Source: Chthoniobacterales bacterium (GTDB lineage: Bacteria > Verrucomicrobiota > Verrucomicrobiia > Chthoniobacterales > UBA10450). Taken from it: a DNA stretch of 12,842 bases. Shown in pieces: positions 1 to 12,842 of the stretch. Each line of letters starts with the position of its first letter. Positions within the stretch are counted from its first letter, which is position 1. The notes beneath the pieces are model-generated. The model searched no databases and was not told the origin of the DNA. It was given only the letters and a program-made list of their open reading frames with translations. The stretch covers positions 16,061 through 28,902 of the forward strand of contig QHBM01000070.1 of the NCBI GenBank assembly GCA_003244145.1, written 5' to 3'. Made by a program: the position numbers and the translations under genes.

Positions 1-1
1 C

Positions 2-400
2 CTTGCCAAAGACCACGGCATTCGCCGCGCCACCTTGCTCAATGTTGCGGGCGCATATCACTCGCGTTTGATGAACAGCGCTTACGAACAACTCGAGCAG
101 CCGTTGCTCGACGCGGAGCTGCGCGTGCCGCGCTTCGCTGTCACGACCAATGTGACAGGTGAAGTCGCGGAGACGTTGCCGGAAATTCGGATGGCGTTGC
201 GCGACCAGGTCACCAGCACCGTGCGCTGGAGCGATTGCATGGAGAGCCTGCTCGCACGCGGCTGCGATTTCTTCATTGAGCTTGGACCGGGCGAAGTGCT
301 CGCGGGCTTGCTCCGCCGCACGCGCAAAGATGCCGAAGTGATGAGCGTGAGCGATCCGGCCTCGGTGCACGCGTGCGTCGAACGGCTGCGGCAACTCTAG
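2..400 (+). CDS. fabD: Malonyl-CoA:ACP transacylase, C-terminal part (5' end lies outside the window)
   Basis: The frame is open from base 2. The translation ...ATLLNVAGAYHSRLM... matches the FabD V-x-GAFHS-x-LM active-site His region. ...VRWSDCMESL...FIELGPGEVLAGLLRR matches the conserved FabD C-terminus (xxE[IL]GPGxVL[ST]GL). TAG stop at 398-400. Confidence 0.85.
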   Translation, partial: LAKDHGIRRATLLNVAGAYHSRLMNSAYEQLEQPLLDAELRVPRFAVTTNVTGEVAETLPEIRMALRDQVTSTVRWSDCMESLLARGCDFFIELGPGEVLAGLLRRTRKDAEVMSVSDPASVHACVERLRQL

Positions 401-439
401 AGCGCTTGCCGTGTGGGCGCGGTGCTCTAGTTTCCTCGC

Positions 440-892
440 ATGACTTTATCAGAGCGCGTCGATTCGGATTTGAAAGATGCCATGCGCGCGAAGGACGCCG
501 GGCGGCTCGGTGTTCTGCGCATGCTTAAATCGGCCATCAAATATTCCGCCATCGAAAAAGCGGGCGCCGAAGGCCAGCTCGATGACGCCGAAGCCGCGCA
601 GGTCATTCGCAAACAGGTGAAGCAACGCCAGGATTCGATCGAGAGTTTTGAGAAAGGCGGGCGCCCGGAATTGGCGGCGAAAGAGCAGGAAGAAATCGTG
701 ATCCTCAACGCCTATTTGCCGCAGGGCCTCGGCGCCGATGAATTGCAGAAAATTGTTCGCGAAACGATCGCAGAAGTCGGCGCGACGTCGAAAGCGCAAA
801 TGGGGGCGGTCATGAAAGCGCTCCAGGGGAAAGTGGCCGGGCGCGCGGATGGCAAGACGTTGAGCCAGGAAGTGCAGCGGCAGTTGGGATGA
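440..892 (+). CDS. GatB/YqeY domain-containing protein
   Basis: 150-aa ORF. The N-terminus (L)xERVxxDLKDAMRAKDxxRLxVLRMLKSAIK and the later NAYLPQ...GxVMKALQGKxxGRADGKxLSQxV are typical of the YqeY family. Confidence 0.85.
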   Translation: MTLSERVDSDLKDAMRAKDAGRLGVLRMLKSAIKYSAIEKAGAEGQLDDAEAAQVIRKQVKQRQDSIESFEKGGRPELAAKEQEEIVILNAYLPQGLGADELQKIVRETIAEVGATSKAQMGAVMKALQGKVAGRADGKTLSQEVQRQLG

Positions 893-910
893 GGTTGTTG
901 ACGCTCCAAC

Positions 911-1594
911 ATGCTCAGCGCCATCATCGTCGCGGCAGGCAGCGGACAGCGCATGGGGTTCGACAAGTTGTTCGCTCTTCTCGAAGACAAGCCGGTCATT
1001 GCGCACACACTCGAGGCGTTTGAGCAGACTGATTCTGTTGATGAAATCATTCTGGTCGGGCGCGCCGAACAACTGACGCAGCTGCAGGAGCTGGTGACGG
1101 CTGCCGGATCAAAAAAAATTCGTCACGTCATTGCGGGCGGAACGCATCGGCAGGATTCGGTGCGGGCGGGATTGGACCGGGTCCGTTCGGAGGCGCGTTA
1201 TGTGGCGGTGCACGATGCGGCTCGGCCACTGGTGCTACCGAAACAAATTGAGCGCGTGTTCGAACTCGCGCGCGAGCATGGAGCCGCGGCGCTCGCTGCG
1301 CCGATCACCGACACGCTCAAACGAGCGGACGCGAATTCGTTCGTTACGGGTGGGATCGATCGCGCCGGCCTTTACGCGATGCAAACGCCGCAGATTTTTT
1401 CCCGCGAACTTCTCGCCCGCGCTTACGCCGCCGTCGCCGCAAACAACGTTTCGGTTACCGATGAAGTTTCGGCCGTCGAATATCTAGGAGCCAAAGTTCT
1501 GCTCGTGCCTAACGACGAATTCAATTTGAAGATCACGTATCCGCGCGATCTGTGGCTTGCTCAGTCCGCGCTCAGACGGCGGTTGTCCTCATAG
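911..1594 (+). CDS. ispD: 2-C-methyl-D-erythritol 4-phosphate cytidylyltransferase
   Basis: 227-aa ORF. It carries the IIVAAGSGQRMG nucleotide-binding motif, VAVHDAARP, MQTPQIF, VTDEVSAVE and the C-terminal LKITYPRDL, all IspD hallmarks. Confidence 0.9.
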   Translation: MLSAIIVAAGSGQRMGFDKLFALLEDKPVIAHTLEAFEQTDSVDEIILVGRAEQLTQLQELVTAAGSKKIRHVIAGGTHRQDSVRAGLDRVRSEARYVAVHDAARPLVLPKQIERVFELAREHGAAALAAPITDTLKRADANSFVTGGIDRAGLYAMQTPQIFSRELLARAYAAVAANNVSVTDEVSAVEYLGAKVLLVPNDEFNLKITYPRDLWLAQSALRRRLSS

Positions 1595-2502
1595 CGGCGA
1601 ACGAGCTCAACCACCTGCGGCACATCGGCCTCCGCGAAAGCGCGGCGTTTTTTCAAAGCCCCGGCCGCGGCCAGCTCGTTCACCTGCAGCAATTGGCCGC
1701 GCTTCCAGATCCACGCCTCGGGATTGTACGGGCCGACGCGGCGCGGATCGGACCAGGTGTGAATCGAAACCAGCCGCGGCGAGATGGCCGCGGCAATGTG
1801 CATCGGCCCGCTATCGACACTGATGGTGAATTGCGCCGCGCGGATGAGCCAGATGAGCTGAAGGAGAGTCGTTTGATTGGTGAGATCCACGCAGTTGTCC
1901 GGCGCGCGCAGCTTGCGCATCGTCTTCCCCACGATCACCACCCGAACCGGCGCGAGCGCTCGGCAAAAACTCTCGATCACGGAATTGCGAAGCGATTTCT
2001 GCGCTCCCCGTGCAAAGGGATGAAGCAAAACGAACGGCGGGTAGGAATCGAAACGCGGCAACTCGTCGCCGCTCGGCAACGGAAAGCGGAGAACGGGCGG
2101 AATCGTCGCGCCGAACGCTTCGGCCAGTTTCAGGTAACGCTCGACCGCGTGCGTGAGGCGATCGACTTTCGCGACTCGATGGTAGAACAACCGCGAACCT
2201 TCGCGTCCATCGCTCAAGCCCCAGATCTCGCGTGCGCCGCTCGCGCGTCCCATGAGCGCGCTGCGCAGGAGTCCCTGAAAGTCGAGCGCGACGTCGGGCT
2301 TGAGGGCCCGGGTTTTTTTTAGCCACGGCAAAAAACTGCGCGGCGTGTTCAATCCTCGGAATTCGCCGCGCGGAAAAATATGGACGTGGTCGACGTCGGG
2401 ATTTCCGCGCAGGAGCGTGGTCCATTCCGGATTGATGATCCAGGTGATCTTCGCTTGCGGATTGGCGTCGCGAATTGCCGCCACCGCCGGCAACGTATGC
2501 AC
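1561..2502 (-). CDS. Glycosyltransferase family 9 (LPS heptosyltransferase-like). The coordinates use the first canonical start (GTG 2502), but the true start is probably upstream, near 2547.
   Basis: HTLPAVAAIRDANPQAKITWIINPEW..., the GT9 N-terminal motif, and the C-terminal ...LIRAAQFTISVDSGPMHIAAA... are characteristic of GT9. The frame stays open upstream to 2562 and encodes IRSILVIKPSSLGDIV, the conserved first strand and loop of GT9 enzymes. That stretch contains no ATG, GTG or TTG. Confidence 0.8.
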   Translation of the reverse strand: MHTLPAVAAIRDANPQAKITWIINPEWTTLLRGNPDVDHVHIFPRGEFRGLNTPRSFLPWLKKTRALKPDVALDFQGLLRSALMGRASGAREIWGLSDGREGSRLFYHRVAKVDRLTHAVERYLKLAEAFGATIPPVLRFPLPSGDELPRFDSYPPFVLLHPFARGAQKSLRNSVIESFCRALAPVRVVIVGKTMRKLRAPDNCVDLTNQTTLLQLIWLIRAAQFTISVDSGPMHIAAAISPRLVSIHTWSDPRRVGPYNPEAWIWKRGQLLQVNELAAAGALKKRRAFAEADVPQVVELVRRYEDNRRLSAD

Positions 2503-2544
2503 GATGTCACCGAGCGAGCTCGGCTTGATGACGAGGATGGAACG

Positions 2545-2619
2545 GATTTCAGATTTCAGATTTCAGATTTCAGATTGAAACGCGATCAATCTGCAATCTG
2601 AAATCTACAATCTGCAATT
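2545..2619. repeat. Opposed heptanucleotide tandem arrays forming a long imperfect hairpin
   Basis: GATTTCA x4 is perfect at 2545-2572, with a degenerate fifth unit GATTGAA at 2573-2579. The 7-nt loop is AACGCGA (2579-2585). The reverse-oriented units are AATCTGC, AATCTGA, AATCTAC and AATCTGC at 2588-2615. By hand, 29 of 33 positions pair (2546-2578 with 2586-2618). Confidence 0.85.
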
Positions 2620-2620
2620 T

Positions 2621-3343
2621 TTACCTGCCGAGCTTCAACCGATCGGCCAGAAGGCGGGGCAGACCCGCCTTGATGATTTTCTGCTGCGCGGTCGCGAGGT
2701 CGTATTTGAGCCGGCGTTGCTCGACCACCTTCTTGTCCACGTCGTAAATGCAGTAAGCGGCGCGCCAATCGCCATCGCGCGGCTGTCCGACGCTGCCGAC
2801 GTTGATGAAATATTTCTTCGTCTCCTCGATCATGAGTTGATCGGTTTTCACGCGCCTCACCCCGTCATCGCGCACGAACGCGCCCGGCACATGCGTGTGC
2901 CCGAAGAAGCAAACGGTCGTGTGCTGATAGGTAAAACTGGCGGCGGCATCGAGATCGTTGAAGACGTAACCCCACTGGTCCGGCGTATCGAGCGTCGCGT
3001 GCACGATCGTGAAATCGCGGACTTGCCGGGTCATGCGCAGATCCCGAAGCCATTCCTTGTCTTCCTTGGTCAACTGCGCGCGCGTCCAGTTGATCGCCAT
3101 TTCCGCGAGCGGATTAAAACCGCGCGATGATTCTTCAATCGAGGCCTGCTCGTCATGATTTCCCTTCACCACCGGGCACTCCAATTTTTGCACGATCTCG
3201 ACGCACTCATGCGGGTTCGCGTTGTAACCGACCACGTCCCCCAGGCAGACGAAGTGCGTGCACCCGCGTTCGTGCGCGTCGGCCAGAACGGTTTCGGTCG
3301 CTTCCAGATTGGCGTGAAGATCGCTGAAAATCGCGAAGCGCAT
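2621..3343 (-). CDS. Metallophosphoesterase family protein (calcineurin-like phosphoesterase)
   Basis: 240-aa ORF with the full motif set in order: FSDLHAN (DxH), CLGDVVGY (GDxxG/D), VKGNHDE (GNHD/E) and FFGHTHV (GHTH). Confidence 0.85.
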   Translation of the reverse strand: MRFAIFSDLHANLEATETVLADAHERGCTHFVCLGDVVGYNANPHECVEIVQKLECPVVKGNHDEQASIEESSRGFNPLAEMAINWTRAQLTKEDKEWLRDLRMTRQVRDFTIVHATLDTPDQWGYVFNDLDAAASFTYQHTTVCFFGHTHVPGAFVRDDGVRRVKTDQLMIEETKKYFINVGSVGQPRDGDWRAAYCIYDVDKKVVEQRRLKYDLATAQQKIIKAGLPRLLADRLKLGR

Positions 3344-3349
3344 GGGCAG

Positions 3350-4108
3350 TTACGGCAATCGATCGGGAATTCGCTGATCCAACGGGATATCCAATTTGAT
3401 TTCCATTTCCTTCAACCGTCGGAGCAATGTCGGCAACCGTTCGTTTTCGCCGGATGCGTAAAGAGCGTGAAGTCGATCGTAGGCCTCGCGCTCGTGACCC
3501 GGGCATTGCGAAAGCTCGTAGGCCGCGAAACGCTTAAGGTAGCTCGGGGCCTCGGGAAGCGCGGCGCCTTTTCCAAAAAATTCTGCGGCATGTTCGTGAT
3601 CGATGTACTTGTCTCGATAAAGACGGCCAAGCGCTTCGTAAAGTTGAGGGCGTTCCGGGTTGTTCCTAATCCCGCGCTCGAGAAAATCTTTGCCGAGCGC
3701 GAAATATTCGCGCTGGGCCTTGATCCGCAAAGCGAGACGCGGCTGGGCCGGATTGTTGATCGCAGCGGTGCTCGCATTCCAGGCCATGTGCCACGCGGCC
3801 ATGTCCCAAAAAAGAATCACGCGTGGCTGGAGCGTCGTGACCTGGCGAAAAAGAAGCAGGACGCGTCCCCATTCCGTTCGCTCCCACGCCACGTGCGCTT
3901 GAATGAAGAGGCCGTCCGCGACCAGCGACCGGAAACCGCTCAGGGCCGCGACGAACCCGAGCTGGCCGATTTGTTCGCGCAACCCCAGATTGAAATCGAC
4001 GTCGCGAAAATGGAGATCGCGATGCGCCTTCGCGAGCGCATGCTCGGCCGGCAATTTCGCGACGCCGAAAAGCGCGACACTTATCAGGACAACGAAAACG
4101 CGCATCAT
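3350..4108 (-). CDS. Hypothetical N-terminally anchored or exported helical-repeat (TPR-like) protein
   Basis: 252-aa ORF with a hydrophobic N-terminus (MMRVFVVLISVALFGVA). The remainder is rich in helical A/L/R/Y segments (YEALGRLYRDKY, AYDRLHALYA) resembling TPR-like repeats. Its ATG overlaps the permease stop by 4 nt (ATGA at 4105-4108). Confidence 0.5.
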   Translation of the reverse strand: MMRVFVVLISVALFGVAKLPAEHALAKAHRDLHFRDVDFNLGLREQIGQLGFVAALSGFRSLVADGLFIQAHVAWERTEWGRVLLLFRQVTTLQPRVILFWDMAAWHMAWNASTAAINNPAQPRLALRIKAQREYFALGKDFLERGIRNNPERPQLYEALGRLYRDKYIDHEHAAEFFGKGAALPEAPSYLKRFAAYELSQCPGHEREAYDRLHALYASGENERLPTLLRRLKEMEIKLDIPLDQRIPDRLP

Positions 4109-4992
4109 AATTCTTTACGAAAAAAGAGAGACCAGGCGAGGAGCAGATAAAAGCCTGTGTAGAAGAGGCCGAGCGTAGCCGTTTTCAGGAAAAGCGCCAG
4201 CGGGATGGCGTTCCCGGCGATGATATCGTCCGTCCGATTGAACAGCTGCAGATCGGGGAAGAGCAGGGCCACGAGCGCGAGAAGCGATTTGGTGATCCAG
4301 CCGGCGCTGTTGTTTTGCAGCCAATATTCGCGCGCGATCCCCTGGAGATGGCCAATGAAATAAACAAAGACCATCACCACGGTCGTGAAAACCGTGGTGG
4401 TGGCGAAAGTGGAAACGAAAAGGGTGAGCGACGCGAGCAAACACGCCTTTACGTAGATGATCGCGATGCCCGGCAGCAAACCGGCGCTGAAGGCCGACGC
4501 GCGGACGGCGCGCAACGCGTCCGCCATTTGTTCCGGGGGCGCGGTGCTCATCTGGCGGGTGGTTTCATACAAAACGGTTTGTTCGCGCAGGTAGAGCACG
4601 ATGAAAAAAAGCGCACCCATGGCGATGATGCTGAGCGCGAGCAGGAGCAGCACACCCAGAAGTTTTCCGAGAAGGTATTCAACGCGCGGGACCGGCTTCG
4701 CGAGGATTGTGTAAATCGTCCGGTCCTCGATCTCCTGTGGAAGGAGCCGCGCGGTGGTCACGACCGCGAGCAAAGAGGTAAAAATGCTCATCGCGCCAAG
4801 GGCGATATCTTTCACCACTTGAAATTCCTGCTGGAAAGTCAGCTGCGCCATGAAGATCGAGGTGCCGATCAAGACCAGCGCGAAGAGCAGGAGCACGTAA
4901 AAAACTTTTAGCCGCGTTAGCTCGGTCAAGGTGTTGCCGGTAATCGCCACGATGCGACCCAGCGAAAAAGCGCGATGACGCGGTCGGATCAT
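4105..4992 (-). CDS. ABC-2 type transporter permease
   Basis: 295-aa ORF with about six hydrophobic spans (for example VFYVLLLFALVLIGTSIFMA and LLGVLLLLALSIIAMGALFFIVL). It has 4-nt start/stop overlaps with the ATPase gene (4989-4992) and the downstream gene (4105-4108). Confidence 0.7.
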   Translation of the reverse strand: MIRPRHRAFSLGRIVAITGNTLTELTRLKVFYVLLLFALVLIGTSIFMAQLTFQQEFQVVKDIALGAMSIFTSLLAVVTTARLLPQEIEDRTIYTILAKPVPRVEYLLGKLLGVLLLLALSIIAMGALFFIVLYLREQTVLYETTRQMSTAPPEQMADALRAVRASAFSAGLLPGIAIIYVKACLLASLTLFVSTFATTTVFTTVVMVFVYFIGHLQGIAREYWLQNNSAGWITKSLLALVALLFPDLQLFNRTDDIIAGNAIPLALFLKTATLGLFYTGFYLLLAWSLFFRKEL

Positions 4993-5861
4993 GGCGTGTC
5001 CCGACGTGTTTGTTCCCGCGGCGACTCGGTCGCTTCGAGGAAGACTCGCTCCAGCGAAGTGCGGGGCCGGCGCCGGTCCAGCACGCGCGCCCCGCGTTTC
5101 GATGCCAGGGTTTCGATTTCGCCGAGCAATTCGGGAGACGCGTTTTCCAAAACGAGCTCTGTTTGATTTTCGATTCCGAGCAGATCGTCGAGAGCGCCTT
5201 CGCGGACGAGAACGCCATTGGCAAGAATACCGACGCGATCGCAGATCTCCTGCACTTGTCCGAGAAGATGCGACGAGAGCAGAACAGTGATGCCGCGCTC
5301 TTTCAGGTGAAGGATGAGGTCCCGAATTTCGCCCGCACCGGCGGGATCGACGCCGGCGGTCGGCTCATCCAGGACGACGAGCGCCGGTTCGTGGACGAGC
5401 GCCTGGGCCAGACCGATGCGTTGGAGCATCCCTTTGGAATAACCGCCGAGGCGGCGCTTGCGTGCATTCGTTAGGCCGACGAGCGCGAGCAGTTCCTCCA
5501 CGCGATTCTTCAAGGCCGCGCCGCGCAATCCGCCCAGCTTCCCATGGAAGCGCAACGTTTCTTCGCCGGTGAGATACTTGTGGAAATACGGACTCTCCGG
5601 CAGGAACCCGACCGCTTCGCGGCTGGCGACGAGGTTGCTGTCTTTTCCAAAGATTTCCGCCCGGCCCTTTGTCGGCGGGACCAGGCCGAGAATGATCTTG
5701 AGCGTCGTGCTCTTGCCCGATCCATTCGGCCCGAGCAAACCGTAGATCTGGCCCGGCGAAACGCGCAGGGTCAGGTCGCGCAAGGCCACGACCGATCGCC
5801 GTTGAAACGGGACCGGAAAAATTTTGGTGACGCCGATAACGGCGACTGCGGGCTCACTCAT
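4989..5861 (-). CDS. ABC transporter ATP-binding protein
   Basis: Contains Walker A GPNGSGKST, the signature variant YSKGMLQR, Walker B LVVLDEPTAGVD and the H-loop LSSHLL. Confidence 0.92.
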   Translation of the reverse strand: MSEPAVAVIGVTKIFPVPFQRRSVVALRDLTLRVSPGQIYGLLGPNGSGKSTTLKIILGLVPPTKGRAEIFGKDSNLVASREAVGFLPESPYFHKYLTGEETLRFHGKLGGLRGAALKNRVEELLALVGLTNARKRRLGGYSKGMLQRIGLAQALVHEPALVVLDEPTAGVDPAGAGEIRDLILHLKERGITVLLSSHLLGQVQEICDRVGILANGVLVREGALDDLLGIENQTELVLENASPELLGEIETLASKRGARVLDRRRPRTSLERVFLEATESPREQTRRDTP

Positions 5862-6174
5862 GCCGAATCTCGAAACCGCGGTAGGCCGGCGGATTTGGCA
5901 GAGGCGCTTCGGAATGCTTCTTAATATGAGCGCGCAGTTCGCTTTGCCCGATGGCTTCGAGGAAGGCGCGCACTTCCTCTTCTTCGCCCAAAGCCAGAAG
6001 CTCGACTCGGCCGTCTCGCAGATTGCGGATGGAGCCGGTGACGTCGAACCCTTTCGCTATCTGGCGGACGGAATAACGGAAACCGATCCCCTGCACATTT
6101 CCTTCGTAAAAGACCTGAATCGATGAAGTCACGCCATCGGAAGATTGATCCGGCCTGCTGCCGGCGGCAACCAC
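5854..6174 (-). CDS. acyP: Acylphosphatase
   Basis: 106-aa ORF with a GTG start. It carries both acylphosphatase signatures: YEGNVQGIGFRY (V-x-G-x-VQGV-x-FR) and GSIRNLRDGRVE (G-x-V-x-N-x-x-DG-x-V). It overlaps the ABC ATPase start by 8 nt. Confidence 0.8.
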   Translation of the reverse strand: MVAAGSRPDQSSDGVTSSIQVFYEGNVQGIGFRYSVRQIAKGFDVTGSIRNLRDGRVELLALGEEEEVRAFLEAIGQSELRAHIKKHSEAPLPNPPAYRGFEIRHE

Positions 6175-6184
6175 GCAGCGCGTT

Positions 6185-6691
6185 TTATTGATCCGGCCGG
6201 GGCAGTGGCGGCAGATCGGGATTCGGCAATTCCTCTGGCGGCGGCACCAGGCGCGGGTCGTTGGAATTGAGATTGAATTGCTCGGCCGCGGGGCGGTCGG
6301 AAGGCGTTGTCGCCACCGAATCAGCCGGGCGCGCGCTCACGGCCGCGACGAGGAGGGAAGAGGCCGGTTTGATTTCTTCGCTCAGGACATAACCCTGCTG
6401 CCCGGTCGCGACGACTTGAACTTTGCTGTAACCGAACGACGGGCGAATCAGTTTCACCAGCGTGTCCTTCGGCAACTTTGCGTCCGGATCGAGACCCGGC
6501 CGCGGGCCATGACGGAAAAAGGCGGCGGAGTCTGCGGTCACGGCAAAGAGTTTGCCGTCGGCGCTGGTTTTCTTGACAGCCTTAGGAGCGGTCGAGCAGC
6601 CTGTGAAAGAAACAGCGAGGAAGGCTCCGGTCAGAAGAAATGATCGAGCGCAACTCACGCCGCAAATAAAGCACGTGCCGCGCCACCTCAC
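6185..6691 (-). CDS. Hypothetical lipoprotein with an SH3b-like core and a Pro-rich tail
   Basis: Hydrophobic leader ending in a lipobox-like SFTG|C. The middle has an SH3b-like pattern (VKLIRPSFGYSKVQVVATGQQGYVLSEEIKP). The C-terminus is PPPEELPNPDLPPLPRP. The GTG start overlaps the upstream stop (GTGA at 6688-6691), and the exact start is uncertain. Confidence 0.55.
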   Translation of the reverse strand: MRWRGTCFICGVSCARSFLLTGAFLAVSFTGCSTAPKAVKKTSADGKLFAVTADSAAFFRHGPRPGLDPDAKLPKDTLVKLIRPSFGYSKVQVVATGQQGYVLSEEIKPASSLLVAAVSARPADSVATTPSDRPAAEQFNLNSNDPRLVPPPEELPNPDLPPLPRPDQ

Positions 6692-7122
6692 TTATACGAA
6701 TAGACCAGGCAGAACGCGGTGGGTTCGCCTTCGAGAAAACTGACGGAAACAAAATACTGCCCGCTCGTCGTCGGAGAAAATCCGGCCGCGGCCCGTTCGC
6801 CCTCATTGTAAGTCTCGGTTGTCAGCGGCTTCCCTGTTTCGTCGAAAAGGTCGACTGCGATTTTTTTCGCCTTCGTATTCGCGGCTGCGGCAAACCAATA
6901 TTGGTTTCCGGCGTAGAGATTTACCGCCACGAGCGCACGTTCGGCCGGCTTGATTTGCCCCGCCCAATGACCGTCGCGGAGTTTAAAGCCGTCATTAGTA
7001 AATGCGCCGGTGAGATCGAGCACCAACCGATGCGCCTCCACTTCGTCATCGGTCTCGGCGCGGAGGACCGGTCCGGCCGCAAAGACAACCAAGCCCAACA
7101 GAATCGCGAGGCGCCGCTTCAT
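6688..7122 (-). CDS. Hypothetical exported protein (beta-rich)
   Basis: 144-aa ORF with a clear Sec signal peptide (MKRRLAILLGLVVFAAGPVLRA|E). I recognise no motif. Its ATG overlaps the upstream gene's stop (ATGA at 7119-7122). Confidence 0.6.
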   Translation of the reverse strand: MKRRLAILLGLVVFAAGPVLRAETDDEVEAHRLVLDLTGAFTNDGFKLRDGHWAGQIKPAERALVAVNLYAGNQYWFAAAANTKAKKIAVDLFDETGKPLTTETYNEGERAAAGFSPTTSGQYFVSVSFLEGEPTAFCLVYSYK

Positions 7123-7928
7123 TTCGCGTCCCCCTTGCTTTGGATTTCTTCGATCAACTTCGTCACGGCTTGATTAAGTTTGCGCACTTCTTCGAGGGTC
7201 GGTTTACCCGATTGAAACGCGACCAGTTTCTCCAGGCCGGTCAGTTGTTCGTTCACGCTCTTGACCAGCGGCTCGTTCCGTAACTCCGGGCTGACGGCGT
7301 TGATCTTGGAATGAATGAAATTAATTACCGCCGGCTGACGCAAAACTTTGGCGCTGCGCTCATCATAATTCTTGATCACGGAAGCGCTCACCACCTGCGT
7401 TCCGCGGATCCAGCCGCCGAGGCTGACGAGGATGACCAGGTCCTGGTCCTGATGCGATTGCATCGACGTTTTCACTTCGTTCTGGGTGGCTTCGAGCTCT
7501 TCCTGGAGCGTGTCCCATTCGCTGTTCTCCGCAAATTCATTGATGCTATTGCCGCGGCTGAGCACGTTCTCACTCACCCCGAGCGCTTTCGCGAGCTTGA
7601 TGATGTCGGTGCCGATGTTCTTCACCTGCTGGCTGTCCTGCGCTTCCACGGCGATGAAACCGTCCGCGATCAGGCCGCCGAGATTGAGCGCGATCTGGGC
7701 GCGATTGCGATAAGTCATCGGAATCGGCGTGCGGTATTGGCCGGCCCAATCGGGCTTGCCCGGTTTTTCGAGCGCCGCAAAAAGTTCGCCCGGTGTGGGA
7801 ATGGTGAGCGAATCGGTCTTGATCGCCTTGGCCATTTGTTCCGCCGACAGCGGCGCTGGCTCCGCCGCGAAAGCCAGGGCTGCGCTCGCGCAAAGAGCCA
7901 GCGTTCCCATGCATTTCCGAAAAACCAT
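7119..7928 (-). CDS. Hypothetical exported protein (helical)
   Basis: 269-aa ORF with a signal peptide (MVFRKCMGTLALCASAALAFA|AEP). It is the first gene of the - strand run. I recognise no motif. Confidence 0.6.
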   Translation of the reverse strand: MVFRKCMGTLALCASAALAFAAEPAPLSAEQMAKAIKTDSLTIPTPGELFAALEKPGKPDWAGQYRTPIPMTYRNRAQIALNLGGLIADGFIAVEAQDSQQVKNIGTDIIKLAKALGVSENVLSRGNSINEFAENSEWDTLQEELEATQNEVKTSMQSHQDQDLVILVSLGGWIRGTQVVSASVIKNYDERSAKVLRQPAVINFIHSKINAVSPELRNEPLVKSVNEQLTGLEKLVAFQSGKPTLEEVRKLNQAVTKLIEEIQSKGDAK

Positions 7929-7978
7929 GAGCCAGATTATCCGTGGCTGCAGAGAATGCCAATGGGAATGTCGCTGGC

Positions 7979-7999
7979 GCCGGGATCGCCGATCCCGGC
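7979..7999. promoter_or_regulatory. Perfect 9-bp inverted repeat (GCCGGGATC-gcc-GATCCCGGC) in the divergent intergenic region
   Basis: Read directly from the sequence. It lies between the divergent starts at 7928 (-) and 8050 (+). Its function is unknown; it could be an operator or an RNA stem. Confidence 0.4.
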
Positions 8000-8009
8000 T
8001 ACAGGAAAC

Positions 8010-9332
<1,323 letters not shown>

Positions 9333-9333
<1 letters not shown>

Positions 9334-9680
9334 TGGATCATCCGGGCTATGGGGATTTTCGCGCGCGACGTGAGGCCACGGTTTGGCAGCGTCTCAACAG
9401 CGTTCTGCGCGTGTTGCTCGTCGTCGCGACTCTGCTCGTGATCGTGAGTCTGTTCGTGCCGCCCTATAAAAAACTGACGCAGAGCCGCAGTGAAATCGAG
9501 AACCTGCAAGCGCAGGTGAACGATCAGAAAATGTTACTCGCCCGCGCGACGCGCGAAGTGACCGTGCTGAAAACCGACGCAAGTTATCTGGAAACGATGG
9601 CGCGCGATCGTCTTGATTTGATGAAGGAAGGCGAAACGATCTTTCGCCTGGAGCCTCCGTCCGCGCCGAAGCGGAAATAA
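9333..9680 (+). CDS. ftsB: Septum formation initiator family protein (FtsB/DivIC-like)
   Basis: 115-aa ORF with a single TM helix (VLRVLLVVATLLVIVSLFV) followed by a coiled coil (IENLQAQVNDQKMLLARATREV) and the family-typical YLETMARDRLDLMKEGETIF. The GTG start overlaps the eno stop by 1 nt (TAGTG). eno-ftsB adjacency is a common arrangement. Confidence 0.75.
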
Positions 9681-9861
9681 GCTAAACGGCTCTCCGCCGC
9701 GAACCGCTCAATCGCGGCCGTGCCGACGCTCTTGTTGTCAGCGCCCAAGGCGTCGTTAGGCAACAGTCCGATCCGGAAGATATTTCTTGCCCAATCGAAG
9801 GTGTCCCGATAAACCGGGGTCCCATCAACGCCGAAACAGGCACTAAGCGCTCCATCCTTCT

Positions 9862-9933
9862 ATGAGCTTTAAAACCAAATTCACCCTCGCCGCAGTTCTC
9901 TTCCTCGTGGTCGCGTTCAACCGCGCGGAAGCA
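9862..9933 (+). other. Sec signal peptide of the repeat protein
   Basis: MSFKTKFTLAAVLFLVVAFNRAEA|QL has a basic n-region, a hydrophobic core and an AxA cleavage motif. Confidence 0.75.
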
Positions 9934-12045
9934 CAATTAAGTTACGACGTCACCGATCTGGGAACGCTAGGTGGAACGACGAGCACCGCCAGCACCGCAG
10001 GGCAACAAAACGCCAACGCCGCGGGCATGATCGTGGGGTCGTCGACGACGAGCGATAACACTGAACATGCCTTCCTCTACACCAACGGGCAGATGTTCGA
10101 CCTGAACACGCTCTGCGATTTAGCGTCGAGCAACTTCAAGGTGCTGACGTTGGCAAGAGCCATCAACGATGACTGCGTCATTGTCGGCGACGGCATCACG
10201 GTGAACGGCGAAAAGCATGCCTTCTTGATGAGGCCCGCGGTCGTTGATGGCGGCCGGTGGTCTTATCGGTGCTGTCAGTGGGTTTGGATCCAGGAAGGCG
10301 GCGGCTGGTGGTGGGAAAACGATTGTCATTGTTACAAGTGGCACGGACCTCCGGGAAACCATCCGCCGTGTCCGCCGCAACCGCCGCATTGTTGGTGGTG
10401 GCCGCTGCCATGTCCACCCGACTGCGGCTGCGAGCCGCCGCCACCGCCGCCTAACTATTACTATTGTTGCATCAGGGGCCACATCGTCCTGGTCACGGCG
10501 GATGAATGCGCGGCCAAGGGCGGGCAACGCTTCGATTCGCTGGAAGAAGCGCGCAAGAATTGCAGGCCTTACTGGTACTGCCTTGATAAGAAAGTTATCC
10601 AGACAACCTGGACTGACTGCCAGGCGAAAGGACTCCAATGTTACGACTCGCCCGGAGAAGCGAAGAAAAATTGCGACACCAAGATTTGCTGGACTTGCGT
10701 CGATGGAAGGGTCGTGAAAACGACCGAAGCAGAAGCGGGTTCGAAGGGTTGGCGATGCTTCCCGACGGAAGAAGAAGCGCTCCGGAACTGTATCCCGAGA
10801 GAGTGCTGGTACTGTGTCGACGGCAAAGTGAAAAAGGGAACCGAGGCAGAAGCCAGCGCCCTCGGGCTCAAATGCTATCCGACAGCGGAAGAAGCGCGCC
10901 GGAATTGTGAGAAGTTGTGTTGGTGCTGCTTCCAGGGACCTAACGGAAAAGAACTGGTTCAACTGACGGAAGCGGAGTGCAAGGCGCGGGGCGGCCAGTG
11001 TTACAGTTCGGTGGAAGAAGCCCGCCGGCGCGGTTGCGCACCGAAGCTTTGCTGGGTCTGCATCGACGGAAAGGCTGTCCAGGTCCCCGAGACGGAAGCG
11101 GCAGCAAAAGGTCGCAAATGCTATCCTACGAAAGAAGCCGCGCTGCGGGATTGCCGGCAAACATGGTGGTGCTGCATCAACGGACAAATTGTCCGGGCGA
11201 CAGAGGAAGAATGCCGGGCCAAGGGCGGGAGATTGTTCCGCACTGAAGAAGAAGCGCGGAGAGAGTGCAGCGGCAGACCTTGCTGGGTTTGCATCGATGG
11301 CAAAGTTATCCAGCTCACCGAGGCCGAGGCGCGGGCGAGAAACGTGCAATGTTACCGCTCCGAGGAAGAAGCACGGCGGAATTGCGAGAAAAAGACCTGT
11401 TGGATTTGTAAAGACGGACAGGTCGTCCAGGTCACCCAAGCCGAGGCGGCAGGAGCCAAGTGTTACAGCACCAGAGAAGAAGCGCTCCGGAATTGCAAGC
11501 AAAGGACCTGTTGGATCTGTCGAGACGGACAGGCGGTGCAGGTGACTGAGGCGGAGGCGGCAGGAGCCAAGTGTTATGGTTCCCGAGAAGAAGCGCTCAG
11601 GAATTGCGGCGGCGACAAACGTTGCTGGGTTTGCATCGACGGAAGGGTCACTCAGCTAACTGAGGCCCAGGCCAAGGGGAGAGGTCTCCAGTGCTATGGT
11701 TCTCAAGGAGAAGCCGCCGCGGCCTGCAAACCGAAAACGAGTTGTTGGGTTTGTGTGGGTGGACGCGTAACCCAGCTTACCGAAGCACAGGCCAAAGCGC
11801 GCGGCGCGCAGTGCTACAGCTCAAGGGAAGAAGCGCAACGGAATTGCCAGCAGGAAACGAAATGCTGGACGTGCATAGACGGCCAGGTGCTTCAACTAAC
11901 CGAGGCACAGGCGAAGGCCAGAGGTGGCCAGTGCTATGGTTCGAGAGCAGAAGCAGCGAGGGTTTGTGGTGGACAAAAGCCGACACCGAGGCCGACACCG
12001 AGGTTCACGCCGAGGCCCACGCCGACGCCACCAATCATTCGGTAG
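9862..12045 (+). CDS. Secreted 727-aa modular Cys/Trp-rich repeat protein. It contains a signal peptide, two HAF repeats, a W/C/P-rich segment, 13 four-Cys modules and a PT-rich tail. Function is unknown.
   Basis: It is the longest ORF in the window and is preceded by a 181-nt intergenic region. The internal periodicity is at protein level. Individual parts are listed as separate features. Confidence 0.85.
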   Translation: MSFKTKFTLAAVLFLVVAFNRAEAQLSYDVTDLGTLGGTTSTASTAGQQNANAAGMIVGSSTTSDNTEHAFLYTNGQMFDLNTLCDLASSNFKVLTLARAINDDCVIVGDGITVNGEKHAFLMRPAVVDGGRWSYRCCQWVWIQEGGGWWWENDCHCYKWHGPPGNHPPCPPQPPHCWWWPLPCPPDCGCEPPPPPPNYYYCCIRGHIVLVTADECAAKGGQRFDSLEEARKNCRPYWYCLDKKVIQTTWTDCQAKGLQCYDSPGEAKKNCDTKICWTCVDGRVVKTTEAEAGSKGWRCFPTEEEALRNCIPRECWYCVDGKVKKGTEAEASALGLKCYPTAEEARRNCEKLCWCCFQGPNGKELVQLTEAECKARGGQCYSSVEEARRRGCAPKLCWVCIDGKAVQVPETEAAAKGRKCYPTKEAALRDCRQTWWCCINGQIVRATEEECRAKGGRLFRTEEEARRECSGRPCWVCIDGKVIQLTEAEARARNVQCYRSEEEARRNCEKKTCWICKDGQVVQVTQAEAAGAKCYSTREEALRNCKQRTCWICRDGQAVQVTEAEAAGAKCYGSREEALRNCGGDKRCWVCIDGRVTQLTEAQAKGRGLQCYGSQGEAAAACKPKTSCWVCVGGRVTQLTEAQAKARGAQCYSSREEAQRNCQQETKCWTCIDGQVLQLTEAQAKARGGQCYGSRAEAARVCGGQKPTPRPTPRFTPRPTPTPPIIR
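9940..10236 (+). other. Two HAF-family extracellular repeats
   Basis: The first is DVTDLGTLGG...AAGMIVGSS...EHAFLYTNGQMFDLNTL and the second ...AINDDCVIVGDG...GEKHAFLMRP. Both fit the 'probable extracellular repeat, HAF family' pattern (DLGTLGG ... G-x-[IV]VG ... HAF[LI][YW]). Confidence 0.65.
10255..10464 (+). other. Trp/Cys/Pro-rich low-complexity segment
   Basis: Residues 132-201 read RWSYRCCQWVWIQEGGGWWWENDCHCYKWHGPPGNHPPCPPQPPHCWWWPLPCPPDCGCEPPPPPPNYYY. Ten Trp fall within about 48 residues, including two WWW triplets, and there are nine Cys. Confidence 0.9.
10465..11967 (+). repeat. Thirteen tandem protein-level repeats (period about 111-132 nt, or 37-44 aa) of a four-cysteine module
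   Basis: Module starts are at nt 10465, 10570, 10687, 10804, 10918, 11050, 11164, 11281, 11398, 11509, 11623, 11743 and 11863. The consensus is CWxC[IV]DGxVxQ[LV]TEA[EQ]AxAxGxxCYxSxEEAxRNC. Confidence 0.9.
11977..12042 (+). other. Pro/Thr/Arg-rich C-terminal tail
   Basis: The tail is KPTPRPTPRFTPRPTPTPPIIR, a reiterated TPRP-like unit. No hydrophobic anchor follows it. Confidence 0.85.
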
Positions 12046-12112
12046 GACTTCCCGCTTCTGATCAGATATTGAATTTCAGTGGCACGCGTGGCGCGTGGCG
12101 TTATCGTTCACC

Positions 12113-12842
12113 ATGGCCAGTGAAGTGTCGGTGATCGAATCAGAAGCACTCCAGTCGCGCGTGCGCGAATTGCGGAGGTTTCTTTGACGTCCCGAAACTG
12201 GAAGGACAACTAAACGCGCTGGAAGAGCGCATGTCTGCGGCCGATTTCTGGTCGAACCGCGAGCGAGCGCAGGGGGACGTCGAAGAAGTCTCGCGCATCC
12301 GTTCGTTGCTGAATCCGCTGCGCGAACTGGAACGCGCGGTTGCGGATTTCGAAGCACTCCGCCAGCTTGCGGCGGAAGAAACCGATCCCGCTCATCGCGC
12401 GGAAGCGGAAAAAGAGCTCGCGAGCGAACAGGGCCCGCTGCTCCACCGGCTCGAGGAATTCGAGCTGCGCCAATTTCTTTCCGGCGAAAACGATCGGTCG
12501 AACGCGTTCTTGACCATCCACTCCGGCGCGGGCGGAACGGAATCGTGCGACTGGGCGGACATGCTGTTGCGGATGTATCAGCGCTGGATCGAACGAAGCG
12601 GTTTCACTTCGCAAACGATCGACGTGCAAGTCGGCGAAGAAGTGGGCATCAAATCGACGACGCTGCTGGTGCAGGGCGAATACGCTTACGGCTATCTCAG
12701 TGCGGAACGCGGCGTCCACCGGCTCGTGCGCATTTCTCCCTTCGATGCGAACAAGCGCCGGCACACCTCCTTCGCGAGCGTGGACGTCGTCCCCGAGATC
12801 GCGGATTCGGCGCCGATCGATATCAACCCGGCCGACATCGAG
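12113..12842 (+). CDS. prfB: Peptide chain release factor 2, requiring a programmed +1 frameshift: join(12113..12184,12186..12842). The 3' end lies outside the window.
   Basis: Frame 0 encodes MASEVSVIESEALQSRVRELRRFL and then TGA at 12185-12187. The +1 frame continues DVPKLEGQLNALEERMSAADFWSNRERAQ ... FLTIHSGAGGTESCDWADMLLRMYQRW ... GIKSTTLLVQGEYAYGYLSAERGVHRLVRISPFDANKRRHTSFASVDVVPE. That stretch includes the RF2-specific SPF tripeptide (12735-12743). The gene is absent from the ORF track because part 2 has no start and no stop inside the window. Confidence 0.92.
12174..12188 (+). promoter_or_regulatory. RF2 autoregulatory +1 frameshift site
   Basis: GGAGG TTT CTT TGA C consists of an internal SD-like element, a 3-nt spacer, the slippery CUU and UGA followed by C. 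E. coli prfB has the same layout (AGGGGG UAU CUU UGA C). Confidence 0.88.

Follow-up and report, generated by a model that had tools for sequence, protein, structure and literature searches.

A cysteine-rich modular protein encoded between ftsB and prfB in Chthoniobacterales and the domain family of its repeats

Chthoniobacterales comprise abundant, largely uncultured soil bacteria whose surface biology has been little studied. In one genome of this order (GenBank assembly GCA_003244145.1), a long open reading frame with an unusually high content of cysteine codons is located among the housekeeping genes eno, ftsB and prfB, which raises the question whether this is a genuine gene and, if so, what the encoded protein is built of and what it might do. 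The window analyzed here is the whole 12,842-nt stretch of contig QHBM01000070.1 that carries this locus. The initial annotation of the window, made from the sequence alone, described an orphan, accessory-looking gene for a secreted protein with two HAF repeats and a series of cysteine-rich modules, inserted between housekeeping genes.

A conserved gene between ftsB and prfB

The open reading frame occupies positions 9862..12045 (+), starts with ATG, ends with the stop codon TAG (12043..12045, +) and encodes 727 aa. The stop codon of ftsB is at 9680, which leaves the 181-nt non-coding spacer reported initially (9681-9861). On the other side, the true start of prfB is at 12113, upstream of the CTT TGA C +1 frameshift site (12182-12188), so that the gap after the stop codon of the 727-aa open reading frame is 67 nt. 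A scan of the + strand of the window detected no intrinsic terminator before prfB, the same result as that of the first inspection, and the transcript may run on into prfB.

The gene had been described as an orphan, but full-length homologs were identified with E-values down to 9e-245, well outside what chance would produce, and a word-indexed search yielded 50 matches, about 40 of which contain modules. A census of homologs and their neighborhoods, a check proposed together with the initial annotation, located the family at 53 loci of species-representative genomes, all of them Chthoniobacterales-type MAGs. The order eno-ftsB-X-prfB, where X is the gene in question, is kept at eight other loci (L002, L007, L008, L009, L010, L012, L018 and L019), and 45 of the 53 genome loci are found in unrelated neighborhoods; conserved operon partners were not detected, and neighborhoods vary among the loci beyond the syntenic clade as well as among those of distant members. 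The conservation of the gene order, along with a GC content of 0.56-0.60 that is like that of the flanks, speaks against the earlier description of the gene as inserted and accessory-looking. The gene is under purifying selection, with dN/dS of about 0.07-0.15 overall (approximate values because dS exceeds 1), and the open reading frames of its relatives are intact, rather than the pseudogene remnants that had been considered initially. It is a real gene that is selectively maintained in soil Verrucomicrobia (Chthoniobacterales).

Alignment of the nine syntenic spacers between ftsB and the open reading frame revealed an upstream block, TCGTTAGG (9753..9760, +), in which TTAG is invariant and which occurs in its complete form in 6 of the 9 spacers. 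Phylogenetic footprinting of the nine syntenic loci further delineated a promoter-like element, TCTTGCC-N17-ATAAACCGGG (9785..9818, +), which consists of a -35-like TTGCCC and a -10-like ATAAAC, with 43 nt between its end and the ATG; at all nine loci, ATAAAC and CGGG have stayed invariant, and the remaining spacer has diverged. A sigma-70 consensus scan of the + strand called no promoter, the footprinted element included, and a search of Rfam at gathering thresholds gave no riboswitch or other RNA match in the window. The presence of a conserved promoter-like element about 50 nt before the ATG at nine syntenic loci agrees with the earlier view that the gene probably has its own promoter; transcription would probably start at this element, about 45 nt before the ATG.

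Head, hinge, stalk and tail

The 727-aa protein contains 65 Cys (8.9%), 25 Trp (3.4%) and 7 His, and this recount of the cysteines reproduces the initial estimate of about 65 (about 9%). With an odd number of Cys, the protein must have at least one that is unpaired or pairs between molecules. As for the order of parts proposed in the initial annotation, the signal peptide, the two HAF repeats, the 13 modules and the Pro/Thr-rich tail are all retained, and the W/C/P-rich part is not retained as a separate region.

The predicted signal peptide, read from the sequence, spans aa 1-24 (MSFKTKFTLAAVLFLVVAFNRAEA, followed by QL; 9862..9933, +) and includes a basic n-region, a 13-residue hydrophobic core and AEA at positions -3..-1. 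Orthologs repeat both this signal-peptide-like layout and the A-x-A/QL junction, and such an N-terminus suggests export of the protein.

The head (aa 25-174; 9934..10383, +) is composed of two HAF repeats and conserved W/C-rich strands (CCQWVWIQEGGGWWWE..C.CYKWHG). The HAF_rpt profile TIGR02913 matches two stretches of the full protein with 63.1 bits (curated cutoff 22.65), as expected from the initial reading, and scores 68.4 bits on the head alone. AlphaFold2 predicts a compact, all-beta structure (pLDDT 83, pTM 0.78) with 11 strands up to about mature residue 136 and high confidence up to about residue 150; because the W/C-rich segment folds in this model with the HAF repeats into one beta domain, it is not a separate region. 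Foldseek found no structural neighbor of the head in the PDB that would point to a ligand (best E=0.2). The head is the most conserved part of the protein, with 57-76% identity across 24 homologs and dN/dS of 0.07-0.10, and may carry a specific binding function. It is followed by a 25-aa hinge (aa 175-199, PHCWWWPLPCPPDCGCEPPPPPPNY; 10384..10458, +) that is rich in Pro (11 residues), Cys (4 residues) and Trp, with a conserved first half and a poly-Pro part of variable length; the AlphaFold2 pLDDT drops in the hinge from 63 to 42.

The stalk (aa 200-704; 10459..11973, +) is formed by 13 tandem modules of about 38 aa with the consensus xxCW(C/V)CIDGxVxQxTEAE(C/A)xARGxQCYxSxEEAxRNC. According to an HMM built from the repeats, the modules start at aa 200, 236, 274, 313, 351, 395, 435, 472, 511, 548, 586, 626 and 666, and they are 27-78% identical in pairwise comparisons. 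The 13 copies are those of the initial annotation, which had considered all of them to be four-Cys modules; this applies to 12 copies, among which three kinds can be distinguished (9 CxCxCC, 2 xCCCxC and 1 xxCCCC), and the remaining module (aa 351-394) contains six Cys. A duplication is discernible in the stalk at the DNA level, with a period of 111 bp and 2.3 copies (11350-11608). The number of modules varies from 3 to 18 among intact homologous open reading frames, with 5, 7, 7, 10, 11, 11, 13 and 14 modules in the syntenic orthologs. The mean column identity of the modules is about 42%, below that of the head, and their dN/dS is 0.10-0.15.

Modeling of the modules, another of the checks initially proposed, gave a confident mini-domain without a significant PDB neighbor in Foldseek searches. 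In the AlphaFold2 model of a tri-module (aa 472-584; pLDDT 88.5, pTM 0.49), each module begins with a beta-hairpin, which is followed by a short helix and, after a one-residue bridge, by a second helix; the two scores suggest that the fold of a single module is well defined, unlike the orientation of the modules to one another. Structural roles can be plausibly assigned to the conserved positions of the module: the Cys in disulfides, G9 in the hairpin turn, T15-x-x-E18 and S29-x-x-E32 as helix N-capping boxes, G23-G24 in the turn after helix 1, and W4, Y27 and A33 as a mini-core.

The protein ends in a basic Pro/Thr-rich tail (aa 705-727, QKPTPRPTPRFTPRPTPTPPIIR; 11974..12042, +), which lacks acidic residues and includes 9 Pro, 5 Thr and 5 Arg/Lys. 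The 68 unique tails of the family are of like composition, with R as the final residue in 44 of the 68 and IR at the end of 23.

Possible roles of the protein

The best explanation of this anatomy, to which we give about an even chance of being correct, is a Sec-exported, oxidatively folded head-hinge-stalk-tail protein of the cell envelope or surface. Under this explanation, the head, a lineage-specific all-beta domain in which two HAF repeats are extended by Trp/Cys-rich strands, would bind; the stalk of 13 disulfide-held mini-domains would be a spacer of fast-evolving length; and the tail, which usually ends in R and often in IR, would attach or retain the protein. An array of mini-domains with plausible structural roles for every conserved position resembles beads on a string and points to a spacer, and the large variation of stalk length argues against a fixed-distance ruler. 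The gene would then mark a conserved, strongly selected envelope protein of Chthoniobacterales.

The module itself is far more widespread than the gene, being present in 345 protein clusters (50% identity), nearly all of which have an N-terminal signal-peptide-like sequence. In this wider family, the module is fused to CARDB, TSP_3, Ig-like, BNR and CBM96 domains and to domains of five peptidase families, and is often N-terminal rather than forming a C-terminal stalk. Word-indexed searches with P0066 and with a di-module profile gave no match of use for placing the distant module-bearing proteins taxonomically; their GC content alone, 0.46 and 0.685 versus 0.59, suggests other lineages. The module defines an unannotated domain family of extracellular proteins, in a layout that is familiar for such proteins, and the 345 clusters, which have no match in the searched curated or structural libraries, are ready for a Pfam/NCBIfam entry and for structure determination.

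These architectures bear on the possibility that the modules are the working parts of the protein, namely, a multivalent adhesin or lectin-like array on a repeated ligand, such as a polysaccharide, the cell wall or a mineral surface, with the head in an accessory role. The module is adjacent to CBM96, LGFP, CARDB and BNR in other proteins, often at the N-terminus, and the expansion of the copy number fits selection for avidity. Hevein-type carbohydrate-binding modules are small and disulfide-rich, with conserved aromatics and Ser/Thr, and the small, disulfide-rich modules of the stalk likewise combine conserved aromatics (W4, Y/F27) with Ser/Thr. However, a structural role is plausible for every strongly conserved position of the module, so that none of these positions stands out as part of a ligand site. 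Conservation is also higher in the head than in the modules, and neither structure nor sequence searches gave a match to any carbohydrate-binding module. We consider an adhesin array unlikely.

The stalk and tail are not confined to proteins with a HAF head. Secreted FecR-domain proteins of the same lineage (for example P0025, P0028, P0035 and P0040) share homologous modules and the same type of basic Pro/Thr-rich tail, and P0025 aligns colinearly, with 71% identity over 258 aa, to the final six modules and the tail of the 727-aa protein. The FecR-domain proteins differ from it in the head, where FecR (PF04773) takes the place of the HAF/Trp-rich domain, and in their genomic neighborhoods. The FecR domain acts in the periplasm in characterized systems, and the FecR-headed paralogs lean towards this compartment. 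In the 727-aa protein, Pfam and NCBIfam searches gave no match to PEP-CTERM (PF07589) or autotransporter (PF03797) domains at E<=10, and no lipobox is present, as the signal peptide contains no Cys; given the lack of a recognizable outer-membrane translocation or anchoring signal, periplasmic residence is as likely as surface display. Swapped heads and a rapidly changing number of repeats are suggestive of a modular display system. A more novel reading, which we regard as quite unlikely, is that the module is an undescribed disulfide-stapled fold, the array and tail are a Chthoniobacterales display or attachment cassette with swapped heads (HAF/Trp-rich or FecR), and the tail is a new signal for sorting to, or retention in, the envelope.

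A periplasmic partner or regulator with HAF or FecR heads, for example one that contacts outer-membrane receptors or the cell wall, would be in line with the FecR-containing sister architecture and the lack of an outer-membrane export signal, and the retention of the position between ftsB and prfB at the eight other loci might reflect an envelope or division-related role. We nevertheless judge such a role to be decidedly improbable: most of the family (45 of 53 loci) resides in unrelated neighborhoods, 13-18 extended modules probably exceed, by a rough estimate, the width of the periplasm, and the domains that accompany the module elsewhere in the family are of kinds usually seen in proteins that are secreted or sit on the surface.

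Proposed cysteine pairing and comparison with known families

The pattern of cysteine gain and loss in the modules is informative with respect to the preferred explanation, that is, an oxidatively folded envelope or surface protein. Among 196 unique modules of close homologs, the Cys columns c5 and c19 co-vary (OR 90, p=2e-30), as do c3 and c26 (OR 28, p=1e-10), and c6 and c37 are Cys without exception in this scored set. Distant proteins supplied 381 unique modules in which the same pairs co-vary (OR 824, p=7e-76 for c3-c26; OR 422, p=4e-35 for c5-c19), and 261 of the 381 modules lack both c3 and c26 yet retain c5, c6, c19 and c37. Such strictly pairwise gain and loss argues for two or three disulfides per module and against a four-ligand metal site. 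From the sequences, we infer the pairing c3-c26, c5-c19 and c6-c37, with two disulfides per module and three in one copy of the 727-aa protein. The initial annotation had left the choice between a disulfide-stabilized and a metal-loaded protein, and the co-variation favors the former and disfavors the latter. With three interchangeable states of Cys pairs on one scaffold, the family offers an unusually clean natural experiment in disulfide evolution.

The putative 1-5, 2-4, 3-6 topology is the same as that of the Kazal domain, to which the module is also similar in size and in the hairpin-then-helix order. The best, and only, module-sized resemblance in the Foldseek searches is to 3pis, a 39-aa Kazal-type domain, and distant members of the family bear peptidase domains of five families (M35, M12A, C1, C13 and C25), which together would fit a tandem Kazal-like protease inhibitor or a prodomain-like array. 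We find this very unlikely. The Foldseek match is not significant (TM 0.43-0.50 on the target, rmsd 3.3-3.8 A, E=4.9-6.6, probability 0.12-0.14), hhalign of the module profile against three Kazal sequences gave a probability of 0.1%, the Pfam Kazal families yielded no match at E<=10, and no peptidase partner is encoded among the neighbors of the gene. Furthermore, the Cys1-Cys3 segment of the module is collapsed to C-W-C-C, and a second helix takes the place of the third strand of Kazal domains; Cys2 (c5) and Cys3 (c6) are adjacent in all modules, so that there is no reactive-site loop. Kazal homology was rejected, with the Foldseek lead unsupported by hhalign, Pfam and loop anatomy.

A metal-loaded (Zn, Cu or Fe-S) or redox-active CxxC protein is also very unlikely: 9 of the 13 modules do have CWxC and two distal Cys, which is formally Cys4-like, and the weak Foldseek matches include a zinc-finger domain (1wjv, E=6.2), but the Cys are gained and lost pairwise rather than four at a time, 261 of 381 distant modules do without the CxxC, the AlphaFold model puts c3 and c6 three residues apart in one beta-strand and hence, by geometry, on opposite faces, and disulfides are favored by the predicted exported location. 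A Cys4 zinc-ribbon or zinc-knuckle site was dismissed on the same pattern, with c3 and c26 lost together, c6 and c37 invariant, and c5 and c19 a second independent pair.

The initial annotation assigned only the HAF repeats to a named family, and our searches of Pfam, NCBIfam and the PDB also returned no curated family for the rest. Beyond HAF, no part of the 727-aa protein has a significant match in Pfam, NCBIfam, PDB sequences, Foldseek searches of the PDB, or BFVD; no full-length match to a characterized family, which might have spoken against novelty, was obtained. PDB sequence profiles gave nothing significant, and the best Foldseek E-values of the tri-module were 2.8 in the PDB and 0.11 in BFVD. 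Several partial similarities were examined and rejected. Cytochrome b5 (PF00173, 43.4 bits) gave three partial matches that cover only profile positions 1-26 of the ~74-residue domain and correspond to the 'dCWvaidGkVYdvT' hairpin; the sole PDB sequence match is to the same hairpin of b5 reductase 4 (E=0.015-0.085), and the heme-ligand HPGG motif is absent from the 727-aa protein. The match to Meg (PF24153, a maternally expressed gene family of Cys-rich plant peptides; 29 bits, cutoff 27) is assembled from five partial stretches (about positions 44-80 of 88) and falls below the cutoff or vanishes with other module proteins; we attribute it to the repeats and the Cys-rich composition and regard it as artefactual. 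CV_2116_dom (NF046097), 'sunset' and DUF406 recur below threshold, all on the 'Y/F-x-S/T-x-E-E-A' motif of a strand and helix start. The CV_2116 similarity is detectable in 42 of 56 tri-modules (best E=3e-7, profile positions ~30-71 of 75; 15.1 bits at positions 30-57 for the tri-module of the window), always covers only part of the profile and never approaches the cutoff of 58 bits. The NMR structure of CV_2116, a prophage protein of 82 aa, contains six strands and a single helix of 21 residues (PMC3397530). No CV_2116 chain is among the PDB matches listed for the module in sequence or Foldseek searches, although the entry may be absent from the libraries; CV_2116 is an unrelated prophage alpha+beta protein.

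Among known systems, HAF-repeat proteins (TIGR02913; related to DUF3466/PF11949) share with the 727-aa protein the HAF repeats, of which it has two bona fide copies, and they have a signal peptide, which its N-terminus resembles. It differs in having only two such repeats, fused to a Chthoniobacterales-specific Trp/Cys-rich beta extension, and in lacking the PEP-CTERM or autotransporter part in which several other HAF proteins among the matches end. A literature search on HAF repeats and on Cys-rich proteins of Chthoniobacter found essentially nothing. In its general layout, a predicted signal peptide and a tandem series of small, independently folding, disulfide-rich modules that short linkers would join into an extended chain, the protein qualifies as a secreted cysteine-rich repeat protein (SCREP), which is a class of layout and not a homologous family; SCREPs have been reported in bacteria and eukaryotes (PMC6262176). 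Each module of avian CREMP has two disulfides, paired 1-3 and 2-4, and neighboring modules make few contacts (PMC12723725); the four-Cys modules described here would likewise pair 1-3 and 2-4. Neither SCREPs nor CREMP show a sequence or fold relationship to the module: in CREMP, each module has a loop lying over a hairpin and contains no helix, whereas the bacterial module is predicted to combine a hairpin with two helices and, unlike CREMP, is joined to a head and a basic tail. No new kind of mechanism emerges; what the locus adds is a new domain family within a familiar architecture.

Genomic setting and distribution

The gene occupies exactly the position initially reported for it (9862..12045, + strand, ATG start, 727 aa), and its product contains 25 Trp and 65 Cys (8.9%), matching the earlier estimate of ~65 (~9%). 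The 181-nt spacer behind ftsB (stop at 9680) was likewise confirmed, as was the absence of a terminator before prfB in a scan of the + strand; an Rfam search of the window gave no match. Since prfB starts at 12113, only 67 nt separate it from the stop codon of the window gene. prfB (12113-12842 within the window) carries the classical programmed +1 frameshift CTT TGA C at 12182-12188: an in-frame TGA and then C come directly after codon 24 (CTT), and an SD-like GGAGG precedes that codon by 3 nt. The public call begins only at 12231 (341 aa) and thus misses the first ~39 codons.

The initial annotation described the gene as orphan, inserted and accessory-looking, a view that did not survive comparison with related genomes. 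A word-indexed search returned 50 matches, ~40 of them with modules, including full-length architectures down to E=9e-245, and a head-profile scan of one genome per species found 53 loci, all in verrucomicrobial MAGs labeled Chthoniobacterales, “Spartobacteria” or Verrucomicrobiota. The order eno-ftsB-X-prfB, where X is the slot of the window gene, recurs at eight loci (L002, L007, L008, L009, L010, L012, L018 and L019), and the other homologous loci lie in different genomic positions. The GC content of the gene (0.56-0.60) equals that of its flanks, the ORF is unbroken in nearly all complete homologous loci, and in comparisons with six syntenic orthologues the head has a dN/dS of 0.07-0.10 and the last three modules one of 0.10-0.15, ratios that are approximate because dS exceeds 1. 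The window gene is a maintained one.

The ftsB-X spacer is poorly conserved apart from TCTTGCC-N17-ATAAACCGGG (9785-9818); ATAAAC and CGGG are invariant in 9/9 spacer loci compared. This element looks like a promoter footprint; it was not called in a strict sigma-70 scan. In a single case (L003, 3734-5499, the locus of homologue P0014), a paralogue is divergent from and adjoins a HisKA_3/GerE two-component pair, which might hint at regulated expression.

A 460-aa antisense ORF (10120-11502, - strand) lies wholly within the module region, where GC skew is +0.16 to +0.20 and AT skew +0.25, and is most likely a side effect of the coding strand being purine-rich and repetitive. Elsewhere in the window, the - strand at 6185-7928 carries a series of three small ORFs (168, 144 and 269 aa) with signal-peptide-like N-termini and no Pfam match on record; the series is situated downstream of a pair of ABC transporter genes and upstream of eno, from which it diverges.

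The cysteine-rich module

Thirteen modules of ~38 aa, with pairwise identity of 27-78%, were located at aa 200-704 by an HMM from internal repeats, with the consensus xxCW(C/V)CIDGxVxQxTEAE(C/A)xARGxQCYxSxEEAxRNC. The earlier count of 13 thus stands, but not all modules have four Cys: the one at aa 351-394 has six, and the four-Cys modules are of three kinds. Family proteins carry 3-18 modules (5-14 in syntenic orthologues), and a 111-bp DNA repeat at 11350-11608 marks a recent duplication.

Cys presence was scored at six columns, numbered by module position, in 196 unique modules of close homologues. Both c6 and c37 are Cys in 196/196, and joint presence or absence links c5 with c19 (OR 90, p=2e-30) and c3 with c26 (OR 28, p=1e-10). 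An exhaustive module-profile search of 1.84 billion representative proteins (E<=1e-3) yielded 345 module-bearing clusters; among 381 unique distant modules, the covariation is stronger still (OR 824, p=7e-76 for c3-c26; OR 422, p=4e-35 for c5-c19). Because the pairs are gained and lost together, three Cys states exist on one scaffold: “GWCC...C...C” (c5-c19 + c6-c37), the commonest overall (261/381 distant modules); the six-Cys state (73/381); and “CWxC...C...C” (c3-c26 + c6-c37), found in 28/381 distant modules and 9/13 modules of the window protein. Of the two options initially offered, disulfide stabilization or metal loading, pairwise gain and loss is predicted by the former and not by a four-ligand metal site; the covariation argues for disulfides and against such a site.

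AlphaFold2 modeled three consecutive modules (aa 472-584, with 56 aligned tri-modules) at pLDDT 88.5, with a pTM of only 0.49, so that inter-module orientation is not fixed. In the model, each module opens with a strand-turn-strand hairpin, continues through a short helix and a single bridging residue (the Y that follows c26), and closes with another helix, which runs to c37. When the consensus is read against this secondary structure, D/N8-G9 would form the hairpin turn, T15-x-x-E18 and S/T29-x-x-E32 helix N-capping boxes, and G23-G24 the end of helix 1, leaving W4, Y/F27 and the invariant A33 for a small core. Such roles leave no obviously conserved ligand site, and the modules are therefore read as a spacer.

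Head, tail and proposed role

The two HAF repeats proposed initially were recovered (NCBIfam TIGR02913 matches twice and scores 63 bits; its cutoff is 22.65). The W/C-rich segment, previously treated as a separate region, is placed within the head by AlphaFold2 (mature residues 1-178 with 25 homologues, pLDDT 83, pTM 0.78), which models a single all-beta domain with eleven strands; the CCQWVWIQEGGGWWWE..C.CYKWHG segment supplies the final four, and the Pro-rich hinge is where confidence collapses. The head is better conserved (57-76% identity) than any other part of the protein. Head-family homologues of 300-520 aa with 8-11 Cys and no modules (L025, L026, L038-L041, L052, L053) indicate that the HAF/Trp-rich head is also joined to other C-terminal regions. 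Head Cys covary: DCHC becomes SQS or SHS in several homologues (aligned with aa 155/157/170 of the window protein), and PPC becomes PPF where GCCC is present. Head plus hinge have 11 Cys and the whole protein 65; as both totals are odd, one or more Cys must be left unpaired or bond between molecules. Orthologue totals are odd in some cases and even in others.

The window protein ends in the 23 residues QKPTPRPTPRFTPRPTPTPPIIR. In the tails of 68 unique family members, Pro makes up 28%, Ser/Thr 21%, Lys/Arg 19% and Asp/Glu 3%, and 44/68 end in R, 23/68 in IR. The DNA encoding the PT tail (11979-12029) is a tandem repeat with a 12-nt unit, GCCCACACCGAG (4.2 copies, 82% matches), at which slippage could alter tail length; tails in the family are 11-138 aa long.

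The combined evidence fits an exported head-hinge-stalk-tail protein, periplasmic or on the surface. Specific binding would fall to the head and a variable reach to the disulfide-stapled modules, and the basic tail would serve for attachment or retention. Pfam and NCBIfam searches of the window protein found no recognized outer-membrane sorting signal.

Relatives and comparison with known families

Nearly all module proteins have an N-terminal signal-peptide-like sequence, in many followed directly by the modules, ahead of large regions. Partner domains are CARDB (11/47), TSP_3, Kre9-like Ig, TIG, PKD, SdrD_B, BNR/sortilin, CBM96, LGFP, FG-GAP and peptidases (M35, M12A, C1, C13, C25), all extracellular. 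In a second Chthoniobacterales architecture, a FecR domain replaces the HAF head, with modules and basic PT tail retained (secreted proteins P0025, P0028, P0035-P0040 and P0042; loci L005/L006). P0025 is colinear with the window protein across the last six modules and tail (71% identity), which implies that heads have been swapped or that the paralogues have undergone gene conversion.

The suspected novelty of the family was borne out: no curated Pfam or NCBIfam model describes the module, and no Foldseek neighbor is significant (tri-module, best E=2.8 against PDB and 0.11 against BFVD; head, best E=0.2 against PDB). NCBIfam gives HAF only. The sole Pfam matches of the window protein, rejected here, are Cyt-b5, whose 43 bits add up from three alignments to positions 1-26 of its profile, no more than the dCWvaidGkVYdvT hairpin, and Meg, whose 29 bits are summed from partial matches; other family members give the same matches or none. 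PDB sequence profiles matched only a b5-reductase hairpin to the module (E=0.015-0.085) and nothing to the head. The NCBIfam model CV_2116_dom recurs below threshold (42/56 tri-modules, best E=3e-7; 16/93 distant di-modules) and was set aside, the match being confined to the “strand + S/T-x-E-E-A” portion; the CV_2116 protein itself, 82 aa long and from a prophage, is unrelated (PMC3397530). The sole module-sized Foldseek resemblance is the 39-aa Kazal-type domain 3pis (TM 0.43-0.50 on target, probability 0.12-0.14), whose class shares the module's inferred 1-5, 2-4, 3-6 disulfide topology. Homology was rejected: hhalign gave 0.1% probability against three Kazal sequences, and Pfam found no Kazal match. 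Cys2 and Cys3 are adjacent in the module, so the Kazal reactive-site loop is absent. Compared with PDB and BFVD structures, the module is provisionally a new fold.

The module family merits curation and structure solution. The window protein represents a new domain family inside a familiar kind of protein and not a new type of system, its architecture class being already known: secreted cysteine-rich repeat proteins are reported from bacteria and eukaryotes (PMC6262176), and structural proteins such as CREMP form an extended chain from modules with two disulfides each (PMC12723725).

Follow-up and report, generated by a model that had tools for sequence, protein, structure and literature searches.

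Thirteen tandem cysteine-rich modules in a predicted secreted protein of Chthoniobacterales point to a new family of disulfide-stapled mini-domains

The repeat protein and its modules

The window, a stretch of 12,842 nucleotides from an uncultured soil verrucomicrobium, carries a gene for a predicted secreted repeat protein (Table 1), and the same gene is called, again at 727 residues, in assembly GCA_036819535.1. The protein runs from a signal peptide through a HAF-repeat head and a segment rich in cysteine, tryptophan and proline to 13 modules (aa 200 to 702) and a tail rich in proline, threonine and basic residues. The putative signal peptide has a basic n-region, a 13-residue hydrophobic core and AEA preceding Q25, and a comparable hydrophobic N terminus was found in 86 of the 95 complete family members. 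The head scored 63.1 bits with the NCBIfam model HAF_rpt (TIGR02913; cutoff, 22.65) in two stretches, the top one at aa 52 to 84. It is a bona fide HAF region, as in HAF-repeat extracellular proteins, and JGI names the homologues accordingly; however, the model covers only aa ~30 to 125 and not the 13 modules, which are found under other heads too, FecR among them. The segment that follows matched no Pfam or NCBIfam family and is kept in every HAF-headed homologue. In HAF-headed and FecR-headed relatives alike, recurring tails carry (K/R)PTPTP repeats and end in PTPTP-x(0-3)-(I/V)IR. A scan for promoters and terminators around the gene gave nothing exceeding shuffled expectation on the plus strand, and we discounted a long antisense open reading frame (10120..11502, minus strand) as a side effect of the repeat.

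Table 1. Coordinates of the repeat-protein gene and its parts within the window
Feature	Position (nt)	Strand	Residues (aa)	Remarks
Secreted repeat protein gene	9862..12045	+	727	ORF, stop codon included
Sec signal peptide (predicted)	9862..9933	+	1-24	MSFKTKFTLAAVLFLVVAFNRAEA; read from sequence
HAF-repeat head	9934..10245	+	~25-128	TIGR02913 match
Cys/Trp/Pro-rich segment	10246..10458	+	~129-199	CCQWVWIQEGGGWWWENDCHCYKWHGPPG...HCWWWPLPCPPDCGC, then poly-Pro run; from conservation
Module 1	10459..10563	+	200-234	YYCC...C...F...C; Cys at columns 3, 4, 17, 35 (WCC type)
Module 2	10570..10674	+	237-271	YWYC...C...CY...C; Cys at columns 4, 17, 24, 35
Module 3	10687..10791	+	276-310	CWxC...CF...C; Cys at columns 1, 4, 24, 35
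Module 4	10804..10908	+	315-349	CWxC...CY...C
Module 5	10918..11037	+	353-392	Six-Cys form CWCC...C...CY...C; 4-residue hairpin insertion
Module 6	11050..11154	+	397-431	CWxC...CY...C
Module 7	11164..11268	+	435-469	WWCC...C...F...C (WCC type)
Module 8	11281..11385	+	474-508	CWxC...CY...C; target of single-module AF2 model
Module 9	11398..11496	+	513-545	CWxC...CY...C; helix-1 loop 2 residues shorter
Module 10	11509..11607	+	550-582	Recent duplicate of module 9
Module 11	11623..11727	+	588-622	CWxC...CY...C
Module 12	11743..11847	+	628-662	CWxC...CY...C; 91% identical to L005 orthologue
Module 13	11863..11967	+	668-702	CWxC...CY...C; 80% identical to L005 orthologue
Pro/Thr/basic C-terminal tail	11968..12042	+	703-727	Ends PTPTPPIIR; read from sequence

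An earlier note on this DNA had described 13 tandem four-cysteine modules with the pattern CWxC...CY...NC. A profile HMM built from those 13 segments returned 13 contiguous modules (aa 200 to 706) and none elsewhere in the protein, and the HMM of the whole family likewise recovered all 13. The coordinates also agreed, residue 202 falling at nt 10465 and Cys702 ending at nt 11967, except that the alignment moves the start of module 1 from aa 202 to aa 200. The cysteine pattern fared less evenly: the literal CWxC is present in 10 of the 13 modules and missing from modules 1, 2 and 7, whereas four cysteines are indeed found in 12, with six in module 5. The number is thus even in every module, for a total of 54 cysteines in 501 residues. 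The modules show 40 to 67% identity to the reference module. C4, A31 and C35 (numbered by alignment column) are invariant, column 25 is Tyr or Phe in all 13, and column 2 is Trp in 12, with Tyr at the equivalent position of module 1. Short linkers, many of them basic (EKKT, KQRT, GGDKR, KPKTS), separate the modules.

Searching with the whole protein gave only five close orthologues (55 to 70% identical), from Chthoniobacterales/Verrucomicrobiota metagenome-assembled genomes. The cysteine pattern of module 1 is kept in orthologues, and the unusual pattern of module 2 is found in those at L005, L006 and L007 as well. Copy number varies from 7 to 13 modules among syntenic orthologues and from 1 to 18 per protein across the family, a range also put at 3 to 18. 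The orthologue comparison places gain and loss in the interior of the array and shows the terminal modules to be conserved; module 7 is without a counterpart in the closest orthologue and therefore represents an interior gain or loss. Modules 9 and 10 share 84% amino acid identity, and at the DNA level a 111-bp tandem repeat (80% matches) underlies them. Purifying selection acts on the module region (dN/dS 0.07 to 0.15 against four orthologues, with dS saturated) as strongly as on the head, and modules retain position-specific sequences between species. In one relative (P0025), a FecR head precedes the same six modules and tail, which are collinear and 71% identical.

Extent of the family and relation to known domains

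The earlier note had proposed searching sequence collections with a module HMM. An exhaustive profile search of 1.84 billion representatives found 357 protein clusters (defined at 50% identity) with E values of ≤1e-3, 197 of them at ≤1e-10; the repeats lie well outside what chance would give. Members come from at least three bacterial phyla and include secreted proteases and surface proteins. Most often the module takes the form WCC...C...F/Y...C, and a six-cysteine form that carries both variable cysteine pairs is also common. CWxC...CY...C accounts for about 9% of modules; the framework recognized in the earlier note is a lineage-specific variant and does not define the family. When the modules of the CWxC protein were compared with WCC-type modules by hhalign, 37 of 39 columns aligned with a probability of 99.2% (E = 6e-20). 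Conserved positions other than cysteine are the turn glycines, the helix N-caps (T/S-x-x-E), A31, and the aromatics at columns 2 and 25. Across the family, linkers are 0 to 59 residues long and contain 17 to 22% proline. In other phyla the array, which may be N-terminal, internal or C-terminal, is fused to CARDB, to Ig-like domains, and to five unrelated peptidase families (C13, C25, M12A, M35 and HRXXH), most members being without a peptidase domain. Modules also co-occur with CARDB, TIG, PKD, CBM96 and lectin-like propeller domains.

The suggestion that this repeat lies outside known families was supported by the sequence-profile and structure searches, which turned up no existing repeat with the same cysteine framework. 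No Pfam, NCBIfam or PDB entry covered the module; scans of the whole protein, its relatives and isolated modules with Pfam and NCBIfam returned only sub-threshold, partial or summed matches (Cyt-b5, Meg, ESF1, TUNAR, L27 and CV_2116). EGF, ShK, Sel1 and other curated cysteine-rich or short repeats gave no Pfam match at E ≤ 10, two module profiles run against the sequences in PDB gave nothing significant, and no description of the module family was found in the literature. Foldseek searches with the three-module and single-module models against PDB, and with the single module against BFVD, gave best E values of 1.2 to 3.3 and no significant neighbor; with a query of only 39 residues the statistical power is low, so that the case for a new fold is tentative.

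The partial matches reflect local likenesses. The N-terminal hairpin of cytochrome b5 (PF00173) resembles the (C)W-x-(C)-I-x-G-x-V-Y/V-x-V-T hairpin of the module, and the plant cysteine-rich peptides Meg (PF24153) and ESF1 (PF18209) share C-W/Y-C-C plus a hairpin, but these matches cover only 21 to 36 profile positions, and single modules fall below cutoff or are unmatched. For Meg/ESF1, which was rejected, the best single module reached 16.7 bits, short of the cutoff of 27, and aligned with 21 of the 88 profile positions. Module 8, the canonical single module of the protein, and a WCC-type module were unmatched, module 5 (six cysteines) gave 13.8 bits and two modules of the protein together gave 20.0 bits, and the whole-protein score of 29.0 bits is the sum over five stretches. 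Neither the Cyt-b5 nor the Meg score is a family assignment, since each adds up weak partial matches from several repeats. CV_2116 (NF046097) was also rejected, with 15.9 to 23.8 bits against a cutoff of 58 over profile positions ~37 to 68 of 75 in three relatives and no match in the 727-residue protein.

Cysteine pairing and predicted fold

In an alignment of 222 modules, columns 4 and 35 are cysteine in 97 to 98% and are the sole near-invariant cysteine columns. The presence of cysteine covaries between columns 3 and 17 (phi 0.80, p = 2e-33) and between columns 1 and 24 (phi 0.63, p = 7e-18). Direct-coupling analysis of 776 unique modules ranked pair 3-17 first and pair 1-24 third, its scores being unreliable for near-invariant columns (4-35, 31-35). 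The cysteine count is even in 97.5% of 826 modules, and in counts of the six-column patterns the two-cysteine modules (n = 11) retain columns 4 and 35 only. Paired gain and loss, the invariance of columns 4 and 35, and even parity together point to two or three disulfides per module and not to a Cys4 metal site, which strongly supports the preference for disulfides voiced in the earlier note. The minority patterns.CC.CC, C.CC.C and ..CCCC also occur, and partners within the variable cluster are therefore not fixed. On this evidence the module very likely belongs to a new disulfide-stapled domain family, and we rate that family as new within a general kind already known. A connectivity of column 4 to column 35, combined with 3-17, 1-24 or both, is likely, and the bonds presumably do form in the exported protein.

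The earlier note had guessed at a hairpin, a helix, a turn at CY and a second helix, and had proposed modeling adjacent modules. An AlphaFold2 (AF2) model of three modules, beginning with module 5, reached a pLDDT of 90.7 and a pTM of 0.53, and a single module reached a pLDDT of 91.3, the alignments having been built from paralogous repeats. The predicted fold, confident for each module, is hairpin-helix-strand-helix, with a short strand at CY, and so accords with that guess; i/i+4 couplings from the direct-coupling analysis agree with both predicted helices.

Possible roles of the array

The explanation that we favor as a whole, at a probability of roughly 60%, is a stalk-like rod of disulfide-stapled mini-domains between head and tail. 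Each repeat would be an independently folding mini-domain of ~35 residues whose disulfides form after Sec export. The invariant staple between columns 4 and 35 would pin the last helix, at its end, to the first strand, and on the opposite side a variable cluster would hold the 3-17 pair (WCC...C...F/Y...C), the 1-24 pair (CWxC...CY...C), or both in the six-cysteine form. Short proline-rich linkers would join the modules into beads on a string, placed between the N-terminal HAF-repeat head and the Pro/Thr/basic tail. The array might then act as a protease-resistant, length-adjustable stalk that keeps the head away from the place where the tail attaches in the cell envelope, which is the probable location of the protein, and it might itself also engage in multivalent binding. 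The array would most likely serve in the envelope either as a beaded stalk made rigid by disulfides or for multivalent binding, and that spacing is the main function we put forward tentatively, at somewhat less than even odds. A broader proposal is unlikely as it stands: that these modules are disulfide-rich bacterial mini-proteins of a new fold class, in which the disulfide framework has been rewired time and again while the backbone stayed the same (3-17, 1-24, both, or re-paired in one four-cysteine cluster), and that array and conserved PTPTP-x-(I/V)IR end form an unrecognized envelope display or anchoring system of Chthoniobacterales with interchangeable HAF or FecR heads.

The modules could instead be mainly ligand-binding or adhesin units, for polysaccharide, peptidoglycan or a protein partner, with the array providing avidity and not length. 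Purifying selection is strong throughout the module region, as strong as on the head, and modules keep their position-specific sequences between species, which exceeds what a passive spacer would need and favors binding. The near-invariant aromatics at columns 2 (W) and 25 (Y/F) could make a binding platform, and the co-occurring CARDB, TIG, PKD, CBM96 and lectin-like domains are typical of adhesins and glycan-active surface proteins. However, aromatics in a 35-residue domain more likely form a mini-core, no conserved polar or charged surface patch is evident, most of the conserved positions have clear structural roles, and hairpin and helix-surface positions vary across the family. The module is also unlike any known binding module in Pfam or by Foldseek, and we regard binding as the main role as somewhat unlikely.

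A multiheaded array of Kazal-like protease inhibitors, or of peptidase prodomains, is very unlikely. Kazal domains (PF00050/PF07648), which form arrays in, e.g., ovomucoid and LEKTI, are like the modules small secreted domains (35 to 55 residues) with a hairpin and a helix in long tandem arrays. They have 1-5, 2-4, 3-6 disulfide connectivity. Covariation implies the same abstract pairing for the six-cysteine variant, the modules of the 727-residue protein being mostly of the four-cysteine form. In Foldseek the single module matched best to 3pis, a Kazal-type inhibitor domain of 39 residues, and family arrays are fused to the five peptidase families named above. But the match to 3pis is not significant (E = 2.3, TM 0.42, rmsd 3.9 Å), the Kazal families gave no Pfam match at E ≤ 10, and the signature regular expression (PS00282) had 0 matches. 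Cysteine spacing and the order of secondary structure differ, the module having three cysteines within four residues on strand 1 plus a second helix. No conserved segment resembles a reactive loop, and most family members are without a peptidase domain.

Binding of Zn or Fe by the four cysteines of each module, in the manner of a zinc ribbon or rubredoxin, was allowed for in the earlier note but is highly improbable. Most modules do have at least four cysteines, including a CxxC in the CWxC variant. Against this, only two cysteines are invariant and other ligands would need to be swapped in pairs, six-cysteine modules are common and two-cysteine modules exist, and the even parity in 97.5% of modules is expected from disulfides and not from a metal site. 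Moreover, the protein is predicted from its signal peptide to be exported, no zinc-ribbon or rubredoxin family matched in Pfam, and AF2 places the CxxC inside a beta-strand and not in a knuckle turn.

Scarcely credible is a polyprotein precursor cut at the linkers into ~13 free disulfide-rich peptides (toxins, signals or antimicrobials). The short and often basic linkers of the 727-residue protein and the weak local likeness to the plant secreted peptide families Meg and ESF1 would fit, but linkers range from 0 to 2 up to 59 proline-rich residues with no conserved cleavage motif, modules sit within large multidomain enzymes and adhesins, and head and tail are conserved along with the array.

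Degenerate cytochrome b5-like heme-binding domains, suggested by a whole-protein Pfam Cyt-b5 score of 43.4 bits (cutoff, 23.7), by PF00173 labels on two relatives (P0006 and P0007) and by the JGI name of a third (P0056, "cytochrome b involved in lipid metabolism"), are effectively refuted. The matches span only profile positions 1 to 26 or 1 to 36 of 74 and add up over the repeats; among isolated fragments of the protein, two modules together give no more than 15.5 bits and one module is unmatched. PDB shows no similarity beyond a hairpin motif of 13 residues (E = 0.15), and the single His in aa 202 to 702, a 501-residue array, means that there are no axial heme ligands. A c-type cytochrome was rejected as well, the CxxCH heme attachment motif having 0 matches.

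Two further kinds of domain come close. Eukaryotic disulfide-rich extracellular repeats, which include EGF-like domains and the secreted cysteine-rich repeat proteins (SCREPs; review, PMC6262176), are likewise tandem, independently folded, disulfide-stabilized mini-domains of secreted proteins with variable copy number, but the module is bacterial, has an alpha/beta fold with two helices and another cysteine framework, and matches none of their profiles. CARDB, PKD, Big and TIG share its niche as repeated accessory modules of secreted peptidases and adhesins, and co-occur in the same proteins, but they are beta-sandwiches of 80 to 100 residues without disulfides, whereas the module has ~35 residues and would rely on two or three. 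Secreted proteins of eukaryotes often contain dense tandem arrays of disulfide-rich mini-domains, but in bacteria such arrays are rare and little catalogued, and current pipelines either give the family no annotation or wrongly call it cytochrome b5 or Meg. With ~357 clusters in at least three phyla, it can now be defined for deposition. Chthoniobacterales are abundant in soil but for the most part uncultured, with envelope proteins that have received hardly any study, and in them a cassette of modules plus tail is common to two different heads. The family also shows how one backbone can naturally carry a series of different disulfide frameworks, which is useful for studies of oxidative folding and for the design of mini-protein scaffolds.

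The repeat array and its gene

The whole repeat array lies inside one open reading frame of 727 amino acids (9862..12045, + strand). Thirteen tandem four-cysteine modules had been proposed from the sequence for 10465 to 11967, and this stands: nucleotide 10465 maps to residue 202, nucleotide 11967 is the end of Cys702, and a hidden Markov model (HMM) built from the 13 segments finds exactly 13 modules and none elsewhere in the protein. The CWxC motif ascribed to the modules is literal in 10 of the 13; modules 1, 2, and 7 have cysteines elsewhere, and module 5 has six. The tandem array is real and constrained, and its modules form an undescribed extracytoplasmic family, which we take, with a probability of about 85%, to be a new domain family stapled by disulfides. 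Identity to the reference module is 40 to 67%. Modules 9 and 10 are 84% identical in amino acids over a 111-bp DNA repeat with 80% matches, and they are a recent duplication. Against four orthologues, dN/dS in the module region is 0.07 to 0.15, similar to the head (dS is >1 and the ratios are approximate), and the gene is under purifying selection.

Features of the repeat gene, its neighbors, and the loci of relatives
Feature	Nucleotides	Residues	Strand	Basis or remark
Sec signal peptide, typical, predicted		1-24	+	read by eye
HAF-repeat head		after signal peptide	+	TIGR02913, 63.1 bits (cutoff 22.65)
Cys/Trp/Pro-rich segment, conserved	10246-10458	~129-199	+	between HAF repeats and modules
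Thirteen back-to-back modules		200-702	+	HMM from 13 segments
Pro/Thr/basic tail, 25 residues	11968-12042	703-727	+	ends PTPTPPIIR
eno - divIC/ftsB pair	8050-9680; L002 (contig of a relative) 6135-7887		same as gene	directly upstream
prfB frameshift site	ATG 12113; SD-like GGAGG; CTTTGAC 12182-12188			downstream of repeat gene
P0040 (FecR-headed relative) neighborhoods	L003 9370-10872; L004 1795-3297			two independent contigs

The Cys/Trp/Pro-rich segment reads CCQWVWIQEGGGWWWENDCHCYKWHGPPG...HCWWWPLPCPPDCGC, then poly-Pro; every HAF-headed homologue has it, and no Pfam-A or NCBIfam family matches it. Upstream of its modules the protein has 11 cysteines, an odd number. An antisense open reading frame of 460 amino acids (10120-11502, - strand) overlaps the repeats; its translation is repetitive and of low complexity, and most likely this frame is no gene and merely accompanies the GC-rich repeat.

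Family members, module turnover, and the proposed role of the array

A word-indexed search gave about 40 module-bearing relatives, with 1 to 18 modules and either the HAF head of the window protein or a FecR head (PF04773). The exhaustive search (HMMER, a 121-module profile, 1.84 billion representatives) gave 357 clusters at E ≤ 1e-3, of which 197 also pass E ≤ 1e-10. Among 885 modules counted in the 191 module-bearing proteins retrieved, 503 are of the WCC...C...F/Y...C type, with cysteines in columns 3, 4, 17, and 35 of the module alignment (about 35 residues per module), 186 have six cysteines, and only 76, about 9%, are of the window's CWxC...CY...C type. Compared profile to profile, window and WCC-type modules match with a probability of 99.2% (E = 6e-20, 37 columns). 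WCC-type array proteins also carry CARDB, TIG, PKD, Big_7, CBM96, and Sortilin/BNR-like or lectin-like propellers, and the arrays stand alongside five unrelated peptidase families (C13, C25, M12A, M35, and HRXXH). Of 95 complete proteins, 56 have the array at the N terminus, 24 at the C terminus, and 15 internally; a signal-like hydrophobic N terminus is present in 86 of them. Close orthologues come from MAGs of Chthoniobacterales, "Spartobacteria," and Verrucomicrobiota; named family members include Ca. Aminicenantes and Desulfobulbaceae besides Verrucomicrobiota. In two independent contigs P0040, which carries modules, is followed by the same two uncharacterized genes (238 and 178 amino acids), which have no Pfam match and may be functional partners.

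The synteny eno - divIC/ftsB - gene - prfB is shared by the window and the 613-kb contig of a distant seven-module orthologue. Between divIC and the gene, a scan of the + strand turned up neither a promoter nor a terminator consensus, so cotranscription is possible. Downstream, prfB (release factor 2, 12113-12842) has a canonical programmed +1 frameshift site, and its gene call in the MAG assembly GCA_036819535.1 (contig DAIRXU010000040.1) begins only at 12231.

Orthologous modules in the closest relative are collinear and 74 to 96% identical, compared with 28 to 71% for paralogous modules. That relative lacks counterparts of window modules 7, 8, and 11, which indicates that turnover is interior and that the end modules are retained; a more distant orthologue has homogenized interior modules, two of them identical. 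Residues 474 to 727, the last six modules plus the tail, are collinear with the entire array and tail of a FecR-headed relative (P0025) at 71% identity, as far as the terminal TPP(I/V)IR. Array and tail form a cassette common to interchangeable heads. Family tails are rich in Pro, Thr, and basic residues and contain (K/R)PTPTP repeats; in many members the last residues are PTPTP-x(0-3)-(I/V)IR. This C terminus follows the repeats in HAF- and FecR-headed members alike (window 11968-12042; P0009-P0039), and it may be a Chthoniobacterales-specific motif for sorting, anchoring, or recognition.

We propose that Sec export would be followed by oxidation of each module to two or three disulfides, and that the oxidized modules would make the array a stiff beaded rod, holding the head apart from whatever the tail contacts. 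A stalk as the principal function of the array is a tentative reading, at somewhat less than even odds. The main rival, an array acting as a multivalent binder, draws on the strong selection on non-cysteine residues and on the positional identity that modules keep, and we consider it less probable still. The family includes a possible new envelope-display cassette, of predicted function.

Predicted fold and cysteine pairing

An AlphaFold2 model of three modules (residues 353 to 473, which include all three cysteine frameworks; 80-row alignment of three-module fragments) had a pLDDT of 90.7 and a pTM of 0.53, meaning that the modules are predicted with confidence and their mutual orientation is uncertain. 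A single module (121-row alignment) reached a pLDDT of 91.3. The predicted module has a β-hairpin (columns 2 to 11), a helix (14 to 19), a short strand or bridge, Q-C-Y (23 to 25), and a second helix (28 to 36); i/i+4 direct couplings (14-18, 28-32, and 30-34) fit both helices. The module boundaries drawn in the earlier note are the structural ones, since in other members Pro-rich linkers of up to 59 residues separate column 35 from the next column 1. Foldseek found no significant neighbor in PDB or BFVD (best E, 1.2 to 3.3), and a 39-residue query cannot decide on a new fold. The top single-module match was the 39-residue Kazal-type inhibitor domain 3pis; a Kazal-like inhibitor is the next rival, and it is improbable, the match being nonsignificant (TM 0.42) and the Kazal signature absent in a motif search.

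In 222 modules of the close family, the cysteines of columns 4 and 35 are 97 to 98% conserved, columns 3 and 17 covary (phi 0.80, p = 2e-33), as do columns 1 and 24 (phi 0.63, p = 7e-18), and other cysteine combinations across pairs show negative or no association. In a mean-field direct-coupling analysis (776 unique modules), 3-17 is the top-ranked pair and 1-24 comes third; couplings with near-invariant columns are not reliable. An even cysteine count is seen in 805 of 826 modules with both invariant cysteines (97.5%), with two cysteines in 11, four in 598, and six in 195. The connectivity 4-35, 3-17, and 1-24 (columns) is probable, and the six-cysteine form would pair its cysteines, numbered along the module, as Cys 1-5, 2-4, and 3-6. 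The minority patterns.CC.CC, C.CC.C, and ..CCCC, the last being window module 2 and kept in three further species, suggest that columns 1, 3, 17, and 24 form one spatial cluster whose partners can re-pair. A Cys4 metal site, which the earlier note had ranked behind disulfides, is expected to have four fixed ligands; the modules instead have one fixed pair, with a further pair or two that can be exchanged, and the protein is exported. Such a site is less likely than an inhibitor. Less likely again is a peptide polyprotein.

Comparison with known families

Disulfide-rich tandem extracellular mini-domains are a well-known general kind. The expectation that this module matches no known repeat was borne out: no Pfam-A or NCBIfam model covers it, no known repeat with its cysteine framework appeared in the searches made, and the module, its cysteine frameworks, and its bacterial distribution are absent from the curated libraries and literature searched. 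The domain family is solid enough to be deposited, and it offers an unusual natural series of disulfide rewiring.

Two Pfam families, Cyt-b5 (43.4 bits) and Meg (29.0 bits), exceed the whole-protein cutoff, and both were rejected as the family of the module because the scores add up partial matches across repeats. Meg aligns over about 21-45 of 88 profile positions and scores at most 16.7 bits with an isolated module (a six-cysteine module of a relative, P0005); a canonical CWxC module of the window and a WCC-type module, each alone, matched neither family in Pfam. Apart from spurious matches, profile searches of PDB sequences gave only a 13-residue hairpin that resembles the Cyb5R4 b5 domain (E = 0.15). 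A b5 domain is the least likely rival: the Cyt-b5 alignment is limited to positions 1-26 or 1-36 of 74, and b5-type heme ligation is impossible because the array has one histidine. A motif search found no CxxCH.

Weak matches to CV_2116 (NCBIfam NF046097) recur in relatives P0035, P0069, and P0005 (15.9 to 23.8 bits, cutoff 58), over profile positions ~37-68 of 75 and the helix1-strand-helix2 part of the module; this could be remote kinship or merely a common F/Y-x-S/T-x-x-E-A strand-plus-helix-cap motif. Public pipelines name relatives, including P0006, P0007, and P0056, Cyt-b5 (PF00173), Meg (PF24153), or "cytochrome b involved in lipid metabolism," and these labels are likely misannotations; they come from adding up, repeat by repeat, matches to part of a motif.

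Follow-up and report, generated by a model that had tools for sequence, protein, structure and literature searches.

The window, by which we mean the whole 12,842-nt stretch of Chthoniobacterales DNA analysed, encodes on its forward strand a 727-residue protein with a long tandem array of small cysteine-containing modules. From the N to the C terminus the product is laid out as a predicted signal peptide, HAF repeats, a junction rich in Trp, Cys and Pro, 13 modules of ~35 residues each, and a Pro/Thr tail. Residue numbers are those of the translation of 9862–12045 (+), and cysteines within a module are numbered from its first residue.

9862–12045, + strand: ORF, 727 aa, HAF-repeat/Cys-module protein, putatively secreted
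9862–9933, + strand: predicted signal peptide, aa 1–24, MSFKTKFTLAAVLFLVVAFNRAEA then QLSY (read from the sequence, with a putative cleavage site)
9937–10260, + strand: beta-rich domain with two HAF repeats, aa 26–133 (NCBIfam TIGR02913, AF2)
10261–10458, + strand: Trp/Cys/Pro-rich junction and polyproline linker, aa 134–199, 9 Cys
10459–10563, + strand: module 1, aa 200–234, type B, Cys 3, 4, 17, 35 (YYCC..ADEC..QRF..NC)
10570–10674, + strand: module 2, aa 237–271, type D, Cys 4, 17, 24, 35 (YWYC..TDC..QCY..NC)
10687–10791, + strand: module 3, aa 276–310, type A, Cys 1, 4, 24, 35
10804–10908, + strand: module 4, aa 315–349, type A
10918–11037, + strand: module 5, aa 353–392, six Cys (1, 3, 4, 17, 24 and the C terminus)
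11050–11154, + strand: module 6, aa 397–431, type A
11164–11268, + strand: module 7, aa 435–469, type B, Cys 3, 4, 17, 35 (WWCC..EEEC..RLF..EC)
11281–11967, + strand: modules 8–13, all type A, aa 474–508, 513–545, 550–582, 588–622, 628–662 and 668–702
11968–12042, + strand: basic Pro/Thr-rich C-terminal tail ending PTPTPPIIR (sequence reading)

The protein and its module array

The N terminus reads as a hydrophobic segment followed by AEA-Q, residues 4–19 are helical in the AF2 model of the full-length protein, and the N termini of homologues are similar to this putative signal peptide. In an NCBIfam scan the N-terminal region matched the HAF_rpt model TIGR02913 with 63.1 bits (cutoff 22.65) in two stretches, and its strands are predicted by AF2 with a pLDDT of about 76–89. 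This domain is, by its profile match, a bona fide HAF-repeat region, held in common with other HAF-repeat extracellular proteins; the HAF model does not extend over the Cys modules. Orthologues with 55–70% identity occur in MAGs of Chthoniobacterales, Verrucomicrobiota and Spartobacteria, and a tail ending ..PTPTPxx[IV]IR is found again in homologues of the HAF type and of the FecR type, the latter carrying the modules after FecR-like N-terminal domains (PF04773). Elsewhere the modules neighbour LGFP, CARDB, Big_7, CBM96, Peptidase_C25, PKD, PPC and FG-GAP domains. Since a signal peptide is predicted and the partner domains are extracellular, the protein is probably exported, as a disulfide-rich extracellular repeat domain should be.

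The module consensus is CWCCIDGxVVQxTEAxCRxRGGQCYxSxEEAxRxC, in which we refer to the cysteines as C1, C3, C4, helix-C (17), CY (24) and the C-terminal Cys, Ct (35). By type the modules run B-D-A-A-S-A-B-A-A-A-A-A-A, where S is the six-Cys state; all have four cysteines except module 5, with six. Module 5 has a PNGK insertion in its hairpin turn, and modules 9 and 10 are 33 residues long. The first-pass annotation had concerned 10465–11280. This interval opens with the earliest Cys codon of module 1 (aa 202) and closes with the final codon of the linker preceding module 8 (aa 473), and so spans modules 1–7; the array itself runs on to 11967. Its cysteine assignments are borne out by the translation for the nine modules with Cys at 1, 4, CY and the C terminus (3, 4, 6 and 8–13), for the six cysteines of module 5, and for module 2, with Cys at 4, 17 (TDC), 24 (CY) and 35.

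When the four variable columns were permuted independently, the probability of 13/13 even modules in the window was 4.9e-4, and that of 7/7 in modules 1–7 was 0.015. Modules 8–13 are, judging from their sequence, recent duplicates (TRF reports a 111-nt period at 11350–11608), so that parity within the window is on its own weak evidence. Evenness does not extend to the whole protein: it has 65 cysteines, with 11 in the N-terminal region, an odd count that is conserved, and of the 22 HAF-type homologues 21 have an odd number of cysteines (7, 9 or 11) in the junction. Not all cysteines can therefore be in intrachain pairs.

Predicted fold and relation to known families

AF2 predicts a single module with a pLDDT of 96 and the DSSP assignment -EEEE--EEEE--HHHHHH-----E--HHHHHHH-. 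The same beta-hairpin/helix/strand/helix topology appears in 13/13 modules of the full-length model, whatever their type; the model as a whole has a pTM of 0.33 with the individual modules well predicted, and the pLDDT of module 5 is lower (54–69). In these predictions each module behaves as an independently folding unit, and the most plausible role of the array would be that of a stable stalk or spacer, built like beads on a string and joined to the HAF domain.

Foldseek found no significant PDB neighbour of the single module (best E 4.4, a Kazal-like inhibitor, TM 0.45), and for the full-length model only insignificant matches to beta-propeller blades. Searches of solved structures with sequence profiles A1 and A3 gave noise apart from a 13-residue hairpin of cytochrome b5 reductase (E 0.16). 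The module is covered by no Pfam or NCBIfam model in the window protein or in the 22 further family members scanned, and literature searches for a published description of the repeat returned nothing relevant. A sub-threshold match to CV_2116_dom was also seen (24 bits, cutoff 58).

Two candidate assignments were rejected. The match to the cytochrome b5-like heme/steroid-binding domain (PF00173) is a repeat-summed false positive: its 43 bits are a sum over profile positions 1–26 of 74 only, no stretch is significant alone, and the HPGG motif and conserved His are absent from the module consensus. The likeness lies in a helix-linker-hairpin stretch, where the b5 N terminus 'EEVxKHN..d.CWvvIxGkVYDVt' is similar to 'EEARRxC-xxx-CWxCIDGKVxQVT' of the module; PDB entry 3lf5 carries 'CWICIRGFVYNVS', which may be likened to the same stretch. 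A b5 match already lies behind the wrong public name of one family protein, P0015. The Meg (maternally expressed gene) family, PF24153, scores 29 bits (cutoff 27) over positions 44–80 of 88 only; we reject it because this is a partial match in the repeat array of a bacterial 727-residue protein and not a plant-type small secreted peptide, and the match looks compositional, driven by Cys spacing. As repeat-summed scores mislabel the module as cytochrome b5 or Meg, a model of its own is advisable. By these searches it is an undescribed bacterial domain family, with no Pfam, NCBIfam or PDB counterpart, and a new example of a known principle; its hosts are Verrucomicrobiota and other metagenomic lineages.

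Parity and coupling of cysteines across the family

Among the 216 modules of 46 close homologues, 212 have 2, 4 or 6 cysteines inside the module. The exceptions are two with five cysteines and a C1 displaced into the linker (CRWCC), one three-Cys module in a low-quality sequence and one that was mis-parsed. The wide family comprises at least 331 representative proteins (E ≤ 1e-3), and 828 modules were parsed from 193 of its proteins in a manner that retained modules without C4 or Ct, so that odd and two-Cys modules were counted. An even number was found in 801/828 (96.7%), against a mean of 51% and a maximum of 57% in 2000 shuffles of the columns, each shuffled independently. The 27 odd modules come from an automated count, and some are frameshift-truncated sequences; a five-Cys type, GWCC..FPC..EC, recurs in 4/4 modules of protein P0164. 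The first-pass claim that the count is never odd thus stands for the window (13/13) but fails for about 3% of modules in the family.

The cysteines are conserved and lost in pairs. In the set clustered at 70% identity the phi coefficients are 0.91 for C1–CY, 0.87 for C3–helix-C and 0.57 for C4–Ct, and these three coupled pairs, together with the parity, are what the covariation check proposed at the outset returned. C4 and Ct, described initially as invariant, are so in the window (13/13) and near-fixed in the wide family, at 98% and 96% of modules, respectively; both are absent in about 10 modules, where only C3 and helix-C remain. Two-Cys modules comprise nine with only C3 and helix-C and eight with only C4 and Ct. 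Other types counted are type B (443/828), six-Cys (177), type A (116), and three rare combinations that cross the two optional pairs: F (C3 and CY, 18), D (helix-C and CY, 9) and E (C1 and helix-C, 4).

These frequencies bear on the direction of change. Modules 1 and 7 do have Cys at 3, 4, 17 and 35 and lack C1 and CY, as first noted, but the polarity of loss and gain proposed for them is probably reversed, because their type B pair is the commonest across the wider family; C1–CY is probably a clade-specific addition. Furthermore, the variable cysteines form, in the main, two distinct pairs and not one bond that can be re-routed; both pairs coexist in the six-Cys modules, module 5 included.

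It might be objected that even counts are a by-product of descent and of whole-module duplication or conversion, with parity itself unconstrained. The duplicates among modules 8–13, a module number of 10 to 13 depending on the orthologue, and the many type F modules that are orthologous to one another would all fit. We regard this explanation as hardly credible, since 537/557 modules are still even after clustering at 70% identity and the parity is also 96% at 50%, and since a parsimony tree built on non-Cys columns (29 columns only, and therefore noisy) shows dozens of separate joint changes: 37 of C1 with CY, 11 of C3 with helix-C and 5 of C4 with Ct. An even number of sites changed on 64% of the branches with changes, against 20% in shuffles.

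Switches also occur in place: modules that are orthologous by position retain their individual signature residues but differ in type. At module 1, the orthologues in L001-3 are type B, those in L004 and P0009 type A, and that in P0010 six-Cys; at module 2, they are type D in L001-3 and six-Cys (CWCC) in L004 and P0009; the six-Cys state of module 5 is kept in L001-3. Compared with module 10 of the window, the module at aa 400 of P0004 has lost both C1 and CY. Module 7 is closest to the module at aa 278 of P0004 (86% identity in non-Cys columns), and none of L001-3 has a type B module at its place in the array. We also considered whether types F, E and D arose as A/B chimeras by recombination, and reject this: both halves of the F modules resemble type A (in the N-part, identity is 0.8 to A and 0.6–0.7 to B), and F modules are A-like along their whole length, the half-cystine having moved from position 1 to 3; D modules resemble six-Cys modules. 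The cross-type changes look like in-place substitutions.

Proposed disulfides and comparison with known systems

Compensated gain and loss of cysteines was attributed in the first-pass annotation to intramodule disulfides, and the parity and pairwise coupling are as expected from that source. We think it likely that each module has one near-fixed disulfide and two separate optional ones. The module would then be an extracellular mini-domain of ~35 residues, built of a beta-hairpin, a short helix, a strand of 1–3 residues and a second helix, with up to three intramodule disulfides. Slot I would join C4, in strand 1, to Ct, where helix 2 ends, and be nearly invariant; slot II would join C3 to Cys 17 in helix 1, the commonest state family-wide; slot III, C1 to Cys 24 before the conserved Tyr/Phe, would be an addition that the window protein shares with its close relatives and with a minority of the wider family. 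Slots I and II would be present in type B (modules 1 and 7), slots I and III in type A (nine modules), and all three in module 5. In an oxidising compartment a lone thiol among disulfide-rich modules would invite mispairing, and we propose that odd states are purged for this reason and cysteines gained or lost two at a time.

Could the cysteines instead be metal ligands, as in a zinc ribbon or a rubredoxin-like CxxC..C..C site, or bind Fe-S or Cu? We judge this very improbable. The CxxC of type A with its two further cysteines has a superficial likeness to a Cys4 zinc site, but such a site needs four invariant ligands, and C1, C3, C17 and C24 are each dispensable; 2-, 4- and 6-Cys modules place their cysteines at different positions of one predicted fold, and the coupling is strictly pairwise, not four-way. 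Residues 2–5 lie in a beta-strand by AF2 and DSSP, with no knuckle turn, so that C1 and C4 of C1-W-x-C4 would point to opposite faces of the strand, against a metal knuckle; the predicted signal peptide and extracellular partner domains also speak against a metal site.

The original suggestion of a single re-routable second bond gives way, in the main, to the two distinct pairs, and true re-routing would be needed only for the rare types D, F and E, module 2 of the window included. As these types are even and conserved among orthologues, re-routing survives as an idea for them, on the evidence of few lineages (about five for D, one or two each for F and E). C1 and C3 would lie on one face of strand 1, which helix-C and CY would have to reach; we propose that the four cysteines are thus clustered and that the standard pairings can give way to rarer ones, namely helix-C–CY in module 2 and C3–CY or C1–helix-C in homologues. 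What we infer, then, is the bonding of the coupled cysteines, its exact connectivity and the re-routed bonds of the rare types, and the interpretation first put forward is partly supported.

A more conservative reading would keep the standard pairs as disulfides and leave the other two cysteines of types D, F and E free, bonded to another module or chain, or binding something else. Cross types are scarce (31/828 modules together), and the odd modules and odd N-terminal region indicate that proteins of the family can somewhere accommodate cysteines that are unpaired or bonded between modules. This reading is nevertheless unlikely, as the leftover cysteines are always two and never one; orthologues keep the cross types (D in the window and L001-3, F in at least 11 FecR-type proteins); C1 with C3 without partners, a geometrically unlikely pair on a single strand, was never found among the 828 modules, whereas helix-C with CY does occur; and the A-like type F, with its half-cystine moved from 1 to 3, is what one would expect if CY still had a partner on that strand face.

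We tentatively suggest that the module, a 35-residue bacterial fold for which the searches gave no solved relative, may be a natural disulfide switchboard, whose four cysteines, clustered on one face of the hairpin, could be connected by at least five alternative wirings (1–24, 3–17, both, 3–24, 1–17 and 17–24) with the fold unchanged. If this were true, the family would provide a compact natural series on the evolutionary migration of disulfide frameworks and a scaffold for the design of stapled mini-proteins. Several Cys-pair types stand next to one another in the window polypeptide, and the hundreds of paralogous and orthologous copies form a natural experiment with nearly every even combination of the three putative slots, from which connectivity predictions follow.

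That half-cystines are conserved in pairs has long been established, alternative frameworks of a single fold are known from eukaryotic modules, and the paired-Cys modules reveal no new biological mechanism. Secreted cysteine-rich repeat proteins (SCREPs), LDL-receptor class A modules and EGF domains are tandem, independently folded modules of 30–40 residues with intradomain disulfides and even cysteine numbers, arranged as beads on a string; they belong to animal proteins and have a fixed cysteine framework in each family. The present modules have the tandem small units and even cysteines in common with them but are bacterial, and their cysteines vary. A parallel in logic is offered by the thrombospondin type 1 repeats (TSRs), small extracellular repeats with three disulfides, in which groups 1 and 2 differ by one half-cystine placed on a different strand, its partner being unchanged; the third bond is missing from some members (Tan et al. 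2002, PMC2173040). The relation of type A to types F and D resembles this logic. TSRs are eukaryotic and have an unrelated three-stranded, Trp/Arg-layered fold with no sequence similarity to the module; unlike in TSRs, neighbouring modules within a single bacterial protein differ from one another here, and the putative pairing states number at least five.

Architecture and setting of the Cys-module protein

The cysteine-rich repeats lie within a single ORF whose neighbours are housekeeping genes.

Features of the gene, its surroundings and its product
8050–9333, enolase, upstream of the Cys-module gene
9333–9680, FtsB-like gene, upstream of the Cys-module gene
9862–12045 (+), Cys-module gene, 727 aa
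12113–12842 (+), prfB, downstream and running to the window end
N-terminus, signal-peptide-like segment MSFKTKFTLAAVLFLVVAFNRAEA, then QLSY
following region, beta-rich, two HAF repeats by NCBIfam TIGR02913 (63 bits, cutoff 22.65)
aa 134–199, Trp/Cys/Pro-rich junction with polyproline at its end
aa 200–702, 13 tandem modules of 33–40 aa
aa 703–727 (11968–12042), basic Pro/Thr-rich tail ending PTPTPPIIR

The order eno-ftsB-Cys-module gene-prfB is kept in Chthoniobacterales, Verrucomicrobiota and Spartobacteria MAGs (loci L001, L002, L003 and L005), where enolase is ~92% identical against 55–70% for the Cys-module protein, which has 10–13 modules; the gene is fast-evolving and copy-number-variable amid housekeeping genes. 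The prfB gene carries the classic programmed +1 frameshift, with a frame-0 ORF (MASEV..RRFL) stopped by TGA at 12185–12187, a slippery site CTT TGA C at 12182–12188, a Shine–Dalgarno-like GGAGG 5' of it at 12174–12178, and a +1 frame giving release factor 2 up to the window end. An antisense ORF of 460 aa opposite the repeat array (10120–11502, −) is most likely an artefact of GC-rich, repetitive coding sequence.

Homologues of both the HAF type and the FecR type repeatedly end in PTPTPxx[IV]IR or ..PTP..R, and the tail of the window protein may serve in sorting or anchoring; it contains no transmembrane helix and is therefore not PEP-CTERM-like. In 21 of 22 HAF-type homologues the junction (aa 136–199, 10267–10458; RCCQWVWIQEGGGWWWENDCHCYKWHGPPGNHPPCPPQPPHCWWWPLPCPPDCGC) contains 7, 9 or 11 cysteines, always an odd number. 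Some proteins have 'DCHC..PPC' and others 'GCCC..PP[FA]', the total staying at 9 Cys, and adding C85 and C105 brings the N-terminal region to 11, so that one Cys in each chain must either be free or pair with a second chain.

Scans of the window protein and of 22 other family members gave no Pfam or NCBIfam model that spans the module, and neither profile nor fold search found a solved relative. The Cyt-b5 match (43 bits, GA 23.7) adds up many weak hits to profile positions 1–26 of 74, with no heme-ligand motif, and Meg (29 bits, cutoff 27) covers only positions 44–80 of 88; the two are false positives. Both pass whole-protein cutoffs only through summed weak repeat matches (window 9862–12042 and homologues P0015, P0005 and P0003), and P0015 bears the JGI name 'cytochrome b involved in lipid metabolism'; the repeat is the cause of these false annotations. 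The module also occurs in other proteins, together with LGFP, CARDB, Big_7, CBM96, Peptidase_C25, PKD, PPC and FG-GAP domains, which fits an extracellular, oxidising location.

Parity of the cysteine count

The modules start at aa 200, 237, 276, 315, 353, 397, 435, 474, 513, 550, 588, 628 and 668 and are numbered on the 35-column consensus CWCCIDGxVVQxTEAxCRxRGGQCYxSxEEAxRxC. The composition read in the first-pass annotation holds throughout the array. Cys is found at 1, 4, 24 (of 'CY') and 35 in nine modules (type A), at 3, 4, 17 (the helix Cys) and 35 in modules 1 and 7 (type B), at 4, 17, 24 and 35 in module 2 (type D) and at all six positions in module 5; C4 and C35 are present in every module, and the count is even in 13/13. 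With columns permuted independently, this has P = 4.9e-4 for all 13 modules and P = 0.015 for modules 1–7, which make up the range 10465–11280 first singled out. A DNA tandem repeat at 11350–11608 (TRF; period 111 nt, 2.3 copies, 80% matches) marks a recent duplication over modules 8/9–10. The window alone is only suggestive on parity, because, judged from this 111-nt period, its last six modules are recent duplicates.

Queried with the repeat region, a word-index search gave 46 homologues, whose N-termini are HAF-like or FecR-like. Profile A1, of 94 non-redundant modules, was then searched against 1.84 billion representatives and found 331 proteins at E ≤ 1e-3. We scored 828 near-complete modules from 193 proteins, including those without C4 or the C-terminal Cys. 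An even count was found in 801 (96.7%), compared with 51% (maximum 57% in 2000 shuffles) when the six Cys columns were shuffled independently, and the share was 96–97% at each of 90%, 70% and 50% identity clustering on the non-Cys columns.

Cysteine types among the 828 modules
Type B, Cys 3, 4, 17, 35: 443
Six-Cys type, all six Cys: 177
Type A, Cys 1, 4, 24, 35: 116
Type F, Cys 3, 4, 24, 35: 18
Type D, Cys 4, 17, 24, 35: 9
Type E, Cys 1, 4, 17, 35: 4
2-Cys type, only Cys 3 and 17: 9
2-Cys type, only Cys 4 and 35: 8

The proposal that a module never has an odd count thus stands for the window's 13 modules but not for the family, where ~3% are odd, a small share that leaves the even-count rule in place. 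Some odd modules, in P0006, P0011 and P0013, come from metagenomic sequences truncated by frameshifts. Others are genuine and turn up repeatedly, above all the 5-Cys variant GWCC..F[PSF]C..EC with an extra Cys at position 12, as in GWCC..FPC..EC, found in P0164 (aa 41–204), P0086 (aa 343–377) and P0173 (aa 78–112 and 226–260). In P0164 all four modules are of this kind, and so their extra cysteines could pair between modules; in the P0173 module at aa 78 a further Cys at position 5 (GWCCC) brings the count to 6. Three-Cys modules without the C-terminal Cys also occur. In 'GWCL...' modules both C4 and the C-terminal Cys are lost, leaving just C3 and C17; such modules are seen in P0165 (aa 185–219), P0119, P0170, P0106, P0168 and P0153, usually at the array end, sometimes with a 3-Cys module (C3, C4, C17) at the opposite end.

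Pairing of the cysteines

Covariation of the Cys columns across the wide family is pairwise, sharp and specific. In the 70% non-redundant set, C1 goes with C24 (phi 0.91, odds ratio ~630), C3 with C17 (phi 0.87, odds ratio ~460) and C4 with C35 (phi 0.57, this low because loss of either is rare), and every cross-pair gives a value that is negative or close to zero. The 2-Cys modules agree independently, retaining C3 and C17 or C4 and C35, and C1 with C3 but without their partners occurs in none of the 828 modules. Fitch parsimony on a UPGMA tree from 29 non-Cys columns, a noisy tree that makes the figures rough, placed changes on the same branch 37 times for C1 and C24, 11 times for C3 and C17 and 5 times for C4 and C35; the number of sites altered is even on 64% of change-branches, compared with 20% in shuffles. 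Even with such a tree, these joint changes rule out an origin of the pattern in two or three inherited events.

The switches can be followed at orthologous modules. The prefix B-D-A-A-S-A (S, six-Cys) is common to the window protein and L001–L003, while L004 and P0009 start A-S-A-A. Module 1 retains its signature I[KR]GhIvL.., yet its cysteines are those of type B in the window, of type A in L004 and P0009, and of the six-Cys type in P0010. For module 2, the window and L001–L003 have YWYC (type D), and L004 and P0009 have CWCC (six-Cys), both forms keeping 'TTW.DC...QCYD[ST]P.EAK'. The P0004 module at aa 400 (WWIC..AGAKRY..) corresponds to CWIC..AGAKCY.. of window module 10 but lacks both C1 and C24, and the first modules of P0016 and P0018 differ by exactly C3 and C17.

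We therefore consider a standard disulfide model with three slots, C4–C35, C3–C17 and C1–C24, probable. A Cys4 metal site does not agree with ligand sets that vary, with coupling that is strictly pairwise or with the predicted strand conformation of C1-x-x-C4. The first-pass annotation had proposed one fixed bond and a second with interchangeable partners; what we find instead is two discrete optional pairs that can coexist, re-routing still being required for types D, F and E. In the wider family the C3–C17 pair is the state seen most often and C1–C24 is a clade-specific addition, and the supposed gain of cysteines in modules 1 and 7 is thus probably retention of the old pair.

Fold, rare types and known disulfide shifts

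AF2 folds a single module with alignment A1 at pLDDT 96 (DSSP -EEEE--EEEE--HHHHHH-----E--HHHHHHH-). In the full-length model (mean pLDDT 75.7, pTM 0.33) the hairpin-helix-strand-helix unit recurs in 13/13 modules, mostly at pLDDT 80–90 and dropping around the module 5 insertion, and helix 1 is not predicted in modules 9 and 10 because of a two-residue deletion. The low pTM with good local confidence would fit beads on a string. Positions 1 and 3, as i,i+2 on strand 1, would share a face, with W2 and C4 opposite; position 25 would bridge to strand 1 and so set C24 beside the C1/C3 face. Pairing of C3 with C17 would need C17 packed on that face, and pairing of C4 with C35 would need C35 on the opposite one. 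Four variable cysteines on one face would make alternative pairings possible, and the location of C1 and C3 on the same strand would explain why these two are never used alone.

The rare types D, F and E account for 31/828 modules, have exactly two leftover Cys each and are conserved among orthologues. An origin as A/B chimeras by intramodule recombination was tested and rejected: F modules resemble A modules in both halves, as if a half-cystine had slid from position 1 to 3, and D modules resemble six-Cys modules minus C1 and C3. We lean slightly towards true intramodule re-routing in these types.

Between them the modules would cover disulfide states in a natural series that is unusually complete, and one protein has several of these states. 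The finding is a known principle in a new object: the object is a widespread, unannotated bacterial mini-domain, and co-variation of half-cystines with shifts of the framework within a fold is already established. Between TSR groups 1 and 2, likewise, one half-cystine shifts to another strand and its partner stays in place (PMC2173040).
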